A program made the position numbers and the translations under genes. The notes beneath the pieces were generated by a model. That model was not told the origin of the DNA. It ran no database searches and saw only the letters and a program-made list of their open reading frames with translations. From an uncultured Candidatus Saccharibacteria bacterium (lineage in GTDB: Bacteria > Patescibacteriota > Minisyncoccia > Phycocordibacterales > Zambryskibacteraceae), in contig CAZDXF010000001.1 in NCBI GenBank assembly GCA_964509605.1, positions 8,276-72,275 on the forward strand: DNA of 64,000 nucleotides, given 5' to 3'. Positions within the stretch are counted from its first letter, which is position 1, and the number at the start of each line of letters is the position of its first letter. Shown one piece after another: positions 1 through 64,000 of the stretch.

Positions 1-1040
1 AGAGTCTTCAAAAAGAAGAGGAGGAGTTGAGGGAAGTGATGAAGAAATGGCAGTCTTTGATGGTTCAAGTTCCCAATATTCCGGATATCTCTGTTCCGGA
101 AGGTGATACTGATGAGCAAAATGTTGAGATAAAAAAATGGGGCGATATTTCAGAAAATAAAAAAGTTTCAAAAAATCATGTTGAGATAATGTATGACCTC
201 GGAATTTTAGACATTGAAAGAGGAACAAAAGTCGCAGGTTTTAGAGGTTATGTTTTAAAAGGAGATGGGGCTCTTCTTTCTTTTGCGATTTGGCAGTACG
301 GACTGGATTTTTTTTCAAAGAAGGGTTTTACACCAATGATAGTGCCATCGCTTGTAAGAAGAGAAAATTTTTTTGGCACAGGTTATCTTCCTCAAAGTGA
401 AGAAGATTTGTATAAGACTCAAGATGGAGATTTTTTGGCCGGAACGGCAGAGGTCCCCACTATGGGATATTATGCGGAAGAAAATTTTAAGAAAGAAGAT
501 CTCCCGAAAAAAATACTTTCTTTTTCTCCGTGTTTTAGGAGAGAGGCAGGAAGTCACGGAAAAGATGTAAAGGGCATCTTTAGAGTCCACGAATTTTTCA
601 AACTTGAGCAGGTTGTTCTATGCGAAGCCAGCCACGAAGAATCGGTTCGTCACCACGAAGAGATAAACAGAAATACCGAAGAGTTTATAGAATCTCTAGG
701 AATACCTTACAGAACTGTTGTGAATTGTGGGGGAGATTTGGGTCTTGGTCAGGTTAAAAAATATGATATAGAGCTCTGGGTTCCGTCTGAGGGTAAATAT
801 AGAGAAATAAGCTCAGCCTCTTATTTCCACGATTTTCAAACTAGACGATTGAATATTAGATACAAAGATGAAGACGGAAAACTTAAATATACTCACTCTT
901 TAAACTCCACAGCAGTTCCCACTCCAAGACTTTTTATTTCTTTGGTGGAAAACAACCTAGACCAAGACGGTTCTGTGCGTTTGCCAGATGTTTTAGTTCC
1001 TTATATGGGTGGTAAAAAATCTATCTCTAAGAACTCTTAG
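1..1040 (+). CDS. serS: seryl-tRNA synthetase, 5'-truncated by window edge
   Basis: Class II aaRS motifs are present (FRGYVLKG, TPMIVPSLVRRE, FSPCFRREAGSHGKD, GIFRVHEFFKLE, RRLNIRY). The reading frame is open from the window start. Confidence 0.9.
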   Translation, partial: SLQKEEEELREVMKKWQSLMVQVPNIPDISVPEGDTDEQNVEIKKWGDISENKKVSKNHVEIMYDLGILDIERGTKVAGFRGYVLKGDGALLSFAIWQYGLDFFSKKGFTPMIVPSLVRRENFFGTGYLPQSEEDLYKTQDGDFLAGTAEVPTMGYYAEENFKKEDLPKKILSFSPCFRREAGSHGKDVKGIFRVHEFFKLEQVVLCEASHEESVRHHEEINRNTEEFIESLGIPYRTVVNCGGDLGLGQVKKYDIELWVPSEGKYREISSASYFHDFQTRRLNIRYKDEDGKLKYTHSLNSTAVPTPRLFISLVENNLDQDGSVRLPDVLVPYMGGKKSISKNS

Positions 1041-1069
1041 ACAAAGATTTTTGTGGAATTTAAATTTAA

Positions 1070-1873
1070 ATGCCTTCTTCACTTCGTTCGCCAAATTTAA
1101 TACGAAAGAGAAGAAAGAGAAAAATACTCAAGACACTTTTCTTTTTAGCATCTTTTACTGCGATTTTAATCGGGCCTTCTATTATTACTAAAAGTGATTA
1201 CTTGGAGATAAGAGACATCCAAGTGAGTGGAAATTCTGTCGTTAAGTCTGAAGAAATTATTTCAATCGCAAATGAAGAAATAAAAGGCAACTATTTTTAT
1301 CTTTATTCAAAAAAGAATTTTGCTCTATATCCAAAGAAGAAAATAGAAGAAAAAATTCTTTCACAACACAAAAGAATTAAATCGGTAAGTATGGAAGTTT
1401 CTGGTTTTGAAACTATGAATATTTCTGTAGAAGAGAGAAATCCTGAGTTTCTTTGGTGCAGTCATTTAGATGAGTGTTTTTTTGTAGATGATACGGGAAT
1501 TATTTTTGATAAATCTCCAAACTTTTCTTCTGATGTCTATTTTGTCTTTAGAAATGGAATCGAGGGTGATCCTATAGGGCAAAGAGTATTTGATGAAGAT
1601 ACTTTTTTCAAAGTACTCGAATTTATTGATGGTTTAGAAATTTTGTCTTTCACACCTTCCGTTTTGTATATAGATGACAATAATTTAGAAATATTTGTTT
1701 CCAAGGACTCTAGTATCTTGGTAAGGGCGGATGATGATTTAGAGAGATCTTTGTCTAATTTGGAGTCAATATTAAATGATCCCAAGTTAGAACTTGTAAA
1801 TGGTAAAGACTTCAATTTTTCATATTTAGATTTAAGGTTTGGAAATAAGGTTTTTTACAAAAAAAGCGAATAA
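1070..1873 (+). CDS. FtsQ/DivIB-like cell division protein (N-terminal TM + POTRA-like)
   Basis: Basic N-terminus, one TM helix, then IRDIQVSGNSVVKSEEI, which resembles a POTRA domain start. Confidence 0.45.
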   Translation: MPSSLRSPNLIRKRRKRKILKTLFFLASFTAILIGPSIITKSDYLEIRDIQVSGNSVVKSEEIISIANEEIKGNYFYLYSKKNFALYPKKKIEEKILSQHKRIKSVSMEVSGFETMNISVEERNPEFLWCSHLDECFFVDDTGIIFDKSPNFSSDVYFVFRNGIEGDPIGQRVFDEDTFFKVLEFIDGLEILSFTPSVLYIDDNNLEIFVSKDSSILVRADDDLERSLSNLESILNDPKLELVNGKDFNFSYLDLRFGNKVFYKKSE

Positions 1874-1888
1874 TAGCATAATAAAGAT

Positions 1889-2275
1889 ATGCATTTTCTT
1901 CTATTTATCCCTTATTACGCAAAGTGGCATTATGGCCGAGGTATAACAGAGCTTGTTTTTAATCTAAAAAATTTAGTTATTTTTGTATTCAACTTCTTTT
2001 CAATACCGGTCCTGTTAAGAACTCTAGTGAGCCCCTGGGAGAGGATGGGCGAATCTTATAAAAAAGGTTTTGATTTGGAGTCTTGGGCAGAGACTTTTGT
2101 TTTGAATTCCATAATGAGGTTTGTAGGTCTTCTCATAAGAACAATCACCATCTTTCTGGGACTTATTTTGTCTAGCATCTCTTTTTTGCTGGCGATATTG
2201 GTATTTTTGTCTTGGATTTTGATGCCGTTTCTCCTGCTGTTCTTTTTGGGGATCGGGATAGCAAAACTTTTATGA
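1889..2275 (+). CDS. small polytopic membrane protein
   Basis: Four hydrophobic helices. The stop TGA (2273-2275) overlaps the ATG (2272-2274) of the next gene as ATGA. Confidence 0.4.
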   Translation: MHFLLFIPYYAKWHYGRGITELVFNLKNLVIFVFNFFSIPVLLRTLVSPWERMGESYKKGFDLESWAETFVLNSIMRFVGLLIRTITIFLGLILSSISFLLAILVFLSWILMPFLLLFFLGIGIAKLL

Positions 2276-4644
2276 ATTGGGTAGATCTCAACAAAAAAAT
2301 ATCTATTTGGCGACCGGCGGTTTTTTTGGAGAGAACTGTTGGGCACTCTACGAGGAGGGTTTTAAAACAAACCTTTTTGTTGATAGCGGTTCTGTCTTTT
2401 GCATTCGCTTCCGGGATTTTTATTGAGCCAAACAGCGCTCTGACAGGACTTTTCTTTATTTTCTTTTTCGCTTTTCTACTTGCTGTATTGGCAGAAAGCT
2501 TTTTTTATTCTTTTTTCTTCAGGGAATCTGAAAGCAGTTCTTTTGGGTTTGAGACCGCTATTTTTGTTTCATATACAGATAGAGATGATTTAACCAAAGG
2601 TTTTTTCTCTTCAAAATATGCGGAAAGTATTTTGCTTAGGTTGGGCATAGACAAAGATTCTGCTAAACACTTTTTAGATCGTAGACAAAGAAAAATTTCA
2701 CCAGCTCAAGCCGTTTTTCCAGATTCCGCTTCTATTTTAGAATCGTATCTTTTGGGGATTGTCTCTGCAGATAAAGAGTTTGAAGCGTTTTTGTTCTTGC
2801 ACGGAGCAAGTCCAGAAATTTTTGTTAGATGTTCAAAATGGGTTATTGGCTCTCTGCGCAGAAAAATAGACAAGGAAAGGTGGTGGAGCAAGAAAAGACT
2901 TTCTTCAATAAAACCAATAGGCGGAAGTTGGTCTTATGGAAAAACTTATTTTCTAGAGCGTTTTAGCACACCTTTAAGGGTGGCTGTGTCTCCAGAATCT
3001 TCTTATCACAGGGAAGAAGCCATCTCGCTTGAGACCATTCTTTCCAAAGGCAGAGAATCCAACGCTTTGATAGTTGGAGATGAAGGTGTTGGAAAAATGG
3101 AAGTAATAGAAACTTTAGTCCAAAAGATTAGAAATGGTAAAAGCTCTAAATTCTTAGAATCAAAAAACTTTATTGTGTTTGAAGCTGTAAATTTTGTTTC
3201 CGCGATGGGAGAAAAAGAAATTTTTGAAAGAGCTTTTATAAAACTAATGAACGAAGCATCTTCAGCTGGAAATGTTGTCCTCATAATTCCAGATTTTTCC
3301 GGTTTTTTGAAAAATGCGGAATCCATTGGAAGTGATGTCTCAGAGATTATAGATCCATATCTTTCTTCTTCGGGTCTTCAGGTGGTGGCAGTCTCAAATA
3401 CCAGAGCATTTCATTCGGTTTTAGAGGCAAATCAGGCAATAATGCAAAGATTTGATACCGTTTTAGTCAAAGAAGGAGCTGAAGCGGAAATTTTTTCTAC
3501 TTTGGAAGAGGGGATTTCTTTTATGGAAAGACGAGAGGGTGCTTTCTTTACATACCAAGCAATAGCAGAAGCGCTTTCTGGTGCGGAAAGGTACTTTGTT
3601 GGTTCTCCAATTTTGGACACTGCGCTTGATATCCTCTCTCAATCTACGGCCAGAGCATTTTCTCAGGGCAGAAATTTAGTCTTAAAAGAAGATGTTTTGA
3701 GTATCATAAAGTCAGAAACAGGAGTTCCTGTCGGTGAAGTCTCTGAAGCGGAACAGGAAAAGCTTGCGAAATTGGAAGAACACCTGCGACAAAGGATTGT
3801 AGGGCAAGACGAGGCCATTACAACCATAAGTAATGCTTTGCGTCGTTCTCGGGCTGGTATTGGAAATCCAAATAAACCAATAGGTTCTTTTCTTTTCTTG
3901 GGCCCTACTGGTGTGGGGAAGACAGAAACCGCCAAAGCTCTGACAGAAATATTTTTTGGGCAAAAAGGCAAGATGATGCGTCTTGATATGTCGGAATACA
4001 ACTCTCCAGATGCTTTGAACCGACTTATCGGATTTGCTGGAACTGGTGATGGAGGGGTGCTAGGTTCTATGTTGCGAGAAAACCCTTATGCTGTTCTTTT
4101 GCTGGATGAGTTTGAAAAGACAAATGAAAAAGTTTTAGATTTGTTTCTGCAGATTTTGGACGAAGGAATTTTTTCAGATGTTTTGGGTAGGAAGGTCAGT
4201 GCTAGAAATACAATTATCATAGCCACATCAAATGCGGGGAGCGATATTATATTTGAATCTGTAATGGCTGGAGATAACTTGGAGGATAAAAAAGATTTTA
4301 TAATAGAAGAAATTATAAAAAGAGGGGTGTACAAACCAGAGCTTCTAAATCGTTTTGACGGAATAACACTTTTCCATCCATTAAACGAGAATGAATTAAA
4401 AGAAGTCGCTGGTCTTATGCTTGAGCGTCTAGCATTTAGACTTAAAGCTCAAGGTATTACTTTGAATCCGACAGAAGATCTCATACAATTTTTAGTTTCA
4501 AAAGGTGGAGACCCAAAATTTGGAGCCAGAGCTCTCAATCGTGAGATTCAGGAGACAGTTGAAAAGGTCATTGCTGACAAAATTTTGCGAGGTGAACTTC
4601 GGCCCGGTTCGGAACTTTATCTTTCTTCTTCCGATCTTATCTGA
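2272..4644 (+). CDS. Clp/Hsp100-family AAA+ ATPase with N-terminal TM segments and a degenerate D1 Walker A
   Basis: D2 Walker A GPTGVGKTETAKAL, sensor/arginine region and ClpB-D2-small-like C-terminus. D1 is GDEGVGKM (Ser/Thr lost). Clp_N-like repeat AESILLRLGIDKD. Two hydrophobic helices at the N-terminus. Start taken at the ATGA-coupled ATG 2272 rather than the track start 2212. Confidence 0.7.
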   Translation: MNWVDLNKKISIWRPAVFLERTVGHSTRRVLKQTFLLIAVLSFAFASGIFIEPNSALTGLFFIFFFAFLLAVLAESFFYSFFFRESESSSFGFETAIFVSYTDRDDLTKGFFSSKYAESILLRLGIDKDSAKHFLDRRQRKISPAQAVFPDSASILESYLLGIVSADKEFEAFLFLHGASPEIFVRCSKWVIGSLRRKIDKERWWSKKRLSSIKPIGGSWSYGKTYFLERFSTPLRVAVSPESSYHREEAISLETILSKGRESNALIVGDEGVGKMEVIETLVQKIRNGKSSKFLESKNFIVFEAVNFVSAMGEKEIFERAFIKLMNEASSAGNVVLIIPDFSGFLKNAESIGSDVSEIIDPYLSSSGLQVVAVSNTRAFHSVLEANQAIMQRFDTVLVKEGAEAEIFSTLEEGISFMERREGAFFTYQAIAEALSGAERYFVGSPILDTALDILSQSTARAFSQGRNLVLKEDVLSIIKSETGVPVGEVSEAEQEKLAKLEEHLRQRIVGQDEAITTISNALRRSRAGIGNPNKPIGSFLFLGPTGVGKTETAKALTEIFFGQKGKMMRLDMSEYNSPDALNRLIGFAGTGDGGVLGSMLRENPYAVLLLDEFEKTNEKVLDLFLQILDEGIFSDVLGRKVSARNTIIIATSNAGSDIIFESVMAGDNLEDKKDFIIEEIIKRGVYKPELLNRFDGITLFHPLNENELKEVAGLMLERLAFRLKAQGITLNPTEDLIQFLVSKGGDPKFGARALNREIQETVEKVIADKILRGELRPGSELYLSSSDLI

Positions 4645-4679
4645 TTTCTTTTTGAATTTTTTTGGTATAGTCTTTCGTT

Positions 4680-5717
4680 GTGTCTTTTTGGAATAAACTT
4701 AAAAAACCGATAGTCGTTTTAGCCCCTATGGCCGATGTTACCGACTCGGCTTTTCGGCGAATAATTGCGAAATATTCAAGACCGTCTGGCCCCGATGTTT
4801 TTTGGACTGAATTTGTTTCAGCTGACGGGCTAGTTAGGGCGAATACAGAAGGAAAGAAAAAGCTTCTCAAAGATTTGGAATTTAGTGAAGGGGAGCGTCC
4901 TATCGTAGCTCAGCTTTTTTCTGGTAATCCAGAATATATGAAAGAAGCGAGTGCACTTTGCAAAGATCTTGGTTTTGACGGAATAGATATAAATATGGGT
5001 TGTCCGGATAGGGGAATAGAAAAGCAGGGGGCGGGGGCAGCAATGATAAGAAATCCTGAAAATGCTTTAGCTGTTTTAAAATCTGCTCAAGAAGGAGCGG
5101 GAGGGTTGCCAGTTTCTGTGAAAACAAGATTGGGTTATAACAAAGATGAATTGGAAACTTGGCTTCCAAAGCTTTTGTCCTTAAATCCGGCAGTTGTTAC
5201 TATCCATGCTCGTACAAGAAAAGAAATGTCAAAAGTTCCTGCTCGTTGGGAGCGAGTGAAAAGAGCTGTTGAAATAAGAGATTCTCTTGGATTGGAAACT
5301 TTGATTTTTGGAAATGGTGATTTAGAAAGTGTTGAGGACGCTTTAGTAAAAGTGGGTGAGACGGGGGCAGACGGAGCAATGCTTGGCAGGGCAATTTTTG
5401 GAACGCCTTGGTTATTTGCGAATAAAGCTTTAAGTGTAAAAGAAAAACTTTCTATATTGGTTGAACACACAAAATTGTTTGAAGAACTTTTGGGTGGTGT
5501 GAAAAATTTTGCTGTAATGAAAAAACATTTCAAAGCTTACTTGTCCGGCGTAGCTTTACCTCGTCCGTCCGTAACCTTTGGTGAAGGGGGAGCAAAGTCG
5601 GATGTGACAGGTTTTGACGGAGCGGGGGATTTGAGAGCCAAACTAATGGAAACAGAAAATTCTAGCGAGGTTGAGGGGGTTGTTGGTGAGTGGTTGAAAA
5701 CTGTGGAAAACTCTTGA
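4680..5717 (+). CDS. dus: tRNA-dihydrouridine synthase
   Basis: VLAPMADVTDSAFR, the catalytic Cys motif INMGCP, and a TIM-barrel Dus signature. Confidence 0.85.
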   Translation: MSFWNKLKKPIVVLAPMADVTDSAFRRIIAKYSRPSGPDVFWTEFVSADGLVRANTEGKKKLLKDLEFSEGERPIVAQLFSGNPEYMKEASALCKDLGFDGIDINMGCPDRGIEKQGAGAAMIRNPENALAVLKSAQEGAGGLPVSVKTRLGYNKDELETWLPKLLSLNPAVVTIHARTRKEMSKVPARWERVKRAVEIRDSLGLETLIFGNGDLESVEDALVKVGETGADGAMLGRAIFGTPWLFANKALSVKEKLSILVEHTKLFEELLGGVKNFAVMKKHFKAYLSGVALPRPSVTFGEGGAKSDVTGFDGAGDLRAKLMETENSSEVEGVVGEWLKTVENS

Positions 5718-5741
5718 TTTATTTTGCAATAGTTGTATAAT
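5714..5741 (+). promoter_or_regulatory. sigma70-like promoter (TTGATT-16-TATAAT) for the GC-rich gene
   Basis: TTGATT at 5714-5719 and TATAAT at 5736-5741, followed by SD AGGAGG at 5788-5793. Confidence 0.4.
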
Positions 5742-5800
5742 AGCTGATGGAAGTACCTATTGTATTCTCTGTATTCTCACCACAGACTAGGAGGTTTATC

Positions 5801-6343
5801 ATGGCACTGCCCAAACGGGCATTTGAGCAAGACTTCGTACCTCCTCCGTCATTGACGGATGATGTTGGTAGGAAGAGGTCGAAAGGACCAAGGGGCGTTC
5901 TTCCTGTGGACAAAGAGATCGCACGCTCTTTCTCCAGGATGATGCTCATGGGACCAAAGAGCACTCGTGCCCCCTTCGTGCCGACGGCCGAAGTGGTGGA
6001 TCCAGAGCTCTTGGCGGCAGCTCTCGAGCATCCGGAGACCCTCGACGATCTTCCAGACGAGGAGGTGGATATCCACCCATTCTCGCTGGAAAACACCGGA
6101 GAGATCAGGATCTCCGCTCTCAGAGGAGACAGTCGAGAGACGCCCTTCGCCACACAAGATCTGGATGTGGCGGATGAGGATGAGCTTCCTGGTTTTTTCC
6201 CGGAGGCAGGGTTTCAGGTCTTCAATTCCGTTCACGACCTGGAGGAGAGAGACCGAAAGTTTCTCGATTCCGATCGCATGAGAGTCGAGAGGTGTTGCCG
6301 GAGGAACGGCATTCCTCTTTCCGATGGTGACGAGGACAACTAG
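5801..6343 (+). CDS. GC-rich acidic hypothetical protein (181 aa), foreign-looking cassette
   Basis: ATG at 5801, 7 nt after a perfect AGGAGG SD. About 58% GC against about 35% for the genome. Acidic, Pro-rich product MALPKRAFEQDFVPPPS...DEDN. Confidence 0.55.
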   Translation: MALPKRAFEQDFVPPPSLTDDVGRKRSKGPRGVLPVDKEIARSFSRMMLMGPKSTRAPFVPTAEVVDPELLAAALEHPETLDDLPDEEVDIHPFSLENTGEIRISALRGDSRETPFATQDLDVADEDELPGFFPEAGFQVFNSVHDLEERDRKFLDSDRMRVERCCRRNGIPLSDGDEDN

Positions 6344-6346
6344 GCT

Positions 6347-6411
6347 GTTCGAGAGCCAGCTCTCGAACTCCGAAGGGCGAGACGCAGGACGCGTCTCGCC
6401 CTTTCATCTTT
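6347..6411 (+). terminator. two consecutive GC-rich hairpins then T-rich tail (intrinsic terminator)
   Basis: GTTCGAGAG/CTCTCGAAC at 6347-6368, then GGGCGAGACGC-aggac-GCGTCTCGCCC at 6375-6401, then TTTCATCTTT. Confidence 0.6.
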
Positions 6412-6502
6412 CCATCAATATATTTCTGTCTACTGACTATTGTCTACTATTTTCTGTTTTTCTCATAATTCCTGATTTTTACCTTTCTGATATACTGTTC
6501 CC

Positions 6503-7555
6503 ATGAAAGAAAAAGCGGGATATTCCGCTCTGTACAGAAAATATCGACCGCAAGACTTTTCTGAAGTGATCGGGCAAGATCATGTTGTAAAAGTCTTGGA
6601 GTCTTCTGCGAAAGATGGAAATATCGCTCACAGTTATCTTTTCGCCGGTTCTCGAGGGACGGGTAAGACATCTCTAGCCAGAATTTTTTCAAAGAGCATC
6701 GGCTGTTCTCAAAACGATTTGGTGGAAATAGACGCTGCTTCAAATCGTGGAATAGACGATGTTCGTGCCATTCGCGAGGGAGTCGTATCTCTGCCTTTCG
6801 AATCTCCTTACAAAGTTTACATAATAGATGAAGCGCATATGCTTACAAAAGAAGCATGGAATGCATTTCTCAAAACCCTTGAAGAGCCACCTTCTCACGC
6901 TGTTTTTATTTTAGCGACCACAGAAATGGAAAAAATTCCCGAGACCGTTTTATCTCGTTGCCAAATTTTTCAATTTAAAAAACCTGACACAGCGATGCTC
7001 AAAAATCTCGTCTCAAGCATTGCAAAGAAAGAAAAAGTTTCTATAGATTCTTCAGGTGCGGAGCTCATCGCTCTTTTGGGCGACGGCTCTTTTAGGGACA
7101 CTCTCGGAATCTTGCAAAAAGTCATTGGATTTTCAAAAGATGGAAAAATTTCAGCAGATGAAATAGAGACTGTCGCTGGTGCGCCGAGAGGGGAGACGGT
7201 CAACGCTTTTATAAAAGCTATTTCAGAAAAGGAAGCTGGTAGAGCAATAAAAACCATCCGTGATGCCAGAGAGTCCAATTTGGATATGAAAGTGTTTATA
7301 AAGCTTGTTTTACACAAAATGCGACTCGTTCTGCTTTTGAAATTTGCAAAGGAGATGGAAAAAGATATAAAAGCAGAAGTTTCTGAAAATGACCTCATCT
7401 TCTTAAAAGAAATTTCAGAATCAAAAGAAAGCGCGATTTCTTCCTCAACACTTTCCGAATTTTTGTTAGCAAGCGAGCAAGTTGGCAGGTCTTTTATCCC
7501 AGAGCTTCCAATAGAACTTGCGATAATCCGCCTTTTGGGGAACAATACTCCCTAG
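6503..7555 (+). CDS. dnaX: DNA polymerase III gamma/tau subunit (short form)
   Basis: YRKYRPQDFSEVIGQ, Walker A GSRGTGKTS, DEAH-like IIDEAHML, and a sensor motif. Confidence 0.8.
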   Translation: MKEKAGYSALYRKYRPQDFSEVIGQDHVVKVLESSAKDGNIAHSYLFAGSRGTGKTSLARIFSKSIGCSQNDLVEIDAASNRGIDDVRAIREGVVSLPFESPYKVYIIDEAHMLTKEAWNAFLKTLEEPPSHAVFILATTEMEKIPETVLSRCQIFQFKKPDTAMLKNLVSSIAKKEKVSIDSSGAELIALLGDGSFRDTLGILQKVIGFSKDGKISADEIETVAGAPRGETVNAFIKAISEKEAGRAIKTIRDARESNLDMKVFIKLVLHKMRLVLLLKFAKEMEKDIKAEVSENDLIFLKEISESKESAISSSTLSEFLLASEQVGRSFIPELPIELAIIRLLGNNTP

Positions 7556-7604
7556 CTTTTATTTTCTAAAAGCTAAAAGCTATTAACTATAAACTGTTTT
7601 AATT

Positions 7605-7695
7605 TTGCCGGTTCGTCCCTCGGCCGTAGCTCGGAGGCCAAGGCCTACGGGCGGCTCACCCGTAGGGCTATGCCCGAGGGAGGCTAATGGTAGGA
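7605..7695 (+). repeat. duplicated 5' segment of tRNA-Gln (nt 1-23) split by a 67-nt GC-rich stem-loop (7618-7684)
   Basis: TTGCCGGTTCGTC (7605-7617) plus TAATGGTAGGA (7685-7695) equals 7946-7970 of the intact tRNA. The insert is CCTCGG...CCTACGGG-cggctca-CCCGTAGG...CCGAGG. Confidence 0.7.
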
Positions 7696-7944
7696 TATAT
7701 GCATTTTTTTGTTTATGTATTGAAAAGTGAAAAGGATAACAATTTTTATATTGGCTGTACTTCAAATTTGCAAAATAGACTTAAACAGCATTTATCTGGT
7801 AAAGTTCTTTCTACAAAAGCTCGATTACCATTAAAGCTTATATACAAAGAGTTTTTTATTGACAAGTATGAAGCGTATAGAGTTGAAAGATTTTATAAGA
7901 CCGCCGTTGGTAAGCGAGTTTTGAGAAAGAAGATAAACAAATAA
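7687..7944 (+). CDS. GIY-YIG nuclease, YhbQ/UPF0213-like (about 81-85 aa)
   Basis: FFVYVLKSEKDNNFYIGCTSNLQNRLKQHLSGK and YRVERFYKTAVGKR match the YhbQ-type GIY-YIG (URI) domain. An alternative ATG lies at 7699. Confidence 0.7.
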   Translation: MVGYMHFFVYVLKSEKDNNFYIGCTSNLQNRLKQHLSGKVLSTKARLPLKLIYKEFFIDKYEAYRVERFYKTAVGKRVLRKKINK

Positions 7945-7947
7945 AAT

Positions 7948-8018
7948 TGCCGGTTCGTCTAATGGTAGGACACCTCCCTTTGGAGGAGGCTATTGGGGTT
8001 CGAGTCCCTGACCGGCAG
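7948..8018 (+). tRNA. tRNA-Gln (anticodon TTG)
   Basis: Acceptor TGCCGGT/ACCGGCA with a U1:A72 pair and G73. Anticodon arm CCTCC-CTTTGGA-GGAGG. T-loop TTCGAGT. CCA is not encoded. Confidence 0.8.
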
Positions 8019-8194
8019 CAATGCAAAGTTTTGATAGCTTTTGCTATCTAAAACTTGCATACTGCCAGGTAGGAAGTGAATTTCTTCACTTCCGTTAGGA
8101 ACTCGAAAAGCGCAGTTATGTTTTGCTAACAAGCAAAACAGACGAGCTAGGGTCGTGAAATTTTGCGAGCGACGGCGAGCAAAATATTCCTGAC

Positions 8195-8213
8195 CGAGTC
8201 CCTGACCGGCAGC
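8195..8213 (+). repeat. 19-nt direct repeat of the tRNA-Gln 3' end (att-like remnant)
   Basis: CGAGTCCCTGACCGGCAGC at 8195-8213 is identical to 8001-8019. Confidence 0.7.
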
Positions 8214-8311
8214 CAACTCGTGATAGGTTATCGCGCTCGAGACGCATCTAGGAAACACTTCCCAAACTCTGCATAGAGTAGTATTTTGTGCAAAAGCGAT
8301 AGAATAAATAT

Positions 8312-8755
8312 ATGGCAGTTAAGAGGCTAAAAAATGGAGAATCAGGAAAAACTGGTGAACAGGACATAGTAAATCTTGTGCCTTGTCCAAATTGTTCAAA
8401 AAAGTTAATGGTTCTTCCGCCAAATTTTCCTCTCTACGATATTCAGTGTACTGGATGTCAGTTTCGTGCCCAAGTTAAAACAAATCGGTGTAAACCTAAG
8501 TCAATTTTATTTGGTGCGGGATGGCAAATCATGAATAAAGTTTTAAAATCTGGTTACATGACCCCACCGCTTTTTCTGAACTTTAAGTGGATAGAAAAGG
8601 GTCAACAAAAACAAGAGATAAGATTTTATCCATTTGTACCAAAGAAAAATCTATCAAACTACACACTTTCACCAACAGCTCGCAGGGCTAACTATGAAAT
8701 GTTTACTTATGTAGGAATGGATAAATTGCCGTATTTCTTGGTTTATGAAAAATAA
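8312..8755 (+). CDS. Zn-ribbon nuclease-like protein (possible DpnI/DRP-type PD-(D/E)xK core)
   Basis: CPNCSKK...PLYDIQCTGCQFRAQVKT parallels the DpnI catalytic segment CPNCG...VADFYCNHCSEEFELKSK, with D and xK conserved and Q in place of E. Confidence 0.3.
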   Translation: MAVKRLKNGESGKTGEQDIVNLVPCPNCSKKLMVLPPNFPLYDIQCTGCQFRAQVKTNRCKPKSILFGAGWQIMNKVLKSGYMTPPLFLNFKWIEKGQQKQEIRFYPFVPKKNLSNYTLSPTARRANYEMFTYVGMDKLPYFLVYEK

Positions 8756-9467
8756 TAATATTGAAAAAAGAGAATTTCCAGGCGTCTTAGAAGATATTTC
8801 GCCAAGACATTTAATTGATGAAAATAATAAAAATGACATCCAAAGCTTTTTCTTAATTTTAGGGCTTATATTTAACGATCTTAAGGGGTTGATCTTTTTT
8901 CAAAAATTTATCGAAGATAATTATAGAAAACCCGATATTAATGAAGTTTCAGCGCATGCTGGGGAATACGGAGGTTTAATTGCTCAAGCAGACAGGTTGC
9001 TTATAGCAACAGTTGGAGAGTTTTTTAAATTTATTGAAGAAAATACATCTGTTTTAAATAGCATATCTTTTTTACTGCTTCTTAAGAAGGATAATAACCA
9101 AGATTATAAAAATGCATGGAACGATCTTATAAAATTAGGTGATGGATCCACAGTTTTATCAAAGATCGCGAGAGTCAGGTCAAATGTGACATTTCATTAC
9201 GATAATTCTATGGAGGAATTAAGAAGGGGCTTTATAAATAGTTTTTTTACAAAAGAAAAAGATTTAACTCAGCATAGTCGGGCGTACTATTCTTTTGGGG
9301 ATGATATGGAAAAGACACGTATGTATTACTCAGATGCAGCCACGCAGAGTTATATAAATTCTATTCTAGCTATTGAAGATCGAGCTAAAATCAGAGAGGC
9401 CATAAACAGCATGAATCATACAATCCAATGGTTATTGAGAGTATATTTAAAGAATATCAAAAAGTAG
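8745..9467 (+). CDS. hypothetical protein (240 aa); weak Rx5H HEPN-like motifs
   Basis: No recognised domain. RSNVTFH and REAINSMNH motifs are present. Sits in the accessory island next to the RM genes. Confidence 0.3.
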   Translation: MKNNNIEKREFPGVLEDISPRHLIDENNKNDIQSFFLILGLIFNDLKGLIFFQKFIEDNYRKPDINEVSAHAGEYGGLIAQADRLLIATVGEFFKFIEENTSVLNSISFLLLLKKDNNQDYKNAWNDLIKLGDGSTVLSKIARVRSNVTFHYDNSMEELRRGFINSFFTKEKDLTQHSRAYYSFGDDMEKTRMYYSDAATQSYINSILAIEDRAKIREAINSMNHTIQWLLRVYLKNIKK

Positions 9468-9515
9468 CTCGAGATCTGCTGTTTAAGATACTAAAATTTA
9501 GCTAATTTCATTAAT

Positions 9516-9803
9516 ATGAATAACAAAGAGCAAAAGCAATTGCAAATCAGTTGGGTTCTCGTATGTCTTGGGTCTATTCTGGCGTTTTTTGTGAATATTG
9601 CTGCTAATTCTTTTTACGATATGTATTTTGTCGATGGTTTTAGAAAAAAATTTATTGTACCGTTTTTAGCGTTCTCTTTTATAAGTTTGTTCTTTGCCAA
9701 TTTTTTCTCCTATACTTTTGATCGTATAAGTGAGATAAAAAGCAACAATTACAGCTTTAAATCCTTTTTTTGGTCTTATATAAAGAGTTGGTTTAAAAAA
9801 TAA
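9516..9803 (+). CDS. small membrane protein (2 TM)
   Basis: Two hydrophobic helices over 95 aa. Confidence 0.35.
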   Translation: MNNKEQKQLQISWVLVCLGSILAFFVNIAANSFYDMYFVDGFRKKFIVPFLAFSFISLFFANFFSYTFDRISEIKSNNYSFKSFFWSYIKSWFKK

Positions 9804-9867
9804 TTCTAGACAATCATAGTTATCCACAATTCAAAGGTGAACTGTGGTTCACTTTTGAAGAAAAAGG

Positions 9868-11103
9868 GTGTATAATTTTTGTAGCATGAATGCGTTGCAA
9901 AAAAAGAAACAACTCGGCCAGTTTTTTACATCCAATTCAGATTATATTTTAAGTGGTTTAGAGAAATTTGTTTCTGGTAAAAAAGTTCAAGACCCCTTTG
10001 CCGGAGATGGAGACCTCCTTTTTTGGGCCAAGAGAAATGGGGCAAAAAAAATTTCTGGTTTTGATGTAGACAGACAACGCTTGAAATACAGATTTATCAT
10101 AGAAAACGATTCTCTGATAAATCCAGTTGGTTATAATTTTGTTATAACTAATCCTCCATATTTAAATGTAAACAAAAGTTCAAAGGACATAAAAGAAAAA
10201 TATTTTTCTAAATTCAAGGAATTTGAAGATCTTTATCAAATATCTGTTTTCAATATTTTAAATAGCGAAGAAGGAATAATAGTTTTACCAATTAATTTTT
10301 TATCTGCAAACAACGCAAAAAGGATTAGAAGATATTTTTTTTCTAAGTTTGAAATTGTAAAACTGAATTATTTTAAACATCAAGTGTTTGATGATACGAC
10401 ATATAATGTTGTTGCTTTTTACTACAGAAAACTGAAAATGCCCGTAAATAAAATTGAATTTCCAATGTTCATATATCCAGAATCAAAAAAAATAACTATA
10501 AAAATAGAAGAAAAATATGACTGGACTATTGGTGGCGACTTTTTACACAAAATAGAATTAACAAAGAACTCTCTTGGCATAAGAAGGTTGTTAGAAGACG
10601 ATGTGGAGTCTGGAAAAATCTCTTGCAAGACTGCTATCGGGCATTTAAAGAAAACAAAAAACATTAGTGTCTCCGAAGGCTTTATAAATCGAGTAAGAAA
10701 AAACATAATAATTTTAAAAGCTATTGATAGTGGTACAGAAAAAGGAAAGATTGCTTTGGAGGACATAAGATCTCATCAGATTGATGCTTTATTGAGCAAA
10801 GAATCGTCAAGACACATGATTCATCTAGTTTTTCCTGAATCGGTTTCTGTTTTTGATCAGGAATTGCTTATAAAACTTTTTAACAAACATTTTTCTGAGG
10901 CTAGAAAAAAATATTCTTCTCTTTTTCTTACTAACTATAGGGATAATGATAGAAAGAGAGTTCAGTTTGATTTTGTTTACAAGTTTTTGAACATGCTTTA
11001 TCTTGATAATATAAAACAAGTTCAGAATCGCTTGTTTGAGAATGTCTATGAATATCTGGATACAAAAAAGCCTAAAATTAGCCAATCAGTCAAATTATCT
11101 TGA
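9868..11103 (+). CDS. gamma-class N6-adenine DNA methyltransferase (Type II RM)
   Basis: Motif X GQFFT, motif I DPFAGDGDLL, motif IV ITNPPY. Confidence 0.8.
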   Translation: MYNFCSMNALQKKKQLGQFFTSNSDYILSGLEKFVSGKKVQDPFAGDGDLLFWAKRNGAKKISGFDVDRQRLKYRFIIENDSLINPVGYNFVITNPPYLNVNKSSKDIKEKYFSKFKEFEDLYQISVFNILNSEEGIIVLPINFLSANNAKRIRRYFFSKFEIVKLNYFKHQVFDDTTYNVVAFYYRKLKMPVNKIEFPMFIYPESKKITIKIEEKYDWTIGGDFLHKIELTKNSLGIRRLLEDDVESGKISCKTAIGHLKKTKNISVSEGFINRVRKNIIILKAIDSGTEKGKIALEDIRSHQIDALLSKESSRHMIHLVFPESVSVFDQELLIKLFNKHFSEARKKYSSLFLTNYRDNDRKRVQFDFVYKFLNMLYLDNIKQVQNRLFENVYEYLDTKKPKISQSVKLS

Positions 11104-11854
11104 TGCTCTGTCTGATATTTATCCAATTCAAGACAATAAAGAAGAGACTCGGTTAGAAAAAAATAGACTGCAGGAGATTAGAAAGGCCTTTAAAACAAAA
11201 GACCATAATAAATTATTGACTCTTCTTTTGGAAGAAGAAAGGTTTCCCTTTGACGATCCTTATGTAGCTTTTCTTCGGATGGACAAAACCTCTGTTTCTC
11301 GCAATCCGAAGACGGTAAGGAGATTATTGAGCAAGGTTTATTCTATTGGTTTAGATAATGTAATTAGCGGAATAAATAGACCAAAATCTTCTTCTAGGCA
11401 ATTTGGCAGTTATTTTAAAAATTGGATAACTCAAAATTTTCCCGTAGTTTCAGAAAAAGAGATCCTTGTTAAAAACAAAGGAGTTTTTGTACTAAGAGGC
11501 GGAGATGAATCTCTAAAGAAGTTTGTAAATAAAAACTTTGGAATTGGGCAAAGAAAAGGTTTAGATTTTGTTATGAAAATCAATAGTCATTATTTAATAG
11601 GGGAGGCTAAGTTTGTTTCTGCTTCTGGGGGAACGCAAGATAAAAGCATTAGAGAGACAATTACCTTTGTTAAAAAAACTAAAGGCAATGTCATTAGAGT
11701 TGCCGTTGTTGACGGAGTGATTTGGTTAGACAGAAAGAATAAAAGGGAAAAAAATCAGAGTCTGTATCAAGAGGTTATAAATTTAAAAGATGGTAGAAAC
11801 ATTATGAGCGCTCTATTGTTAAAAGATTTCGTAAACAGTTTAAAAAAGATTTAA
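11036..11854 (+). CDS. putative restriction endonuclease partner (PD-(D/E)xK-like)
   Basis: Overlaps the 3' end of the MTase gene. DFVMKINSHYLIGEAKFV is a D...E-A-K type motif. Confidence 0.45.
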   Translation: MRMSMNIWIQKSLKLANQSNYLDALSDIYPIQDNKEETRLEKNRLQEIRKAFKTKDHNKLLTLLLEEERFPFDDPYVAFLRMDKTSVSRNPKTVRRLLSKVYSIGLDNVISGINRPKSSSRQFGSYFKNWITQNFPVVSEKEILVKNKGVFVLRGGDESLKKFVNKNFGIGQRKGLDFVMKINSHYLIGEAKFVSASGGTQDKSIRETITFVKKTKGNVIRVAVVDGVIWLDRKNKREKNQSLYQEVINLKDGRNIMSALLLKDFVNSLKKI

Positions 11855-11864
11855 AATTATTATT

Positions 11865-12173
11865 ATGCAAACACAGCACATACTTTTTATATCAGCGGGT
11901 GTGATAGTGCTTTTAGCGATTTTTTCTTATTTTTTCCAAAAAAGAGCTGGTCTTGAGGTTTCAAAGGACTCAATTTCTAACCCAGTCCACCCTCAGATTA
12001 AATCTGACAACAGTTTATCAAGCCCTTTTTCTTTTGGTTTCAAATTTGGAGCCGGAATCTTTCCTTGGCTAGTGTTTTCTGGTCTAACAATCTTTTGGAT
12101 AATAGATGAATACTTTGACTACAAAATACAAAAATTTACAGAAGAAATGGTTAATATGTTTAATGGTTTATAA
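11865..12173 (+). CDS. small membrane protein
   Basis: Two TM helices. Confidence 0.35.
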   Translation: MQTQHILFISAGVIVLLAIFSYFFQKRAGLEVSKDSISNPVHPQIKSDNSLSSPFSFGFKFGAGIFPWLVFSGLTIFWIIDEYFDYKIQKFTEEMVNMFNGL

Positions 12174-12189
12174 TTAATACAATAATTTT

Positions 12190-12645
12190 ATGTCTAAATT
12201 AATTTTTTCAATCATTATCAATGCGCCGAGGGAAAAGGTTTGGGATGCAATGTTAAGTGACGCAACATATCGGGAGTGGACTGCGCCCTTTAATCCAGGT
12301 TCTCGATACGATGGAAATTGGGAGAAGGGAAGTAAGATAAAGTTTATTGGCGCAGATCCTGAAACTGGAAAGGAGTTTGGTGGTATGTATGCCGAGATAG
12401 CAGAAAACAGACTGCATGAATTTGTTTCTATCAAACATTTGGGGGAAATAGGGGCAGATGGTACTGAAATACCGTGGCCCGGTCCCGAAGAAGCGGGGTT
12501 TGAGAACTATACTTTCACTGACAAAAATGGAAGCACGGAAGTTTTGGTGGAATTGAGTGGTATTCCTGATCAATGGAAACAAATGATGAATGACACATGG
12601 CCTAAAGCCCTTGAAAAGCTTAAAGAAATCGCAGAAAGACAGTAA
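12190..12645 (+). CDS. SRPBCC superfamily protein (AHSA1 / polyketide-cyclase-like)
   Basis: INAPREKVWDAMLSDATYREWT and the overall about 150-aa pattern match the Activator of Hsp90 ATPase homologue family. Confidence 0.55.
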   Translation: MSKLIFSIIINAPREKVWDAMLSDATYREWTAPFNPGSRYDGNWEKGSKIKFIGADPETGKEFGGMYAEIAENRLHEFVSIKHLGEIGADGTEIPWPGPEEAGFENYTFTDKNGSTEVLVELSGIPDQWKQMMNDTWPKALEKLKEIAERQ

Positions 12646-12726
12646 GCTTCTCTCACCACTTTCCGCACCCCCATCTTTTCACTATCGCCTCCACCTCTTC
12701 TTCTCCCACCCCATTAAACTATTCCC

Positions 12727-12750
12727 ATATTCTCAAGAATACCAGAATAG
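12727..12750 (+). repeat. degenerate copy of the ATTCTCAAGAAT palindromic element overlapping the arsR promoter
   Basis: TATTCTCAAGAATACCAGAATAG, followed by TATAAT at 12752-12757. Confidence 0.5.
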
Positions 12751-12764
12751 TTTATAATGAGGGT

Positions 12765-13091
12765 ATGAGAATGGGCAAAATAGAGAAAGCAGATAAAACA
12801 ATTAAAATAAGCCAAGACAAAACAGGTAAAACACCAAAACAATTGGAAAGGTATTTTAAAGGTGTTGCTAACCACCGTAGAATCGCCATACTTTTGCTAG
12901 TACTTAAGGACCCAGGGATTTCGGTGGAGGGTATATCAGAAAACTTAAATTGTAATTTTAAAACAATTTCTGAACACACACGCAGATTAGTCCAAGCCGG
13001 CTTATTAAATAAAAACTACAAAGGAAACACAGTAGAGCATCGAGTGTCGCCCTACGGCAAGATGTTTTGCAATTTTATCGGAAAATTCTAA
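12765..13091 (+). CDS. ArsR/SmtB-family HTH transcriptional regulator
   Basis: HRRIAILLLVLKDPGISVEGISENLNCNFKTISEHTRRLVQAGLL is a winged HTH of ArsR type. Confidence 0.65.
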   Translation: MRMGKIEKADKTIKISQDKTGKTPKQLERYFKGVANHRRIAILLLVLKDPGISVEGISENLNCNFKTISEHTRRLVQAGLLNKNYKGNTVEHRVSPYGKMFCNFIGKF

Positions 13092-13092
13092 A

Positions 13093-13136
13093 CCAAAACT
13101 ACTCTGGTATTCTCAAGAATACCAGAGTAGTTTTGG
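13093..13136 (+). repeat. 44-bp near-perfect palindrome (21-bp arms, core ATTCTCAAGAAT); likely ArsR operator / repeat family member
   Basis: CCAAAACTACTCTGGTATTCT-CA-AGAATACCAGAGTAGTTTTGG. Confidence 0.7.
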
Positions 13137-13188
13137 GTGGGGTTAAGAAAGTTTAAATGTGGAAAGGTGGCAGAGGGCGGGGTGTATA

Positions 13189-13518
13189 ATGAAGTTATTA
13201 CAGTATTTTTGCCCAAAAACTATGAATTGGTTTAAAAAAATAATTGCACACTACAGAAACAATCCCGGAGGATATTGGTTTAAAAGAAATATTTATGGTT
13301 GGGGCTGGGTGCCGGTTATGTGGCAGGGTTGGCTTGTAACTATGATTTCTATAGCTTTTATTTCTGGGGGTATCTATATTGGAGAACGAGACGACGCGCC
13401 CGGAGTGGCACTTATAGGTATTTTACTTGGTGCCATGCTCGTATTTGGCTTTGGTCATTGGAAAGGAGAAAAGATGTGCTGGCAGTGGGGCTTGCCAAAA
13501 GAAGAAAAAGATAATTAA
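13189..13518 (+). CDS. membrane protein
   Basis: Hydrophobic helices. ATG at 13189 directly follows TATAAT at 13183-13188 and could be leaderless. Confidence 0.35.
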   Translation: MKLLQYFCPKTMNWFKKIIAHYRNNPGGYWFKRNIYGWGWVPVMWQGWLVTMISIAFISGGIYIGERDDAPGVALIGILLGAMLVFGFGHWKGEKMCWQWGLPKEEKDN

Positions 13519-13531
13519 GAAAAATGAAGTT

Positions 13532-14002
13532 ATGACATCATACAAACATACACAAATTGGATATTTGATGCTGACAGTCCTGTTTTTCTTGTTAGTATTT
13601 TTTGGATGGATTCAAATTTCGGCTCGAGCCGAACCTCCGTCGGTAGACTCTGGTGCAAATTTTGTCGTTACAGCAGTAATGGTGCTGGTTCTACTTATTC
13701 TTCTGTCATTTGCAACACTAAAAGTGTCTATTGACGAAAAATATTTGAGAATAAAGTTTGGATACGGAATCTTTCATAAAAAATTTGTATTGAATGATAT
13801 TGCTTCAGTAGAAAGAGTCAAAAATCACTGGTATTACGGCTGGGGCATAAGATTGTGGTTGTGGCCAAAGATGTGGATTTACAATGTTTCTGGTTTTGAT
13901 GCGGTTGAAATCAAGACCAAAAACGGAAAAATCTATCGTGTTGGTACGGATGAACCAATTAAGCTTGAGTCCGCAATTAAGTCAGTGATAGTCTTAAAAT
14001 AG
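13532..14002 (+). CDS. membrane protein with bacterial PH-like (YdbT/bPH_2-like) C-terminal domain
   Basis: Two TM helices, then a beta-rich region ending KIYRVGTDEPIKLESAIK. Start chosen at the internal ATG of ORF 13427. Confidence 0.4.
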   Translation: MTSYKHTQIGYLMLTVLFFLLVFFGWIQISARAEPPSVDSGANFVVTAVMVLVLLILLSFATLKVSIDEKYLRIKFGYGIFHKKFVLNDIASVERVKNHWYYGWGIRLWLWPKMWIYNVSGFDAVEIKTKNGKIYRVGTDEPIKLESAIKSVIVLK

Positions 14003-14058
14003 TCATAGTTAATGATTTGTTCAACATTTTCTTAGTAAATTTACCGAAACATTGAGTA

Positions 14059-14418
14059 ATGAAAGACGAGAAAAATCATAAAATTTACACAATGCCATTT
14101 GCCAGAGTGTATCCAATGTATATTGCCAAAGTGGAAAGGAAGGGTCGTACAAAAGAAGAAGTGGATGAAATTATTAATTGGTTGACCGGCTATAGTAGAA
14201 AAGAATTAGAGGCTCAAATCAAAAAAGAAACCGATTTCAAAACTTTCTTCAAAGAAGCGCCGAAAATGAATCCAAAACGAAAGCTCATCACTGGTGTTAT
14301 ATGTGGAGTCCGGATTGAAGATATTAAAGAGAAAACAATGCGTGAAATTCGCTATTTAGATAAATTGATTGATGAGCTTGCTAGAGGTAGGGCGATGGAG
14401 AAAATTTTGAGAAACTAA
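14059..14418 (+). CDS. DUF2200-family protein
   Basis: [38 protein letters not shown] is characteristic of DUF2200. Confidence 0.5.
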
Positions 14419-14469
14419 ACTTTTTTCCTTTTTAGATAATCCACAGGTCTGGTACTTGCAATATACCCT

Positions 14470-14766
14470 ATGGGGGTATATAATGCTTTTATTATGAAAA
14501 CAGATTTAAAAAACAAGCTTGTAAGCCGTCTAAATCGCATAGAGGGTCAGGTGAGAGGTATAAAGAAAATGGTTGATGATGAAAAATATTGTGTGGATAT
14601 CATTACTCAGGCTCAAGCAATCAAAAGTGCCCTAAGTTCATTTGAGACGCTAATGCTCCAAAACCATTTGGAGACTCATGTAATGCACCAGATGAGTCAT
14701 GGTAAAGGGGAAAAAGCAATTAAGGAGATACTCAAAATTTATAATGTGTCTCAAAAGAAAAAATAA
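14470..14766 (+). CDS. csoR: CsoR/RcnR-family metal-sensing repressor
   Basis: LVSRLNRIEGQVRGIKKMVDDEKYCVDIITQ, plus conserved Cys/His positions. Confidence 0.7.
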   Translation: MGVYNAFIMKTDLKNKLVSRLNRIEGQVRGIKKMVDDEKYCVDIITQAQAIKSALSSFETLMLQNHLETHVMHQMSHGKGEKAIKEILKIYNVSQKKK

Positions 14767-14767
14767 A

Positions 14768-16786
14768 ATGGATCATAGTCATTGCCACAGTCATAGTGAC
14801 ATAAAAACACAAAACCACGACAAGCACGAAGGTCATAGTGCTTCAATGTTTCTAAAAAAGTTTTGGTTAAGCTTCGCTTTGACCATACCTGTAGTTTTGT
14901 ATTCAGATATAGTTGAAACAGTTTTTAAATGGTCTCCTCCTCAATTTTTCGGATCTGATTATTTGTCTTTCGTACTGGGAACTATTGTATTTTTTTATGG
15001 CGGTTGGGTATTCATCAAAGGGGCGTGGAAAGAGATAAAAGCAAGGTTGCCAGGTATGATGACTTTGATTGGTGTTGCTATATCAGCTGCCTATCTATGG
15101 AGCATTTACGCTGTTTTTTCAGGTGACGAAACTTTGTTCTGGGAGCTTACCACTCTTATAACCATAATGCTTTTTGGTCATTATTTGGAAATGCGTGCTG
15201 TCTCTAATGTTCAGGGTGCTCTTAAAGAACTGTCAAAGTTATTGCCTGATACAGCAGAAGTTTTTCGCAACAACAAAACAGAAACAGTATCGCTTTCCGT
15301 GCTACAAGAAGGAGATTTGGTTTTAGTAAGACCGGGTGGAAAAATTCCAGCTGATGGGGAAATTGTAGACGGTTTCTCAGATGTTGATGAGTCTATGATT
15401 ACGGGAGAATCTAATCCTATTTCTAAAAATGTTGGTGACTCTGTAATTGCGGGAACAATAAACGGTGATGGTGCTCTTAAAATAAAAGTAGCAAATATAG
15501 GCGAAAAAACTTTTTTAGCTGGAGTTATGCGCTTGGTAGCAGAGGCCCAGTCTTCAAAATCTAGATTACAAATTTTGTCTGACAGGGCGGCTCTTTATCT
15601 CACTATTTTAGCTGTTGGCGGAGGTATTATTACTTTAATGTCGTGGCTCTTGGCTGGCTCAGAAGTTGGTTTTGCTGTTTCCAGACTTGTCGCGGTTCTG
15701 GTTATTGCTTGTCCTCATGCTCTGGGTTTGGCTGTGCCTTTGGTTGCGTCAATCTCAACCACTAAAGCGGCTCAAAATGGTTTTCTTGTAAAACAAAGAA
15801 TTGCATTGGAAGTAGCCAGAAGTATTGATACGGTTCTTTTTGATAAAACAGGAACGCTGACCAAGGGAGAGTTTGGAGTTGTAAACATATGGAGTAGCAA
15901 GAGCTACAAAGAAGAAGATGTTTTAAAACTTGCCGCATCACTCGATTCTCTTTCTGAGCATCCGATTGCTAAAGCGATAGTAAACAAAGCTTTAGAAAAA
16001 AATATAAAGCTTTTAAAGCCAGAAAATTTTGAAGCCATAAAGGGCAGGGGCGTAAAAGCGACTGTAGATTCAAAAGAAGTTTATGTCGGAGGACCGTCTT
16101 TAATTGAAAGTTTCAATATAAATTTGTCAGATGAAATTGAAAATCAAGTAGCTCTTGCTGGCAAGAAGGGACAAACAGTTGTTTTTGTCATTGAAAAAGG
16201 CGCACTTGTTGGAGCTATTGCACTGGCTGATATCATTCGCGAAGAATCAAAAGATGCTTTGAAAAAACTCAGATCAATGGGTATTGAAACCGCCATGATA
16301 ACGGGGGATTCGGAAGATGTGGCTAGGTGGGTGAGTGAAGAACTGGGAATTGATATGTATTTTGCCAGAGTTTTACCTGGAGAAAAATCTGAAAAAGTAA
16401 AAGAATTGCAAAAACAAAATAAAAAAGTAGCTATGGTTGGTGACGGTATCAATGACGCCCCGGCTCTTACTCAAGCGGATCTTGGAATCGCCGTTGGAGC
16501 AGGAACAAATGTTGCAATTGAATCGGCGGGAATTATCCTGGTTCGCAATGACCCGAAAGATATTGTGAAAATATTACAGCTCTCTCAGATGACATACAGT
16601 AAAATGATTCAAAATTTGTTCTGGGCCACTGGCTACAATGTGGTGGCGATGCCTTTGGCGGCCGGTGCCATGGCATTTAAAGGCGTTATTCTCGAACCAG
16701 CTGTTGCTGCTGTGCTCATGTCTTTAAGCACGATTATTGTTGCTTTTAATGCAGTCCTTTTAAAAAGGAAACGGTTGGGGCAATAA
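14768..16786 (+). CDS. copB: P1B-type heavy-metal (copper) translocating ATPase, CopB-like (CPH motif, His-rich N-terminus)
   Basis: MDHSHCHSHSD, TGES, CPH in TM6, DKTGTLT, GDGINDAP. Start reassigned to ATG 14768 after the csoR stop. Confidence 0.85.
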   Translation: MDHSHCHSHSDIKTQNHDKHEGHSASMFLKKFWLSFALTIPVVLYSDIVETVFKWSPPQFFGSDYLSFVLGTIVFFYGGWVFIKGAWKEIKARLPGMMTLIGVAISAAYLWSIYAVFSGDETLFWELTTLITIMLFGHYLEMRAVSNVQGALKELSKLLPDTAEVFRNNKTETVSLSVLQEGDLVLVRPGGKIPADGEIVDGFSDVDESMITGESNPISKNVGDSVIAGTINGDGALKIKVANIGEKTFLAGVMRLVAEAQSSKSRLQILSDRAALYLTILAVGGGIITLMSWLLAGSEVGFAVSRLVAVLVIACPHALGLAVPLVASISTTKAAQNGFLVKQRIALEVARSIDTVLFDKTGTLTKGEFGVVNIWSSKSYKEEDVLKLAASLDSLSEHPIAKAIVNKALEKNIKLLKPENFEAIKGRGVKATVDSKEVYVGGPSLIESFNINLSDEIENQVALAGKKGQTVVFVIEKGALVGAIALADIIREESKDALKKLRSMGIETAMITGDSEDVARWVSEELGIDMYFARVLPGEKSEKVKELQKQNKKVAMVGDGINDAPALTQADLGIAVGAGTNVAIESAGIILVRNDPKDIVKILQLSQMTYSKMIQNLFWATGYNVVAMPLAAGAMAFKGVILEPAVAAVLMSLSTIIVAFNAVLLKRKRLGQ

Positions 16787-16811
16787 ATTATTAAAAAATT
16801 AGATTAAAAAT

Positions 16812-17423
16812 ATGAATAAAGAAAAAATTATTATAGGAATTCTCGGTTTAATTTTAGGCATTCTCATTGCGCCTGTATTTCTGCCTGCGATGCCGTGGGG
16901 CAGGCAAATGATGTATAGCGGTGGTTCAATGATGAACCAAAATATGAGTCAAAATATCGACAGGCACTTTATAGAGGAAATGATTCCCCATCATGAAGGA
17001 GCTATAGCAATGGCGGAGCTTGCTCTTGAGAGATCTAAGCGCCCTGAAATTCTTTCTTTGGCCAATGGAATAATTGACGCTCAAAAAAGAGAAAATGAGG
17101 AGATGAGAAACTGGTTTAGAGAATGGTTTGGTGGTGAACCAAGCAATTCTTCAAGCATGGGTGGAATGATGGGGCACGGCGCCATGGGAATGCATATGGT
17201 TGGAATGGAGGGCGACCTAGAAGAACTGAAGTCTGCAGAAGATTTTGATCTCGAGTTTATATCTCAGATGATTCCTCACCATGAAATGGCAATTATGATG
17301 GCCAGAATGCTTTCGGCCAGTACTGAAAGACAAGAGATGAAGACTTTGGCTCAAAATATTATTACTTCACAATCGAGAGAGATTCAAATGATGAATAGTT
17401 GGTATGAAGCTTGGTCAAAATAA
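16812..17423 (+). CDS. DUF305 family protein (copper-resistance associated)
   Basis: Duplicated FIEEMIPHHEGAI and FISQMIPHHEMAI DUF305 repeats. Confidence 0.6.
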   Translation: MNKEKIIIGILGLILGILIAPVFLPAMPWGRQMMYSGGSMMNQNMSQNIDRHFIEEMIPHHEGAIAMAELALERSKRPEILSLANGIIDAQKRENEEMRNWFREWFGGEPSNSSSMGGMMGHGAMGMHMVGMEGDLEELKSAEDFDLEFISQMIPHHEMAIMMARMLSASTERQEMKTLAQNIITSQSREIQMMNSWYEAWSK

Positions 17424-17904
17424 AAATATGAAAAAAGATTATAGTAAAAAAATTTTTTACGCCCTCACTTTTATTTTAGTTGTTGCTGTTTCTTTGATGA
17501 TTTTTATCCCGGAAAAAGAAGTTAATACAGAAAATCAGCTGTCGGCAATGATGTACAAGACTCCCACTTGTGGCTGTTGCAAAGTATACGGGCAGTATTT
17601 AGAGCGTGAAAATGTAAAATTGACAGTGGTGGATATGGATGATATTTCGCCAATCAAAGAACAACACGGGATTCCAAGAAATCTAGAAAGTTGTCATACA
17701 ACAATGATTGAGGGTTATGTAGTTGAGGGGCATATACCACTAGCCGTGATAGAAAAACTCCTTGCAGAAAAACCAGATATAAGAGGTATTGCTTTGCCAG
17801 GGATGCCATCTGGTTCTCCAGGTATGCCAGGACCGAAAACTGAGGATTGGACGATATATGCTTTGGGTAAAGACGGTACAATAACAGAATTTATGAAATA
17901 CTAG
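17404..17904 (+). CDS. DUF411 family metal-binding protein
   Basis: CGCC...ESCHTT...MPSGSPGMPG. Adjacent to copB. Confidence 0.6.
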   Translation: MKLGQNKNMKKDYSKKIFYALTFILVVAVSLMIFIPEKEVNTENQLSAMMYKTPTCGCCKVYGQYLERENVKLTVVDMDDISPIKEQHGIPRNLESCHTTMIEGYVVEGHIPLAVIEKLLAEKPDIRGIALPGMPSGSPGMPGPKTEDWTIYALGKDGTITEFMKY

Positions 17905-18417
17905 ATGAAAAGATTAATTCCGGTATCGATAATTGTTTTTTTGCCAAAGCTAGCATTGGCTCACTGTCCTCTTTGCACGGTTGGAGCAGGAGCACTAGCT
18001 GTTTTCGCTGCTTCAATAGGGATTTCTTCAATGGTTGTGGGAGTGATGATAGGCGGGTTCGCTCTTGCTTTATCTACGTGGTTAGCAAGATTACCTAAGA
18101 AAAATTACATACCATACCAGCGCTTTGTTCTTGCTCTAGTTGTGTTTATTGGAACCATTGTTCCTATAATGCCACTTGCAAAAGAATATGGCCCTCTTTA
18201 TGTGCGAGTGTTTGGTGAGTATGGAGGGGTCTTCCACAATACATACACGGTAAATCTATTTTTGGCCGGATCAATCATTGGTGCTTTACTTATGTTGGTT
18301 GGTCCGTATTTGAGTAAGCAACTTACAAAAATCCGAGGAAGTACACTTCCATTTCAAGGTATCAGCATATCGCTACTTCTTCTTATTGTTGCTTCTCTAA
18401 TAATTGAAATGGTCTAA
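17905..18417 (+). CDS. membrane protein with HCPLC motif
   Basis: Four TM helices; Cys pair in the first helix. Confidence 0.35.
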   Translation: MKRLIPVSIIVFLPKLALAHCPLCTVGAGALAVFAASIGISSMVVGVMIGGFALALSTWLARLPKKNYIPYQRFVLALVVFIGTIVPIMPLAKEYGPLYVRVFGEYGGVFHNTYTVNLFLAGSIIGALLMLVGPYLSKQLTKIRGSTLPFQGISISLLLLIVASLIIEMV

Positions 18418-18842
18418 TGAACCCAACACTATTGTTTCTAATCATATTTTTTGTTGGTGCCATAATTTTTCAAAAAATTTTTAAGAAAAATTTTTGCGCC
18501 ATGTGTGTATCAGTTACGCTAACTTGGCTAACACTGTTGGTTTTTTATTTTCCTGCCAAGATAGACGCTTTGATTTTAGGAATTCTTATGGGGGGTAGCG
18601 CCGTCGGTCTTGTATATTATCTTTTTAGATCTAACGGTAGTTTTCAAATTTTTAAATTTCCGTTTCTCATATCACTATTCTGGTTGATTTATATTTTTCT
18701 TGGAGATAGTCAGGGTTGGATTAAGGATTTTGTCATTGTGGCTGGCGTATGGATTTTATTCATAACGATATTTGTGTTTAATAAGAATGAGTATCTAAGA
18801 GATTGGGGACAGAAAATTATAGAATGCTGTAAAAATTGGTAG
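18417..18842 (+). CDS. membrane protein
   Basis: Four TM helices; start overlaps the upstream stop. Confidence 0.35.
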   Translation: MNPTLLFLIIFFVGAIIFQKIFKKNFCAMCVSVTLTWLTLLVFYFPAKIDALILGILMGGSAVGLVYYLFRSNGSFQIFKFPFLISLFWLIYIFLGDSQGWIKDFVIVAGVWILFITIFVFNKNEYLRDWGQKIIECCKNW

Positions 18843-18887
18843 TATTTCAACTACTGCTTATTTTTAATCTGGTTTTTACGGTAAATT

Positions 18888-19178
18888 GTGTATAATTTCT
18901 TTAATATGCAAATTAAAAATGTTAAAAAAATTGCTCTAGGCACATTAGCTTTATTTTTGATTCCTCTCATTGCTATGCAGTTTGTAGATGGAATGGTCTG
19001 GACTCTTTCTGATTTTGTAATAATGGGTTTGCTTATCTTTATGGTCGGCCTTTTACTTGATTGGGCGATGAGAAAAGAAGGTCGAGCTAGAGTTTTTACT
19101 GTGGCGGTGATAATTCTACTTTTCCTTTGGCTGTGGGCAGAGCTTGCTGTGGGTATTTTTACAAATTGGGGTAGTTAA
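18888..19178 (+). CDS. small membrane protein
   Basis: Three hydrophobic helices. Confidence 0.3.
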   Translation: MYNFFNMQIKNVKKIALGTLALFLIPLIAMQFVDGMVWTLSDFVIMGLLIFMVGLLLDWAMRKEGRARVFTVAVIILLFLWLWAELAVGIFTNWGS

Positions 19179-19197
19179 TTTCTAAAGTTTTTTTAAA

Positions 19198-19419
19198 GTG
19201 CATAAATTACCAGAAGATTTTAAAAAAGTTCTTGAATCAAAAAAACAAGCATATCTGACTTGGAGTGATATTACTCCTTTGGCTCGAAATGAGTGGATTT
19301 GCTGGATTATTTCTGCCAAATTGTTAGAAACGAGAAGGCGTAGAATTGAAAGAGCTAAAGAAGATCTTTCAAAAGGTAAACGCAGGCCTTGCTGTTGGGC
19401 GGGATGTCCGCACAGGTAA
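19198..19419 (+). CDS. YdeI/OmpD-associated (OmdA-like) domain protein
   Basis: WICWIISAKLLETRRRRIERAKEDL resembles the YdeI_OmpD C-terminal motif. Confidence 0.45.
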   Translation: MHKLPEDFKKVLESKKQAYLTWSDITPLARNEWICWIISAKLLETRRRRIERAKEDLSKGKRRPCCWAGCPHR

Positions 19420-19495
19420 GAGGTAAGATCGAATTCAGAGGTGGTTTTATTTTGGAATCGTGATTTAATGGGAATATTAGAATAATTTTAAAAAT

Positions 19496-20302
19496 ATGAA
19501 AAAAGTAATCTCTTTGGCTTTGTTATTTATGCTTTTGGCAACAGCAAACGCTGGCGCCGCGGTTTATCTGGAAATAGAAGATATAGAAGGAGAGTCTACA
19601 AATTCGTCTAGTGCAGAAACCACAAACACTCGAACTTCTTCAGAACAAAAAGCCCAGTTTGAACTTCAAAAATCAAATGACAGTTCAGCTGAAACAGAAA
19701 CAGGTACACATTCTGGCGGTGGGGGCGGTGGAGCTGGTAAAGTTCAAATGTCTACAGAAGAAGAAAAGAAAGGAAATGTTGAATATGGTTGGAAAGTGGA
19801 AGAAGGAGAGAAGTTGGAAGGAACAGGCATTGAACCGGATGAAATAGATTTTATGGGTGATAATAGAGGTGGAGAGAAGGGTGGAACTGAAGATATAAAT
19901 ATTGGGGTTGGAGAGCTGTTGAGAACAAATTTGGCAATTCTTTTGAGCGGTGGAAGTGATGATGAAGCAGAAGCGGAAGAAAACAGATCGGAAGTGGCAA
20001 AAATTATTCTAGCCGGTCTTCAGGAAGGTGATAGGCCGATAGAAACACTTTCTTTGAATTTTGAAAAAATTTCTGTGCAATCCAGAGAAAGAGTGAGACT
20101 TTTTGGAATAATTCCGACAAGCGCCAAAGCGACAATTGAAATTGATTCTGAAGCAGAAGTGAAAGTGAAGTTTCCTTGGTGGGCAGTGTTTGCGAGCGGT
20201 AAAAACAGCGAAGAGCTCGGACAAAGCACTCTTGATGCAATTGTAGATGTCTTAAAAGCCCGTCATGATACTGTAAAAAACGCGATAAGTAACGTGAGGT
20301 AG
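19496..20302 (+). CDS. secreted acidic Gly-rich protein
   Basis: Signal peptide, poly-Gly tract, and high Glu content. Confidence 0.4.
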   Translation: MKKVISLALLFMLLATANAGAAVYLEIEDIEGESTNSSSAETTNTRTSSEQKAQFELQKSNDSSAETETGTHSGGGGGGAGKVQMSTEEEKKGNVEYGWKVEEGEKLEGTGIEPDEIDFMGDNRGGEKGGTEDINIGVGELLRTNLAILLSGGSDDEAEAEENRSEVAKIILAGLQEGDRPIETLSLNFEKISVQSRERVRLFGIIPTSAKATIEIDSEAEVKVKFPWWAVFASGKNSEELGQSTLDAIVDVLKARHDTVKNAISNVR

Positions 20303-20316
20303 AAGATACACAAAAA

Positions 20317-20343
20317 AAGAACGGCGACCACCGTTCTTTTTTT
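20317..20343 (+). terminator. rho-independent terminator
   Basis: AAGAACGG-cgacca-CCGTTCTT followed by TTTTT. Confidence 0.75.
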
Positions 20344-20360
20344 GTGTATATAATGTATTT

Positions 20361-20855
20361 ATGCCTAAAAATAAATTAGTTTTTATAATTCTCTTGCTTT
20401 TTGTGGGCGCTGGGGCTTTTGTGATTTTTCCGAAAGACAAAGCGTCAAAAACAAATCTGACACAGGTTGATCTTTACTATTACGATCCTCAAAAAGATAT
20501 TGATGAAAATGGAAATATAAAATGTAGCGCTGATGGTCTAGTGGCGGTGCAGAGAAGTGTTTTGTCAACGGGAGACATAATTTCGGAGACGATAAATTTA
20601 TTGATTTCAGGAGATTTGAGAGAAAGTGAAATGGAAGACGGTATCACAACAGAATTTCCATTAGATGGTTTTTTTCTAACGAAACACCTCATAGAAAATG
20701 GGGTATTAACCTTGGAGTTTTCTGACAATCAAAATAAAACGACTGGTGGCGCTTGCCGAGTGGGGGTGCTTTGGGCACAGATAGAAAAAACTGCCAAGCA
20801 ATTTGCCGAAGTGCGAGAAGTCCGCTTTCTTCCCGAATATCTTTTCCAACCATAA
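20361..20855 (+). CDS. lipoprotein-like protein, possible GerMN-domain
   Basis: Signal/TM N-terminus and a beta-rich body; weak resemblance to GerMN. Confidence 0.3.
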   Translation: MPKNKLVFIILLLFVGAGAFVIFPKDKASKTNLTQVDLYYYDPQKDIDENGNIKCSADGLVAVQRSVLSTGDIISETINLLISGDLRESEMEDGITTEFPLDGFFLTKHLIENGVLTLEFSDNQNKTTGGACRVGVLWAQIEKTAKQFAEVREVRFLPEYLFQP

Positions 20856-20866
20856 CATTCTCATAA

Positions 20867-20896
20867 CATTCCAACATTCTTGAGAATGTTGGAATG
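20867..20896 (+). repeat. palindromic element CATTCCAACATTCT-TG-AGAATGTTGGAATG (repeat family with 46630-46669)
   Basis: Perfect 14-bp arms; lies in a convergent intergenic region. Confidence 0.7.
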
Positions 20897-20931
20897 TCGT
20901 GAGTGAGAGAGATCGTGTGTGGGTTTTTATT

Positions 20932-21486
20932 TTAAAATAAAGTTTTCCCCAGAATTGCTGTAAGGGTGGCGATGCTCAAACTTCCCAATAGAATAGGGAT
21001 AAATATTTTTCTATAACGCACTTTTGCCAAAGCAAGCCCAATCATTAAGATGTCGTTTGGTAACGGTGAAAGACCAACATAAAGAAATACAAAAATACCC
21101 AAAAACCAAGATGGTACTTTTTCTATCGTTCCAAACAGCTTCCACCTAAACGAACCCTCTTCATCTTTCAATATTTTTGCTCCTTGATTTGCGAGAAAGA
21201 AAAAAACACTATCGCTTATAAATATTCCCAGGCCCCCAACGAGACCTAGAAGCAGGGGGTCCGCTCCTCCATTTGCGAAAGTCGCAGTTGTTGCAAAGAA
21301 AGATGTGCCGGTGACGGTGGAGAGTCCGCCTATAACAGCTAGAAGAAAGACAATAATGTATGCGTTTTCCGGACCAATCTTATTTATAATTTCTTGAGGA
21401 GATATGAAAACAAGGGCGGTTGCCCATAGTGCGATAAATGCCAGCGCCCCGACTAGGAGATAGTGTTTTTTCAAAGCATTTAACAT
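20932..21486 (-). CDS. DedA/TVP38 (VTT-domain) family membrane protein
   Basis: Glycine-rich re-entrant loop pattern GGLSTVTG...GLVGGLGIF typical of the VTT domain. Confidence 0.5.
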   Translation of the reverse strand: MLNALKKHYLLVGALAFIALWATALVFISPQEIINKIGPENAYIIVFLLAVIGGLSTVTGTSFFATTATFANGGADPLLLGLVGGLGIFISDSVFFFLANQGAKILKDEEGSFRWKLFGTIEKVPSWFLGIFVFLYVGLSPLPNDILMIGLALAKVRYRKIFIPILLGSLSIATLTAILGKTLF

Positions 21487-21713
21487 TTTTTAATTTTCCC
21501 ACATTACTTATCTTTTGTCCTGATATTAGTAAATCGTTGGGCCGAGATTTCTATAGAATGTCAGGAGAGTTTTTTATTTGACAACAATTGTATTTGTTGC
21601 TATTGTGATAGTAAGAGTAATCTCAATTGTTTTCGTTTTAGAATAAAATTTTATCAATCTTGAAACGGAAAGGGATTTTGTCCCAAGCAGATTAGAGAAT
21701 CTCTAATTTCCGT

Positions 21714-23006
21714 ATGCATAAATCATCAAATTCAAGAGGCCGTTCAAACGGTCCTCGCAAGTCTTTTTCTAGTAGCCGACGACCTTCGTCTCGGTTTGGT
21801 TCTGGCGGTCGAAGTTCACACTCACTGTCTCGTGGTGGCCGTTCTCAGGGCTCACGACGCTTTGGTGGAAATACTCGTGGAGGTGGGCGCCGATTTGGTC
21901 AAACACTAGATGTCAGTATGTTTATAAATAAAGCTGTTGTCGTGGAAGAAACAGAGCAGAGATTTTTGCCAGAGCATTCTTTTTCAGATTTTGATATATC
22001 TGAAAATTTGAAAAAAAATATTATAAAAAAAGGGTATATTGCGCCCACTCCGATTCAAGATAGAGCGATACCTCACATCCTTCACGGTAAAGATATTGTT
22101 GGAATTGCGAACACTGGGACGGGTAAAACTGCGGCTTTTCTTATTCCGCTTATAGATAAAATATTAAAGAAACCAAAAGAGAAAATAATCGTCGTTGTTC
22201 CTACCAGAGAATTGGCTTTGCAGATTGATCAGGAACTTAAGGGGTTTGTTGTAGGTATGGGAATATTTTCTGTTGTCTGTGTCGGTGGGACAAGTATCGT
22301 TCCTCAACTAAGAGACCTTCGTAAATTTAATCAATTTGTAATTGGAACTCCTGGAAGATTGAAAGACTTGATAGAAAGGAAGGCCCTGTCTCTCTCAGAT
22401 GTTGGTACCGTTGTCTTGGATGAGGCAGACAGAATGCTTGATATGGGTTTCATAGGAGATATGAAGTATCTTATGAGTAAGATGCCCCCCTTGAGACACA
22501 CTTTGTTTTTTTCAGCAACAATGTCTAAAGAAATAGAAAGGCTCATAGGGGAATTTTTGAGAGAGCCGGTATCTATTTCTGTAAAAACTAGAGATACATC
22601 AAAAAATGTAGATCAAGATATAGTAAGAATGAAGCCCGGCCAGGATAAGATTGCTGCTTTGCAAGAGTTAATTGTTCAGGAAGGGTTTCAAAAAGTTTTG
22701 ATTTTTGGAAGGACGAAACATGGAGTCTCTAGATTGGCCAAGGAGCTTTTTAAAAGAGGGTTTAAGGTTGAATCTATTCATGGTAATAAAACTCATGTGC
22801 AAAGACAGAGGGCTCTAAGCGCTTTTAAGACAGGTCAAGTTCAGATTTTGGTTGCAACCGATGTTGCTGCTAGAGGGCTGGATATTCCAAATGTGAGTCA
22901 TGTTATAAACTTTGATGTGCCAGCGACTTACGAAGATTATATTCATCGTATTGGAAGAACAGGAAGGGCAGAAGCGACTGGCAAAGCTCTGACTTTTGTT
23001 GGATAA
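21714..23006 (+). CDS. DEAD-box ATP-dependent RNA helicase with RGS-rich N-terminus
   Basis: PTPIQ, AxTGTGKT, DEAD, SAT, HRIGRTGR. Confidence 0.9.
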   Translation: MHKSSNSRGRSNGPRKSFSSSRRPSSRFGSGGRSSHSLSRGGRSQGSRRFGGNTRGGGRRFGQTLDVSMFINKAVVVEETEQRFLPEHSFSDFDISENLKKNIIKKGYIAPTPIQDRAIPHILHGKDIVGIANTGTGKTAAFLIPLIDKILKKPKEKIIVVVPTRELALQIDQELKGFVVGMGIFSVVCVGGTSIVPQLRDLRKFNQFVIGTPGRLKDLIERKALSLSDVGTVVLDEADRMLDMGFIGDMKYLMSKMPPLRHTLFFSATMSKEIERLIGEFLREPVSISVKTRDTSKNVDQDIVRMKPGQDKIAALQELIVQEGFQKVLIFGRTKHGVSRLAKELFKRGFKVESIHGNKTHVQRQRALSAFKTGQVQILVATDVAARGLDIPNVSHVINFDVPATYEDYIHRIGRTGRAEATGKALTFVG

Positions 23007-23056
23007 ATCTACTGATCCGTTTTTTATTTATGATTTTTAATATATAGTTATTTAAT

Positions 23057-23167
23057 ATGGCAAAAAGAATGGCAGTGAATACGAAAAATAAAACTTCGCG
23101 TTCACGAAAAACAAAAAAGAGACTCGCTATAAAAAAAGAGAGACTCGCGAAAAAGAAAAAGAGGTAG
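23057..23167 (+). CDS. small highly basic 36-aa ORF (ribosomal-protein-like?)
   Basis: MAKRMAVNTKNKTSRSRKTKKRLAIKKERLAKKKKR. Not in the ORF track because it is under 60 aa. Confidence 0.25.
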   Translation: MAKRMAVNTKNKTSRSRKTKKRLAIKKERLAKKKKR

Positions 23168-23198
23168 ACTAAACCTCAAATCCTGATAAAATCAGCTC

Positions 23199-23657
23199 AT
23201 GGATAGGAAACTATTGTGGGCTTTTTTGGTTTTGATTTCGGTGGTGGCCGGCTTTTTTCTGCTGAACAGCTATATATACAATGAAAAACAAGCAGATGGC
23301 GCGGAGACATTACAAGAAAGACTCATTTCAAAAAAGTGGATTTGGCAGAAAACTCTTTTAAATGACGGAAGCGAAATAGTTCCGCGCAGGGAAGGTGACT
23401 TTACTTTGATATTTCACGCACTAGACGGACTTTTTTCTGGTAGCACGGATTGTAATAGTTTTAGCGGGGAATTCGTTTTAAGTGAAGACGGAAGAGCAAA
23501 CTTTGGATCTATGATTTCAACTCTTATGTATTGTGAGGGTTCTCAAGAGCAGGAATTTCTTTCTTTTTTGAGCAATACAGACAGTCTTTTTATCACTTCG
23601 GACGGGCAACTCATTTTGAGTTTAAAGTTTGATAGCGGTTCTGTGATTTTTAGGTAA
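23199..23657 (+). CDS. META/HslJ-domain protein
   Basis: CNSFSGEF...MISTLMYC pattern of META domains. Confidence 0.5.
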   Translation: MDRKLLWAFLVLISVVAGFFLLNSYIYNEKQADGAETLQERLISKKWIWQKTLLNDGSEIVPRREGDFTLIFHALDGLFSGSTDCNSFSGEFVLSEDGRANFGSMISTLMYCEGSQEQEFLSFLSNTDSLFITSDGQLILSLKFDSGSVIFR

Positions 23658-23674
23658 TAAATAAAATAAATTTT

Positions 23675-23911
23675 ATGAAAACAAAAAGATTGTATAGAAG
23701 TGAAGAAAATAAAGTTTTTGCTGGGATATTTGGTGGACTGGGGGAGTATTTTGCAGTTGATCCTGTGCTTTTGAGGTTTTTCTGGGTTTTGATAGTTGTT
23801 TTTACTGGTTTTGCGCCCGGTGTTTTGGCTTATATTCTTCTAATTTTCATAATTCCCAAGAAAAGAGATATCCATATAGAAAGGGTAGAAAAAGGCTCAA
23901 CAGAGGGTTAA
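23675..23911 (+). CDS. PspC-domain protein
   Basis: LYRSEENKVFAGIFGGLGEYFAVDPVLLRFFWVL. Confidence 0.65.
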   Translation: MKTKRLYRSEENKVFAGIFGGLGEYFAVDPVLLRFFWVLIVVFTGFAPGVLAYILLIFIIPKKRDIHIERVEKGSTEG

Positions 23912-23930
23912 AAATACGACACAATAATAC

Positions 23931-23960
23931 TTGACAAAATGCCAAGTATTATGATATAAT
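23931..23960 (+). promoter_or_regulatory. near-consensus sigma70 promoter TTGACA-18-TATAAT
   Basis: TTGACA at 23931-23936 and TATAAT at 23955-23960, upstream of the GC-rich mini-ORF. Confidence 0.5.
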
Positions 23961-24025
23961 ATACACAGTACAGTTAAGCACACTCCGGTGTTTAACTGAG
24001 TTCCAACTCAAGGGGGAGGTGTACC

Positions 24026-24130
24026 ATGACCGCAGTCACGGTGAACGGCCAGCTGGTCCTGGTGTCGAGTGGCGCCTCGGTGGTCCAGGCCATGCTCCAG
24101 GCGGCCGAGGAGCGGGAGGCGGGGCGCTGA
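24026..24130 (+). CDS. GC-rich 34-aa ORF resembling the N-terminal half of ThiS/MoaD (possibly a gene fragment)
   Basis: SD GGGGGAGG 6 nt upstream. MTAVTVNGQLVLVSSGASVVQAML resembles the ThiS start (M-x-I-T-V-N-G-E). About 70% GC. Confidence 0.35.
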   Translation: MTAVTVNGQLVLVSSGASVVQAMLQAAEEREAGR

Positions 24131-24152
24131 CTCTCTAGCGCTCCACCTCAAA

Positions 24153-24195
24153 GGGCGAGTCAATCCGGAAGGAAAGACTCGCCCTTTATCATTTA
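24153..24195 (+). terminator. GC hairpin terminator
   Basis: GGGCGAGTC...GACTCGCCC followed by TTTATCATTTAT. Confidence 0.55.
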
Positions 24196-24267
24196 TGGGG
24201 ATTTACAAAAAGCTATGTATTTGATATAAAATACCGGTATAGCCAAGTATTAGAAATATAAAAAACA

Positions 24268-24522
24268 ATGCCAAAATCAAATTCAGCATTTATGAAGCCG
24301 CTCAATGTGAGCGCAGAGCTCTCAGCTGTAGTAGGATCGGGCCCAATGCCTCGTTCCGAAGTGGTTAAAAAGCTTTGGGATTATATAAAAAAGAATAATC
24401 TTCAGGATTCTTCAAATAAGAGAAACATCAATGCAGATGAAAATCTTAAGAAGGTATTCGGAGGAAAAAGTCAGGTGAATATGTTTGAAATGACAAAACT
24501 CGTTTCAAAACACCTCTCCTAA
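24268..24522 (+). CDS. SWIB/MDM2-domain protein
   Basis: RSEVVKKLWDYIKKNNLQD...KKVFGGKSQVNMFEMTKLVSKHL. Confidence 0.8.
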   Translation: MPKSNSAFMKPLNVSAELSAVVGSGPMPRSEVVKKLWDYIKKNNLQDSSNKRNINADENLKKVFGGKSQVNMFEMTKLVSKHLS

Positions 24523-24533
24523 TTCCAACAAAG

Positions 24534-24570
24534 AAAACACTCCTCGTCTAAACGGGGAGTGTTTTCTTAT
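24534..24570 (+). terminator. rho-independent terminator
   Basis: AAAACACTCC-loop-GGAGTGTTTT followed by CTTAT. Confidence 0.7.
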
Positions 24571-24584
24571 AGTAAAATTATTAA

Positions 24585-25094
24585 ATGCGAAAAAGGAAAA
24601 TCACGGTTAATGACAAAATGCAGGAAGATTATGTATACGAACTCTCTGCTCCAATGGGCAAAAATTTCCATAGAGACTTTAAACCAGAACTGACTCCTAA
24701 AGAAATGCTTTCTCTGGGAGTTTTTGGTGGAAAGTATATGACAGATTGTCAGAATGAATTTCCGAAAGACTGGTTTGAAAAAGCTAAACTTTCACCAGAA
24801 AAAAAAGATAGAAACCTCAACTTTTTTAAAGTAAATGCCAGTCAACCTCTCTCTGTTTGGAAAAAGAATGGCTGGATTCATAAAGACGATCCCAGAGGAT
24901 GGTTCCAGTGGTATTGCAGGTATTATTTTGGTAGAAGAACCCCCGTTGAAGATGAACGACAGATTAGTAGGTGGATTGCTATGAGGCGCCATATTTCCCA
25001 GCTTATGAAAAACTGCAGAAAGGGGGATTTTTCTTGTCAGCCAAGAAGGCGACAGGCGCTCCTTCATTGGGCGTACGACAGCAGAAAGATGTGA
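24585..25094 (+). CDS. conserved hypothetical protein (Trp-rich)
   Basis: GVFGGKYMTD...GWFQWYCRYYFGRR. No confident family assignment. Confidence 0.3.
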   Translation: MRKRKITVNDKMQEDYVYELSAPMGKNFHRDFKPELTPKEMLSLGVFGGKYMTDCQNEFPKDWFEKAKLSPEKKDRNLNFFKVNASQPLSVWKKNGWIHKDDPRGWFQWYCRYYFGRRTPVEDERQISRWIAMRRHISQLMKNCRKGDFSCQPRRRQALLHWAYDSRKM

Positions 25095-25130
25095 TACAAT
25101 TTTATCTAATTAGAAATTTAAATTAAAAAC

Positions 25131-25490
25131 ATGAACCCACAAGAACAAAATAATACTGGTGCGGGAAGTCAGGCAAATGGCTCCAAAGAACAAAACACAA
25201 CAATGGCTGTCATTGCCTATATAATTTTCTTTGTGCCTCTTTTTACAGACGCAAAAAATGATTCCTTTGTTAAGTACCATGTGCATCAGGGATTTGTCCT
25301 TTTCTTGAGCTTTTTAGCAGTATCTATACTAAGTCGTCTTCTTATGATGACCTTTATGATATGGCCAATAATCTCTCTATTGAACATTGGATTATTTATT
25401 CTTTTAGTTATAGGTATTCTCAATGCCGTTGGTGGAAAGCAAAAACCTCTTCCTCTGATTGGACAATTTGCAAGCAAGTTCAAGTTTTAA
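25131..25490 (+). CDS. DUF4870-like membrane protein
   Basis: AYIIFFVPLF...KYHVHQGFVLFL. Confidence 0.4.
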   Translation: MNPQEQNNTGAGSQANGSKEQNTTMAVIAYIIFFVPLFTDAKNDSFVKYHVHQGFVLFLSFLAVSILSRLLMMTFMIWPIISLLNIGLFILLVIGILNAVGGKQKPLPLIGQFASKFKF

Positions 25491-25586
25491 ATTATTGAAA
25501 GCGCTCTCTATGAACAAGAGCTTTATGAACACAAGCTTTCTTTTTTTCGTGTTAAAATTTAATAGTAAAAGTAATCTATTAAAAAC

Positions 25587-26003
25587 ATGAAAAAAGTCAT
25601 TTTAGTTTTGCGTTTGGCAATGGGTTGGATATTTTTTTATGCTGGGATATCAAAAATATTAAACCCAGATTGGTCGGCGGCTGGTTATTTGGGTAATGCA
25701 AAATCTTTTCCCGAATTGTTTTCATGGTTTGCTAGTCCAGAAAATATAGGATGGGTAAACTTGCTAAATGAATGGGGACTTACTCTTGTTGGAGTAGCTC
25801 TAATACTTGGAATATTCGTGAAATGGGCATCAATTGCTGGAATCGCTCTTATGGTTCTGTATTATTTGCCAATTTTGGATTTTCCAAAGGCTGGAGCAAA
25901 TGCGTATCTAATTGACGATCATATCGTATATATTTTGGTCTTCTTATTGTTTATAAAAACCGAAGCGGGTAAATATATGGGTCTTGATGCGAGAAGAAGA
26001 TAA
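25587..26003 (+). CDS. DoxX-family membrane protein
   Basis: LRLAMGWIFFYAGISKI, about 4 TM. Confidence 0.55.
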   Translation: MKKVILVLRLAMGWIFFYAGISKILNPDWSAAGYLGNAKSFPELFSWFASPENIGWVNLLNEWGLTLVGVALILGIFVKWASIAGIALMVLYYLPILDFPKAGANAYLIDDHIVYILVFLLFIKTEAGKYMGLDARRR

Positions 26004-26398
26004 TGGAAGCTGGAGAAGCAAAACTAAATGTTTCTGTTGGTGCAAAAGAAATTGTACATATTGAAATTGGAGGCACACTTACAGCTCCAAATTTGTCCAA
26101 ACTGACCGAGTGGACTACAAAGGTACAAGAAACAATTCAAGATCTTTTTCACAAAAATAATAAAAAAGTTTTGTGCCTGGTTGATATTAGCTCGGTAGAA
26201 AAATATGATCCAGAAGTTATCACTAGGTTGGCGCAACTTACTAAAGAAAACGAACCGTATGTGAAAAAGACAGCCACTTTTGGCGGAGGATCTTATTTGG
26301 TAATGGCAGAAGATGTAATCATTGCTTTATCTGGAAGAAAAAATTTGAAAGCTTTTAAAACAAAAGATGAAGCGCTCGATTGGCTTCTTGAAGATTAG
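26003..26398 (+). CDS. STAS-like domain protein
   Basis: About 130 aa with SpoIIAA-like alternation; weak. Confidence 0.3.
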   Translation: MEAGEAKLNVSVGAKEIVHIEIGGTLTAPNLSKLTEWTTKVQETIQDLFHKNNKKVLCLVDISSVEKYDPEVITRLAQLTKENEPYVKKTATFGGGSYLVMAEDVIIALSGRKNLKAFKTKDEALDWLLED

Positions 26399-26407
26399 TA
26401 TTTAAAG

Positions 26408-27784
26408 ATGAAAATTCGTTCCCCGTGGATTGAACAGCTTAATCATGAGCGACATATAACGCGACTTGGCGGAGATCTGGTCACCAATGTTGCTGTGGTT
26501 GGTGCCGGTATTGCCGGTATCGCTACGGCTTTCTTTGTGCTCAAATATACAGACAAGAAAGTTTCTATTTTTGAGGGAGGAAAGCTGGCTCATGGCGCTA
26601 CGGGTCATAATGCCGGACAAATAACAAGCTATTTTGAAAGACCATTTTACGAACTTGTTTCTCAATTTGGTTTGGAAAAAGCAATTCACGCACAAAAATC
26701 AGTAGAGTCTGGTTGGGCTCTTCTGGACGAAATTTGGAATGATGCCGGAATAGACATTCCCATTTCAAGATTTGAGGGTTTTGCTGGAATGGCCAAATTT
26801 TCTAGAGTTCTTTCTCATTTAAAAAACGATTATTATCGTCGTATAGGAGGAATAAAAACGAGTAATACCTTGATATCAGACTCGGTTGATTTTCTTTCTC
26901 TTATTCCAAAAGAATATGAAGATCTTTACGACATCGTTCCACAGAGAGAGATATTGGAAAAGTTAGAAACCCAAGACACTCGCTTTATTGCTTGCTCTAG
27001 ATTACAAAAGGGTGTGATGAACTCGGCTCTTTTTTGCCAAGAAATTGCTGAATTTCTTTTTGAAGAATATGGAGATAGATTTTCTCTTTTTGAACACACT
27101 CATATATCCAAAGTTGTGTTAAAAGACGACCACGCCCTTCTTGACGCTGGAGCTCACACTATTTTTGCTGATAAGGTGGTTCTTTGTACAAACGGATTTG
27201 AAAATATAAAAATATTTAACGATTTTGGGTTGGATATAGATACAAAATTTCACGATCATATTTATGGGTTGGTTGGTTTTATGTCGGGATATGTGGACCC
27301 TTTAAACAAGCTCCCAACCGCTCTTAGTTATATTACAGGAGATACAGGAGAGCTTTTGGATGCAGATTCATATTTTTATCTTACTAGGAGACTTTATGAG
27401 TCTGGTGAAAATAAAAATCAGAACCTCATTTCTGTTGGAGGTCCCGTCTTTAAAATGGATGAAAGCGATATCTATAGTATGGACATAGATTTTCCGGAAG
27501 AAGCGCACAATCAGATAGACGAATTTGTGAAAAAAGTTTATGAAGGCAATCCTTATAAAAAAGTTGATTATCTTTTTCGTTGGCACGGTCTTATGGGGTA
27601 TACAAAGACCGGCCTTCGGCTTATAGGGGAAGAGCCCAAGAATCGAAATCTTTTATACAATCTGGGATGTAACGGAGTTGGGATATTACCATCTCTCTAT
27701 GCTGGAAAAAGAATTAGTCGTATTTTGGCGGGGGAGAGTGTAGAAGAGTCTATATTTGATCCTCGTGAAGATATTGACATGTAA
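26408..27784 (+). CDS. FAD-dependent oxidoreductase (DAO-like)
   Basis: Rossmann motif VAVVGAGIAGIATA and a C-terminal GCNGVGI. Confidence 0.65.
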   Translation: MKIRSPWIEQLNHERHITRLGGDLVTNVAVVGAGIAGIATAFFVLKYTDKKVSIFEGGKLAHGATGHNAGQITSYFERPFYELVSQFGLEKAIHAQKSVESGWALLDEIWNDAGIDIPISRFEGFAGMAKFSRVLSHLKNDYYRRIGGIKTSNTLISDSVDFLSLIPKEYEDLYDIVPQREILEKLETQDTRFIACSRLQKGVMNSALFCQEIAEFLFEEYGDRFSLFEHTHISKVVLKDDHALLDAGAHTIFADKVVLCTNGFENIKIFNDFGLDIDTKFHDHIYGLVGFMSGYVDPLNKLPTALSYITGDTGELLDADSYFYLTRRLYESGENKNQNLISVGGPVFKMDESDIYSMDIDFPEEAHNQIDEFVKKVYEGNPYKKVDYLFRWHGLMGYTKTGLRLIGEEPKNRNLLYNLGCNGVGILPSLYAGKRISRILAGESVEESIFDPREDIDM

Positions 27785-27810
27785 AAATATGGGAGTATTG
27801 TGTTCATAGA

Positions 27811-27929
27811 TTAGCAAATGGCGTGTGCCGTTGGTCAAACTTGTGCATTCACTCCCCCTAGAGTACTGCCAAGAATTTCTCTCGGCCACGCCACCACTTG
27901 GGGTCCGGCTTGTCCGGACCCTGTTTTTT
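27811..27929 (+). promoter_or_regulatory. GC-rich leader ending in a terminator hairpin immediately before the TfoX-like start codon
   Basis: GGGTCCGG-cttgt-CCGGACCC at 27901-27921, then TGTTTTTT, then ATG at 27930. Confidence 0.35.
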
Positions 27930-28235
27930 ATGAAAGACGAATTTTTTATAGATTTTGTGTGCGACCAGCTAAGCGAGATAAAGAACTTGCAGACAAGAAA
28001 AATGTTTGGAGGGTGGGGTATATACTCTGGAGAGAAATTTTTTGCAATAGTTAGTGATGGTTCTGTTTTTTTCAAAACAGATGCAAAAACTTCTGAAAGA
28101 TATAAAAAGATGGGAATGAAACCTTTCGCTCCAAGCAAAAAACAAATTTTAAAAAACTACTATGAGGTTCCGACAGATATTTTGGAAGATAGAGAGAAAC
28201 TTTTTATTTGGGCAGACGAGAGTATAGAAACTTGA
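27930..28235 (+). CDS. TfoX N-terminal-domain protein
   Basis: MFGGWGIYSGEKFFAIVSDGSVFFK. Confidence 0.6.
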   Translation: MKDEFFIDFVCDQLSEIKNLQTRKMFGGWGIYSGEKFFAIVSDGSVFFKTDAKTSERYKKMGMKPFAPSKKQILKNYYEVPTDILEDREKLFIWADESIET

Positions 28236-28246
28236 CAATACATAAC

Positions 28247-28275
28247 TTGACTAGTTTTATATTTTTATGTAATAT
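28247..28275 (+). promoter_or_regulatory. putative promoter TTGACT-17-TAATAT
   Basis: Lies upstream of SD AAAGGTGGA and the GTG start at 28323. Confidence 0.35.
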
Positions 28276-28322
28276 GTTTTGTGTTGTTCATTTATTTTCC
28301 TTAACTTGAAAGGTGGAAAAGC

Positions 28323-28910
28323 GTGCGATTTTGTACTCTGTTGGGTGATGGAAGCACCGAAGTCGGTGTGGAGTGCCAAGGCAATGCCATTGTCCTTGGC
28401 GAGCGACATGCCTCTGGTATCCAGAGGTACAGACGGATTGGTTTCTGTGAAAACGATAGCCCTCTTGTCTCTGATGAGCGCATCATTTCCGGATTCTTTT
28501 CCGTCAACGGCAGTGTGTGCGTGAGGGGGACTCCGGATCCAAAAACTCCGGAACTTCTTCGCCTCATTCAGATGGAGGACATGTCGATGATTCTGCGAAT
28601 CATCACGCGTCCACCCGAAGTGAATAGCAGTTTCCGGAGAAACGGATTTCTCAAGCTTATCTCCGGCAGAGCGATGGAAATCGCTCGTGCGAATCCGCAG
28701 GACAGGAAGACCTCTCTGTCTTGGATGGATGTCATTCTCGCCATTTCCCCTGGAGCCGTGATCAAGGTTTCGCCTCTGGGGGTAAATGAGGAGAAGGCCT
28801 TCGTCGCTGATTTCAGGACTGGACGTCTTTTCATTCGGCGAGGAAGCACTCTCGTCGAATCAGAGTATGGCCTCGGAAGCCACATCGGCCATATGACCTC
28901 GGTTTCGTAA
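28323..28910 (+). CDS. GC-rich hypothetical protein (195 aa), foreign-looking cassette
   Basis: GTG start with a strong SD. About 55% GC. No recognisable domain. Confidence 0.45.
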   Translation: MRFCTLLGDGSTEVGVECQGNAIVLGERHASGIQRYRRIGFCENDSPLVSDERIISGFFSVNGSVCVRGTPDPKTPELLRLIQMEDMSMILRIITRPPEVNSSFRRNGFLKLISGRAMEIARANPQDRKTSLSWMDVILAISPGAVIKVSPLGVNEEKAFVADFRTGRLFIRRGSTLVESEYGLGSHIGHMTSVS

Positions 28911-28927
28911 GCTGCAGAGTAGGGAAA

Positions 28928-28980
28928 AAGACCCCGTTCGGCTCCATTTCATCGGAGCAGGACGGGGTTTTATATTTTTA
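28928..28980. terminator. bidirectional GC hairpin terminator between convergent genes
   Basis: ACCCCGT...ACGGGGT with T-tracts on both strands. Confidence 0.55.
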
Positions 28981-29308
28981 TTAGATCTATTTTTGAGGCA
29001 AGAATAAAATCATTTTCGGAAAGTCCTCCGATTGCGTGCGTGGAGACTGAAAGTTTTACTTTGTTGTATCCAAACAAAAAAATATCTGGATGATGGCCCT
29101 CGGCTTCTGCAATTTCAGCAACTTTGTTTATAAAATCAATTGCTTGGCGAAAATCTTTGAAAAGAATTATTTTTTCTATAGCTTTATCCTCTACCAACTG
29201 CCATTCATTTACTCTTTGAAGAAAATCTAGATTTTGGGTTTTTGAAAAAGCGGGCACATCTCCTTCGCACGGAACACAATGCTTGTTGTGAAGCTCTTTA
29301 CTCATCAA
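28970..29308 (-). CDS. pterin-4a-carbinolamine dehydratase
   Basis: EGHHPDIFLFGYNKVKLSVSTHAIGGLSENDF. Confidence 0.8.
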   Translation of the reverse strand: MMSKELHNKHCVPCEGDVPAFSKTQNLDFLQRVNEWQLVEDKAIEKIILFKDFRQAIDFINKVAEIAEAEGHHPDIFLFGYNKVKLSVSTHAIGGLSENDFILASKIDLIKI

Positions 29309-30062
29309 TCGGGTTTACTTTGAGACCATTATAGGGGAGAGCGGTTCTTATTGGAGCATTTTTTATCATATCTATGACTTTATTTTCATCATCTGTAATG
29401 GTGTAAAGAGCGACATCTTCCTCGTCTATCATTCCTCTGGACAAGATTTCATCTTTTAACATGCCGTCAATTTTATTCCAATATTCTGAACCGAAAAGCA
29501 CCACAGGTATATTAGGGATCTTTCTTGTTTGAAGAAGCGTGACCACTTCAAAAAATTCATCCAATGTTCCATATCCACCCGGACAGAATATGAAAGCTTC
29601 TGCAGAGAATGTTAGACAAACTTTTCTGCTAAAGAAATAATAAAAATCAACATGCTCTGTTAGGTAGTTGTTCATCACCTGTTCTTTTGGGAGTCTTATT
29701 GTGAGCCCGATAGAATTTCCGCCAACTTCTTTGGCCCCACGGTTTGCTGCTTCCATAATTCCCGGACCACCTCCTGTGATAATCGAAAAACCCGTTTCGT
29801 TTACGATCCTCTTTGCAAGTTCTCTGGTTTTGTCATACCACTCTTCTCCTTCTGCTACTCTGGTGGAGCCGAAGAAAGTGACTGATTTTGGGAATTTTTC
29901 CAAAAATTTGAAACCTTGGGTAAACTCTCTAGATATTTCATATATTCTCTCTTGGGTCGCTTGTTGCATTTCCAAGAGAGTGAGTGTGTGGGCGGGCAAA
30001 TCCTTTTCTATCGGATGTTCCCTTTTTCTTTTTATTTCGTCCATATATCTCAAATTTATCAT
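29298..30062 (-). CDS. LOG-family protein (cytokinin riboside 5'-monophosphate phosphoribohydrolase-like)
   Basis: VTFFGSTR...GGGPGIMEA...PGGYGTLDE. Confidence 0.8.
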   Translation of the reverse strand: MINLRYMDEIKRKREHPIEKDLPAHTLTLLEMQQATQERIYEISREFTQGFKFLEKFPKSVTFFGSTRVAEGEEWYDKTRELAKRIVNETGFSIITGGGPGIMEAANRGAKEVGGNSIGLTIRLPKEQVMNNYLTEHVDFYYFFSRKVCLTFSAEAFIFCPGGYGTLDEFFEVVTLLQTRKIPNIPVVLFGSEYWNKIDGMLKDEILSRGMIDEEDVALYTITDDENKVIDMIKNAPIRTALPYNGLKVNPIDE

Positions 30063-30145
30063 AAAAGCCGACTTTTCAAAACGTACTAAATTTGAGTTTT
30101 CCTTTCAAATTTTGATTTTAGGTTTATAATTGTATATACAAAAAT

Positions 30146-30631
30146 ATGAAAACAATGAATAAAAATCACTGGATAGCTGTTGTTGTCGCTATTCTAGTAG
30201 TTGGCTTCTTCGCTTTTGGCGGAAGTCTTTTTAATGTTTATAAGAATATAGAGCCTCAAGGAACCACTTTTAATAGCCAAGGAGGCACAGCAATAAATAT
30301 GCCAGAACCAGGTTTTATAGTTCAAGATTTAGTAGAAGGTAGTGGGGAAGAAGCAAAAATAGGAGACAGGGTTCTTGTGCATTACATAGGTGCTCTTCCT
30401 TCTGGAGAGGTTTTTGACAGTTCTCTTTATAGAGAGGAGCCGTTTGAATTTATTATCGGAGCGGGCATGGTTATTGAAGGTTGGGAAAAGGGTATTGCTG
30501 GAATGAAGGTGGGTAGTAGAAGAAGATTGGTTATCCCGCCAAATCTTGGGTATGGTGAGCAAGCAATAGGCCCTATTCCTGCAAACTCAACTCTTATTTT
30601 TGAGGTAGAACTTCTCCAAATCGTAAGATAG
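30146..30631 (+). CDS. FKBP-type peptidyl-prolyl cis-trans isomerase
   Basis: VHYIGALPSGEVFDSS...IIGAGMVIEGWEKGIAGMKVG. Confidence 0.85.
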   Translation: MKTMNKNHWIAVVVAILVVGFFAFGGSLFNVYKNIEPQGTTFNSQGGTAINMPEPGFIVQDLVEGSGEEAKIGDRVLVHYIGALPSGEVFDSSLYREEPFEFIIGAGMVIEGWEKGIAGMKVGSRRRLVIPPNLGYGEQAIGPIPANSTLIFEVELLQIVR

Positions 30632-30669
30632 ATTTTAAAAACGCTTTTAATTTGCTAGGGTAGTATCCT

Positions 30670-31887
30670 ATGCAACCGATTTCTTTTTCTATTAAGAAGA
30701 AGCTCGCTTCAAGTTTGGGCAGAGCCGGAGTTTTAGGTACACCTCACGGAGATATTCTTACTCCGGCCTTTGTTCCTGTGGGAACAAAAGCAACAGTAAA
30801 GTCTATTACTCCAGAACAAATAAAAGATTTGGGTGCTCAAGTCGTTTTAGCAAATACATACCATCTCTATCTCCAGCCGGGAGATGAATTGGTGAGTGAT
30901 GCTGGGGGACTGCACAAATTTATGAATTGGGATGGCCCCACAATCACAGACTCAGGGGGTTTCCAAGTTTTTTCACTAGGTGCTGCATATGGAAAAGAGC
31001 TTTCAAAAGTGGTTGCTATTTCAGATCCATCTCTCTTAATTCCGGAAAGAGCGGATGAAACCACCTTGCCAAAATTGGCCAAAATTGGTGCAGACGGTGT
31101 ATCTTTCAAGTCCCACTTAGATGGTTCAATCCACTACATCACTCCGGAGCGCTCAATAGAGATACAGCACAATTTAGGAGCGGATATAATTTTTGCATTT
31201 GATGAATGCATATCTCCCGCAGAAGATTTGAGATATCAAAGAGAGGCACTGGAAAGAACTCACAGATGGGCAGAAAGATGTTTGGATTTTCACAGAACAA
31301 AAGAAAACAAAGATAGGCAAGCGCTTTTTGGAATAGTGCAGGGTGGTAGAAATGAAGATTTAAGAAAAAAGAGCGCAACGATAATTGGTGGAATGGGTTT
31401 TGATGGTTTTGGAATTGGCGGATCTTTTGCAAAAGAAGATATGGGAAGTGCTGTAAAATGGGTAAATGAAGTTTTGCCAGAAGAAAAGCCAAGACATTTA
31501 CTAGGAATTGGGGAGCCGGAAGATTTGTTTATGGGAGTAGAAAATGGTGTAGATCTTTTTGACTGCGTTGCTCCAACCAGAAATGCGCGAAATGGATCTT
31601 TGTATACAAAAGAGGGGAAGATAAATATCACTAATGCAAAATACACAAAAGATTTTTCTCCTATTGAAAAAGATTGTGAATGTTATACATGCAAAAATTA
31701 TTCTAGGAGCTATTTATGCCACTTGTTTAAATCAAAAGAAATGCTCGGGGCGACTCTTGCAACGATTCATAATCTTTATTTCATAGTAAATTTGGTTTCT
31801 AAAATGAGAGAGTCAATTATAGATGGGAGTTTTCTTGAGTTTAAAGAAAGTTTCTTGTTACTGTATTCCAAAAATGAGAGTAAATAA
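30670..31887 (+). CDS. tgt: queuine tRNA-ribosyltransferase
   Basis: TPAFVPVGT, LANTYHL, DSGGFQV, and Zn-site Cys residues CxCxxC. Confidence 0.9.
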   Translation: MQPISFSIKKKLASSLGRAGVLGTPHGDILTPAFVPVGTKATVKSITPEQIKDLGAQVVLANTYHLYLQPGDELVSDAGGLHKFMNWDGPTITDSGGFQVFSLGAAYGKELSKVVAISDPSLLIPERADETTLPKLAKIGADGVSFKSHLDGSIHYITPERSIEIQHNLGADIIFAFDECISPAEDLRYQREALERTHRWAERCLDFHRTKENKDRQALFGIVQGGRNEDLRKKSATIIGGMGFDGFGIGGSFAKEDMGSAVKWVNEVLPEEKPRHLLGIGEPEDLFMGVENGVDLFDCVAPTRNARNGSLYTKEGKINITNAKYTKDFSPIEKDCECYTCKNYSRSYLCHLFKSKEMLGATLATIHNLYFIVNLVSKMRESIIDGSFLEFKESFLLLYSKNESK

Positions 31888-33901
31888 GTTCAAAATTAAA
31901 TCAGAGTTTAAGCCAGCGGGTGATCAGCCGAAAGCCATAAAAGAGCTGGCAGAAGGAATAAAAAAAGGTCTGGGGCACCAGACTCTTTTGGGTGTGACTG
32001 GATCTGGAAAGACATTTACTATTGCCAATGTAATTGAAAAAGTTCAAAAACCCACGCTTGTCATCGCCCACAACAAGACTTTGGCAGCTCAACTTGCTCA
32101 AGAATACAAAGAATTTTTTCCCGAAAACGCAGTGCATTATTTTGTTTCTTATTATGATTATTATCAGCCGGAAGCATACATGCCGGTAACAGATACTTAT
32201 ATTGAAAAAGAAGCTCAAATAAACGAAGAGATTGAAAGACTACGCCATGCTTCTACCCAAGCGCTTCTAACAAGGGGTGATGTAATCGTGGTGGCTTCTG
32301 TTTCTTGTATATATGGATTGGGTAGCCCGATTGAGTATGAAAAGGTAAATTTGAAAATTGCTAAAGGAGACAAAATTTCTCGTCAGGATTTTATAAGGAA
32401 ATTGATAGATATACATTTTGAAAGAACTAATGCTGATTTAACTCCTGGAACTTTTCGTGCACTTGGAAATGCAGTGGAAATAATGCCGGTTTCTGAAAAA
32501 GTGGTTTTCAGAATAGAAATAGAAAATGAAAAGATAAGTAGTATTCAAAAAATAGATTCTGTTTCAAGAATCGTGCTAAAAGATGTTGATGTTTTCTTTC
32601 TCTTTCCTGCAAAACATTTCATAACAGAAAAAAGCGAAGTTGAAAGAGCTTTAAAAAATATTGAAAAAGAACTCAAAGAAAGACTAAAGGTTTTAGAAAA
32701 AGATGGAAAGATTTTAGAAGCCGAAAGACTCAAAAGACGAACCAAATACGATATGGCTCTGATTAGAGAAGTGGGTTATTGCAATGGCATAGAAAACTAT
32801 TCTAGGCATTTTGCCGGCAAGAGCGCTGGAGAACCGCCAGATACGCTTCTCTCATATTTTCCTCATAAAGAAGACGGTAGCCCAGATTTCCTCACGATCA
32901 TAGATGAGTCTCATGTCACAGTTCCTCAAATAGGTGGTATGTACAATGGAGATCAGGCAAGAAAACAGACGCTTGTAGAGCACGGTTTTCGTTTACCCTC
33001 AGCAAAGGACAACAGACCTCTAAAATTTGAAGAGTTTGAGAAAAGAGTGGGGCAAGTTATTTTTACTTCTGCTACTCCAAGTAAGTATGAAGCAGAGAAA
33101 AGTGAAAAAATTGTAGAGCAGGTTATACGACCAACGGGGCTTTTGGATCCGGAAATTTTAGTGAGACCAATTTCAGAAGGTAAAAACTATGGTGGGCAGA
33201 TTTTTGACTTTATTTCAGAAGCTGAAAAAATTATAAAAAAAGGTGGGCGCGCCATTGCCACCACTCTTACAAAGAAAATGGCGGAGGATCTGAGTGATTT
33301 TCTGAAAGAGAAGGGTGTTAAGGCTCAATATCTGCATAGCGATATAAAAACAATAGAGAGAATAGAAATTCTAACCAGTTTTAGAAAAGGAGAATTTGAT
33401 TGTCTGGTTGGTGTAAATCTATTGAGAGAAGGTCTCGATTTACCAGAAGTTTCTTTTATTGGTATTTTAGATGCTGATAAAGAAGGTTTTCTTCGATCAG
33501 AAACTTCTCTTATTCAAATAATTGGCAGAGCCGCTAGAAATGTTGATGGCAAGGTCGCTCTTTATGCCGACAATGTTACCGGTTCAATGGAGAGGGCAAT
33601 AAATGAAACAAACAGGAGAAGAGCTTTACAGATTGCTTACAACAAAAAACACGGTATTACTCCAAGAACAATTATTAAGAAGATTAAAGATATAACAGAA
33701 GAGCTCAACAGAGATCACAAAAAAGCCGTTGAAGCCGAACTTGCTCTTGAAGAGGCGCTTTTCAAAAAGAATCCAAAAAGACTTATTAGACAAAAAGAAT
33801 TGCAGATGAATGCGGCTGTAAAAATTTTAGATTTCGAGTCTGCAGCTATACTACGTGACGAAATTTTAATCTTAAAAGGAAAAATGAAAAGGCACAGGTA
33901 A
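31874..33901 (+). CDS. uvrB: excinuclease ABC subunit B
   Basis: GVTGSGKT, DESH, helicase motifs, and a C-terminal UVR motif. Start reassigned to ATG 31874. Confidence 0.95.
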   Translation: MRVNKFKIKSEFKPAGDQPKAIKELAEGIKKGLGHQTLLGVTGSGKTFTIANVIEKVQKPTLVIAHNKTLAAQLAQEYKEFFPENAVHYFVSYYDYYQPEAYMPVTDTYIEKEAQINEEIERLRHASTQALLTRGDVIVVASVSCIYGLGSPIEYEKVNLKIAKGDKISRQDFIRKLIDIHFERTNADLTPGTFRALGNAVEIMPVSEKVVFRIEIENEKISSIQKIDSVSRIVLKDVDVFFLFPAKHFITEKSEVERALKNIEKELKERLKVLEKDGKILEAERLKRRTKYDMALIREVGYCNGIENYSRHFAGKSAGEPPDTLLSYFPHKEDGSPDFLTIIDESHVTVPQIGGMYNGDQARKQTLVEHGFRLPSAKDNRPLKFEEFEKRVGQVIFTSATPSKYEAEKSEKIVEQVIRPTGLLDPEILVRPISEGKNYGGQIFDFISEAEKIIKKGGRAIATTLTKKMAEDLSDFLKEKGVKAQYLHSDIKTIERIEILTSFRKGEFDCLVGVNLLREGLDLPEVSFIGILDADKEGFLRSETSLIQIIGRAARNVDGKVALYADNVTGSMERAINETNRRRALQIAYNKKHGITPRTIIKKIKDITEELNRDHKKAVEAELALEEALFKKNPKRLIRQKELQMNAAVKILDFESAAILRDEILILKGKMKRHR

Positions 33902-34192
33902 AGTAAAGTAAAAGAAAGACGAAGTCCCGTACACCCCGTGTCTGAGGGGTTGTTCTGGGATGAAACAGCAGCGATTTTGAGAGACGAACTTCTCACTCTT
34001 AAAGAAAGATTGAAAGAAAGAGAGTCTGGTAGTTAGAGATCAGTTTTTGTGTTATCATATCGCTCTATACAACCCCTAAGAGCAATCTGTGGGGCGGTTT
34101 GGCTTTATGAAACAAGACAAAAAAACAGACGACCCTGAACGAAATAACGGTTGCAAGCAACCTATTTCATACGGGGCGAGAATTATTTCAAT

Positions 34193-36796
34193 ATGAGTAA
34201 AGATAACAATAAAAAGCAGGAGGAGAAGATTGTTGTACGGGGAGCGCGTACTCACAATCTGAAAAATATTACGGTTGAAATGCCTAGAAATAAAATGGTT
34301 GTTTTTACTGGTCTTTCGGGTAGCGGAAAGTCTTCCTTGGCGTTTGACACCATTTTCGCCGAAGGACAAAGGAGATATGTAGAATCTCTTTCTTCTTATG
34401 CGCGCCAGTTTTTGCGACAAATGCAAAAGCCTGATGTAGACGAAATAGTCGGTCTTTCACCAGCGATTTCTATAGATCAAAAATCCCGTTCAAACAATCC
34501 TCGTTCTACGGTAGCTACAATTACAGAAATTTATGATTACTTGAGGGTTCTTTTTGCAAGAATTGGCAAACCGCACTGTCTTGTTTGTGGAGAGGAAATA
34601 AAACGCCTTTCAAACGAAGAGATAAAAAATTTTGTGTTGGAAAAAATAAAAGCCGAGAGAAAATTGTTATCAAAAGGAACAAACAAAATTCCTTTTCCTC
34701 ACTTTGTGCAGATTTTTGCTCCTGTCGTGAGAGGAAGAAAAGGCGAATATTACCAACTTCTTTATGATTTGCTTGGCAAGGGGTATTCCGATGTTGTGGT
34801 GGATGGAAATAGAAAAAAACTTCGCGATCAGATAATACTTACAAAAACTAAAAAGCACGATATAGATGTTTTGGTGGACGAAATCGGTCTTGATGAGTTT
34901 ACAAAAGACCCAAAGAACTCTGAAGAAAGACTTTCGGAATCTTTAGAAAGAGCTATACAAGAAGCTGATGGTTTGGTCAGGATTGCTTTTTTTGATTCTA
35001 AAAAAAGAGAAGAAAGAGATTCATTCATAATGTCTTCAAAATTCGCCTGTCCAAATGATGGCTTTTCTTTTCCTGAAGTTGAACCGAGGATGTTTTCTTT
35101 CAACTCTCCGTATGGAGCGTGTCCAGAGTGTAATGGTTTGGGCACAAGACACTTTTTTGGAGATGAGCCTTGTCCTGTTTGCAATGGCGCGCGTCTGCGA
35201 AAAGAAGCTCTTAATGTACTTATAGGAGAAAAGAACATTGTCCAAGTTGTGGCGATGTCCATAAAAGATGCTGATGAATTTTTCAAAAAAGCAAAACTTT
35301 CTGCACGAGATAGAGATATTGCAAAAGTTGTTTTGAAAGAAATAGAATCGCGTCTCAAGTTTATGTTAGATGTCGGAATAGAGTATCTTTCGCTTGATCG
35401 CAGAGCTCACACTCTTTCTGGCGGAGAGGCACAGCGCATAAGACTGGCAAGCCAGCTTGGCTCGGGCCTAGTTGGCGCACTTTATGTTTTGGATGAGCCG
35501 ACAATCGGACTTCATTCCAGAGACAATGACCGTCTTATAAAAACACTGCTTAATTTGCGTGATCTAGGAAACACTATAATTGTGGTAGAACATGATGAGG
35601 ATACAATTTTTTCCTCAGATTATATTGTTGATATTGGTCCGGGAGCAGGTGTCCATGGGGGAGAAATAGTTGTTGCGGACTATCTAGAAGATCTTTTGAC
35701 GGCAAAGAAAAATGTTTCAGGTTCAAGCACTCTTGCGTATCTAAGAGGAGAGGAAAAAATAGAAATTCCAGAGGAAAGGAGGGATACAGACAAAGGGAAA
35801 ATTATCGTAAAAGGCGGAAATATATTCAACATAAAAAATTTAAATGCGGAAATTCCTCTCGGAAAACTTGTCGGAATAACAGGAGTTTCTGGTTCTGGAA
35901 AATCTTCTTTTATGTATGAGATAGTCCACAAAAATCTTCAAGCTCGTTTTGATAGAAGATATCGTTCCGCGGAAGTGTACAATTGCATATCCTTTTCTGG
36001 CACAGAATATTTGGGCCGTTCAATTTTAATAGATCAGTCTCCTATAGGCAGAACACCTCGTTCAAATCCGGCGACATATACGGGTGCTTGGACTTTTATA
36101 AGAGAGCTTTTTGCTGAAACATCGGAAGCTAGAGCTCGCGGGTGGAAGGCAAACAGATTTTCTTTCAATGTGAAAGGCGGGAGATGTGAAGCGTGCCAAG
36201 GGAATGGAGAAATCGCTGTTGAGATGCATTTTTTGCCAACCGTTTATGTGCCTTGCGATATCTGCCAAGGCAAGCGTTTTATGAAAGAAACTTTGGAAGT
36301 CAAATATAAGAAAAAGAGTATTCACGATGTTTTGAAAATGACCGTTGAAGAAGCCCTCAATTTTTTTGAAGATATTCCAGCAATTTATGACAGATTGAAA
36401 ACAATGGATGATGTGGGACTTGGATATCTTGAGCTTGGCCAATCTGCCACAACACTTTCTGGAGGAGAAGCGCAAAGAGTAAAAGTTTCTTCAGAGCTGT
36501 ATAGACCGCATCTACAAAAAACAATTTATCTTTTGGATGAACCAACAATCGGTCTTCATTATGATGATGTTAAGAAACTTATAGAAATACTTCAAAAATT
36601 GGTAGATAAGGGAAATACCGTTGTTGTTATAGAGCACAATATGGATTTTATAAAATCTTGCGATTATATTTTAGATTTTGGTCCAGAAGGCGGGTCGGGT
36701 GGTGGGCAACTTATTGCAAAAGGAAGTCCTGAACAGATTGTAAAAATAGAAAAATCTCATACCGGGAAATATCTGAAAAAAGCTCTGAAAAACTAA
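34193..36796 (+). CDS. uvrA: excinuclease ABC subunit A
   Basis: Two ABC modules (GLSGSGKSS, GVSGSGKSS), LSGGE signatures and zinc fingers. Confidence 0.95.
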   Translation: MSKDNNKKQEEKIVVRGARTHNLKNITVEMPRNKMVVFTGLSGSGKSSLAFDTIFAEGQRRYVESLSSYARQFLRQMQKPDVDEIVGLSPAISIDQKSRSNNPRSTVATITEIYDYLRVLFARIGKPHCLVCGEEIKRLSNEEIKNFVLEKIKAERKLLSKGTNKIPFPHFVQIFAPVVRGRKGEYYQLLYDLLGKGYSDVVVDGNRKKLRDQIILTKTKKHDIDVLVDEIGLDEFTKDPKNSEERLSESLERAIQEADGLVRIAFFDSKKREERDSFIMSSKFACPNDGFSFPEVEPRMFSFNSPYGACPECNGLGTRHFFGDEPCPVCNGARLRKEALNVLIGEKNIVQVVAMSIKDADEFFKKAKLSARDRDIAKVVLKEIESRLKFMLDVGIEYLSLDRRAHTLSGGEAQRIRLASQLGSGLVGALYVLDEPTIGLHSRDNDRLIKTLLNLRDLGNTIIVVEHDEDTIFSSDYIVDIGPGAGVHGGEIVVADYLEDLLTAKKNVSGSSTLAYLRGEEKIEIPEERRDTDKGKIIVKGGNIFNIKNLNAEIPLGKLVGITGVSGSGKSSFMYEIVHKNLQARFDRRYRSAEVYNCISFSGTEYLGRSILIDQSPIGRTPRSNPATYTGAWTFIRELFAETSEARARGWKANRFSFNVKGGRCEACQGNGEIAVEMHFLPTVYVPCDICQGKRFMKETLEVKYKKKSIHDVLKMTVEEALNFFEDIPAIYDRLKTMDDVGLGYLELGQSATTLSGGEAQRVKVSSELYRPHLQKTIYLLDEPTIGLHYDDVKKLIEILQKLVDKGNTVVVIEHNMDFIKSCDYILDFGPEGGSGGGQLIAKGSPEQIVKIEKSHTGKYLKKALKN

Positions 36797-36797
36797 T

Positions 36798-38081
36798 ATG
36801 GATTTAAAAAGATTAAACAAGTTTATCAACACAATCCCTGATTCTCCTGGAGTTTACAAGTTTAAATCTGGGAAAGGCATTCTCTATGTTGGAAAAGCAA
36901 GTTCTTTGAGAGATCGAGTCAGGAGCTATTTCGGGAAAGATTTAATGGGGGCTAGGGGACCGCTTATAGTGCGCATGGTTGAAGAAGCCAAAAGCGTTTA
37001 TTTTGAAAAAACAGACTCTGTTTTAGAAGCTCTTATTCTTGAAGCTTATTTAATAAAGAAACATAAACCCCTATACAACTCCAAGGAAAAAGATGATAAA
37101 AGCTACAATTATGTGGTGATTACAGACGAGGAATTCCCGAGAGTTCTCATAGTTCGAAAAAAGGAATTAGATAATGGCTTGCCCGTCCAAACCGCCTTGC
37201 GATTTGTGGCGGGTCCATTTCCTCATGGAAGTCAGCTTAAAGAAGCTTTAAAAATTATTAGAAAAATATTTCCTTTCCGAGACAAATGTACCCCTCTTCT
37301 AACAACTAAAAACTATAGGCTACAAGGCAAGATAAAGCCTTGTTTTAATCGTCAGATTGGTCTTTGCCCGGGAGTTTGTACTGGAGAAATAGATAAAAAG
37401 GAGTATGAGAGACAGATAAAGAATATAGAATTATTTTTCCAAGGAAAAAAGGATAAGATTTTGAATAATTTGGAAAAAGGAATGAAACTTTTTGCAAAAA
37501 AGAAAGAGTTTGAAAAAGCTGGAGAAATAAAAAAGAAAATTTTTGCCATAAATCATATTCAAGATGTCGCGCTTTTGAAAGATTCTCTAAAAGCTAACAA
37601 CTATAAACCAAAAACTAATTTCAGAATTGAAGCGTATGACATAGCGCATACTGGAGGCAAAGAAACTGTTGGAGTAATGGTGGTTATGGAAAATGGAGAG
37701 TTGAATAATGGTGAATATAGAAAATTTAAGATTCGCGGAGATGGAAAAGACAAAATTGATGATACAAAAAATTTGAAAGAAATTCTTGTAAGACGCCTCG
37801 GTCATGCAGAATGGAATTTACCAAACTTGATTGTGATAGATGGCGGTATTGCTCAAATGAATATTGCTAAAGAAACTTTAAGAGAAAGGAATTTTGATAT
37901 TGAAATTGTTTCTGTTGTAAAAGATGAGAAGCATAAGCCCAGAGAAATTTTAGGGAACAAAGGCAAGGTGAATAGATATGCAAATGATATTCTTTTGATA
38001 AACAATGAAGCACACAGGTTTGCCATTTCTTTTCACAAAAAGAGGAGAGGAGAACAATTTTTGACAAATTTCAAGAAGTGA
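36798..38081 (+). CDS. uvrC: excinuclease ABC subunit C (short form lacking C-terminal HhH)
   Basis: N-terminal GIY-YIG (GVYKFKSGKGILYVGKA), UvrBC-interaction region and an endonuclease domain. 427 aa. Confidence 0.8.
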   Translation: MDLKRLNKFINTIPDSPGVYKFKSGKGILYVGKASSLRDRVRSYFGKDLMGARGPLIVRMVEEAKSVYFEKTDSVLEALILEAYLIKKHKPLYNSKEKDDKSYNYVVITDEEFPRVLIVRKKELDNGLPVQTALRFVAGPFPHGSQLKEALKIIRKIFPFRDKCTPLLTTKNYRLQGKIKPCFNRQIGLCPGVCTGEIDKKEYERQIKNIELFFQGKKDKILNNLEKGMKLFAKKKEFEKAGEIKKKIFAINHIQDVALLKDSLKANNYKPKTNFRIEAYDIAHTGGKETVGVMVVMENGELNNGEYRKFKIRGDGKDKIDDTKNLKEILVRRLGHAEWNLPNLIVIDGGIAQMNIAKETLRERNFDIEIVSVVKDEKHKPREILGNKGKVNRYANDILLINNEAHRFAISFHKKRRGEQFLTNFKK

Positions 38082-38136
38082 TTTTCTTTTTTATAAACAG
38101 TTGACTTTTTAAGTTTAACTCTGATAGAGTGTAGTC

Positions 38137-38434
38137 TGGCGTGAGGGCCTGCTCTCTCGCCAACCGTCAGCGCAAGCTGGCAAGGGAAGTACACCTCGCG
38201 GTACACGCTCGAAAGAGCCTACGCGACCGCGAGCGGGGAAGGTCAAAAGTTGGTTTGCTCCCGCGAACCTGTGAATGCAAGGCGACTTCGGTTGCCAAAG
38301 CTATCCAGCTTCAAAGGAACGGTCTCCGGACCAAACAAACACAACACCTGCCTTTCCCCATCGGGACCGTCATCCATCGTGGTGGCGGCTCTTCTCTTTT
38401 ATGCAAGTTTCCCCGAAATTACGGGGATTTTTTG
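38137..38434 (+). ncRNA. GC-rich ~300-nt structured RNA candidate (unclassified) with own promoter and terminator
   Basis: TTGACT at 38101, then an extended -10. Hairpins with GAAA and UUCG tetraloops (GCUC-gaaa-GAGC, GGCGAC-uucg-GUUGCC) and long-range complementarity. Terminator CCCCG-aaatta-CGGGG plus T6 at 38411-38434. RNase P, tmRNA and SRP motifs are absent. Confidence 0.35.
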
Positions 38435-38457
38435 CTCACATTGTATATAATGCTTGT

Positions 38458-39441
38458 ATGACAACCAATATTCTCGGAATGGGCAAGATTCGTGTTGGCG
38501 TCCTTCGAGGCGGACCTTCGAATGAATATGATATTTCTCTAAAGACCGGTCAGTCTGTTTTAAGGCATTTGCCGGAAAAATATATTTCTCAAGACATTTT
38601 TATTTCTAAAGACGGAGAGTGGCATTTGGGCGGAACTCCGAAAACTCCCGAAAAAGTTTTTAGAAATGTGGATTTAATTTTTAATGCTTTACACGGAAAA
38701 TACGGAGAAGATGGCAGAGTCCAGAGCTTGATGGAGCAGTTCAGGGTGCCTTATACAGGTTCAACATCTCTTCCTTCGTCTATGGCTTTTAATAAAGCAC
38801 TTTCAAAAAAAAGATTTAAAGAAGTTGGGATAAAAACCCCTGTCTCAATAATATTCCAACCCCGTGATCATGTTAAAAAAAAGATTTTGGAACTTTTTAA
38901 ATTTTTTCCACAGCCATCGGTGATTAAACCAGTTTCTGGTGGTTCTTCGGTGGGTGTTTCTTTTGCACACGATTTTGAGTCTTTTGAAAAGGGGATTGAG
39001 CACGCTTTGAGGCATGGTGGAGTGGCTCTGGTCGAAGAGTATATAGATGGACAAGAAGCAGTAGTAAGTGTTTTGGAAAGCGCTTCTGGAAGAGAAGCTT
39101 ATTCGCTTTTCCCGGTTGAAATAAGAAAACCTCAAGAAAAAAAACTATTTGATTATGAGCTCAAGTATATTCAGCCGACAGAAAAAATTTGTCCCGGAGA
39201 ATTTCCTTCAGATGTAAAAGAAGAAATGCAAAGAATTGCTTTAAAGGCGTATAGATCATTGGGACTTAGGCACTATGCAAATATAGATTTGATTTTCCAT
39301 CCCAAAAGAGGAATTTATGTCCTAGAAGCAAATTCACATCCGGGTATGACAGCGACTTCTATATTTCCGAGATCGCTTCATACTGCTGGAATTTTGATGA
39401 GAGATTTTTTGGATCACCTTGTTATATCAGCTCAAAAATAA
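38458..39441 (+). CDS. ddl: D-alanine--D-alanine ligase
   Basis: ATP-grasp motifs. TATAAT sits 6 nt before the ATG, suggesting a leaderless transcript. The track ORF extends upstream only because the GC-rich region is poor in stops. Confidence 0.85.
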   Translation: MTTNILGMGKIRVGVLRGGPSNEYDISLKTGQSVLRHLPEKYISQDIFISKDGEWHLGGTPKTPEKVFRNVDLIFNALHGKYGEDGRVQSLMEQFRVPYTGSTSLPSSMAFNKALSKKRFKEVGIKTPVSIIFQPRDHVKKKILELFKFFPQPSVIKPVSGGSSVGVSFAHDFESFEKGIEHALRHGGVALVEEYIDGQEAVVSVLESASGREAYSLFPVEIRKPQEKKLFDYELKYIQPTEKICPGEFPSDVKEEMQRIALKAYRSLGLRHYANIDLIFHPKRGIYVLEANSHPGMTATSIFPRSLHTAGILMRDFLDHLVISAQK

Positions 39442-40437
39442 ATGAAATATCCGATAGTAATAAAACAAAGTCCGCTTGTTCTCATAAGGAGAATTATAGA
39501 GATGGAAATACTCATCTCAATATTTTTGTTCTTGGCTTCTTTTTTGACTAATTATGAGCAATTGTACAGATCTTTTACTTTTGGAAGAGTTTTGAGATAT
39601 GACATATTTCTTTTTGTAGCCGCCTCTATAATTCAACTCCTCATTACTGTTTTGGTGTTTTTTTACTGGCATTCCGAAGAATATAGAGTGAAAGAAAAAG
39701 AAGTGATGTACAGAAGGGGTTTTCTTGTAAGCAGAGAAAACTCAGTACTTTTGAAGAATGTTTCTTCTGTGGAATATAAGAGAAGTCCTTTGGAGTTCTT
39801 TTTGGGATACGGAACTATTATTTTAAAAACTAACAATGGCAATGAAACTTTTGCAATCAGAAGTGTAGATCAGGCAGAAATATATACCAACATTATAAAA
39901 GAGACTTTGCACTCCGCTTTAGATATGCCAGTGGAATCTCGCAAAAAGCTTTCCGTTTTAGATTTGATATTGGAGGGGGAGCACAAAAGATTGGAATTTA
40001 AACAAACTTTTAGGTGGGATTTGAAGAAAAAAATAATAAATAAAGACTTGGAAAGGTCTTCAATGAAGACAATAGCAGCTTTTTTAAACTCAGGAGGCGG
40101 AAATTTGCTTATTGGCATTGCTGACAACGGCACGGTTTATGGTTTGGAAGACGATATCGCCACTTTGGTGAGGAAAGATAAAGATGGTTTTGAAAATCAT
40201 TTTAATCAAGTTTTTAAAACGACCATTGGAGCTGAATTTAGGGAGTTTGTGGAATTGTCTTTTCAAAATATAGAGGAAAAAGAAGTTTGTTTGGTGGAGG
40301 TCAGGGGAGCTAAGAAGCCAGCTTTTCTGAGAGCAAATGGCGACGAAGAATTTTTTATAAGAACAGGAAACACCACAACTCCTCTAAAAATAAGCGAGGT
40401 TAATTCTTATATAGAGTCGCATTGGAACGGTGGCTAG
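39442..40437 (+). CDS. membrane-anchored protein: TM + bacterial PH-like + AlbA_2 (Schlafen-like) domain
   Basis: Two TM helices and a bPH_2-like middle region. The C-terminus RLEFKQTF...IAAFLNSGGGNLLIGIADNGTVYGLEDD matches the AlbA_2 / divergent-AAA core. Confidence 0.5.
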   Translation: MKYPIVIKQSPLVLIRRIIEMEILISIFLFLASFLTNYEQLYRSFTFGRVLRYDIFLFVAASIIQLLITVLVFFYWHSEEYRVKEKEVMYRRGFLVSRENSVLLKNVSSVEYKRSPLEFFLGYGTIILKTNNGNETFAIRSVDQAEIYTNIIKETLHSALDMPVESRKKLSVLDLILEGEHKRLEFKQTFRWDLKKKIINKDLERSSMKTIAAFLNSGGGNLLIGIADNGTVYGLEDDIATLVRKDKDGFENHFNQVFKTTIGAEFREFVELSFQNIEEKEVCLVEVRGAKKPAFLRANGDEEFFIRTGNTTTPLKISEVNSYIESHWNGG

Positions 40438-40440
40438 TTA

Positions 40441-40540
40441 ATAGTAATTAGTAGACAGTAAATAGTGAACAGTAAGCAGGAATTAGTAGAAAGAAATTAG
40501 AAAGCGCTGTCTACTGATTACTGACTACTTTCTACTAACC
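40441..40540. repeat. 100-nt imperfect palindrome built from AGTAG(A)/(T)CTACT units between convergent genes
   Basis: AGTAGACAG...CTGTCTACT. Shares the motif CTGTCTACTGA with 6426-6456. Confidence 0.5.
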
Positions 40541-40542
40541 AC

Positions 40543-41178
40543 TTATTTGTATCTAAAACAATCTGTCGTGTGATCGTTTACCATTCCCACTGCTTGCATA
40601 TGTGCATAGCAAATTGTTGGACCTAGAAATTTGAAACCTCTTTTCTTTAAATCTTTTGATAAAGCTTCAGATTCCGGTGTCTGAGAGGGGAGATCCTTGA
40701 TGCTTTTCCATTTATTTTGGATTGGCTTATTCCCAACAAAAGACCAGATGTATTTTGAAAATGTTCCAAACTCTTTTTGAATAAGTAAAAATTGCTTAGC
40801 GTTGTTTATCGTCGCTTCTATTTTGAGTTTGTTTCGTATGATGCCTTCATTTTTTAAAAGATTTTTTATTTCTTTTCTACCAAATTTAGCAACTTTTTTT
40901 GGATTAAAATTTGCAAAAGCTTTTCTGTAATTTTCTCTTTTTTTTAAAACTGTTAGCCAACTTAGTCCAGCCTGTGCGCTTTCTAAAACTAAAAATTCAA
41001 ACATTATTTTGTCATCATAGACAGGCATACCCCATTCTGTATCGTGATATTTTTCATAAAGAGCATTGTCTTTAGCAACCCAAGCACATCTTTTGAGTTT
41101 TTTCATCCCGTTAGAAACAGGAAACGATCGAGTCGTTTCTACTTTTGATTTTAGTACTATTAATATTTTGTTGACCAT
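40543..41178 (-). CDS. tag: DNA-3-methyladenine glycosylase I
   Basis: CAWV..D.LY..YHD.EWG motif and the HhH-GPD fold pattern. Confidence 0.85.
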   Translation of the reverse strand: MVNKILIVLKSKVETTRSFPVSNGMKKLKRCAWVAKDNALYEKYHDTEWGMPVYDDKIMFEFLVLESAQAGLSWLTVLKKRENYRKAFANFNPKKVAKFGRKEIKNLLKNEGIIRNKLKIEATINNAKQFLLIQKEFGTFSKYIWSFVGNKPIQNKWKSIKDLPSQTPESEALSKDLKKRGFKFLGPTICYAHMQAVGMVNDHTTDCFRYK

Positions 41179-41239
41179 TAATCATTTTATTACATTGTTT
41201 TTCCGTGGTTTCTAACGAGATTCATTGTTTGAATATAAC

Positions 41240-41278
41240 AAAAAAGCAATAGACCGCCATCTCGTAAGGCGGCGGTCT
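41240..41278 (-). terminator. GC hairpin terminator for the minus-strand GC-rich operon
   Basis: AGACCGCC...GGCGGTCT with a T-tract on the minus strand. Confidence 0.5.
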
Positions 41279-41394
41279 TATTTTACCCTTGCTTATGAGG
41301 CTTTTGGCGGATCGGGTTGGTTTAATGAAGACAAGCAACCCTCGCAGTTAGCGACTTCGTGCTGGGACATGGGAACCCAAAGATTGCCTTCGGG

Positions 41395-41490
41395 CTAGTC
41401 CCTTGGCAACTTTGGGGTAAAAGCGCACAGTACTTGGCCATAGACCAAGATGTGAACAGTCGTCTGACCGTTCAATTTGCCGTTGCTCAT
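41395..41490 (-). CDS. GC-rich 31-aa ORF, translationally coupled (ATGA) to upstream 74-aa ORF
   Basis: SD AAGGAGGG 6 nt upstream. MSNGKLNGQTTVHILVYGQVLCAFTPKLPRD shares the NGQ-plus-hydrophobic pattern with the 24026 peptide. Confidence 0.35.
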   Translation of the reverse strand: MSNGKLNGQTTVHILVYGQVLCAFTPKLPRD

Positions 41491-41711
41491 TTCGCACCCT
41501 CCTTTTTTGTTCCCATCAAATCCTCTTTTTGAGCCATGAGATCCAGAACAGCTAGGCAGTTCCTGCAGGTGATGAGTTCTTCCTGAACAAGAGCTCCAGC
41601 ATACTTGTCCAGAGAAGGCCAGCTCTTGTCGTCCTTCGGGTTGAGACCGCAAAGCGTGATGCCGTCTTCAAGTCCATGAATCTTGCCGACACTTAGGTAT
41701 TCAATCGACAT
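41487..41711 (-). CDS. GC-rich 74-aa Cys-containing hypothetical protein
   Basis: SD GGGAGAG upstream; C22, C49xxC52. About 55% GC. Confidence 0.45.
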   Translation of the reverse strand: MSIEYLSVGKIHGLEDGITLCGLNPKDDKSWPSLDKYAGALVQEELITCRNCLAVLDLMAQKEDLMGTKKEGAK

Positions 41712-41809
41712 TGTACTCTCCCGTTTGGGTTTTTATCCACGAGATAGGATACCAAAAAGAAAGAATAAAATAAAATATTTAAAAATTATTCTGCCGGACA
41801 AGTTTGATT

Positions 41810-42403
41810 TTATAGGGACTCTCTTTCTTCTGGAGAAAGAACAATTGCCCACCGCATTGTGTCTAGATTGAGCTTAAGATACGCGCTTTTACCGATTGAA
41901 GGTTTTGCTGTCATTGGTTCACCAAGGGCTCTGTCTGCGTAGTTGAATACAACAACATATTTATGTCTTGTATCCGTACTTATGTTTGTTGATTGTGGCG
42001 CTATGCGGTCGCCAAGTAAAAATCCATCTGATCCAATGAAGCCCTCAGGAGTGTTTAGAGCAGAGACTGCATAGTAAAAAGTTCCGGATCCACCTGTGTC
42101 CTGTGTCAAAACAAAAGCAATATCCTCACGGCCATCACCATTTAGGTCAGTTTTGAGCTCATTTCCAAAATATCTGGTAGTTATAACAGAATCAGATTCT
42201 GGAGCAATTGGTGTTTCAGCTACACCATTTGTCAATTTAATTTGTCTTCCTTCTATTGTGTATGTGGCATTTTTGTAATCAGTTGGGAAGAGGTTGCTGT
42301 CTCGAATTTCGTCTTTTGATACAAGTGAAGGAGAATTGAAAACGAACCAAATTAGCAGAGCTATAATCAAGACAGCAACAATTCCTAAAAGTATTTTTTT
42401 CAT
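41810..42403 (-). CDS. secreted hypothetical protein
   Basis: Signal/TM N-terminus; Gly/Asp-rich. Confidence 0.4.
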   Translation of the reverse strand: MKKILLGIVAVLIIALLIWFVFNSPSLVSKDEIRDSNLFPTDYKNATYTIEGRQIKLTNGVAETPIAPESDSVITTRYFGNELKTDLNGDGREDIAFVLTQDTGGSGTFYYAVSALNTPEGFIGSDGFLLGDRIAPQSTNISTDTRHKYVVVFNYADRALGEPMTAKPSIGKSAYLKLNLDTMRWAIVLSPEERESL

Positions 42404-42615
42404 GCTGTATGGTGGACATAGTATATAAAAGTTGGAATCAGATAGAAAGTTGGGTTTTTGAAAGTTCTAGATTAGTTTCAGAACTTGAAATGGTATGAAA
42501 AGATTGGATTTTGTTTGATTTTGATACACATTTGATACACAAGAGGGTTAGTGGAGTCTGTCCAAAAGAAAGGCCACGAGAAGCGTTGAGACATGCGTCT
42601 CGCGACCCCTCGTGG

Positions 42616-42879
42616 CTAATCAGATATCTGGAGATGCCCCAGTTGGTGCGTTGCTCCGAAGAAAGCCTTGCAGAGCTGATTGTAGGAAACCTCATAGCTC
42701 TGCTCTTCTTCGAATTCATGTGTCAGTTGCATTACCTTGGAACGAATATCGTCGGGCAAAGCATCAACCCCTTTCTTAAACTGCGATGTTGATAGGGTGA
42801 GGGGTGCGATTGTCTCCAGAAATGGTACGAATCGTTCCTTGAGCAACTGAATGATTTGCTCATAACGTTCGCTGGGCAT
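42616..42879 (-). CDS. 87-aa hypothetical protein with strong SD and GC hairpin terminator
   Basis: SD AAGGAG. Terminator GGCCACGAG...CTCGTGGCC at about 42560-42610 followed by T-rich sequence. About 47% GC. Confidence 0.45.
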   Translation of the reverse strand: MPSERYEQIIQLLKERFVPFLETIAPLTLSTSQFKKGVDALPDDIRSKVMQLTHEFEEEQSYEVSYNQLCKAFFGATHQLGHLQISD

Positions 42880-42948
42880 ACTTAGCTCCTTAGTTAAGGG
42901 TCAGTTTCTGACTCGGGACTGTATCACAAATAGAATACTATGTCAATT

Positions 42949-43024
42949 TGGTGGACCCTACCGGATTCGAACCGGTGACCTCCTCATTGCAAATGAGGCG
43001 CTCTACCAACTAAGCTAAGGGCCC
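42949..43024 (-). tRNA. tRNA-Ala (anticodon TGC), CCA encoded
   Basis: GGGCCCT acceptor with G3:U70, anticodon loop TTTGCAA, T-loop TTCGAAT, 3' ACCA. Confidence 0.85.
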
Positions 43025-43094
43025 GTTTTTTTAAAGTTAAAATTTTAACTAACTAGCAACATGTCGCTCGGACCCTGTCCGCCCATCTGGCGGA

Positions 43095-43114
43095 AACTAA
43101 GCTAAGGGCCCGTT
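43095..43114 (-). repeat. 20-nt duplicate of the tRNA-Ala(TGC) 5' end
   Basis: AACTAAGCTAAGGGCCCGTT is identical to 43008-43027. It is followed by the hairpin CCGCC-agatg-GGCGG. Confidence 0.65.
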
Positions 43115-43234
43115 AAAAAAAAGTTTTTAGCTAATAGCTTATAGCTGTCAGTTAAAAACAACAGAGGAAAGAATACATTAAATGTTTGGCAAATTCAAAT
43201 TGTTTTGTGATATATTTTCTTTCTATACACAACA

Positions 43235-43307
43235 GGGGATGTAGCTCAATTGGTAGAGCGCGCCCATGGCATGGGCGAGGTAAGGGGTTCGAAACCCCTC
43301 ATCTCCA
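43235..43307 (+). tRNA. tRNA-Ala (anticodon GGC)
   Basis: GGGGATG acceptor with G3:U70, anticodon loop ATGGCAT, T-loop TTCGAAA, discriminator A. Confidence 0.85.
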
Positions 43308-43316
43308 CAAAACAGA

Positions 43317-43346
43317 GCCCCCGCTCCGATACTTCGGAGCGGGGGC
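43317..43346 (-). terminator. 12-bp GC hairpin terminator (serves minus-strand gene; also 3' of tRNA-Ala)
   Basis: GCCCCCGCTCCG-atactt-CGGAGCGGGGGC. Confidence 0.6.
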
Positions 43347-43351
43347 GAATT

Positions 43352-43726
43352 TCATTCATCTTCCAAGACAAGGTTATCGTATGCGATGCGATAACCGGGG
43401 AACGCTTCTTCCAGCAGATAGAGAAGGTGGGGAAGAGAGCTCTTGCTGAGTGGGCCCAACTTCTCACTTTCTCCGTTTAGGATGATGATCTTGCGCTTGT
43501 CGTCCTTCTTGATAAATCCACCACCAAGAATTTGGCAACGAATTCCATCTATCACTTTTCTTTCTACAGCAGACAACAACAGAGCTGAAATCTTGGTGTG
43601 GCTCAGCCCTTTGTCTGCTCTCAAAATGAAACGGCTCTCATCTCCGACAGAGAATCGGAAAAGAACAAACTTTCCGACACTGGAAAATGAGATTTCTGGG
43701 ACAGAAGCAAATTCAGCGAGTAGCAC
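43352..43726 (-). CDS. 124-aa hypothetical protein (GTG start, strong SD)
   Basis: SD AAGGGGG 4 nt before the GTG. Elevated GC. Confidence 0.45.
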   Translation of the reverse strand: MLLAEFASVPEISFSSVGKFVLFRFSVGDESRFILRADKGLSHTKISALLLSAVERKVIDGIRCQILGGGFIKKDDKRKIIILNGESEKLGPLSKSSLPHLLYLLEEAFPGYRIAYDNLVLEDE

Positions 43727-43852
43727 AACGCCCCCTTAGTTGAGAGTGTACGATAGTCTTTTGCAATTATGACAATTAAACTGAATTAAGTCAATAGTTG
43801 ATTAAAGCAAAAATAAATACAAGAGACAAAAAACATTTGATATAATAAATTT

Positions 43853-44281
43853 ATGGCAACAGATTATACACATGCGCGTTCAGCACCAGTCTTGGTGATT
43901 TTTGTAAAACATAGAGATAAATTTTTGATTGTAAAAAGAAGCAATAAAATGCTTACTTATAAAGGGCTTTGGTCGTGTCTTGCTGGTTTTGTGGATGATG
44001 AAAAGACAATGGAGGAGAAAGTAATTTTTGAAATAGAGGAAGAACTGGGTTTGAAGAAAACAGATATAAAAGAAATAAAAACAGGCGAAACCTATTTGTT
44101 TGTAGATAAAGAGCTAGACAGAGAGTGGATCCGGCATGTTTATTTGGTGGAAATTACCAATCCGAATATAAAACTTTCTTGGGAGCATTCTGGATATGCT
44201 TGGATTACCACCTCTGATCTCAATAATTATGAAACCACTCCAGGGTTTGAAACTGATCTGGAAAAGGTAATGAAGCTATAG
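43853..44281 (+). CDS. NUDIX hydrolase
   Basis: Nudix box GFVDDEKTMEEKVIFEIEEELGL. Confidence 0.75.
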   Translation: MATDYTHARSAPVLVIFVKHRDKFLIVKRSNKMLTYKGLWSCLAGFVDDEKTMEEKVIFEIEEELGLKKTDIKEIKTGETYLFVDKELDREWIRHVYLVEITNPNIKLSWEHSGYAWITTSDLNNYETTPGFETDLEKVMKL

Positions 44282-44297
44282 AGCTTTATTTGAAAAT

Positions 44298-45572
44298 ATG
44301 AATATAAATTTTATAGACTCCTTGCAAAAGGAAGTTTCTGCGGAAATTAAAAATAGGACGAATTTTAAAGCAGAGGATTTGAAAAGGTTTTTGTCTGATT
44401 CAAATTATTCTTCTGCTGAATCTTTTTTATTTTCTCCTGCTGACAAAGAAACTTTGAAAAAAGTATACGAACTAAGAGATCGTAAAAAAAACCCGGAAAT
44501 CAAGAAAATTTTTATTATTGGAATTGGTGGCGCGAACCTTTCATCCCAAGCTCTTTGGAGTGCTGTTCAAGAAAGAGAGCAAGTAGAGTTTGTATTTTTG
44601 GATTCAGCCATATCTCTTGGCGTTGAAGAAGCGGAAAAAGAAGCTCAAAACTTTAAAGATAAAAACGATTTTTTGATTTTGATTATAAGCAAATCGGGCA
44701 CCACCCTTGAAATGATTACGAATGCTCAAGTTCTCATTTCTCCTTTAGAAAAAAAATTTGGCAATCTTTCTGACAGAATTTTGGCAATAACAGAAACAGA
44801 TTCTCCTCTTTCAAGAATAGCGCAGGAAAAAGGAATAGAAGTTTTTATTGTTCCTCACACCATTCCAGATAGATTTTCTGCTTTTTCCGCAACAGCTTTA
44901 GTGCCTTTGTCGTTTATGAATTTTGATATAGAAAAATATTTAGAAGGAGCTGTTAAAACAAGAGATTTAAACCTAGAAGAAAGTGAAGAAAATTTGGCAA
45001 TAAAATCGGCTTTGACGATAAACTCCCATTACGAAGAAGGGTTAGGCATTTTAGACCTCTTTTTATTTGAGCCAAAGTTTGAGCTTTTAGGTAAATGGGC
45101 GCGCCAACTTACAGCAGAAAGCTTGGGTAAAGAAAAGACGATAAATGACAAGAAATCAAATCTTGGTATTACTCCAACAGTTTCAATTGGCACCACAGAC
45201 TTGCATTCTGTGCTCCAGCTTTATCTTGCCGGACCTAAAGAGCGATTTACGCAATTTGTTTTTGTAAAAAATATGTCAGAAATTCCTTTGGGCGATACGG
45301 ACTCTCTTGGAAATCTCGACGATCAGTTTGCTGGAAAAAACAAAAATGAAATAGTGTCTGCGGTTTTTGAATCAGTAAAAGAATCTTACAGAGGAAACAA
45401 GCTTCCTTTTATGGAAATAGAATTGCCGTTAATTGAAGAAAGGGAATTGGGTTCTTTTATGATGTTTAAAATGCTCGAGACTCTGTATTTAGGAAATATT
45501 TGGGGCATAAATGTTTTCAATCAGCCAAATGTGGAGCAGTACAAGGCCAGAGCAAGGCAGATGCTACAATAA
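44298..45572 (+). CDS. pgi: glucose-6-phosphate isomerase (bifunctional PGI/PMI-like SIS type)
   Basis: IGIGGANL, SKSGTTLE and SIS-domain architecture. Confidence 0.8.
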   Translation: MNINFIDSLQKEVSAEIKNRTNFKAEDLKRFLSDSNYSSAESFLFSPADKETLKKVYELRDRKKNPEIKKIFIIGIGGANLSSQALWSAVQEREQVEFVFLDSAISLGVEEAEKEAQNFKDKNDFLILIISKSGTTLEMITNAQVLISPLEKKFGNLSDRILAITETDSPLSRIAQEKGIEVFIVPHTIPDRFSAFSATALVPLSFMNFDIEKYLEGAVKTRDLNLEESEENLAIKSALTINSHYEEGLGILDLFLFEPKFELLGKWARQLTAESLGKEKTINDKKSNLGITPTVSIGTTDLHSVLQLYLAGPKERFTQFVFVKNMSEIPLGDTDSLGNLDDQFAGKNKNEIVSAVFESVKESYRGNKLPFMEIELPLIEERELGSFMMFKMLETLYLGNIWGINVFNQPNVEQYKARARQMLQ

Positions 45573-45576
45573 GGTT

Positions 45577-46401
45577 ATGAATATTTTATTTGATATAGGC
45601 GGAACAAAGACAAGAATTGTGGGTACTGAAAGAAACGATTCATTCGGAGAACCTTTTGTGTTTGAAACTCCAAAAACCTACTCTGAGGGCATACAAAATT
45701 TAAAAGAAAAGATAAAAGAAATTGCGGGTGGAGAAAGTATCAGCAAAATAGTCGGAGGAATAGCTGGTCCTTTTAATGAAAAAAAAGAAACTCTTGTCGC
45801 AAGCCCAAATTTATCTGATTGGGTTGGAAAACCATTAATTTCTGATCTTAAGAATGAATTTAATGCCGATGTCCATATTGAAAATGATTCTGCTATGGTG
45901 GGGCTTGGAGAGGCAAATTATGGAGCGGGTAAAGGATTTGAGATAGTGGCTTATATAACTGTAAGTACTGGGGTTGGGGGTGCGAGAATTGTAAATGGAA
46001 AAATTGATGAAAGATCTGTCGGTTTTGAACCGGGTCATCAAACTGTAGATTTTGACAAAACAGTTATTCCAGATGCAGACGGAATATATTTGGGGGATTA
46101 TATTTCCGGAAAGGGGATAGAAAAAAGAACTGGAAAAAAACCAGAAGAGATAGATGATAAGAAATTTTGGGAGAATTCAGCAAAAATGTTAGCATATGGT
46201 CTCAACAACACCATTGTGCACTGGTCTCCTGATGTTGTGGTAGTTGGTGGTTCAATGATAAATGAAAGAGGAATTTCTTTAGAAAAAACAAAAAAATTTT
46301 TACTAGAGATAATGAAAATATATCCTGAAGTTCCTGAAATAAAAAAAGCGGAGCTCGGAGATTTGGGAGGTTTGTATGGGGCGCTAACATATTTAAAATA
46401 A
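45577..46401 (+). CDS. ROK/BadF-type sugar kinase (putative glucokinase)
   Basis: FDIGGTKTR N-terminal ATPase motif; actin-fold. Confidence 0.55.
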   Translation: MNILFDIGGTKTRIVGTERNDSFGEPFVFETPKTYSEGIQNLKEKIKEIAGGESISKIVGGIAGPFNEKKETLVASPNLSDWVGKPLISDLKNEFNADVHIENDSAMVGLGEANYGAGKGFEIVAYITVSTGVGGARIVNGKIDERSVGFEPGHQTVDFDKTVIPDADGIYLGDYISGKGIEKRTGKKPEEIDDKKFWENSAKMLAYGLNNTIVHWSPDVVVVGGSMINERGISLEKTKKFLLEIMKIYPEVPEIKKAELGDLGGLYGALTYLK

Positions 46402-46619
46402 TGAATTTTTTGATGCGAAAATTGATGGAGTCTAAAATGAAAGATGTTCCCAAAGAGCAGAGGGACGCGATTATTTCAATGATTGAAAAAGATCCGGAAC
46501 TTTTTAAAAAAATTGCGGAGGAGATAAAGCAAAAAATGGATGCCGGTAAAGACCAGATGTCTGCTTCTATGGAAGTAATGCAGAAATACGAAACAGAACT
46601 TAAAAAATTAAATCATTAA
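46401..46619 (+). CDS. small helical hypothetical protein
   Basis: Lys/Glu-rich 72-aa ORF; no domain recognised. Confidence 0.3.
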   Translation: MNFLMRKLMESKMKDVPKEQRDAIISMIEKDPELFKKIAEEIKQKMDAGKDQMSASMEVMQKYETELKKLNH

Positions 46620-46629
46620 TCTCCACCAT

Positions 46630-46669
46630 CACGACATTCTAACATTCTCAAGAATGTTAGAATGTCGTG
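46630..46669 (+). repeat. 40-bp perfect palindrome CACGACATTCTAACATTCT-CA-AGAATGTTAGAATGTCGTG
   Basis: Same family as 20867-20896 and 13093-13136. Confidence 0.7.
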
Positions 46670-46694
46670 AAATGTAAAAGGAGAGAAAAATAAA

Positions 46695-47276
46695 ATGAAA
46701 AAGAAGAAAATATTTATATTGCTGGGGCACCCAGATTCAGACAGTTTTAATGGTACTTTGGTGAGTGAATATGAAAAAGGCGCTCTTGAAGCGGGACATG
46801 AAGTGAGAAGGATGAATCTTCAAGATATGAATTTTGATCCCGTACTTCATAAAGGATACAAGGAGATTCAGGAGCTTGAGCCAGACCTCGTATCTTTTCA
46901 AGATAATTTAAAGTGGTGTGATCATTTCGCTGTGTTTTATCCCACTTGGTTTTCTACAATGCCCGCAAAACTAAAAGGTGTTTTTGATAGAGCTTGGCTT
47001 CCGGGATTTGCATATCATTTCAGAGAAAATGGGTTGGGTTGGGAAAGAAGACTGAAGGGTAGATCTGCTTCAATGTTTGTAACATCTGACACAGTTCCTA
47101 TAATTTTGAGACTAGTGTTTGGAGACACTACAAATGAAATGAGAAAAGGAATTCTCTGGTTTGCTGGGTTTTCTCCGATTTATCTTCACAAATTTGGCTA
47201 TTTGAAACATTTTGGCGTCTGGAGAAGACAAAGAATTCAGAGAAAGGTTTTTAGACTCGGAAAGAGGGCAAAATAA
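46695..47276 (+). CDS. flavodoxin-like fold NAD(P)H-dependent oxidoreductase
   Basis: KKIFILLGHPDSDSFNGTL N-terminal motif of the Flavodoxin_2/NQO1-like family. Confidence 0.6.
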   Translation: MKKKKIFILLGHPDSDSFNGTLVSEYEKGALEAGHEVRRMNLQDMNFDPVLHKGYKEIQELEPDLVSFQDNLKWCDHFAVFYPTWFSTMPAKLKGVFDRAWLPGFAYHFRENGLGWERRLKGRSASMFVTSDTVPIILRLVFGDTTNEMRKGILWFAGFSPIYLHKFGYLKHFGVWRRQRIQRKVFRLGKRAK

Positions 47277-47317
47277 CTTTGCTTTACGAAAAAATTTAAA
47301 CTGATAGCATCTATTCC

Positions 47318-47461
47318 ATGAAATTATCTATTGGAATAGTGGGTTTACCGAATGTTGGCCCCAAACAAAACAGTGGAATCAAGCACTTCGTGCCATAGTG
47401 AGTTCCTGTTTTGTTCGGGGCGAGTAGTGGTGATATAGTTTTTGTTCACATCGCATTTAAT
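47318..47461 (+). repeat. 42-nt duplication of the ychF 5' end plus 102-nt hairpin insert
   Basis: 47318-47359 equals 47462-47503 with one mismatch. The insert carries the inverted repeat CCCAAACAAAACAG...CTGTTTTGTTCGGGG. Confidence 0.7.
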
Positions 47462-48463
47462 ATGAAATTATCTATCGGAATAGTGGGTTTACCGAATGTT
47501 GGCAAATCAACGCTTTTTAATACATTAACTAAAAAATCTGTACCCGCAGAAAACTATCCGTTTTGTACGATTGATCCATCTGTAGGCATTGTTCCTGTAC
47601 CTGATGAGAGACTTAATAAACTTTCAGAATTTAGTAAATCAGAGGAAACAATACCCGCTGTGGTTGAGTTTGTTGATATTGCAGGTCTTGTAAAAGGTGC
47701 TTCTCTTGGAGAAGGTTTGGGAAATAAATTTTTGAGCAATATTCGTGAAGTAGACGCAATTGCACAAATGGTCAGAACTTTCAAAGATGATGATGTTGTG
47801 CATGTCCATGGAAAAGTTGATCCAATTTCTGATATTGAAGTAATAAATTTGGAGTTGATTTTGGCGGATACAGAGACGGTCTCAAAAAGACTCGGAAGTT
47901 TGGTAAGAGATGTTAAAAGTGGAAATAAAGAAGCAATGGCCGAAGAGATGGCTCTCAAAAAAGTGGAGATTACTTTAAAAAACGGAAATTTAGCAAATAA
48001 AACCGAGCTAAATGAGGAAGAAAAAAAGATTGTGAAAGGTTTGCACTTGCTCACGATGAAACCAATTCTTTACATTTTGAATGTTTCAGAGGCGAGTGAA
48101 AATGTGGCAGATGAAATTGCTTCAAAAATCCCCGGTAAATCTGTAAAAGTAGATCCTGTTTTTGGAAATGGTTTGGATGATCTAATAAAAGCGAGTTATG
48201 AATTGCTTGGTTTAGAAACTTTTTTTACAACAGGAGAAAAAGAAACACGAGCTTGGACAATAGAAAAAGGTTCTACAGCTCCAATTGCTGGCACCGCCAT
48301 TCACACAGATTTTAGAGATAAGTTTATAAGGGCAGATGTTATAGCTTGGGATAAGCTTTTAGAAGCCGGATCTTATGCAAATGCTAGAGAAAAAGGGTGG
48401 GTGAGAACTGAAGGCAAGGAATATATTGTCAAAGATGGCGATGTCGTAGAGTTTAAAATTTAA
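47462..48463 (+). CDS. ychF: ribosome-binding ATPase YchF
   Basis: GIVGLPNVGKSTLFN, a TGS domain, and C-terminal GDVVEFKI. Confidence 0.9.
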   Translation: MKLSIGIVGLPNVGKSTLFNTLTKKSVPAENYPFCTIDPSVGIVPVPDERLNKLSEFSKSEETIPAVVEFVDIAGLVKGASLGEGLGNKFLSNIREVDAIAQMVRTFKDDDVVHVHGKVDPISDIEVINLELILADTETVSKRLGSLVRDVKSGNKEAMAEEMALKKVEITLKNGNLANKTELNEEEKKIVKGLHLLTMKPILYILNVSEASENVADEIASKIPGKSVKVDPVFGNGLDDLIKASYELLGLETFFTTGEKETRAWTIEKGSTAPIAGTAIHTDFRDKFIRADVIAWDKLLEAGSYANAREKGWVRTEGKEYIVKDGDVVEFKI

Positions 48464-48500
48464 ATTGAAACCGCCGAGCGTTATGCGCTCGGCGATATAT

Positions 48501-48881
48501 TCACACATCTTTCGTTCCTCTTGCACCCAGAGGACTTTTGATCAACCACCTTCCTATGAGAAGAGAGGTGGCAAATGACAACAGAACTATGTATGTTGAC
48601 AGAGGTTTTTGTCCTCCTACAAGTATTGAAATAAACAACAACAGAGAACCAATAGCAAGACCTGTAAAAGCGTCTCTCATCGCTGGCCAATTTGTTTTTT
48701 CACTAGGCAAAATAGACGAGTGGTAACTTAAGAGTGCCGTGAAAGAAAAGAGAGCCAGACACAGAAATGTCGATAAATATCTAGAAAACTCTCCTATATA
48801 TGTATCGGTCAAGCCCATTAGAATACCAGCCAGAAATCCCAACCAAAACTGTACTGGATTTTTACCAGACTCTTTTTTCAT
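48501..48881 (-). CDS. membrane protein
   Basis: Four TM helices. Confidence 0.35.
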   Translation of the reverse strand: MKKESGKNPVQFWLGFLAGILMGLTDTYIGEFSRYLSTFLCLALFSFTALLSYHSSILPSEKTNWPAMRDAFTGLAIGSLLLFISILVGGQKPLSTYIVLLSFATSLLIGRWLIKSPLGARGTKDV

Positions 48882-48987
48882 AACGAGCCTCCAAATGATG
48901 AAAGTTTATTTGCGAGCAACTGCCTTGATAGTACAACGAAATAATCGATGCTACAATAGAACTTAATATAATGTATAATCAATAAAT

Positions 48988-49914
48988 ATGAATACAAAAA
49001 CAAAAGATTTTTTCCTTCATTTAGGGGCGATGGTGGCCTTGTATGCTGGAGTCATAGCACTCTTGAATTTACTGTTTAAAATTATAAATGTTGCGTTTCC
49101 TAAAATAGATGAATATAGATATGGTTTTTTTGGCTCAAGCTCAATCAGCTTGCAGGTCGCCATTTTACTTGTGGTTTTTCCTTTGTTTCTATTTCTAATG
49201 AATTTAATTCGCAGAGGATATCAAGAAAATCCTGAACGAAAAGAATACGCTGTTCGTAAGTGGCTAATTTGGATCACTCTTTTTGTCGCAGGAATAGCGA
49301 TTACCGCTGACTTGGTAACACTTCTTTACTACTTTTTAGATGGTAGGGAACTAACTGCTGGTTTTTCTTTGAAAGTCCTCTCTGTTCTTGTGGTTTCAGG
49401 CGGAGTATTCGGTTATTTTATAGATGATTTGAAAGATAGGTTAAATGGTTCGAGAAGAAATTTTTGGAGAATTTTGTCTGCTATTCTTGTCATTGGTTCA
49501 ATCGTTTTAGGTTTTATGGTTACTGGTTCTCCTAGAACACAGAGACTTGCCAACTACGATCAGTTGAAAATCAATGATTTGCAAAATATACAAAGCCAAG
49601 TTATTCAGTATTGGCAGATGAAGGGAGAAATTCCGGAAAATTTAGATGTTTTAAGGGACCCTCTCTCAAGCTACAACTTTATACCTCTAGATCCTCAGAC
49701 GGGGCAGTCTTATGAATATCAAAAAACAGGAGAAATGAGCTTCTCTATTTGTGCGGAATTTAATCTGGATTCAGTTTCTAGTAGAGCAAATCCAAGAATA
49801 AGCAATGTGATGAAATACGGTCTAGAAAATGAAAACTGGAATCACGCAGAAGGAGTTAATTGTTTTGAAAGAACTGTAGACCCAGAAAGATACCCAATAT
49901 TCAACAAAAATTAA
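48988..49914 (+). CDS. polytopic membrane protein with soluble C-terminal domain
   Basis: About 6 TM helices, then a hydrophilic tail. Confidence 0.35.
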   Translation: MNTKTKDFFLHLGAMVALYAGVIALLNLLFKIINVAFPKIDEYRYGFFGSSSISLQVAILLVVFPLFLFLMNLIRRGYQENPERKEYAVRKWLIWITLFVAGIAITADLVTLLYYFLDGRELTAGFSLKVLSVLVVSGGVFGYFIDDLKDRLNGSRRNFWRILSAILVIGSIVLGFMVTGSPRTQRLANYDQLKINDLQNIQSQVIQYWQMKGEIPENLDVLRDPLSSYNFIPLDPQTGQSYEYQKTGEMSFSICAEFNLDSVSSRANPRISNVMKYGLENENWNHAEGVNCFERTVDPERYPIFNKN

Positions 49915-49924
49915 AATAAGTGCA

Positions 49925-49953
49925 AAAAACGGCTTTACTGGAGCCGTTTTTTC
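49925..49953 (+). terminator. rho-independent terminator
   Basis: AAAAACGGCT-ttactgg-AGCCGTTTTTT. Confidence 0.75.
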
Positions 49954-49976
49954 TTGTATGATGCTTAAAATTTTCT

Positions 49977-52280
49977 ATGAATAAATACGACCACAAAAAA
50001 ATTGAAAATAAGTGGCAAAAAGAATGGGAGAGTAAAAAACTTTATCAGACAAAAAGTTCTTCAAAAAAGAATAACTTTTACGCTTTGATGGAATTTCCAT
50101 ATCCATCTGGAGACGGTCTTCATGTGGGGCATGTTAGAGGTTTTACAGCAATGGATGTTGTTGCTAGAAAAAAAAGGATGGAGGGCAAAAATGTTCTTTA
50201 TCCTATAGGTTGGGATGCTTTTGGATTACCTACAGAAAACTACGCTATTAAAACAGGCAAGGATCCGGCGGTTATTACAAAAACAAACACAGACAATTTT
50301 CGCAAACAATTTAAATCACTAGGTATTTCTTTTGATTGGTCTAGAGAGATAAACACGACTGATCCAAAATATTACAAATGGACACAGTGGCTTTTTTTGA
50401 GGTTTTTGGAAAAAGGGCTTGCGTATAAAACAAAGATGCCTATAAATTGGTGTCCCAAAGATAAAATTGGTCTTGCAAACGAAGAAGTTGTGGATGGAAA
50501 ATGCGAAAGATGCGGTACTCCTGTAGAAAAAAGAGAAAAAGAACAGTGGATGCTTGCAATAACTAAATATGCAGAAAGACTTCATAAAGATTTGGACGAT
50601 GTTGACTATCTGGAAAAAATTAAAATTCAGCAGAGAAATTGGATAGGAAAATCTGAGGGGGCAGAAATAGAATTTCAAATTTTAAATTCCAAACTTAAGA
50701 TAAAAGTTTTTACAACAAGACCAGATACGATTCGTGGAGCAACATACCTCGTGGTTTCTCCAGAGCATAGCATTGTTTCAGAGATTAAATCTCAAATCTC
50801 AAATTTTAATGAAGTGGCTTCTTACATAAAGAAAGCCAAAACAAAAACAGAAATTGAAAGAACTTCCGAAAGTAGGGAAAAGACCGGAGTAGAATTAAAG
50901 GGTGTTAAGGCGTTTAATCCCGCCACAAAAAAGGAGGTCCCAATTTGGACAGCTGATTATGTTCTGGCCCACTATGGTACTGGGGCGATTATGGCAGTCC
51001 CTTCAGATGATAAAAGGGATAAAGAGTTTGCCGAAAAATTTGATTTACCAGTCGTAGATGAATATCAAAAAGCTGGTTTTGAAGATTTTGGTAAAAAAAT
51101 AACTCGCTACAAGCTTAGAGATTGGGTTTTTTCAAGACAGAGATATTGGGGAGAACCAATCCCTGTAATACATTGTGAGAAATGTGGGGCTGTCCCTGTA
51201 CCAGAAAAAGATTTGCCGGTAAAACTTCCAAAAGTAAAAAAATATGAACCTACCGATACGGGAGAATCTCCTCTATCCTCTGTTTTTTCTTGGGTAAATA
51301 CCAAATGTCCCAAATGCAAATCTCCTGCCAAAAGAGAAACGGATACAATGCCACAATGGGCCGGATCCTCTTGGTACTTCTTTAGATATATTGATCCTAA
51401 AAATAATAAAAATTTTGCAGATAATAAAAGATTAGAAGAATGGATGCCTGTTGATTGGTATAACGGTGGGATGGAGCATACAACCCTTCATCTTTTATAT
51501 TCCAGATTTTGGAACAAATTTTTATTTGACTTAAAACTTGTCACCACATCAGAGCCATATCAGAAAAGAACATCTCACGGATTGATTTTGGCTCAAAATG
51601 GAGAAAAAATGAGTAAATCTAGAGGAAATGTGGTTAATCCGGATGAGATTGTGAAAAAATACGGAGCTGATACTTTGAGAATTTATGAAATGTTTATAGG
51701 ACCTTTTGATCAGTCTGTCTCCTGGTCAACTGATGGAATAGTCGGGCCAAGAAGATTTCTTGAAAAAATTTGGAGAATTTCAAAAACTGTTTCAGCTAAA
51801 AATAAAATTGATAAAAACTTAGAGATTTTAATTCAAAAGACAATAAAAAAAATATCTGAGGATATTGAATCAATGTCATTTAACACAGCGATTTCTTCTC
51901 TCATGGTGCTTTCAAATGAAATGGAGAGAATTGACTCTACAAATAAAAAACAATTTGAAATTTTCTTGAAACTTCTTGCTCCTTTTGCTCCACATATCTC
52001 TGAAGAGGTTTGGCATAACATTGGAAATAAAAAATCTATTCATATTGAAAAATGGCCAGAATTTGAACTTGATAAAATAAAAGATGAAACAATCAAATTG
52101 GTAGTTCAAGTAAATGGCAAAGTAAGAGCCGTGTTTGAAGAGAAGAAGGGAATAAAAGAAGAAGAAGCATTAAAAAAAGCTCTTGTTTTACCTGAAGTCA
52201 AAAAATGGACTGATGGCAAAAGCTTTAAAAAGAGCTTTTTTGTGCCAGATAAGCTTATAAACATCATTGTTTCTGAGTAG
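49977..52280 (+). CDS. leuS: leucyl-tRNA synthetase
   Basis: HVGHVRGF (HIGH), KMSKS and a CP1 editing region. Confidence 0.95.
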   Translation: MNKYDHKKIENKWQKEWESKKLYQTKSSSKKNNFYALMEFPYPSGDGLHVGHVRGFTAMDVVARKKRMEGKNVLYPIGWDAFGLPTENYAIKTGKDPAVITKTNTDNFRKQFKSLGISFDWSREINTTDPKYYKWTQWLFLRFLEKGLAYKTKMPINWCPKDKIGLANEEVVDGKCERCGTPVEKREKEQWMLAITKYAERLHKDLDDVDYLEKIKIQQRNWIGKSEGAEIEFQILNSKLKIKVFTTRPDTIRGATYLVVSPEHSIVSEIKSQISNFNEVASYIKKAKTKTEIERTSESREKTGVELKGVKAFNPATKKEVPIWTADYVLAHYGTGAIMAVPSDDKRDKEFAEKFDLPVVDEYQKAGFEDFGKKITRYKLRDWVFSRQRYWGEPIPVIHCEKCGAVPVPEKDLPVKLPKVKKYEPTDTGESPLSSVFSWVNTKCPKCKSPAKRETDTMPQWAGSSWYFFRYIDPKNNKNFADNKRLEEWMPVDWYNGGMEHTTLHLLYSRFWNKFLFDLKLVTTSEPYQKRTSHGLILAQNGEKMSKSRGNVVNPDEIVKKYGADTLRIYEMFIGPFDQSVSWSTDGIVGPRRFLEKIWRISKTVSAKNKIDKNLEILIQKTIKKISEDIESMSFNTAISSLMVLSNEMERIDSTNKKQFEIFLKLLAPFAPHISEEVWHNIGNKKSIHIEKWPEFELDKIKDETIKLVVQVNGKVRAVFEEKKGIKEEEALKKALVLPEVKKWTDGKSFKKSFFVPDKLINIIVSE

Positions 52281-52370
52281 AAATAACCTTACTTTAGAGA
52301 CATTTGACTTTAATAAGCAGTCGTGATAAAAATAAACGACAAATTAGTGATTTAGTAAATAAACCATTAT

Positions 52371-53414
52371 ATGAGCCAAACAATAACCATAAAATTTAAA
52401 CCAAAACAGGTCACAAAAAACCTGCTTTCTGTGCTTTCTGAGAGGGGAAAAGACGTTATTGTTAAGCGCTATGGTCTTGGTGAAAAACCAAACAAAATGA
52501 CTCTTGAGGCCATCGGTAAAAAGTATGGAATCACTCGTGAAAGAGTGAGGCAGATTGAAAACCATTCTTTGGCTCAAATAAGAAAATCTAAAGAATATCA
52601 GAAAGAGAAACCTGCTTTCGACCAACTTAAAGCTTATGTGCATTCTTTGGGAGCAATAATTTCTGAAGAAGATCTTTTGGAACATGTTAGTAAAGAAGAG
52701 GATGTTAGAAATCATGTTCATTTCATGCTTGTTATAGGTGAAGAGTTTGAAAAAATGAAAGAAGATGAACATTTCAAACACAGATGGCATGTAGACAAAG
52801 CTTTGTCAGAAAAAATTCATAATTCTCTCAAGAAACTTTACGCAAGTCTCGGTGATGATGAACTTGTTATTGAAAGCGATATTGTTAAATCTTTTCTTGA
52901 GTATGTAAAAGATGTTTCTGATCATCACAAAAACGAAGAAATTGTAAAAAGATGGCTAAAACTTTCAAAAAGAATTGATAGGAATCCTTTGGGTGAATGG
53001 GGTAAGTCCGAATCTGCCAATGTGAAAGCTAGAGGAATGAGAGATTACGCATTTTTGGTCATAAGAAGACACGGTTCGCCAATTCACTTCAGAGAAGTGG
53101 CTAAAGCTATAAATACCTATTTTAAAAAAGAAGCTCATGTGGCCACGACGCACAATGAACTCATAAAAGATCCTAGGTTTGTTTTGGTTGGAAGGGGTCT
53201 CTATGCCTTGTCAGAATGGGGTTATATTTCAGGTGTTGTAAAAGATGTTATTAGAAAGATAATAGAAAAGAACGGACCACTTCCAAAAGAAAAAATTATA
53301 GAAAAGGTCTTGAAAGAAAGATATGTGAAAGAAAACACTATTTTGGTCAATCTCCAAAACCCAAAGTTTTTCTCTAGAGATAAGGAAGGTAAATATCATA
53401 TCGCAGGAAAATAA
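52371..53414 (+). CDS. sigma-70 region-4-like HTH protein with C-terminal HARE-HTH-like domain
   Basis: MTLEAIGKKYGITRERVRQIENHSL is sigma region-4-like. GRGLYALSEWGY is HARE-HTH-like, similar to the RNAP delta N-terminus. Confidence 0.45.
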   Translation: MSQTITIKFKPKQVTKNLLSVLSERGKDVIVKRYGLGEKPNKMTLEAIGKKYGITRERVRQIENHSLAQIRKSKEYQKEKPAFDQLKAYVHSLGAIISEEDLLEHVSKEEDVRNHVHFMLVIGEEFEKMKEDEHFKHRWHVDKALSEKIHNSLKKLYASLGDDELVIESDIVKSFLEYVKDVSDHHKNEEIVKRWLKLSKRIDRNPLGEWGKSESANVKARGMRDYAFLVIRRHGSPIHFREVAKAINTYFKKEAHVATTHNELIKDPRFVLVGRGLYALSEWGYISGVVKDVIRKIIEKNGPLPKEKIIEKVLKERYVKENTILVNLQNPKFFSRDKEGKYHIAGK

Positions 53415-53417
53415 ACA

Positions 53418-53448
53418 AAAACCCTCCCAATAAACCGGGAGGGTTTTT
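53418..53448 (+). terminator. rho-independent terminator
   Basis: AAAACCCTCCC-aataaacc-GGGAGGGTTTTT. Confidence 0.75.
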
Positions 53449-53486
53449 GGTAGAAAATAAGAGGAACCTGATATAGAATATTATCT

Positions 53487-54728
53487 ATGTTAGACAATCT
53501 AATCTATCTTCTAACCAACGAAACATTTGTCTCAGCTCTTAGGACCATTTGGAATCTGCTACCTTTGTGGATGCCTGTTCTTTTGTTTAGTCTGTTTTTG
53601 CAAACATGGCTCAGATACAAGAGAACAAAATGGATAAAGGAACAAGACTATATTCTTCTTGAAATAAGAATTCCTAAAGAGATTACAAAATCTCCGAGTG
53701 CAATGGAAATTATCATAAGCTCTCTTTCCGCTCCCACAACAGGGACCTTTATAGATGTTTTTCTAAAAGGAAGATTGAGGACATGGTTTTCTTTAGAGAT
53801 AGTTTCTATTGAAGGACAAGTTAAGTTTTTTGTTTGGACGCCCAAGAAATTAAAAAATAATATTGAGTCTCAAATTTACGCTCAGTATCCAACTGTAGAA
53901 ATATATGAAGTTCCAGACTACTCTCTTTCTGTTCATTACAATACTTCCGAGTGGTCTTTTTTCGGTGCTCAAATGGAACTTACAAAACCAGATCCCTATC
54001 CAATAAAAACTTATATTGATTATGGTTTGGAAAAAGACCCTAAAGAAGAATATAAAATTGATCCTATAACCACCGTTCTTGAATATTTGGGCTCCTTAAG
54101 AGCTGGAGAGCAAGCTTGGATACAAATCTTGATAAGAGCACACAGAGAAGAAACATTGAAAAAAGACGCTAGTTTATTTAAAAAGCCGGATTGGAAAAAT
54201 AGAGCGAAAGAGGAAATAAAAAAAATAATAGAAAAAGATTCTTTTGTTAAACAGGCCGAAGACAAACCCCAAACACTTCAGCATTTAACAGAAATTCAAA
54301 AAGAAACAATAAATGCTATTGAGAGAAGTCTTTCAAAGACAGCTTTTGATTCAATGATTAGGGTTATGTATATTGCAAAGAAAGACAATTTCAACCCAGC
54401 AAATATTGGCGGACTTTTGGGGAGTTTCAAGCAGTTTAGCTCGAACCACTTAAACGGTTTTAAACCCGGATGGACAACGGGCTTTGATTATCCATGGGAG
54501 GATTTTAGGGGCATTAGAACCAGAATAGGAGAAAAAAAAGTGCTAGATGCATACAAAAGGAGATCTTTTTTCTATCTGCCTTACAAATTTTTCCAAGGTA
54601 AACCTTTTGTCTTAACATCAGAAGAGCTCGCTACTCTGTATCACTTCCCAGGCCAAGTCGCCTCTACTCCAACATTTTCAAGAATTGTGTCTAAAAAAGC
54701 GGAACCACCATCCAATTTGCCACTATAG
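53487..54728 (+). CDS. membrane-anchored hypothetical protein (413 aa)
   Basis: N-terminal TM helix; no confident domain. Confidence 0.35.
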   Translation: MLDNLIYLLTNETFVSALRTIWNLLPLWMPVLLFSLFLQTWLRYKRTKWIKEQDYILLEIRIPKEITKSPSAMEIIISSLSAPTTGTFIDVFLKGRLRTWFSLEIVSIEGQVKFFVWTPKKLKNNIESQIYAQYPTVEIYEVPDYSLSVHYNTSEWSFFGAQMELTKPDPYPIKTYIDYGLEKDPKEEYKIDPITTVLEYLGSLRAGEQAWIQILIRAHREETLKKDASLFKKPDWKNRAKEEIKKIIEKDSFVKQAEDKPQTLQHLTEIQKETINAIERSLSKTAFDSMIRVMYIAKKDNFNPANIGGLLGSFKQFSSNHLNGFKPGWTTGFDYPWEDFRGIRTRIGEKKVLDAYKRRSFFYLPYKFFQGKPFVLTSEELATLYHFPGQVASTPTFSRIVSKKAEPPSNLPL

Positions 54729-55702
54729 TGTATATGCAGAGTTTCCTTAACTTTTGGAAAAAAACAAATTGGACAGAACGCTTGGTTGTGATTTTTTTTG
54801 TTGGATTAATAATTTTTGATTTGGTTTTCTGGGAAGCTCCAACAAAATTTCAAGAAAATCATCTGGTAAAAATAGAGGAGGGTAAAACCCTTTCTCAAAT
54901 TTCTGAACTTTTAAAAGAGGACAATGTTATACGCTCGAAATTTTGGTTTAAAGTCGGTGTTTATTTGTTCGATAAAAATCATGGAGTAAAAGCCGGTGAT
55001 TACTATTTTGAAAACAAAATTCCTGTTTTCAGTGTTTCAAAAAGACTAGCAAATGGTGAATATTCTTTGGAGCCGGTGAGAATCACACTTCCGGAAGGTT
55101 TAAACTCATTTCAAATGGCAGATCTCTTTTCAGAAAAATTTGAATTTTTTAATAGAGAAGAATTTTTAAAAAATTCAAAAGAAGGATATCTTTTTCCAGA
55201 CACATATTTTTTCCTACCCAATGTTTCTTCTGAGGAAGTGATAAAAAGAATGACTTCAAATTTTGATTTAAAAATCAATGATCTTACAGAAAAAATAGAG
55301 TTATCTGGAAAAACTCTTGAAGATGTTATAAAGATGGCCTCAATCGTAGAAGAAGAAACAATAAAATTTGAAGATAAAAAAATTGTAGCTGGCATCCTTT
55401 GGAAAAGACTTTCAATCGGCATGGCATTGCAAGTAGATTCAACATTTTCTTACGTTAATGGAAAAAACACTTATGAACTCACTTTGGATGATTTAGAAAT
55501 TGAATCTCCTTACAATTCCTATAGAAACAATGGTTTACCACCAACCCCCATATCTAATCCCGGAATGGAGTCAATTTTGGCATCAATAGAACCAGCAGAA
55601 ACCAACTACCTCTATTTCTTGTCTGATTTAGCTGGAAATATGTATTATGCAGAAGATTTTGAGGGCCATCAGGTAAATAGACAAAGATACTTGCGAAGAT
55701 AG
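54728..55702 (+). CDS. mltG: endolytic murein transglycosylase MltG/YceG
   Basis: N-terminal TM helix and the YceG-like C-terminal pattern ...PPTPISNPG...YLYF... Confidence 0.75.
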   Translation: MYMQSFLNFWKKTNWTERLVVIFFVGLIIFDLVFWEAPTKFQENHLVKIEEGKTLSQISELLKEDNVIRSKFWFKVGVYLFDKNHGVKAGDYYFENKIPVFSVSKRLANGEYSLEPVRITLPEGLNSFQMADLFSEKFEFFNREEFLKNSKEGYLFPDTYFFLPNVSSEEVIKRMTSNFDLKINDLTEKIELSGKTLEDVIKMASIVEEETIKFEDKKIVAGILWKRLSIGMALQVDSTFSYVNGKNTYELTLDDLEIESPYNSYRNNGLPPTPISNPGMESILASIEPAETNYLYFLSDLAGNMYYAEDFEGHQVNRQRYLRR

Positions 55703-55761
55703 TTTTGTTGTGTTATAAACAGCATAGAAAACGATTTCCAACCTTGACCAAGGGGATTAGG

Positions 55762-55962
55762 ATGACAGATTTAAGCCAGCTGAGCCTCTTGGCTCAGATT
55801 ATCAGTTGGCGGATTGATGAGGGCAAGTCGTGCGTTCACTGTGGCAGTCCTGCTTACGTGAACCCAGAACACGAAGACATTTGGGGTTGTCCGGAGTGTC
55901 TTTTTGTCACGGCATCCCACAATGTCTTTTTCAGGAATTCTGTCGTATCAACCACCCAGTAG
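55762..55962 (+). CDS. 66-aa Zn-ribbon protein (CxxC...CxxC), GC-elevated with SD
   Basis: SD AAGGGGA 5 nt upstream; CVHCGSPAYVNPEHEDIWGCPEC. Confidence 0.45.
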   Translation: MTDLSQLSLLAQIISWRIDEGKSCVHCGSPAYVNPEHEDIWGCPECLFVTASHNVFFRNSVVSTTQ

Positions 55963-55982
55963 TTTGGGTGGTTGTTGTTTTA
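55951..55982 (+). terminator. hairpin terminator
   Basis: ACCACCCA-gtagtt-TGGGTGGT followed by TGTTGTTTT. Confidence 0.6.
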
Positions 55983-56004
55983 TATTTTTGCTAAAGTGCT
56001 TAGG

Positions 56005-57096
56005 ATGAAAAAAATCAAAGTCTTTGTAGGAATGTCAGGCGGAGTAGATAGTTCCGTTTCTGCCTTGCTATTGAAAAATAAAGGTTTTGATGTAACAGGA
56101 GTTTTTATAAAAGGATGGTATCCGGATTTTTTACCTTGTGACTGGAGGGAAGATAGGAGGGACGCCATGAGAGTTTGCGCCAAACTGGATATTCCTTTTT
56201 TAACACTTGATGCCGAAAAAGAATATAAGAAACAGGTTATTGACTACATGATTAGAGAATACAAAAATGGCAGAACTCCAAATCCCGACATTATGTGCAA
56301 TAAAGAAATAAAGTTCGGGGTTTTTTTAAGATTTGCTAAAAAATATGGCGCTGATTTTGTTGCGACCGGACATTATGCGCAAAAGGATGAATATCGAATG
56401 AAGAATAATGAATATCAATATAAACTTCTAGAAGCACGAGATAAGAACAAGGACCAGTCGTATTTTTTGTGGACACTAACACAAAAACAGCTTAAGCACA
56501 TTCTTTTTCCAATTGGTCATATGCAAAAGTCTGAAGTGAGAAAAATTGCAAAAAAACACAATCTCAATACTGCTGAAAAAAAAGATAGCCAAGGTATCTG
56601 CTTTTTGGGGAAAGTTGATCTTAAAGATTTTTTAAAGCATTACATTCCGGAAAAAGAAGGATCTGTTTTGAACTTGAGGGGAGAAAAAATAGGCAAACAC
56701 AAAGGCGTTCAATTTCTAACTATCGGTCAAAGGCATGGCTTTGAAATAAGAAACAAAGAGATAGATTCAAACAAAATGTATATAGTTTCAAAAAATATTA
56801 AAGAGAATACCCTAACCGTTGCTCCGGTGGGGGAAAAACAAAAAGAATCTTCGGGTTTAATAATTTTAGATAATGTAAATTGGATTGATAAAAAACCTGA
56901 CCCTGACAAAAACTACAAAATAAGGATAAGGTATAGACAAATTCCTATAAAATCCAAAATAAAGAAAAGAAATGGTGTTTGGGAAGTCCAATTGGTTAAA
57001 AAGGAAGAATTTATTTCTCCGGGGCAATCTTTGGTCGTGTATGGAGAAAAAGGCGAATGTTTAGGCGGAGGAATTATTTCATCTGTTAAAAACTAA
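56005..57096 (+). CDS. mnmA: tRNA-specific 2-thiouridylase
   Basis: PP-loop VGMSGGVDSSV, catalytic Cys and a C-terminal beta-barrel. Confidence 0.9.
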   Translation: MKKIKVFVGMSGGVDSSVSALLLKNKGFDVTGVFIKGWYPDFLPCDWREDRRDAMRVCAKLDIPFLTLDAEKEYKKQVIDYMIREYKNGRTPNPDIMCNKEIKFGVFLRFAKKYGADFVATGHYAQKDEYRMKNNEYQYKLLEARDKNKDQSYFLWTLTQKQLKHILFPIGHMQKSEVRKIAKKHNLNTAEKKDSQGICFLGKVDLKDFLKHYIPEKEGSVLNLRGEKIGKHKGVQFLTIGQRHGFEIRNKEIDSNKMYIVSKNIKENTLTVAPVGEKQKESSGLIILDNVNWIDKKPDPDKNYKIRIRYRQIPIKSKIKKRNGVWEVQLVKKEEFISPGQSLVVYGEKGECLGGGIISSVKN

Positions 57097-57135
57097 TAAT
57101 CTGATAAACAAATTAAATTTGATATACTACTCTTT

Positions 57136-57963
57136 ATGGCTACAGAAACTCTAATTGTAAAAGCAAGTGGTAAAAAAGAGCCGTTTCAGGGAGAAAAACT
57201 CCAAAGTTCTCTTTTGAGGGCCGGTGCTCAAGACAAGGTTGCTGAAAATATAGTTAAACACATAGAAAACGAGATAAAAGATGGAATGTCTACATCCCAG
57301 ATCTACAAACACGCTTTTTTCCTGCTTGAAAAAGAGCTGAAGCCGGTTGCTCTTAGATATTCATTGCGCAGGGCAATTATGGACTTGGGGCCCTCGGGTT
57401 TTCCTTTTGAAGATTTTATAGCTTTTATCCTTGAAGAAAAAGGTTATGCCGTAAAGACCGGAGAAATTGTATTTGGCGGGTGTGTAGAGCATGAAGTTGA
57501 TGTTGTGGCTTGGAACGAAAATAAGCTCATTATGGCAGAAGCTAAATTTCACAATGAAATTGGTATTAAATCTGACTTAAAAGTGGCTCTCTACATAAAA
57601 GCTCGTTTTGATGATTTAAAAGAAGTTAAGCATCTCTATGGAAAGGAAAGGTATGTTGACGAATCTTGGCTTGTGACAAACACAAAATTTACAAACACCG
57701 CAATTCACTACGCAGAATGCAAAGGCCTCCAGCTTATTGGTTGGAACTATCCAAAAAAAGGAAACTTGCAAGACCTCATAGAGGATAGTGGTCTTCACCC
57801 AATCACATCTCTAACCTCTCTTACTGGCAGTCAAAAGAAACTTCTCTTATCTAAAGGAACTGTGTTGTGTAAACACATAAAAGACGATCCTGCGCTTTTG
57901 AAAGCTTTAGGAATGAATGATTTAAAAATAAAGACCGTCTTAGACGAAATAAACATACTTTAA
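57136..57963 (+). CDS. ATP-cone domain fused to Mrr-like PD-(D/E)xK nuclease domain
   Basis: N-terminus VKASGKKEPFQGEKL...YSLRRA is an ATP-cone. The middle region GYAV...EVDVVAWNENKLIMAEAKFH has the D...E-A-K catalytic pattern. Confidence 0.55.
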   Translation: MATETLIVKASGKKEPFQGEKLQSSLLRAGAQDKVAENIVKHIENEIKDGMSTSQIYKHAFFLLEKELKPVALRYSLRRAIMDLGPSGFPFEDFIAFILEEKGYAVKTGEIVFGGCVEHEVDVVAWNENKLIMAEAKFHNEIGIKSDLKVALYIKARFDDLKEVKHLYGKERYVDESWLVTNTKFTNTAIHYAECKGLQLIGWNYPKKGNLQDLIEDSGLHPITSLTSLTGSQKKLLLSKGTVLCKHIKDDPALLKALGMNDLKIKTVLDEINIL

Positions 57964-57970
57964 GAAGATA

Positions 57971-58768
57971 ATGAGTAAATATTACAATCCAAAAAGAAGT
58001 GAAAATTGGAATTATGGTGGAAAAAACTGGAGATTGTCTCGTTCTAAAATAGATTTATTTTTAGAGTGTAAGAGATGTTTTTATATTGATAATAAGCTAG
58101 GAACCGCAAGGCCGAAAGGATTTCCTTTCACATTAAATAGTGCGGTAGACAAGCTTTTAAAAAAGGAATTTGATATTCACAGGGCTCAAGAAACCACTCA
58201 TCCAATGATGGAAAGTTATGGTCTGGAAGCCGTTCCTTTTCAACATCCTAAAATGGATGAGTGGAGGGATGCTTTAAAAGGTGGGGCTCAATATGTTCAT
58301 CCGGAAACGGGGCTTTTAGTGACGGGGGCAGTTGATGATATTTGGATAGATAAAAATGGGGAATTGCTCATCGTTGATTATAAGGCCACTTCGAAAGAGG
58401 AAGAGGTGAATTTGGATGCGGAATGGCAAGACGGGTACAAAAAACAGATGGAAGTTTACCAGTGGCTTTTCAGAAATAATGGGTTCAAGGTTTCTGATAC
58501 AGGATATTTTGTGTATGTAAACGGTTTGACCGATAAAGAGTCATTTGATGGAAAATTGGAATTTGATGTAAAAATTATTCCTTATACAGGAAAAACAGAT
58601 TGGATAGAAAAAATTCTTATAGAAATTAAAAAAACTTTAGAGAGCGATACAATTCCGGAGCAATCTTTAGAGTGCGATTACTGTACTTACACAAATGCGG
58701 TTGGAAATCTTGATAAGAAAAAAGTTGAAAGACCAGACAAGGGAAACTTAAAAGGAACGCTTTTTTGA
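57971..58768 (+). CDS. Cas4/RecB-like PD-(D/E)xK nuclease with Cys clusters (standalone)
   Basis: N-terminal LECKRCFY, core DDIWIDKNGELLIVDYKAT, C-terminal ECDYCTY. Confidence 0.55.
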   Translation: MSKYYNPKRSENWNYGGKNWRLSRSKIDLFLECKRCFYIDNKLGTARPKGFPFTLNSAVDKLLKKEFDIHRAQETTHPMMESYGLEAVPFQHPKMDEWRDALKGGAQYVHPETGLLVTGAVDDIWIDKNGELLIVDYKATSKEEEVNLDAEWQDGYKKQMEVYQWLFRNNGFKVSDTGYFVYVNGLTDKESFDGKLEFDVKIIPYTGKTDWIEKILIEIKKTLESDTIPEQSLECDYCTYTNAVGNLDKKKVERPDKGNLKGTLF

Positions 58769-59361
58769 TGACAAAATTTGAAGAAATGAAAAAGATTCGG
58801 GACGAGCTCCTTGTTGGAGAAAATCTGCCTCTTTTTAAGTTTAGAAAAGAAAATGGTTATTTACCTGTAGTTGGAGAGGGAAGTCATGATGCCAAAATAC
58901 TTTTTGTTGGAGAAGCCCCTGGAGAGAATGAAGCGAAAACAGGAAAGCCTTTTTGTGGAAGAGCGGGTAAAATTTTAGATGTTTTGCTTAATCACATAGG
59001 TTTAAAAAGAGAAGAAGTTTACATAACTAATATTGTGAAAGACCGACCTCCAAAAAACAGAGATCCGATGCCTGACGAAATTTATGCCTACGCCCCATTT
59101 TTAAAAAAGCAAATAGAAATTATTCAGCCTAAAGTGGTCGCTACGCTTGGAAGACACTCTATGACTCACATTCTCAAGTTTTTTGCTTTAAAAGACAAAA
59201 TAGAGCCGATAAGCAAAATGCACGGAAGACTCCTTGAAGCCGATTCAGAGTTTTGTAAAGTCAAAATAGCAACACTTTACCATCCGGCTGTAGCCGTATA
59301 TGATCAAAGTAAACTGAGTGAACTTAAGAAGGATTTTGAAGTCATAAAAGCTTTTATTTAA
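58765..59361 (+). CDS. uracil-DNA glycosylase family 4
   Basis: GEGSHDAKILFVGEAPGENEAKTGKPFCGRAGKILD. Confidence 0.85.
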   Translation: MMTKFEEMKKIRDELLVGENLPLFKFRKENGYLPVVGEGSHDAKILFVGEAPGENEAKTGKPFCGRAGKILDVLLNHIGLKREEVYITNIVKDRPPKNRDPMPDEIYAYAPFLKKQIEIIQPKVVATLGRHSMTHILKFFALKDKIEPISKMHGRLLEADSEFCKVKIATLYHPAVAVYDQSKLSELKKDFEVIKAFI

Positions 59362-59372
59362 TATGGATTTTA
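59299..59372 (+). repeat. left copy of ~74-nt direct repeat (UDG 3' end + ATGGATTTTAAT) flanking the inserted peptidase gene
   Basis: 59299-59340 equals 60644-60685 with 1 mismatch, and AATGGATTTTAAT is shared. Confidence 0.7.
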
Positions 59373-59382
59373 ATTATTTATT

Positions 59383-60621
59383 ATGAAAAAAGACTATACC
59401 CCTAAAAAAAGAATACTTGAAAATTATGCAAAAGTGCTGGTAAATTTTGCTTTGGGTGGAGGATCTAGAATTGGAGGGAAAGGTATAAAAAGAGGGGATG
59501 TTGTACTGGTTTCAGCTCCAGAAGTTGCAAGACCCCTTTACGCAGAAATTCTTAGAGCAATTTGGAAATCCGGTGGACATGTTATTGGGCGTTATGCTCC
59601 AAGCAACGATGCTAGTTTTAAGATGGATAGAGAATTTTATATTCTAGCATCGAAGGAACAACTTAATTATTTTCCAGAAAAATTAATGCGCGGACAAATT
59701 GATGAAATTGACCACTCAATCTTTATTATTGCGGAAACAGATAAAGAATCCATGAAAGGTATCGATCCGAAAAAACTAATGACCAAAGGTGAAGCATGGA
59801 AACCATATATGAACTGGAGAAATGAAAAAGAAAGCAGAGGAAATTTTACTTGGACACTTGGGTTGTATGGAACAAAAGCAATGGCAAAAGAAGCAAGAAT
59901 GACAGAAAAAGAATATTGGGAACAGATCATCAAGGCTTGCTTTTTGGACAAAAAAAATCCTATCAAAGAATGGAGAAAAATTTCAGAACAAATAGAAATA
60001 TACAGAAAAAAACTTAACGCACTAAAAATTGAAAAGATTCATGTTGTTGGCCCCGATGCAGATTTGTGGTTAAAAATTGGAGAAAAAAGAGCGTGGAACG
60101 GAGGTACGGGACGAAACATACCAAGTTTTGAATTATTCACTTCACCAGATTGGCGTGGAACAAATGGTTGGATACGTTTCAATCAACCGTTGTATCGTTA
60201 CGGCAATCTCATAGAAGGGATTCAGTTGTGGTTTAAGAATGGAAGAGTTATAAAAAGCAAAGCGAGAAAAAATGAAAAAGTTTTAAAAGCAATGATATCA
60301 ACTAAAAATGCTGACAAAGTTGGAGAGTATTCACTCACAGACAAAAGATTCTCTAGAATTACAAAATTTATGGCAGAAACCCTATATGATGAAAATGTGG
60401 GAGGACCACATGGAAATACTCACATAGCTTTGGGAAGCTCTTATCATGACTGTTTCTCTGGAAATCCCAGCAAGATATCGAAAAAAGAATGGGAAAGATT
60501 AGGATACAACGATTCTTCTGTGCACACAGACATTATATCGACAACCCCCAGGACTGTTACGGCTTATTTACCTAAAGGAAAAATAAAAGTGATTTACAAG
60601 AATGGTCAGTTTACATTATAG
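59383..60621 (+). CDS. aminopeptidase, M29 (AmpS/PepS-like) family
   Basis: 412 aa; the N-terminal and central patterns fit the thermophilic metalloprotease M29 family. Confidence 0.7.
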   Translation: MKKDYTPKKRILENYAKVLVNFALGGGSRIGGKGIKRGDVVLVSAPEVARPLYAEILRAIWKSGGHVIGRYAPSNDASFKMDREFYILASKEQLNYFPEKLMRGQIDEIDHSIFIIAETDKESMKGIDPKKLMTKGEAWKPYMNWRNEKESRGNFTWTLGLYGTKAMAKEARMTEKEYWEQIIKACFLDKKNPIKEWRKISEQIEIYRKKLNALKIEKIHVVGPDADLWLKIGEKRAWNGGTGRNIPSFELFTSPDWRGTNGWIRFNQPLYRYGNLIEGIQLWFKNGRVIKSKARKNEKVLKAMISTKNADKVGEYSLTDKRFSRITKFMAETLYDENVGGPHGNTHIALGSSYHDCFSGNPSKISKKEWERLGYNDSSVHTDIISTTPRTVTAYLPKGKIKVIYKNGQFTL

Positions 60622-60643
60622 AAACACCGTTTTGCACATTAAT

Positions 60644-60719
60644 TATGATCAAAGTAAACTGAGTGAACTTAAGAATGATTTTGAAACTCTAAAAAATATT
60701 ACCTAAAATGGATTTTAAT
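60644..60719 (+). repeat. right copy of the ~74-nt direct repeat
   Basis: Duplicates the UDG 3' end and the mazG-like start. Confidence 0.7.
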
Positions 60720-61034
60720 CAATATCAAAAAGAAGCCTTTTCTACCAGGATTATAAAATATGATCCCTCTTTTATATATTCAGCTCTAGGGTTAGCTGGA
60801 GAAAGTGGAGAAGTTGCAGAAAAAATAAAAAAAATTTTAAGAGATGATGGAGGGGTTGTAACGGAAGAAAAGAGAGAGGAAATAAAAAAAGAATTGGGAG
60901 ATGTTTTGTGGTACCTGTCTCAACTGTCAGCTGATTTGAATATAGAATTTAATGATGTGGCAATCTCTAATATAGAAAAAATAAAATCCAGAAAGGAGAG
61001 GGGGCAAACAAAAGGATCTGGTGATAATAGATAA
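60708..61034 (+). CDS. MazG-like nucleotide pyrophosphohydrolase
   Basis: GLAGESGEVAEKIKK...ELGDVLWYLSQLS. Confidence 0.75.
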   Translation: MDFNQYQKEAFSTRIIKYDPSFIYSALGLAGESGEVAEKIKKILRDDGGVVTEEKREEIKKELGDVLWYLSQLSADLNIEFNDVAISNIEKIKSRKERGQTKGSGDNR

Positions 61035-61035
61035 A

Positions 61036-62703
61036 ATGGAATCTTCAGAAATCAGAAAAAAATTTTGGGATTTTTTTGAAAAAAGAGGACACAAAATAGT
61101 GCCGTCGGCGTCTTTGGTACCACTAAACGATCCTTCCGTACTTTTCACTACAGCAGGAATGCAACAATTCAAACCTTATTACACAGGGTTGGGCGATCCG
61201 ATGAAAGATTTTGGTTCTTTAAACACGGTTTCAATCCAAAAATGTGTTAGAACTTCAGACATAGAGGAAGTAGGTGATGAAAGGCATCTGACTTTTTTTG
61301 AAATGTTGGGAAATTTTAGCTTTGGAGGATACTTCAAAAAAGAAGCGATTCAGTACGGTTACGATTTTATTGTTAAAGAGATGGGATTGAAAATTGATTA
61401 TGTGTCCGTGTTTGAGGGCGACAACAATATCCCCGAAGACAAAGAGTCAGAAGAAATCTGGAAATCAATTGATCCGAGTCTTGAAATAAAGAAATTTGGC
61501 AGAGAAGATAATTTTTGGGGACCGACTGGAGATGAGGGGCCGTGTGGGCCAACGACAGAGATTTATGTGGATGGAATTGAAGTTTGGAATATTGTTTTCA
61601 ATCAATATTTTCAAAATAAAGACAAAACCTTAAAAAATCTTGAAAGATTTGGGGTGGATACCGGTATGGGCCTTGAGAGACTCGCTCTAGTAAGTCAGTT
61701 TCCTGGAAAAGCAGGTGAAAAAACAGTTTTTGAAACCGATTTGTTTTCAAAAATATTAGAAATTCTTCCGCAAGAAATACCAGAAAGAAAAAAAAGGATT
61801 TTGGCAGATCACTCAAGAGCAATTGCCTTTATGATAAGCGACGGAGTCAGGCCTTCTAACAGAGGAGCCGGATACATACTTAGAAGAATCTTGCGAAGAT
61901 TGCTCGCTCAATTTGAATTTGAGCACATTAAATTAGCATTAGATTGGGTGATTCCAAAATATAATCAAATTTACAAAGAACTAGACAGAAATTTGATCTG
62001 GGAAGTTTTAGACAGAGAATGGAGTCAATTTATAGTAGCTCTTAATACCGGAGTAAAAGAATTGAATAAGTTAGATTCTCTTGATTCTAAAAAAGCTTTT
62101 GAACTCTACAGCACTTATGGTCTTCCGTTTGATGTAATGAAAGACAGGTTTCCCAATCTTGATATCAAAGAATTTGAAAAAGAATTTAATAGACACCAAG
62201 AAATTTCTAGAACAGGTTTGGAGCAAAAATTTAAAGGTGGATTGGCAAATACGGAAGAAAAAACAGTTCGTCTGCACACAGCACACCACCTTCTTTTGTC
62301 CGCTCTTCAAGAGGTTTTAGGGAAGAATGTAAAACAAAAAGGTAGTAATATAAATGAGGAGAGACTAAGAATTGATTTTTCTTTTGATAGAAAAATGACA
62401 TCCGAAGAAATTCAAAAAGTAGAGGAAATAGTAAATAAAAACATCACTTCTGGTCTTGAAGTTGTGAGAAAAGAAATGAAGAGGGAGGAGGCAGAGAAAA
62501 TTGGAGCCGAAATGGAGTTCGGTGCCAAATATCCAGAAACAGTTTCTGTGTATTTTATAACTGATAAGGACGGCAATGTAATATCAAAAGAGTTTTGTGG
62601 GGGTCCGCATGTAGAAAACACTTCTGAATTAGGAATTTTCAAAGTAAAAAAAGAAGAAGCTGTCGCTTCTGGAATAAGAAGAATAAAAGCTGTTCTTGAA
62701 TAA
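61036..62703 (+). CDS. alaS: alanyl-tRNA synthetase (short form, catalytic + tRNA-recognition region)
   Basis: HKIVPSASLVP.NDPSVLFTTAGMQQFK, FEMLGNFSFGGYFK. Confidence 0.85.
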   Translation: MESSEIRKKFWDFFEKRGHKIVPSASLVPLNDPSVLFTTAGMQQFKPYYTGLGDPMKDFGSLNTVSIQKCVRTSDIEEVGDERHLTFFEMLGNFSFGGYFKKEAIQYGYDFIVKEMGLKIDYVSVFEGDNNIPEDKESEEIWKSIDPSLEIKKFGREDNFWGPTGDEGPCGPTTEIYVDGIEVWNIVFNQYFQNKDKTLKNLERFGVDTGMGLERLALVSQFPGKAGEKTVFETDLFSKILEILPQEIPERKKRILADHSRAIAFMISDGVRPSNRGAGYILRRILRRLLAQFEFEHIKLALDWVIPKYNQIYKELDRNLIWEVLDREWSQFIVALNTGVKELNKLDSLDSKKAFELYSTYGLPFDVMKDRFPNLDIKEFEKEFNRHQEISRTGLEQKFKGGLANTEEKTVRLHTAHHLLLSALQEVLGKNVKQKGSNINEERLRIDFSFDRKMTSEEIQKVEEIVNKNITSGLEVVRKEMKREEAEKIGAEMEFGAKYPETVSVYFITDKDGNVISKEFCGGPHVENTSELGIFKVKKEEAVASGIRRIKAVLE

Positions 62704-62708
62704 TACTC

Positions 62709-63890
62709 TTGTATAATCCATATATGCTTTTTTTTAAGAAAAAGGAAAAAATAAATCTAATTTGCGATCTGGGACTCAGAAGTGTGGGAATCGCCATAGT
62801 CAAAGAAAGTCCGAAAGCAGAAGTGCTTTATTCAAAGAGGATTTATATACCTAGGGAAGAAATAAAAAATCATTCAGAGAATTTGGAATTTTCTACCAAA
62901 ATGATTTTTGAAGATTTGATGAACAATGGACTCAAATCACTAAAGACAAGAGGATTAAATTTTTCTGTAGAAAAAATGTACTGTGCTTTAAATTCGCCTT
63001 GGTATATGGCCGAAACCAGAAAAATAGTCATTCAAAAGAAAGACGATTTTGTTGTTTCTCAAAAAATCGTCAACGAAGAGATTGGTAAAAAGGAGGTGAA
63101 GTTTAAAGAGAAAATAGCTAAGCATTTTTCAAAAAAAATTTTTCACGAAGGAGTTCAATTGCTCGAAAGAACAATTACCAACTTTTTATTAAATGGTTAT
63201 GAATCTCAAAATCCATTTCAAAAAAAAGCACGATCTTTGGAGTTGACGGCTTATATGAGCGCTATGCCACACAGTGTGTTTGAATCTGTAAAGAAAAAGG
63301 CAGAAAAATATTTTCATTTAGATGAAGTTGTATTTACAACTTTTCCTCTAGTGGTTTTGCAAGCTACTCAAGTTTTATTTCAAAAAGAACATGATTTTAT
63401 AGTCGTACATGTTGGTGCAGAATCTACAGATATTTCTATGGTAAATAAGGGTAGTATAGACGAAACAGCTACTATTCCTATCGGATATAGCAAAATGGTT
63501 GATCTTGTAGAAGAAAAATTTGGTGCCTCTTCAGATATAACATTCTCACTATTTTCTATCCTTTCTTCCAGTCTAGCCAACGAAACCACTGAGAACACAA
63601 TTTCACTTACCATCTCTCAAGAGATGGAGAATTGGAAAAAAGAAATAACGGCCTTATTAAAAAATTGGCCCCATTTTTCAAAAAGAAAAATTTTTCTTAT
63701 TTCTGAAAAAGAAGTCGAACCATTATTTAAGAAACCTTCCAAGGAGGCTTTCATTGAAACAGCCGGAGAAGTTTTTTCAATCAAACAAGCTAACACAAAA
63801 GATGCGATTACTGTCGGTTCAAGAGCGGTATTTGATCACAATCTTTTTGTCGCAATAATTGGGTTTTTGAATTTCCACAAAAAAAGCTAA
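62709..63890 (+). CDS. actin-like ATPase, PilM/FtsA-like
   Basis: LICDLGLRSVGIAIV and HVGAESTDISMVNKGSI...IPIGY resemble the PilM/FtsA phosphate motifs. Confidence 0.4.
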   Translation: MYNPYMLFFKKKEKINLICDLGLRSVGIAIVKESPKAEVLYSKRIYIPREEIKNHSENLEFSTKMIFEDLMNNGLKSLKTRGLNFSVEKMYCALNSPWYMAETRKIVIQKKDDFVVSQKIVNEEIGKKEVKFKEKIAKHFSKKIFHEGVQLLERTITNFLLNGYESQNPFQKKARSLELTAYMSAMPHSVFESVKKKAEKYFHLDEVVFTTFPLVVLQATQVLFQKEHDFIVVHVGAESTDISMVNKGSIDETATIPIGYSKMVDLVEEKFGASSDITFSLFSILSSSLANETTENTISLTISQEMENWKKEITALLKNWPHFSKRKIFLISEKEVEPLFKKPSKEAFIETAGEVFSIKQANTKDAITVGSRAVFDHNLFVAIIGFLNFHKKS

Positions 63891-63937
63891 TCGTTTACAA
63901 TTTTATTTTTGTGATTTAAAATTATTTCAAACTTAAA

Positions 63938-64000
63938 ATGGCTAGGAATATTTTACAAGACATAGTACCACCAGAGAAAAGGTCTATAAGAAATGTTACT
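63938..64000 (+). CDS. 5' end of a gene truncated by window edge
   Basis: ATG at 63938 with an open frame to the window end. Confidence 0.25.
   Translation, partial: MARNILQDIVPPEKRSIRNVT

Follow-up and report, generated by a model that had tools for sequence, protein, structure and literature searches.

A candidate lineage-specific structured RNA gene in the uvrC-ddl spacer of a Zambryskibacteria-like Patescibacteria genome

Introduction

The closest described counterparts of the RNA examined here are the orphan noncoding RNAs of the Breaker-lab GC-IGR/DIMPL searches, which include the raiA motif, OLE, ROOL, and GOLLD RNAs. Like these, our candidate resides in a long GC-rich intergenic region of an AT-rich genome, is predicted to adopt a multi-branched fold with GNRA tetraloops, lacks coding capacity, and exhibits compensatory changes. 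The GC-IGR/DIMPL pipelines use exactly the GC-rich-intergenic criterion that detects this RNA (PMC8723152, PMC11109978). However, it gives no Rfam 15 match to raiA, OLE, ROOL, or GOLLD RNAs, is much narrower in distribution (three lineages), and lacks conserved core nucleotides, and the equivalent spacers of its relatives carry other RNAs.

Diverged RNase P RNAs from CPR bacteria (PMC8172020) offer a second point of comparison. Here again the RNA comes from a CPR genome, is GC-rich and ~300 nucleotides long, has variable helices, and is invisible to Rfam at curated thresholds. The RNase P RNAs of 10 of 35 circular CPR genomes were found only with RF00010 thresholds far below noise, and these RNAs often lack helices or have extended ones (Lui et al. 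2021, PMC8172020). In contrast, the RNA described below lacks P1, the P4 pseudoknot, and the CR-I, CR-IV, and CR-V elements, has a different helix order, yields no RF00010 or RF00011 match at E<=10, and appears dispensable at this locus in relatives.

Two additional types of RNA share some of its properties. Members of the 6S/Ms1 family are strongly expressed and stable, their sequences drift fast as the structure is kept, and they are recognised mainly by synteny and fold. Our candidate is likewise predicted to be strongly expressed and stable, it combines fast sequence drift with a kept fold, and it too is recognised mainly by its synteny and fold. Unlike 6S RNA and mycobacterial Ms1, it has no rod-like closing stem, large central bubble, or Rfam 6S match, and the closed domain does not include its 5′ hairpins. 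Attenuating leaders and riboswitches resemble it in being located 5′ of a gene in the same orientation, and in them, too, an intrinsic terminator comes after a structured domain. It differs from them in having a predicted ddl promoter between its terminator and the ddl ATG, in lacking an antiterminator and an aptamer core, and in being missing from close relatives whose ddl is unchanged.

The genomes of Patescibacteria (CPR) are tiny and densely packed, and to our knowledge almost no lineage-specific noncoding RNAs have been described for them. In this report we present evidence that nucleotides 38137-38435 of the stretch analysed very probably constitute a real, structure-constrained noncoding RNA gene, and we consider what such an RNA might do.

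Results and Discussion

A GC-Rich RNA Gene Candidate between uvrC and ddl

The window (the whole stretch of 64,000 nucleotides that was analysed) has a GC content of 37%, compared to 53-62% over positions 38100-38400 and 56-62% in the body of the RNA. The gap between uvrC and ddl holds a GC-rich RNA gene candidate of ~300 bases in an AT-rich Patescibacteria genome. The Ddl, UvrC, and bPH_2-SLFN_AlbA_2 proteins encoded here are closest to those of MAGs labelled Candidatus Zambryskibacteria, Paceibacteria, and Patescibacteria. Other GC-rich islands in the window have their own promoters and encode small proteins. The features of the locus are as follows.

36798..38081, + strand: uvrC, the 5′ neighbour (Pfam UvrC_RNaseH_dom and GIY-YIG)
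38101..38130, + strand: promoter-like site (consensus scan)
38137..38435, + strand: predicted transcript, ~300 nucleotides (MFE -126.7 kcal/mol; match to covariance model R1)
38410..38434, + strand: predicted intrinsic terminator T (consensus scan; base-pair probability)
38446-38451, + strand: predicted -10 element TATAAT of the ddl promoter, followed by a 6-nucleotide gap and the ATG at 38458-38460
38458..39441, + strand: ddl (D-Ala-D-Ala ligase), the 3′ neighbour (Pfam; homologue lengths)

We place the start of ddl at ATG 38458, not at ATG 38275, because homologues are ~320-330 amino acids in length and the database protein that begins at 38275 (P0001) has 388. This entry represents ddl over-extended into the RNA by 61 codons.

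Two Ddl homologues (P0002 and P0003; 83% identity) are encoded on contigs with the gene order uvrA-uvrC-[spacer]-ddl-bPH/SLFN. Orthologues of the RNA were found at loci L001/L002 and L003, where the spacer between called genes is 326-358 nucleotides (~365 nucleotides in L003 when counted to the true start of ddl). The comparisons below are made among these orthologues and the window copy.

A Predicted Promoter and Two Terminators Delimit the RNA

The first-pass annotation had proposed an independent transcription unit that begins with TTGACT at 38101 and an extended -10 element. Both are present as described. By consensus prediction, the -35 element TTGACT (38101-38106) is separated by an 18-nucleotide spacer from an extended -10 element composed of TG (38122-38123) and TAGAGT (38125-38130). 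The sequences TTGAC and TGATA-AGT are invariant among the three copies, whose predicted promoters have pairwise identities of 0.81-0.91. No terminator is evident in the sequence between uvrC and this promoter.

The terminator previously assigned to 38411-38434 proved to have a stem-loop, UCCCCG-AAAUUA-CGGGGA, at 38410-38427, with seven subsequent bases (A plus UUUUUU, 38428-38434) that extend its U-run to 38434. Its stem pairs with a probability of 0.97-1.0 within the full-length RNA. The 3′ hairpin of the RNA (H5, see below) and the U/C-rich tract after it score as a first terminator-like site, and terminator T is the second. The 5′ end of the transcript is estimated from the spacing to the -10 element, and the 3′ end is taken as the U-run of the second terminator. 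A match to a full-length covariance model called R1, which was built from the three orthologues, spans 38129-38435 in the window copy. The segment that contains the terminator and the ddl promoter has identities of 0.88-0.92 among the three loci. The RNA therefore has its own predicted promoter and its own predicted intrinsic terminators, conserved at 81-92% identity in the orthologues, which supports the proposal of an independent transcription unit.

The Predicted Fold

The secondary structure model consists of two 5′ hairpins (H1 and H2), then a four-way junction closed by a helix called PA, and then the terminator. Emerging from the junction are H3, which is tipped by a GNRA loop, a long branched arm (H4), and the 3′ hairpin H5.

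38137..38162, + strand: H1, 10-bp hairpin with the loop CCUG
38166..38181, + strand: H2, GUCAGC-GCAA-GCUGGC hairpin with a GNRA loop
38182..38188, + strand: 5′ strand of PA, AAGGGAA, purine-rich, pairs with 38392-38398
38195..38233, + strand: H3, 8-bp stem, internal loop, and GCUC-GAAA-GAGC tip
38235..38359, + strand: H4, long arm with the outer helix GGGGAAGGUCA/UGCCUUUCCCC and the inner helix 38249-38257/38336-38345
38363..38391, + strand: H5, 11-bp hairpin GGGACCGUCAUC...GGUGGCGGCUC
38392..38398, + strand: 3′ strand of PA, UUCUCUU, partner of 38182-38188

The topology of H4 is common to the window copy, L001, and L003. This arm encloses a variable branched hairpin (38259-38318, with a UUCG tip at 38281-38296) and a hairpin called H8 (38321-38332), and its interior is the least alignable part of the RNA. 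The loop of H2 reads GCAA, GCAA, and GUAA in the three orthologues, and its helix is 100% paired. H5 is the sole segment of the body with detectable similarity to loci L017 and L026 (see below).

Each of the tetraloop hairpins noted in the first-pass annotation is part of this model, including GCUC-GAAA-GAGC (38207-38218), GGCGAC-UUCG-GUUGCC (38281-38296), and GGUC-UCCG-GACC (38321-38332). A long-range pairing between CAAGCUGG and CCAGCUU, which had also been put forward, had to be abandoned. In all three orthologues, CAGC-GCAA-GCUG forms the local GNRA hairpin H2, and the CCAGCUU partner is missing from L003. We also rejected a pairing between a 5′ GUGU and a 3′ ACAC that was suggested by RNAalifold. 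The sequence GUGUAGUC sits between the -10 element and the likely start site, and this pairing would compete with H4 and PA, two helices that covary.

Selection Acts on the Fold Rather Than on the Sequence

The plus strand of the window copy folds far below its shuffled counterparts (MFE -126.7 kcal/mol, z -4.67), such that none of 100 shuffled sequences is as stable. The minus strand reaches only z -2.2. We assign the RNA to the plus strand because its fold includes many G-U pairs and the minus-strand fold is weaker. Independent MFE folds of the three copies arrive at the same topology, with z values of -4.67 for the window copy and -4.68 and -5.17 for the orthologues.

This common topology is retained despite considerable sequence divergence. 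Among the three copies, the RNA body is 0.60-0.72 identical, and the adjoining ddl genes are 0.76-0.82 identical overall and 0.48-0.57 identical at third-codon positions, a value near saturation. The tree-edit distances between the three folds are 52-81, versus ~204 for dinucleotide shuffles (0/200 reach the observed values). When one sequence is instead mutated at random to equal divergence, the distance is ~194-210 (0/200) and the fold is destroyed.

Pairing is also preserved in alignments. In a plain MAFFT alignment (A2), 87.7% of cells pair, versus 40-51% when the partners are slid, and 12 pairs carry double-sided changes, versus 1-5 when slid; none of 500 shuffles reaches the observed values. 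A structure-guided alignment yields 17 compensatory pairs, concentrated in H1, H3, PA, and H4, although these covariation statistics are weak in that they derive from three lineages and the structure tested was obtained from those same sequences. By helix, double-sided changes affect three of 11 pairs of H1 (alignment A2) and two of six pairs of PA, in which one position appears as AU, GC, and UA. The H3 stem exhibits five compensatory pairs in the structure-guided alignment. Loops and junctions drift, and the helices capped by GNRA and UNCG loops are kept. No conserved single-stranded seed or conserved core was found in the structural alignment or by k-mer search.

Because the shared plan persists at 60-72% identity, next to ddl genes with near-saturated third positions, our comparison of these loci shows that selection acts on the fold, not on the sequence, within this small clade. 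Comparison with homologous loci had been proposed at the outset as a check on the RNA, and it returned both a conserved fold and compensatory change in the orthologues.

The RNA Does Not Match a Known Family

A search of the whole window with Rfam 15 at gathering score yielded three tRNAs only. When the window copy, L001, L003, L021, and L026 were searched at E<=10, no meaningful match was obtained. The matches that appear at this threshold are tRNAs, junk, or RNAs of the hairpin-plus-terminator type, such as anti-hemB (14-22 bits) and Pxr (17.7 bits). The same five loci give no match to the RNase P models RF00010 and RF00011 at E<=10, a search in which matches below roughly 10-15 bits would go unlisted.

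Signature motifs were equally unrevealing. The best matches to RNase P CR-I (GAGGAAAGUCC), CR-V (ACAGAA...GGCUUA), and CR-IV have three to five mismatches, as do those in shuffled sequences, and they fall at non-homologous positions in the orthologues. P1 end-pairing, P4, and the P7-P8-P9-P10 cruciform are missing from the three MFE folds and from the structural alignment. ARAGORN detects no tmRNA, and there is no match to the Rfam models for tmRNA, SRP, or 6S RNA. The rod-like 6S fold, with its closing stem and central bubble, is missing from the MFE folds. An SRP helix 8 GNAR loop with the GGAAGCAGC motif occurs at chance level, and SRP, tmRNA, and T-box signature motifs in general score no better than in shuffled sequence. 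Two candidate motifs were dismissed as chance 7-mers in the wrong structural context: a 5′ AGUCC considered as RNase P CR-I, and UGUAGUC considered as the U-turn of an SRP Alu domain. These results agree with the initial description of an unclassified noncoding RNA that is devoid of RNase P, tmRNA, and SRP motifs.

It is conceivable that the RNA is a housekeeping RNA that has diverged beyond the reach of Rfam models, either an aberrant CPR RNase P RNA or a polymerase-binding RNA of the 6S/Ms1 type. Some CPR RNase P RNAs are known to fall below Rfam thresholds (PMC8172020), and a length of ~300 nucleotides, GC richness, a strong promoter, and fast sequence drift would suit such an RNA as well. 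Nevertheless, we judge this very improbable given that five loci lack RNase P and 6S matches at E<=10, that the CR motifs occur at the level of shuffled sequence without positional conservation, and that the helix order includes no P1, P4 pseudoknot, P7-P10 cruciform, or 6S central bubble. Moreover, the gene seems to be deleted in L004, is missing at this site in four other relatives, and is elsewhere replaced by different folds. Such loss and replacement would be unexpected for an essential RNA.

The Region Is Predicted to Be Non-Coding

Two open reading frames, 38141..38461 and 38250..38450, are embedded in the region and had been described as devoid of a coding signature. The orthologues bear this out, since neither the ORFs nor their frames are conserved in L001/L002 or L003. 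Between orthologues, tblastx similarity is restricted to the promoter and terminator ends, where it occurs in all frames and runs through stops. The longer ORF, of 106 amino acids, has no Pfam match. On the basis of these comparisons, the RNA region is non-coding.

The case for a small protein, or for a dual-function RNA, concerns this longer ORF. It would be translated from a near-leaderless GTG at 38141 to a TGA stop at 38459-38461 that overlaps the ddl ATG. A GTG occupies the equal position in the three orthologues, the first ~16 residues can be aligned (M-R/G-..-RQRKLA), and other GC-rich islands of the window do encode small proteins. However, the frames diverge past residue 16, giving products as different as 106 amino acids, an in-frame fusion to ddl, and 50 amino acids. 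Indels of 1, 2, 6, and 7 nucleotides are present. The alignable N-terminus coincides with H1 and H2, which carry compensatory RNA changes, and the body is without frame-specific tblastx similarity. In addition, the ORF has neither a Shine-Dalgarno sequence nor a Pfam match, and it would cross a terminator and a promoter. We therefore regard a protein product as extremely improbable.

The RNA Appears Uncoupled from ddl

The ATG of ddl is preceded, at exactly 6 nucleotides, by a TATAAT-like hexamer (consensus prediction) in 13 of 14 related loci. The exception is L026, in which the hexamer is 9 nucleotides before the ATG. The same 6-nucleotide geometry is present in L004, L020, and L030, which are devoid of the RNA. 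Because this geometry is kept with or without the RNA, ddl is predicted to have its own promoter, 3′ of terminator T. The arrangement of hexamer and ATG is that of a leaderless mRNA. An RNA polymerase positioned at the ddl promoter would, from its geometry, overlap terminator T.

One possibility is that the RNA serves as a cis-acting leader or attenuator, comparable to a riboswitch, that controls read-through from the promoter of the RNA into ddl and the bPH/SLFN gene. The RNA is always found on the ddl strand, immediately 5′ of ddl, with terminators at its end. Furthermore, the 5′ strand of H4 (CGGGGAA) is complementary to the 5′ strand of T (UUUCCCCG) in the window copy, and a similar complementarity exists in L001 and L003. 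We considered this pairing as an antiterminator and rejected it as energetically and kinetically disfavoured. In transcripts cut before the 3′ strand of T, the 5′ strand of T finds no conserved competitor and is unpaired with H4, and forcing it to pair upstream costs 5-13 kcal/mol, against a pairing probability of 0.97-1.0 for T itself.

Because ddl has a separate predicted promoter and no antiterminator is apparent, the reading as a riboswitch or attenuator is poorly supported. Other observations also weigh against it. There is no conserved ligand-binding core, the body is 60% identical between close relatives, other loci have unrelated folds, no Rfam riboswitch or T-box is matched, and L004 keeps the ddl promoter without the RNA. 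A leader for ddl had been named previously as the less likely option; with a leaderless-type ddl promoter and no antiterminator it is weakened further, and we consider it quite unlikely.

A Narrow Family in a Spacer with High Turnover

Relatives of the locus were collected in two ways. With the bPH/SLFN protein as the query, 15 loci were obtained from genome representatives, and the order uvrC-ddl-bPH/SLFN is kept in 13 of them. Ddl homologues added six lineages (L012, L013, L014, L030, L031/L032, and L033). A scan of genome contigs with the single Ddl protein produced no relatives. Searches for the RNA by pattern were not productive. The pattern GTGTAGTCYGG-N20-34-GCGYAAGCTGG has six matches in metagenomes, all of which belong to one GC-rich coding gene, and two pattern scans of viral contigs gave one chance match in a coding region and nothing else.

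Across 243 kb of related loci, covariance model R1 retrieves only the window copy itself and a 13-bit match in L017. Two loci, L017 and L027, share the general plan of the RNA, with tree distances to the window copy of z -2.4 and -2.6 and a five-way alignment that lines up. These are probably distant relatives of the RNA. The H5 hairpin sequence GUCAUCC...GGUGGC is common to L017 and L026/L031. The family itself is narrow, comprising three lineages, and we classify its representatives as a new orphan structured noncoding RNA of narrow distribution.

The spacer between uvrC and ddl is a hot spot of turnover, ranging from 37 nucleotides to 1.4 kb, and this behaviour is the more unusual observation of our analysis. 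In the next relative, L004/L005 (P0004; Ddl 62%), only 39 nucleotides separate uvrC and ddl, and their resemblance to the 3′ half of T suggests that the gene was deleted. The spacer is essentially empty in L004, L018, L020, L023, and L030, where the RNA appears to be dispensable or to have moved. A single stable module of 160-330 nucleotides is present in L012, L014, L017, L019, L022, L024, L025, and L027, and noncoding stretches of 575-800 nucleotides without long ORFs are present in L016, L021, and L026. In L031, the 3′ end of an L026-like RNA is followed by two complete modules, each with a promoter and a terminator, and in L013 the spacer contains an ORF of 186 amino acids. Counts of stable RNA modules in the spacers of relatives run from zero to three; the modules, arranged in tandem where there are several, look unrelated and measure 160-800 nucleotides. 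Most of them fold with unusual stability (z -3.5 to -6.8). They match no Rfam family, and a k-mer search of the spacer RNAs revealed nothing shared beyond terminator tracts. Gene content is identical at loci with and without the RNA.

Such high turnover fits a weak or transient function, and it is the starting point for the main rival explanation, which holds that the RNA has little or no cellular role and may be a GC-rich insertion, selfish or decaying, that a permissive spacer tolerates. The fold may then matter only locally, for example as an elaborate terminator of the uvrABC operon, as an insulator of it, or through transcriptional interference with the abutting ddl promoter. The frequent loss and replacement among relatives, the remnant of T in L004 that suggests a simple deletion, the other GC-rich islands of the window with promoters of their own, and the expected overlap between T and a polymerase at the ddl promoter are all compatible with this explanation.

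Several findings argue in the opposite direction. It is the fold, and not just the GC content, that is kept where ddl third positions are 48-57% identical, and the compensatory changes are located in H1, H3, PA, and H4, far from the terminators. A near-consensus promoter is retained at 81-91% identity. No repeats were found, blastn detects no second copy in the window, and a blastn comparison to phage and plasmid records revealed no similarity. A terminator or insulator, moreover, needs no 270 nucleotides of conserved multi-branched structure. On balance we view an element of little or no function as somewhat unlikely.

A Possible Trans-Acting Role

The explanation we favour, and one that we hold tentatively when taken as a whole, is that this is a lineage-specific noncoding RNA gene with predicted independent transcription whose product acts in trans through its shape. 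Transcription would start from a strong promoter of the sigma-70 type, with an extended -10 element, and would stop at two successive intrinsic terminators, right ahead of the separate promoter of leaderless type that is predicted for ddl. The product would be a discrete, abundant, and stable transcript belonging to a small RNA family specific to a Zambryskibacteria-like clade of Paceibacteria (CPR). We infer that the RNA acts in trans via its three-dimensional shape because it has no conserved single-stranded seed, no conserved catalytic or ligand-binding core, and no coupling to ddl expression, and because its helices and their GNRA and UNCG caps are kept. Our best guess, reached by exclusion, is that it may bind a protein, as a partner or scaffold that is abundant and resists nucleases. 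Base pairing through a conserved seed, small-molecule binding, and cis regulation of ddl would be less likely modes of action.

We have also considered a broader form of this explanation, in which the RNA is a member of a single class of abundant, structured, and very rapidly evolving RNAs that is confined to a Paceibacteria/Zambryskibacteria clade. Members of such a class would always lie between uvrC and a leaderless ddl and would have in common a consensus extended -10 promoter. In some, a 5′ hairpin with an accompanying GNRA hairpin, a closing helix with purine and pyrimidine strands, and a terminal GUCAUCC...GGUGGC hairpin would recur, and the body would grow, shrink, and duplicate within a range of 160 to 800 nucleotides. 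We consider so broad a class unlikely. If it does exist, its turnover with the structure retained would point to a lineage-specific function related to an arms race or to symbiosis, and it would represent a new kind of CPR ribonucleoprotein rather than a housekeeping RNA.

Concluding Remarks

The allocation of ~300 base pairs, a near-consensus promoter, and two terminators to a fold with compensatory changes argues that the candidate described here, the narrowly distributed RNA shared by three lineages, does something. Its relatives hold different stable RNAs at the same site, which adjoins an essential cell-wall gene with a leaderless-type promoter. Should transcriptomics confirm the RNA, it would flag a mis-annotated ddl in the public protein set and would open a new class of orphan RNA to structural and functional work. 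The spacer would then also offer a concrete locus at which to follow the birth, divergence, and death of noncoding RNA genes in reduced genomes.

Candidate RNA Modules in the Spacers Flanking uvrC

Long noncoding stretches of 575–800 nt occupy the spacer between uvrC and ddl in three related loci (L016, 2080–2880; L021, 2125–2850; L026, 2360–2935). These stretches carry consensus promoters and numerous hairpins capped by GNRA loops, contain no ORF longer than 87 aa, and have no match in Rfam. They are candidates for large ncRNAs. The region ahead of ddl in L031 (1–731) carries the 3′ end of a large RNA resembling that of L026, followed by two complete tandem modules, each composed of a promoter, a structured body, and a terminator. 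At least two modules likewise precede ddl in L033 (1–532), and the L031 and L033 units lack sequence likeness to one another.

Loci L024 (2630–2840) and L025 (2625–2830) share an RNA-like module of about 200 nt in the same spacer, with 64% identity between the two copies. At 40–45% GC, this module is distinct and more AT-rich, and it appears to be unrelated to the W-type RNA, the structured noncoding RNA located between uvrC and ddl in the window.

The uvrA–uvrC spacer is also enlarged, to 0.6–2 kb, in some relatives and holds GC-rich inserts, among which is a small hydrophobic ORF in L012:

L012, 6067–6650: enlarged spacer
L012, about 6346–6495: small hydrophobic ORF
L013, 6708–7373: enlarged spacer
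L014, 6399–8405: enlarged spacer

Other GC-Rich Islands of the Window

Several further islands of elevated GC content are present in the window:

5747–6410: 198-aa ORF with an AGGAGG ribosome-binding site, GC up to 64% amid an AT-rich genome
6375–6405: strong terminator of the same region
23930–24190: island with GC up to 72%, its own promoter (TTGACA...TGATATAAT), a 5′ hairpin, a strong ribosome-binding site (GGGGGAGG), and a terminator
24026–24130: 34-aa ORF within that island (MTAVTVNGQLVLVSSGASVVQAMLQAAEEREAGR)
41487–41711, minus strand: 74-aa ORF
55763–55970, plus strand: 66-aa Cys-rich, zinc-ribbon-like protein, with a terminator after the ORF

No Rfam match was found for the island at 23930–24190. 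The GC-enriched islands at 41487–41711 and 55763–55970 both represent small ORFs rather than RNAs.

Start and Expression of ddl

The database protein for the window ddl gene (P0001, 388 aa; 38275–39441) begins 61 codons too early, inside the RNA gene, which is likely a gene-caller artifact. An 83% identical homolog (P0003, 340 aa) is slightly overextended as well. Such overextension probably arises because the RNA gene is GC-rich and poor in stop codons.

Immediately 3′ of ddl lies a gene for a bPH_2–SLFN_AlbA_2 fusion protein (39442–40437), which retains strict synteny in all related loci across the clade. The fusion is better conserved than Ddl, with 89–90% identity to the closest relatives compared to 83%.

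A TATAAT-like hexamer is situated exactly 6 nt ahead of the ddl ATG in 13 of 14 loci (38446–38460 in the window; corresponding positions in L001, L003, L004, L012, L014, L016, L017, L020–L022, L030, and L031), and no Shine–Dalgarno sequence is found there. Judging from the spacing between hexamer and ATG, the ddl mRNA appears to be leaderless throughout the clade.

Follow-up and report, generated by a model that had tools for sequence, protein, structure and literature searches.

The start of ychF in the window, by which we mean the whole 64,000-nucleotide stretch of DNA analyzed here, is duplicated around a hairpin-bearing spacer, and at least five distantly related Patescibacteria share this arrangement at an identical codon of the gene. 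The anatomy of this cassette, the empty site in a close relative, the recurrence in five lineages, an apparent purifying selection, the divergence in step with ychF and an unequal recombination in one carrier (L105) are established by the present analysis. A ychF start cassette of this kind is not known to have been described before. Our preferred reading, held tentatively and at slightly less than even confidence, is that of a start-replacement cassette which was inserted by recombination, now serves as an insulated promoter and leader of ychF, and has undergone expansion or loss as its copies recombined with one another.

Organization of the duplicated ychF start

The features of the locus are listed below in order of position.

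46695-47276: flavodoxin-like gene upstream of ychF (Flavodoxin_2 identity via Pfam)
47277..47317, + strand: A-type upstream region of ychF, the original type, between the stop of the flavodoxin-like gene and the left copy
47318..47359, + strand: left copy (S_L), ATG plus ychF codons 2-14, the decoy or displaced start; 41/42 identity to 47462-47503
47318..47398, + strand: decoy ORF by translation, 26 codons followed by TAG, reading into the hairpin; MKLSIGIVGLPNVGPKQNSGIKHFVP*
47358..47421, no strand assigned: long imperfect hairpin, with the GC of codon 14 included in its basal GCCCC/GGGGC helix
47358-47373 and 47406-47421: outer arms of the hairpin, 16 nt, 15/16 complementary
within 47358..47421: small GCAC/GTGC stem at the hairpin tip
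47360..47461, + strand: spacer, or cassette body, 102 nt, single copy in the window
47411..47439, + strand: weak sigma-70-like promoter candidate, from sequence (TTGTTC 47411-47416, 17 nt, TATAGT 47434-47439)
47416..47431, + strand: 16-mer CGGGGCGAGTAGTGGT, invariant in every ychF-linked copy, with its first 6 nt closing the hairpin
47445..47455, + strand: leader block TTCACATCGCA, conserved in alignments, just 5' of the working start
47462..47503, + strand: right copy (S_R), the working start, which runs on into ychF (GGC, then AAA TCA of the P-loop G-K-S)
47462..48463, + strand: full-length ychF, 333 aa, with MMR_HSR1 and YchF-GTPase_C domains

The two 42-nt direct repeats differ only by a T/C mismatch at position 15 and lie 144 nt apart from start to start, as originally predicted. 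In 64 kb, a repeat of this length with a single mismatch cannot be due to chance. Of the 31 direct-repeat families listed for the window, the 20 largest were compared, and the only other pair of at least 40 nt with more than 85% identity is a 76-nt pair near 59.3/60.6 kb. The left copy ends with the GGC codon preceding the P-loop lysine, and the ORF that it opens does stop early, as had been noticed, with the TAG at 47396-47398. No ORF besides the decoy was found in the insert of the window. The entire arrangement was reproduced base for base, with 100% identity over 361 nt, in the Logan assembly of run SRR15237813 (L001), which was made by a different assembler from reads that may be those behind the window. 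The GC skew is positive uniformly across the window and indicates no replication origin or terminus near ychF.

Inverted repeats of 14/15 nt had been placed at the termini of the spacer. Inverted arms are indeed present, and the left one lies at the left end of the spacer, where it shares 2 nt (GC) with the end of the left repeat; the right arm, however, is internal and ends 40 nt short of the right end of the spacer.

Filled, partial and empty sites in relatives

Comparison of the ychF upstream region in relatives, which the original prediction had proposed, revealed an empty site (L002), a partial site (L003) and filled sites (L089, L098, L105 and L016). The YchF protein of L002 is 90% identical to that of the window, and its gene has one start; alignment of the two loci leaves a clean 144-nt gap. 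The A-type region of the window is homologous to the sequence directly 5' of this single start, and the upstream sequence common to both reads CTTTACGAAA..AAACTGATA.CATCTA. The prediction of an insertion that has the ychF start duplicated on either side is thus borne out, with the same upstream sequence standing on one start in L002. The cassette is absent from L002, L004, L087, L128/L129 and L130 despite YchF proteins at least 80% identical to that of the window. In L003, a single start follows the right half of the spacer, which is 93% identical to that of the window over 58 nt, and neither a left hairpin arm nor a decoy start was found there.

The filled architecture occurs in at least four other Paceibacteria lineages with YchF 63-75% identical to that of the window (L089, 75%; L098, 70%; L016, 68%; L105, 65%). 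The order in the carriers is decoy start, hairpin, the 16-mer, conserved leader and real start, and in each of them the GC of the GGC codon takes part in the base of the hairpin. The cassette body, 102 nt in the window, measures 79-143 nt in the other carriers, and the duplicated segment of 39-45 nt always comprises ychF codons 1 to 13-15. The decoy ends at GGC in 6/6 copies across the five lineages, and its ATG is intact in all six. The codon following this GGC is CCC or CTC, and the gap measures 121-185 nt. The glycine codons of decoy and real start are GGC/GGC in the window, L089 and L105, and GGC/GGA in L098 and L016. The decoy ORF terminates in the loop in the window and L089, past the 16-mer in L105 and L016, and over the real ATG in L098. 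The decoy ATG overlaps the stop of the upstream gene in L105 and lies one base past the upstream stop in L098.

Two tandem units were found in L105, where the middle start is a hybrid with a 5' part like the real start and a 3' part like the first decoy. This is exactly what unequal crossover between copies predicts. L098 and L105 come from the same metagenome, and the same architecture was also found in unrelated samples and lineages. Relatives from the contig scan, which yielded the carrier L016, were otherwise all at most 73% identical. A search for more carriers through N-terminally extended YchF proteins gave only short fragments without the GASSG..VHIAF signature.

Conservation of the hairpin, the leader and the decoy

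The window hairpin folds with -30.1 kcal/mol as RNA (z = -3.6; as DNA, z = -3.1), and the hairpins of all five carrier lineages fold with z from -3.4 to -5.6. Its geometry is kept in L089, L098, L105 and L016 with compensatory changes, including compensatory double changes at three pairs. In the alignment, 84.8% of the cells pair, compared with at most 53% in slid controls. Folding energies are similar on both strands, with G·U pairs on both. The hairpin is followed by GAGTAGTGGT and has no U-tract, unlike a canonical terminator, and an intrinsic terminator scan of 47150-47600 gave no terminator-like site. With the Rfam 15 covariance models, only tRNAs reached the gathering score in the window, where the ychF region gave only noise at E up to 10, and nothing reached it in six related loci.

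The 16-mer occurs once in the window, and a -10-like box lies at a constant offset 3' of it in all copies. We infer a sigma-70-like promoter at this place from the sequence; the consensus promoter scan called none in the cassette, and the candidate -35 box matches only 3/6. The leader block is present in the window, L003, L089, L098 and L105, and reads TTTTATCGCA in L016.

The non-coding right half of the spacer shows 89% identity between the window and L003, compared with 56% at the third codon positions of ychF, and 85% compared with 41% between the window and L089. The hairpin and this right half are apparently under purifying selection, judging from the aligned sequences. Identity downstream of the motif tracks YchF identity (r = 0.91, 15 pairs). 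Synonymous sites of the working start, which adjoins the block, are no more conserved than those of the rest of ychF.

The decoys of L089, L016, L098 and L105 differ from the corresponding real starts by 30 synonymous and 4 non-synonymous codon differences; first and second codon positions of the decoy are nearly invariant, and about half of the third positions differ. The last 15 nt of the decoy are conserved at the nucleotide level, with TTA-CCG in 4/5 lineages compared with 3/50 real starts (p = 0.0005).

Searches for further copies, recombinases and origins

A search for other copies of the 102-nt element had been suggested with the original prediction. Exact, fuzzy, BLAST and covariance-model searches, which covered the window and 369 kb of related loci, gave no second copy of the spacer or hairpin; in the 369 kb, the covariance model R1 matched only the cassette copies at ychF and the partial copy of L003, which makes the cassette specific to ychF. 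Other copies were thus lacking in the stretch of genome examined, and the duplication was nonetheless reproduced, both in the second assembly and in other organisms.

Neither a recombinase gene linked to any of the copies nor a donor of the cassette was identified. Large serine recombinase genes end within the first ~22 codons of ychF in L087/L090, L088/L131 and L033. By eye the block seemed homologous to the 3' ends of these genes (CAAGTATGTGGTTATATA compared with CGAGTAGTGGTGATATA), a promising candidate that was rejected with scores at background: the mean local score was 13.8, and that of 38 unrelated ychF upstream regions was 13.1 ± 2.6. In a search for the left junction (attL) of these elements, no ychF-like fragment was found within 10 kb upstream in L090 or L131.

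Y1 (IS200-like) transposase genes lie just 3' of ychF in 2/5 carriers (L089 and L105), compared with 0/~45 non-carriers. Both are flanked by different, perfect palindromes unlike the cassette hairpin, and with this mismatch no REP/RAYT link of the cassette to a Y1 transposase is shown. In the window, neither the serine recombinase of L087 nor the Y1 transposases of L089/L105 had a homologue. A viral origin was rejected as well: viral contigs were scanned thrice, with the 16-mer, a shifted 16-mer and the decoy/hairpin junction as queries, and gave only chance matches in unrelated high-GC contexts. BLAST of phage and plasmid records returned no match to the cassette.

A start-replacement cassette as the preferred reading

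According to our preferred reading, a DNA recombination event at the GGC codon would have placed the block, together with fresh ychF codons 1-14, directly after the GGC before the P-loop lysine. The left copy retains the original upstream context and is now a short decoy ORF running into the hairpin, and the right copy, continuous with ychF, is the working start. The conserved half, which holds the 16-mer, the -10-like box and the leader block, may supply ychF with its working promoter and 5' leader. This half may be insulated from upstream transcription and translation by the hairpin, which would act either as a road-block or through processing of the RNase III type. Overall, ychF expression would be freed from dependence on the upstream context. 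Recombination between the copies could then delete the cassette and leave sites like that of L002.

Support for this start-replacement cassette comes from the empty and filled sites, the specificity for ychF, the hairpin covariation, the conservation of non-coding sequence, the co-divergence, the tandem array and the native context of the decoy. Against the promoter part stand the weak promoter hexamers, which the scan did not call, and the hairpin without a U-tract argues against the reading as it is not a canonical terminator. The patchy distribution argues in the same direction, since a useful leader would have to be lost frequently. An insulator leaves unexplained both the coding-type constraint on the decoy and the nucleotide-level conservation of its last 15 nt. 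The failure to find either a recombinase or a donor also counts against it.

Alternative explanations

The main rival, which we regard as possible but unlikely, is a non-autonomous integrative mini-element mobilized in trans, an att-flanked stub like a cis-mobilizable element. A site-specific recombinase encoded elsewhere would insert a small circle, consisting of hairpin, 16-mer, leader and ychF codons 1-14, into the sequence that codes for the P-loop. On this view attL and attR would correspond to the two 42-nt copies, recombination would be signalled by the conserved hairpin and 16-mer, and each copy observed would stem from a fairly recent insertion. The patchy distribution with empty sites in close relatives agrees with this, and so do the tandem double unit of L105 and the shared metagenome of L098 and L105. 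Both copies are intact everywhere and differ mostly at synonymous positions, as expected for a recently displaced host start and a start that evolved with the element, and the 3' part of the decoy is conserved as though borne by the element, implying a crossover inside the repeat. The 5' end of ychF is, moreover, a target of the serine recombinases described above. However, no recombinase is linked to any copy, no copy was found at other sites or in viral, phage and plasmid collections, and the block has no homology to the 3' ends of the serine-recombinase elements. The divergence of the cassette follows that of ychF. At synonymous sites, the working start shows no greater conservation than the rest of the gene, and this speaks against a recent exchange among lineages. 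For synapsis, a circle of 121-185 bp would also be very small.

The decoy ORF may instead be functional and control ychF translation through ribosome stalling or hairpin unwinding, reinitiation, or a hop between the glycine codons. It would then be the working part of a new type of cis-regulatory leader kept by selection across Paceibacteria, and we give this only a small chance. Options include translation-coupled control, RNase III-type processing that would yield a non-stop decoy message, and the glycine-codon hop. The reading would account for the coding-type constraint with almost invariant first and second positions, for the intact ATG of all six decoys, for a hairpin that begins, in every lineage, precisely with the final codon of the decoy and for a cassette that diverges in step with ychF. 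YchF is a ribosome-associated ATPase, so that a translational feedback is conceivable. The end of the ORF, however, varies in position among lineages, there is no stop after the would-be take-off codon, and take-off and landing codons differ (GGC and GGA) in L098 and L016. The gap of 121-185 nt far exceeds those of known bypasses, L003 has kept 16-mer and leader in a site where decoy and left arm are missing, and the real start requires no such mechanism.

A neutral scar of a single illegitimate recombination, inherited and slowly decaying, is improbable. For example, uptake of DNA from a relative could have been followed by its anchoring through homology within ychF and an illegitimate joining at codon 14. 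The geometry fits, with the recipient upstream region and codons 1-14 followed by the donor upstream region and donor start, and the junction lies at the G/C-rich microhomology GGC|CCC. Three further gene-end duplications exist in the same 64 kb. The original prediction saw there the same style of insertion (at tRNA-Gln, tRNA-Ala and UDG-MazG), and similar gene-end duplications are indeed present at these places; their payloads share no sequence with that of ychF. The neutral scar is disfavored by the constraint tests: the 16-mer is invariant, the hairpin compensated and the decoy frame intact, despite near-saturated third positions of ychF. The same junction in five lineages would also require either one old event followed by selection or a site-specific process.

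The payload had been called MITE-like, that is, a small transposon with terminal inverted repeats that duplicates its target on insertion. Its size of about 100 nt, the strong hairpin and the direct repeat on both sides speak for it, yet this reading is refuted for the sequence examined and we hold it very improbable in general. The element is present in a single copy where a MITE would have many dispersed ones, inverted repeats at both ends are lacking with the right arm 40 nt from the right end, and no transposase is linked to it, the Y1 genes beside ychF in L089 and L105 having their own, different palindromes. Target duplications of MITEs measure 2-15 bp and vary with the site. The duplication here always comprises the same ychF segment, and one of 39-45 nt that ends at the same GGC in five lineages is not the product of a staggered cut by a transposase.

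An assembly artefact, either a collapsed strain bubble or a mis-join, has a negligible probability: the one mismatch between the copies could mean two strains, but the identical structure came from the second assembler, and the architecture recurs, with diverged sequences, in five further contigs of different samples and projects.

Significance

Patescibacteria have tiny genomes, and to our knowledge almost no cis-regulatory elements are known from them. The ychF cassette is a compact and sharply bounded non-coding element tied to one universally conserved, translation-associated gene, and the decoy copy of the start behaves as though still under coding selection. If the cassette is a domesticated promoter and leader, an insertion of 150 bp can cut a gene out of its operon with its function kept. 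If it is instead a mini-element mobilized in trans, it would be among the smallest gene-restoring integrative units seen and would point to a hitherto unknown recombinase that targets the P-loop-coding sequence. Under either reading, the covariance model R1 provides a concrete marker for surveys of Patescibacteria genomes. Gene callers extend or truncate ychF at cassette sites (P0092, P0035 and P0111), which calls for caution in annotation.

Comparison with known systems

A similar layout is that of integrative elements, islands and prophages, which restore the end of their target gene, for example tRNA genes at the 3' end or dusA at the 5' end, and are bounded by attL and attR. As here, the direct repeat consists of the target gene's own end, with a displaced copy and another that leaves the gene whole, and empty sites and tandem arrays occur. 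The repeats in the window are likewise part of a target gene that remains intact, and L002 has the empty site; the insert of the window holds no integrase or recombinase gene, and homologues of the L087 serine recombinase or the Y1 transposases were not found beside it. Unlike these elements, the ychF cassette has no integrase and no cargo genes, its insert measures only 121-185 bp, and the same tiny payload, with its invariant 16-mer and conserved hairpin, reappears in distant lineages, where its divergence parallels that of ychF.

CIMEs are att-flanked remnants of integrative conjugative elements in streptococci, are kilobases long and represent random deletion products of a known parent element. 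They share with the cassette the order attL, remnant and attR without recombination genes and the possibility of tandem arrangement. The ychF cassette differs from them in that it is tiny, has identical boundaries in all lineages and has no known parent element.

Correia elements of Neisseria are promoter-carrying hairpin MITEs that occur in numerous copies, bear an inverted repeat at each terminus and duplicate a TA target. The length of about 100-150 bp, the hairpin, the position upstream of genes and a possible supply of promoters are common to both; the many copies, the inverted repeats at both ends and the duplication of TA only are not found in the ychF cassette.

Translational bypass is known from gene 60 of phage T4 and from the 'byps' of yeast mitochondria, with gaps of 27-55 nt. 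The likeness consists of a short insert in a coding region after a glycine codon, a hairpin at this codon, a matching glycine downstream and an origin from mobile DNA. However, the ychF insert brings its own start codon and makes a hop unnecessary, the gap measures 121-185 nt, no stop follows the take-off codon, and the glycine codons are mismatched in two lineages. The cassette also resembles uORF attenuators, which place a short ORF and a hairpin upstream of the regulated gene, but its ORF copies the N-terminus of the gene itself, a terminator U-tract is missing and no alternative pairing was identified.

In Streptococcus pneumoniae, a defective prophage lies at the ychF promoter (PMC6375853), and its attB is listed in PMC8637289. 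There a mobile element has integrated at the 5' side of ychF, as the cassette may have done, its integrase adjoins the gene and the promoter is remodelled. The pneumococcal attB differs in being a 14-bp promoter site outside the coding region, with no duplication of the start region, and the pneumococcal element, which includes an integrase, represents a full prophage remnant.

Structure of the duplicated ychF start

The start of ychF is present in the window as two 42-nt direct repeats, identical at 41 of 42 positions and 102 nt apart, as the original prediction had it. The features are:

47318-47359, left copy of the start (decoy)
47358-47373 and 47406-47421, arms of a 16-nt inverted repeat, 15/16 complementary
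47360-47461, spacer
47396-47398, stop codon TAG of the left reading frame
47462-47503, right copy (working start)

Both copies open with ATG and encode the peptide MKLSIGIVGLPNVG. Behind the right copy, AAA TCA (K-S of the P-loop) leads on into a YchF of 333 aa with MMR_HSR1 and YchF-GTPase_C domains. The left copy is followed by CCC AAA and reaches its stop after 26 codons, the early termination that had been predicted. The hairpin is 64 nt long; its outer part is the inverted repeat, whose left arm reaches two bases into the end of the left repeat. The inverted repeats had been described as terminal, which holds at the left end only, because the right arm is internal, 40 nt short of the right end of the spacer. 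By the source names of its YchF homologues, the host belongs to the Patescibacteria (Parcubacteria/Paceibacteria).

The identical structure was found in a second assembly, the Logan assembly of SRR15237813 (L001, 361/361 nt), and diverged versions of the architecture occur in other samples, which is more decisive. We regard an assembly artefact as excluded. Gene order is kept in the relatives as PGI, ROK, small ORF, flavodoxin-like gene, variable stretch, ychF, one ORF, DUF5671 and LeuRS. The related locus L002 (YchF 90% identical) shows no duplication, and the CTTTACGAAACATCAAAAACTGATAACATCTAGATTC that stands ahead of its one ychF start matches the sequence ahead of the left copy; against this empty site the window has a clean 144-nt insertion. 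L003 (YchF 88%) also has a single start, and the region ahead of it matches the right half of the window's spacer over 58 nt (93% identity). Because of these two matches, the order in the window is best read as original upstream sequence, codons 1-14, inserted block, second codons 1-14, and gene. The insertion point within the CDS is behind the GGC codon for the second glycine of GxxxxGK.

Distribution of the cassette

Further carriers were found by a six-frame search of related loci for a second P-loop start and by one metagenome scan with the conserved motif.

Cassette carriers other than the window (locus; source; YchF identity to the window; decoy; spacer)
L089; JGI 3300037483; 75%; 42 nt; 143 nt
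L016; Candidatus Taylorbacteria MAG; 68%; 42 nt; 79 nt
L098; Ga0209541_10001221; 70%; 45 nt; 83 nt
L105; Ga0209541_10002111; 65%; 39 nt; 85 nt, two tandem units

In every carrier GGC is the last codon of the decoy and the long hairpin begins right after it, with a basal helix GCCCC/GGGGC (GCCUC in L016) that incorporates the GC of this codon. Downstream of the hairpin come, in order, the invariant CGGGGCGAGTAGTGGT, an A/T-rich segment holding a -10-like box, (T)TTCACATCGCA (replaced by TTTTATCGCA in L016) and, 3-9 nt further on, the real ATG. YchF identity among carriers is 63-75%, no closer than that of carriers to non-carriers, and the cassette is absent from the closer relatives of the window (L002, L004, L087, L128/L129, L130).

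Constraint on the decoy, hairpin and leader

Between decoy and real start in the four other carriers, about half of the third codon positions differ and hardly any first or second ones (30 synonymous and 4 non-synonymous codon differences), and the ATG is preserved in six of six decoys. Each decoy therefore either was a working start until recently or is maintained by selection. Conservation of the final 15 nt exceeds what the protein requires: Leu-Pro is written TTA-CCG in 4/5 carrier lineages vs 3/50 real starts (Fisher p = 0.0005), and the terminal GGC, required by the stem, closes all decoys vs 19/50 real starts.

All five hairpin versions fold stably (-21 to -44 kcal/mol, z -3.4 to -5.6), and 84.8% of the cells in the hairpin alignment pair, compared with at most 53% with slid partners. 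Compensatory double changes occur at three pairs (C-G/A-U, A-U/G-C and C-G/U-A), and the second helix of L016 is wholly different in sequence; this covariation among six sequences is supportive of constraint, not conclusive. The non-coding right half of the spacer is 89% identical between the window and L003 and 85% between the window and L089, where third codon positions of ychF are 56% and 41% identical, respectively. The 16-mer CGGGGCGAGTAGTGGT does not vary among ychF-linked copies. Leader identity behind this motif follows YchF identity (r = 0.91, 15 non-independent pairs), and synonymous sites of the working start beside the leader are no more conserved than the rest of ychF, which together argue against a recent long-range transfer of the block.

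The two window copies were recently duplicated or homogenised, since every synonymous state that is derived relative to L002 and L003 occurs in both. L105 has the layout start a, spacer, start b, spacer, start c, gene; a single one of the 85 nt differs between its two spacers, and start b is a hybrid, with its 5' part of the start c type and its 3' part of the start a type, as would be expected of an unequal crossover between copies. The reciprocal of such an event leaves one start behind the original upstream sequence, the L002 state.

Integration at the 5' end of ychF

At several related loci a gene for a large serine recombinase, with Resolvase, Recombinase and zinc-ribbon domains, ends within the first ~22 codons of ychF:

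L087/L090, 8377-10023, also in L091; HTH_17 gene just upstream
L088/L131, 8359-10023; HTH_17 gene just upstream
L033, 85-240; contig stops inside the recombinase

The 5' end of ychF is thus a target of integrative elements in this group. By eye, L010 resembles these loci. YchF at these loci starts three residues longer (MSxSxLSIG), and gene callers shorten it to 321 aa (P0035, P0111) although the DNA contains the full start MSYSALSIG. It is common for YchF to be 335-336 aa long and to begin with MSYSALSIG, MSSSNLSIG, MSTSLSIG or the like (e.g. P0056, P0067, P0087), which suggests that such integration is frequent. Left ends of the ychF recombinase elements were looked for up to 10 kb upstream in L090 and L131 and not found, and derivation of the cassette from these elements was rejected on sequence comparison.

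IS200-like Y1 transposase genes closely follow ychF, in convergent orientation, in two cassette carriers only, L089 (4109-4747, minus strand, 212 aa) and L105 (1276-1944, plus strand, 222 aa). They share 40% identity, and each lies between its own perfect palindromes.

Possible role and alternatives

The right copy is the sole one continuous with ychF, and the conserved block stands directly ahead of it. We tentatively read the cassette as a domesticated promoter and leader with an insulator. The block would be the promoter and 5' leader of ychF, and the hairpin would shield it from transcription and translation arriving from upstream. The candidate promoter (TTGTTC-17 nt-TATAGT) is weak and the promoter scan gave no call; the terminator scan called no canonical terminator, and the hairpin is not of that type. 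A stem that is long and perfect would be a plausible RNase III substrate. The decoy ATG overlaps the stop codon of the upstream gene in L105 and lies one base after it in L098, where an operon-coupled start would sit; the cassette may therefore un-couple ychF, giving it its own start signals. Our confidence is held down because this promoter and leader reading leaves both the coding-type constraint on the decoy and the patchy distribution unexplained.

Both would be accounted for by the main alternative, a mini-element flanked by att sites and mobilised in trans, which we nevertheless consider rather unlikely: it has no recombinase, second site or extrachromosomal trace, and it is at odds with the co-divergence of leader and YchF. 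A functional decoy ORF is improbable. A neutral scar is disfavoured further, and freely decaying relics would not be expected to look like these decoys. The MITE-like payload originally proposed is less probable still and is effectively ruled out, because searches of 369 kb, made up of the window and 52 related loci, for the hairpin and the 16-mer (up to 3 mismatches each), by spacer BLAST and with R1, a covariance model built from six copies, recovered ychF-linked copies only, and none elsewhere in the window (true copies 80-103 bits, partial L003 copy 50 bits, next best at most 19 bits with E at least 0.5). Viral contigs and phage and plasmid records gave no cassette matches, and no Rfam family matched.

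Other features of the region

Further duplications and palindromes are present in the window:

7723-8213, the last 19 nt of tRNA-Gln (CGAGTCCCTGACCGGCAGC, 8001-8019) recur at 8195-8213 across a 175-nt spacer with many small hairpins; a GIY-YIG nuclease-domain ORF (7723-7944) stops 3 nt ahead of the tRNA
43008-43125, minus strand gene, tRNA-Ala(TGC): its first 17 nt and 14 nt upstream are duplicated 87 nt further upstream (31 nt, 84% identical); on the tRNA strand the 56-nt spacer opens with hairpin TCCGCC AGAT GGGCGGA, directly at the junction
59299-60719, 76-nt segment (UDG 3' end, stop, first 12 nt of mazG) duplicated at 86% identity around a 1.3-kb insert with a complete M29 aminopeptidase gene (59383-60621); the real UDG ends in the left copy and the real MazG starts in the right
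12721-12748, 13101-13128, 20868-20895 and 46636-46663, intergenic 28-nt near-perfect palindromes of the ATTCYNNNATTCTCAAGAATNNNRGAAT type, one directly upstream of the flavodoxin-like gene preceding ychF

The tRNA-Ala duplication has the same layout as the ychF cassette but no sequence similarity to it.

The interval between the flavodoxin-like gene and ychF varies in close relatives, with a 1.3-kb insert of higher G+C carrying a secreted-protein ORF and two small ORFs in L003 (1610-2935), an NYN-domain gene in L004 (2414-2935) and a small membrane ORF in L002 (2360-2600). A conserved structured non-coding stretch in the same region (L002 2660-2960, L003 1345-1610, L004 1935-2190, L089 2540-2800) has a TTGACA..TATA-type promoter, a terminator hairpin and ends that pair at long range. 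It is a candidate unannotated small RNA, matched by no Rfam family at gathering score and absent from the window.

Comparison with known systems

No description was found, in the literature or in Rfam, of a gene-less, single-locus cassette of 120-185 bp that combines an invariant box, covarying hairpin and constrained decoy start and recurs across a bacterial class. That integration sites carry duplicated gene ends is well known. In pneumococci ychF adjoins a prophage attB and integration changes the ychF -35 box (PMC6375853; PMC8637289), which is an analogy to the cassette at a different site.

Follow-up and report, generated by a model that had tools for sequence, protein, structure and literature searches.

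ORF1, the first of three genes at positions 57136-59361 of the window (the whole stretch of DNA analysed, 64 kb), belongs to a bacterial protein family that is large, strongly conserved and as yet uncharacterised. It joins an ATP-cone to an AF1548-type PD-(D/E)XK nuclease core and an AF1548-like C-terminal domain. Tentatively, at a probability of about 0.45, the protein is regarded as an adenine-nucleotide-gated housekeeping endonuclease acting in nucleic-acid turnover, salvage or repair, and not in restriction or CRISPR. Nucleotide-sensing control of the nuclease, implied in the initial annotation, is the most reasonable inference from the sequence, because the positions of the NrdR adenine contacts are conserved and the catalytic residues are invariant. 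"Mrr" or "restriction" is a fold label only for ORF1; gene context and conservation oppose a role in restriction or defence.

Organization of the Locus

The three ORFs run in the same direction, at the coordinates given in the initial annotation, and the features of the locus were as follows.

57101..57128, + strand: promoter-like site CTGATA-16 nt-TATACT with a TG-extended -10 (consensus scan and sequence; weak)
57136..57963, + strand: ORF1, 275 aa, ATP-cone, AF1548-type PD-(D/E)XK nuclease and AF1548-like C-terminal domain
57148..57381, + strand: ATP-cone domain, ORF1 residues ~5-82, a beta-hairpin lid followed by helices (Pfam, Foldseek)
57382..57411, + strand: linker motif LGPSGFPFE, ORF1 residues 84-92, invariant (alignments)
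57412..57750, + strand: PD-(D/E)XK nuclease core, ORF1 residues ~93-205 (Mrr_cat, 1Y88 homology)
57751..57963, + strand: C-terminal helical domain, AF1548-like_C (PF22357), residues ~206-275, with the stop codon
57971..58768, + strand: ORF2, 265 aa, standalone RecB/Cas4-superfamily exonuclease-like protein
58768..59361, + strand: ORF3, 197 aa from ATG, family-4 uracil-DNA glycosylase (UDG)

ORF3 most likely begins with ATG at 58768, sharing the sequence TGATG with the stop codon of ORF2; a start at TTG 58765 would give 198 aa. The promoter-like site stops 7 nt short of the ORF1 ATG, and it is weak evidence, since the consensus scan found such sites no more often than the shuffled expectation. 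No Shine-Dalgarno was visible in the sequence before ORF1, and the transcript may therefore be leaderless. No RNA genes or structured elements were found in or near the three genes, and just three distant tRNAs were detected. A MazG gene lies 1.3 kb downstream in the window. The source annotation recorded no product names for the proteins of the window.

The ATP-Cone of ORF1

The PF03477 ATP-cone model scored 30.4 bits over ORF1 residues 7-59, where the gathering cut-off is 25.8; the match is modest, lying 4.6 bits over the threshold and taking in no more than positions 3-62 of the 88 in the model. The Mrr_cat model (PF04471) matched residues 88-201 with 24.2 bits against a cut-off of 21. Both domains named in the initial annotation, the N-terminal ATP-cone and the restriction-endonuclease-like domain, are thus upheld at the profile thresholds. 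Furthermore, the two models were both matched in 23 of 23 aligned homologues, with a best ATP-cone E value of 2.4e-9.

The AlphaFold model of ORF1 had a pLDDT of 86.4, and its strands E6-8 and E14-16 precede the helices. By Foldseek, the model was superposed on the ATP-cones of NrdR (9fxk, 7p37 and 9a6n) with an rmsd of 1.6-3.2 Å over 71-79 residues and a probability of 1.0. By profile, the ATP-cones of the PDB gave weak matches to ORF1 (E 0.0025-0.03). ORF1 residues I7, K9, E15, P16, F17, K21 and L22 aligned with Val51, Lys53, Glu59, Pro60, Phe61, Lys65 and Leu66 of E. coli NrdR (NrdR residues 51-95), respectively, which are the adenine-contact residues of that protein (bioRxiv 10.1101/2025.03.28.645925).

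The conserved residues of the ORF1 cone were K9, G12, E15, F17, K21, L22, T53 and Y75. Conservation was counted in 151 sequences, namely the query and 150 representatives of 50%-identity clusters. K9 was found in 146 of them, G12 in 148, F or Y at position 17 in 147, and K or R at position 21 in 147. Taken together, K9, G12, F17, K21, T53 and Y75 were kept in 134-148 of the 151 sequences, or in 146-149 if Y17, R21, S53 and F75 are allowed. In the cone, the adenine contacts are near-invariant, and they form a predicted nucleotide site.

The ATP-cone of ORF1 has the same fold as those of NrdR and the activity sites of ribonucleotide reductases (RNR), and the residues aligned to the adenine contacts are kept. 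The outputs are different: NrdR carries a Zn-ribbon DNA binder and RNR a reductase, while ORF1 carries a nuclease.

The Nuclease Core and the C-Terminal Domain

The predicted catalytic residues E120, D122, E135 and K137 were conserved in 150-151 of the 151 sequences and were invariant in two other homologue alignments. In the linker, G85, G88, F91 and E92 were likewise kept in 150-151 of the 151. To judge by the spacing alone (E92-30-D122-13-E135-x-K137), the acidic residue that a helix contributes to the PD-(D/E)XK site may be E92. Further conserved residues of the core were C116, H119, R157, N182 and C195. The conserved Cys and His residues of ORF1 as a whole were C116, H119, C195, (C225) and C245.

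The C-terminal region of ORF1 was predicted to be helical in the AlphaFold model, and PF22357 was matched by 10 of the 23 homologues. This third, AF1548-like domain was absent from the initial annotation.

Among solved structures, AF1548 of Archaeoglobus fulgidus (PDB 1Y88; Mrr_cat and AF1548-like_C) was homologous to ORF1 residues 94-271 (phmmer E 8e-30), and the Foldseek comparison gave an E value of 6e-14 and a TM score of 0.73 on the target. The two proteins share the D/E/K triad and the C-terminal domain, and D122, E135 and K137 of ORF1 correspond to D38, E51 and K53 of AF1548 by offset mapping. AF1548, with D38/E51/K53, had been predicted to be a restriction-like nuclease in the 2007 GOS paper (PMC1821046). 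In contrast to ORF1, AF1548 is without an ATP-cone, and the alignment leaves the region of the LGPSGFPFE linker uncovered. AF1548 is a structural-genomics protein of unknown function and therefore gives ORF1 no functional anchor.

Compared with Mrr and the type IV restriction enzymes, ORF1 has the PF04471 catalytic domain in common, but the Mrr-type N-terminal DNA-recognition domain is absent, an ATP-cone stands in its place, and conservation is much stronger. A likeness was also found to Can2, Card1 (VC1899-like) and Cdn1, in which an N-terminal sensor is joined to a similar PD-(D/E)XK core (Foldseek E 4e-4 to 3e-3). For Can2 and Card1, the nuclease core alone aligned with ORF1 (133-144 columns), and ORF1 has no CARF or SAVED sensor. 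The ligand of Can2, Card1 and Cdn1 is a cyclic-oligoadenylate second messenger, whereas that of ORF1 is presumably a primary metabolite. The context of the three is CRISPR or defence, while that of ORF1 is housekeeping. The likeness is an analogy of the way of working, in which a small molecule controls a nuclease.

ORF2 and ORF3

ORF2 matched PDDEXK_1 with 52.6 bits against a cut-off of 22, and it carries the RecB motifs D122/D136-Y-K138 and Q159xxxY163. Its Foldseek neighbours were RecE, Cas4 SSO0001, type I-C Cas4, AdnAB, EXO5 and AddB; by sequence profile, nothing in the PDB was matched. Four invariant Cys residues occur in a 2+2 arrangement (C33xxC36 ... C235xxC238) and form a putative metal site, and the C-terminal tail [ST]-L-F is conserved. 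The PDDEXK_1 match, the RecB motifs and the four Cys make ORF2 similar to the Cas4, AddB and RecB nucleases, which agrees with the standalone Cas4/RecB-like Cys-cluster nuclease of the initial annotation. However, ORF2 fell below the Cas4 cut-offs (PF01930, 17.2 < 22.7; TIGR00372, 28.4 < 65). The four-Cys cluster of Cas4 follows the pattern C...CxxCx5C, in contrast to the CxxC...CxxC and the [ST]LF tail of ORF2. A search of the 64-kb window revealed no CRISPR-like array, and cas genes near ORF2 were likewise absent, as had been noted before. ORF2 as a CRISPR component was rejected, since the Cas4 thresholds were missed, the array was absent and the neighbours were housekeeping and repair genes.

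The assignment of ORF3 to UDG family 4 was borne out by TIGR00758 (194.7 bits against 125.3). The nearest solved structure was the UDG of S. tokodaii (4zbx, E 6e-43). Family-4 UDGs carry four [4Fe-4S] Cys ligands, but all four are replaced by other residues in ORF3, as they are in each of the 46 orthologues compared; G18, L21, D93 and Y109 stand at the Cys ligand positions of 4zbx.

Gene Neighbourhoods of the Family

Two conserved gene contexts were found for the ORF1 family, differing between Patescibacteria and other phyla. In 80 of 80 Patescibacteria loci, the ORF1 homologue has a fixed place in the block leuS-sigma-like-DUF-mltG-mnmA-X-...-alaS, and after it comes an assortment of DNA and nucleotide-hygiene genes that differs between loci. 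In 84 loci, the directly downstream genes included Cas4-like (36), UDG4 (48), the alkyltransferase-like ATL (15), YfbR-like 5'-deoxynucleotidase (14) and MgtC (15). Among the 63 loci with at least 3 kb of downstream sequence, Cas4-like was present in 26, UDG4 in 41 and both in 15. The three genes described in the initial annotation as a nuclease/repair trio are therefore present as such in the window, but they are not a fixed unit, being complete in 15 of the 63 Patescibacteria loci and replaced by other partners in other phyla. As the Patescibacteria block is general synteny, genes may lie side by side there through inherited order, without being functionally coupled.

These neighbours also suggest that ORF1 could be a structure- or lesion-specific nuclease of repair or recombination, such as an Hjc-like junction or flap resolvase or an incision enzyme. 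Its partners would be the RecB/Cas4-like exonuclease, the UDG and ATL, joined in relatives by an ExoIII-like enzyme, and the ATP-cone would merely tune it to dNTP availability in repair synthesis. Repair genes cluster downstream in Patescibacteria, and Cas4-like and/or UDG4 were within the flank in 52 of the 63 loci. Moreover, the grouping survives rearrangement, with UDG4 upstream of the ORF1 homologue in one locus (L044), and a family-1 UDG takes the place of the family-4 enzyme in the same neighbourhood in two others (L167 and L168). The E-30-D-13-E-x-K spacing is also Hjc-like, and we take it to resemble that of Sso Hjc. Weak Hjc profile matches were obtained for ORF1 (E 0.08) and for 2 of 23 homologues (E <= 0.01), and some relatives are labelled "Holliday junction resolvase" by JGI. 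However, ORF1 reached only 13.3 bits against the Hjc (PF01870) threshold of 21.1, and membership of that family was rejected. The low share of loci with all three genes and the synteny of the block, which may make the linkage historical, also weigh against a repair nuclease, and the partners outside Patescibacteria are beta-CASP, phosphorylase and PRS, not repair genes. Overall, this explanation is considered rather unlikely.

In Bacteroidota and Chlamydiota, the ORF1 homologue heads an operon with beta-CASP ribonuclease-like, AMP-phosphorylase-like (archaeal-type) and PRPP-synthetase-like genes. The order ATP-cone nuclease, beta-CASP/RMMBL, TP-family, PRS was seen in Pontibacter, in Criblamydia and in a Cyclobacterium-labelled TARA contig, and the nuclease and MBL genes overlap by 4 nt in Criblamydia. 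Of 62 metagenome loci whose downstream sequence was long enough, 38 had the MBL gene, and in 30 its start was at most 400 nt away. The phosphorylase of the operon passes TIGR02645 and is near the AMP phosphorylase model TIGR03327. In addition, genes for PPK2, AAA_28/dNK-like kinase and Usp occur within the same co-directional clusters outside Patescibacteria. The island also holds ion pumps and stress proteins, and "salvage" is therefore only one reading of it. In Sporocytophaga and Flavobacterium, the ORF1 homologue stands in neither of the two contexts. Cas4-like or UDG4 was beside the homologue in 0 of 80 non-Patescibacteria loci, and MBL, TP and PRS genes were absent from the window and from the 80 Patescibacteria loci searched.

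Proposed Role of ORF1

In the proposed mechanism of the adenine-nucleotide-gated housekeeping endonuclease, the ATP-cone of ORF1 would bind ATP and possibly dATP. The nucleotide-bound cone might then switch the oligomeric or conformational state of the protein through the LGPSGFPFE linker, as in RNR and NrdR. The switch would turn the PD-(D/E)XK site (E120/D122/E135/K137) on or off, a direction that we can only infer, and the AF1548-like C-terminal helical domain may help to hold the nucleic acid. Judging from the gene neighbourhoods, ORF1 would make the first cuts in regulated DNA or RNA turnover, whose breakdown products would supply the salvage of nucleotides and the homeostasis of their pools. 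In Patescibacteria, the partners would process or sanitise DNA and deoxynucleotides; these are the RecB/Cas4-like exonuclease, UDG, ATL (PF01035), YfbR-like 5'-deoxynucleotidase and MazG.

A broader and rather doubtful proposal is that the ORF1 family acts as an energy-charge- or dATP-gated "self-nuclease", which responds to a change in adenine-nucleotide levels by making the RNA or DNA of the cell accessible to an exonuclease and passes the products to a catabolic module. In Bacteroidota and Chlamydiota the part of the exonuclease would fall to the beta-CASP enzyme, and in Patescibacteria to the RecB/Cas4-like enzyme. AMP-phosphorylase-like, PRPP-synthetase-like and PPK2 enzymes would then take up the products, a possible route of regulated nucleic-acid-to-nucleotide/pentose catabolism. 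The module appears to be tied to genes of stress, ion and Mg2+ homeostasis (Usp, P-type ATPases, MgtC). If this is true, the self-nuclease would be a near-universal core function in nucleotide-auxotrophic Patescibacteria.

Gating by nucleotide would fall away if the ATP-cone were degenerate, with a structural or oligomerisation role or another ligand, and ORF1 were a constitutive nuclease or a non-catalytic nucleic-acid binder. The partial Pfam match, the weak profile matches to the ATP-cones of the PDB and the lid of the cone are consistent with such a loss, the Arg position of the classic "KR" lid motif being Ala, Ser or Thr in the family. However, E. coli NrdR also has Ser at this position in the alignment with ORF1, and the family keeps the residues that line up with the adenine pocket of NrdR. 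The near-complete retention of the catalytic residues makes a non-catalytic role unlikely. The degenerate cone is thus quite improbable, and a gated endonuclease is preferred.

ATP-cones are, to our knowledge, understood only as ATP/dATP switches of ribonucleotide reductases and NrdR. If true, a nuclease under such a switch would carry this logic over from the synthesis of dNTPs to the breakdown of nucleic acids.

Distribution and Conservation of the Family

The initial annotation had regarded the fusion of ATP-cone and nuclease as unusual, but the architecture is not rare. The ORF1 family comprises 6,543 clusters at 90% identity and occurs in at least 597 species genomes. At 50% identity, 460 clusters had E < 1e-30, and nearly all of them were full length. 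The identity of ORF1 across Paceibacteria was 58-90%. The family is widely distributed and under strong purifying selection; it is among the better conserved proteins of Paceibacteria and recurs in Bacteroidota and Chlamydiota. In the databases (NCBI, JGI), its members are named "ATP cone domain-containing protein" or "restriction endonuclease". In the literature, neither the ATP-cone-nuclease fusion and its Bacteroidota/Chlamydiota operon nor experiments or biochemistry on any family member were found described.

A type IV (Mrr-like) restriction or anti-phage nuclease, whose ATP-cone would sense infection-induced changes of the nucleotide pool, is very improbable: the Mrr_cat match, the restriction names, a single weak PADLOC match (PDC-S02, E 3e-5) and the Foldseek resemblance of the core to the effector nucleases Can2, Cdn1, MspJI, SduA and Avs4 agree with it, but ORF1 has no methyltransferase or defence neighbours, it keeps the same place among tRNA-synthetase, MnmA and MltG genes in all 80 loci, the identity across the class and the near-invariant residues across phyla are atypical for defence genes, and the Mrr N-terminal DNA-binding domain is replaced by the ATP-cone. 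Moreover, no phage homologues and no full-length analogue among viral structures were found, and the restriction or defence reading was rejected. Plasmid matches to ORF1 were only two.

As far as we know, Paceibacteria are generally reported to be without de novo nucleotide synthesis. The ORF1 family offers a concrete, testable way into the question of how these cells keep nucleotide pools, repair and survival under stress in balance. The orthologue in Pontibacter actiniarum is WP_237151220. For genetics, culturable hosts of orthologues are available in Pontibacter, Sporocytophaga and Flavobacterium.

Gene Organization

ORF calling identified three closely spaced genes in the same direction at 57136-59361:

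57136-57963, + strand, ORF1, 275 aa, fusion of an ATP-cone and an Mrr_cat/AF1548-type nuclease
57971-58768, + strand, ORF2, 265 aa, RecB/Cas4-superfamily nuclease
58765/58768-59361, + strand, ORF3, family-4 uracil-DNA glycosylase (UDG4)

ORF1 and ORF2 were separated by 7 nt, and the stop codon of ORF2 overlapped the first ATG of ORF3 (TGATG). The window was AT-rich (GC ~35%), with nearly all genes on the + strand. Pfam assigned the upstream genes to LeuRS, a Sigma70_r4/HARE-HTH protein, YceG/MltG and MnmA, and the downstream genes to an M29 aminopeptidase, a small MazG and a short AlaRS; a 413-aa protein upstream and a 393-aa protein downstream received no assignment. No CRISPR-like array was found in the 64-kb window, in agreement with the initial annotation, and no Rfam match in it besides three distant tRNAs.

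A promoter-like site, its -10 of the TG-extended type, was observed within 57101-57136 and ended 7 nt before the ORF1 ATG. No Shine-Dalgarno sequence was seen ahead of this ATG, and the ORF1-ORF3 transcript may be leaderless. A strong terminator-like hairpin (55949-55974; 11-bp stem, 6 GC pairs, T-rich tail) was located within the 270-nt mltG-mnmA gap. Since it overlaps the TTG listed as the mnmA start, the true start is probably the internal Met in …LRMKKIKVF…. The alanyl-tRNA synthetase (61021-62703) had just 560 aa and matched positions 1-451 of the 552-position tRNA-synt_2c model, with a tRNA_SAD match after it; its tblastn matches in related loci had comparable spans (about 1.1-2.0 kb).

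Domain Architecture of ORF1

ORF1 matched the Pfam ATP-cone model over residues 7-59 (30.4 bits, cut-off 25.8) and Mrr_cat over residues 88-201 (24.2 bits, cut-off 21), so that both halves of the fusion proposed in the initial annotation were borne out. Both models were matched by 23/23 aligned homologues, and PF22357 (AF1548-like_C) by 10/23. PDB 1Y88 (AF1548) aligned with residues 94-271 (E 8e-30) and was also the top structural match (E 6e-14) of the AlphaFold model (pLDDT 86.4). AF1548, a structural-genomics protein, was the closest relative of ORF1 by descent. Its predicted catalytic residues, D38, E51 and K53 (PMC1821046), corresponded to D122, E135 and K137 of ORF1 by our own offset mapping.

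The core of the model matched ligand-gated or modification-dependent PD-(D/E)XK nucleases (Cdn1, VC1899, Can2 and MspJI), and the N-terminus matched NrdR ATP-cones (rmsd 1.6-3.2 Å over 71-79 residues). The adenine contacts of E. coli NrdR, Val51, Lys53, Glu59, Pro60, Phe61, Lys65 and Leu66 (bioRxiv 10.1101/2025.03.28.645925), aligned by phmmer with I7, K9, E15, P16, F17, K21 and L22 of ORF1. The closest analogues in presumed mode of action were the ATP-cone switches of RNR and NrdR on the sensor side and the sensor-nuclease fusions Can2 and Card1 on the effector side. ORF1 is predicted to be a ligand-gated PD-(D/E)XK nuclease with the ATP-cone as its sensor.

Distribution and Conservation of the ORF1 Family

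The initial annotation had regarded the fusion as unusual. This view was not sustained: ORF1 was matched by 6,543 clusters at 90% identity, and a pattern scan gave at least 597 confirmed loci in species-representative genomes. At 50% clustering, 1,216 clusters matched, 460 of them with E < 1e-30, and the best 150 were nearly all full length (about 275-290 aa). Identity was 58-90% within Paceibacteria-type genomes; Pontibacter and Criblamydia possessed full-length homologues (41-47%), and thousands more were found among Bacteroidota-type sequences. The family therefore reaches beyond Patescibacteria. Databases already list proteins of this architecture, under the names "ATP cone domain-containing protein", "restriction endonuclease" and "ATPase", and a literature search found no account of the fusion, its operon or any biochemistry. 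Many of the closest genomes, including the retrieved loci L001, L003 and L005, were titled "uncultured Candidatus Saccharibacteria bacterium" and had the gene order of Paceibacteria/Parcubacteria MAGs (50-70% protein identity); these titles are probably generic or erroneous taxonomic labels.

Conservation of ORF1 residues in the query and 150 representatives (38-52% identity, n = 151)
D122, E135, K137, R157, F91, E92: 151/151
E120, N182, G85, G88: 150/151
Y/F75: 149/151
G12: 148/151
F/Y17, K/R21: 147/151
K9, T/S53: 146/151
H119: 145/151
C116, C195: 144/151

To judge from the alignment, purifying selection acts on the sensor and effector parts alike, and the invariant LGPSGFPFE linker suggests that they are functionally coupled. 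C245 was kept in 105/151 sequences and C225 in 62/151, with Ser at position 225 in this protein; the codons of C116, C195 and C245 lie at 57481-57483, 57718-57720 and 57868-57870. In the nuclease and C-terminal domains, C116, H119, C195, C245 and C225 may make up a metal or redox site.

Characteristics of ORF2 and ORF3

The two neighbors were of the kinds originally proposed. ORF2 matched PDDEXK_1 with 52.6 bits, and its family was very large (at least 8,000 candidate homologues). Scores of Cas4 models were below their cut-offs; ORF2 is Cas4-like at the superfamily level, yet no Cas4. The invariant residues were C33xxC36, C235xxC238, D122/D136-Y-K138 and Q159xxxY163. The four Cys are thus arranged as CxxC…CxxC, whereas Cas4 and AddB have one N-terminal and three C-terminal Cys. 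No PDB match was found by sequence, but Foldseek matched the AlphaFold model (pLDDT 77.9) to RecE, Cas4 SSO0001, AdnAB, EXO5, MGME1 and AddB. Beyond a variable, low-pLDDT linker, the C-terminal end (residues 263-265) was a conserved [ST]-L-F, which resembles a short docking motif; that its partner might be of the beta-clamp type is a guess.

ORF3 was clearly a family-4 UDG by sequence. Its G18, L21, D93 and Y109 aligned with the four Cys of the S. tokodaii UDG 4zbx, which we take to be [4Fe-4S] cluster ligands. All 46 UDG4 orthologues from the Patescibacteria loci L001-L080 likewise had non-Cys residues at the four positions, suggesting a cluster-free clade of family-4 UDGs.

Gene Neighborhood in Patescibacteria

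The ATP-cone nuclease occupied the same slot (X) of the block leuS, sigma-like gene, DUF gene, mltG, mnmA, X, …, alaS in 80/80 loci. Unbiased clustering of neighbors in 84 loci, the window among them, gave the following genes, downstream of the nuclease and on the same strand without exception:

UDG family 4: 48/84 loci
Cas4-like nuclease: 36/84 loci
PF01035 alkyltransferase-like (ATL) protein: 15/84 loci
MgtC: 15/84 loci
HD_3/YfbR-like 5'-deoxynucleotidase: 14/84 loci

Co-occurrence in loci whose downstream sequence spans 3 kb or more (n = 63)
Cas4-like present: 26/63
Cas4-like directly adjacent: 19/63
UDG4 present: 41/63
Cas4-like and UDG4 both: 15/63
Cas4-like or UDG4: 52/63

A MazG gene was present in the window, and an Exo_endo_phos enzyme was also encoded in related loci. 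MgtC (L004, 6846-7331) and the YfbR-like HD 5'-deoxynucleotidase (L022, 2688-3323) each lay directly downstream in about 14-15 loci. In the same neighborhood of two related loci, a family-1 (Ung-type, GQDPYH motif) UDG (L167, 8132-8809, - strand; L168, 6079-6753) replaced UDG4, and PF01035 ATL-like and Exo_endo_phos genes adjoined the Cas4-like gene.

According to these counts, genes for the hygiene of DNA and deoxynucleotides are overrepresented in the neighborhood. A fixed functional trio was not upheld: the complete set was one of several arrangements, and its linkage may partly be inherited synteny. In such surroundings ORF1 could be a dedicated DNA-repair or recombination nuclease, which we consider rather unlikely.

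Gene Neighborhood in Other Phyla

The three genes after the ATP-cone nuclease of Pontibacter actiniarum and Criblamydia sequanensis encoded an MBL-fold hydrolase (4-nt overlap with the nuclease gene in Criblamydia), a protein of the "thymidine phosphorylase family" and a ribose-phosphate pyrophosphokinase; on a Cyclobacterium-labelled TARA contig, this operon recurred together with PPK2 and a P-type ATPase. The MBL protein contained Beta-Casp and RMMBL domains, with aCPSF1 and Cas14 as relatives. The phosphorylase passed TIGR02645 (589 bits, cut-off 434.6) and fell below the AMP-phosphorylase model (480 bits, cut-off 535), and the pyrophosphokinase passed PRK07199. Certain Bacteroidota were without this operon.

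Among 80 metagenome loci of the Pontibacter/Criblamydia-type subfamily, the beta-CASP gene was found in 38 of the 62 with enough downstream DNA, starting within 400 nt in 30, and the phosphorylase gene in 17/45. Cas4-like and UDG4 genes occurred in 0/80.

Other frequent co-directional neighbors outside Patescibacteria
P-type ATPases: 40/79 loci
Usp: 19/79 loci
GAPDH-like protein: 15/79 loci
AAA_28/dNK-like kinase: 15/79 loci

The MgtC, 5'-deoxynucleotidase, P-type ATPase and Usp neighbors hint that ATP, Mg2+ or stress is a theme common to these loci.

Possible Function of ORF1

Common to both contexts were an intact nuclease fused to a conserved, predicted adenine-nucleotide sensor and a second nuclease downstream, beta-CASP in one lineage and RecB/Cas4-like in the other. 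(Deoxy)nucleotide enzymes followed in each: phosphorylase, ribose-phosphate pyrophosphokinase, PPK2 and kinase in the former, and 5'-deoxynucleotidase, MazG and UDG in the latter. The reading we tentatively prefer, with a probability of about 0.45, is that ORF1 is an adenine-nucleotide-gated housekeeping endonuclease, which would begin a regulated nucleic-acid turnover tied to nucleotide salvage and pool control. That ORF1 binds nucleotides, in which direction they would regulate it and whether it would cut DNA or RNA are inferences.

A degenerate cone, or one binding some other ligand, is improbable. ORF1 has Ala at position 10, which in RNR cones is the Arg of the "KR" motif, but E. coli NrdR itself has Ser there in the same phmmer alignment, so Ala10 is tolerable. 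A defense nuclease is very improbable, and ORF1 does not look like a restriction or defense gene: tblastn gave no match in 50,697 phage records and matches in two plasmid records alone, the single PADLOC match was weak (E 3e-5), matches among viral structures were confined to the generic nuclease fold and, separately, to cones of RNR, and the slot in the leuS…alaS block was constant in the 80 Patescibacteria loci.
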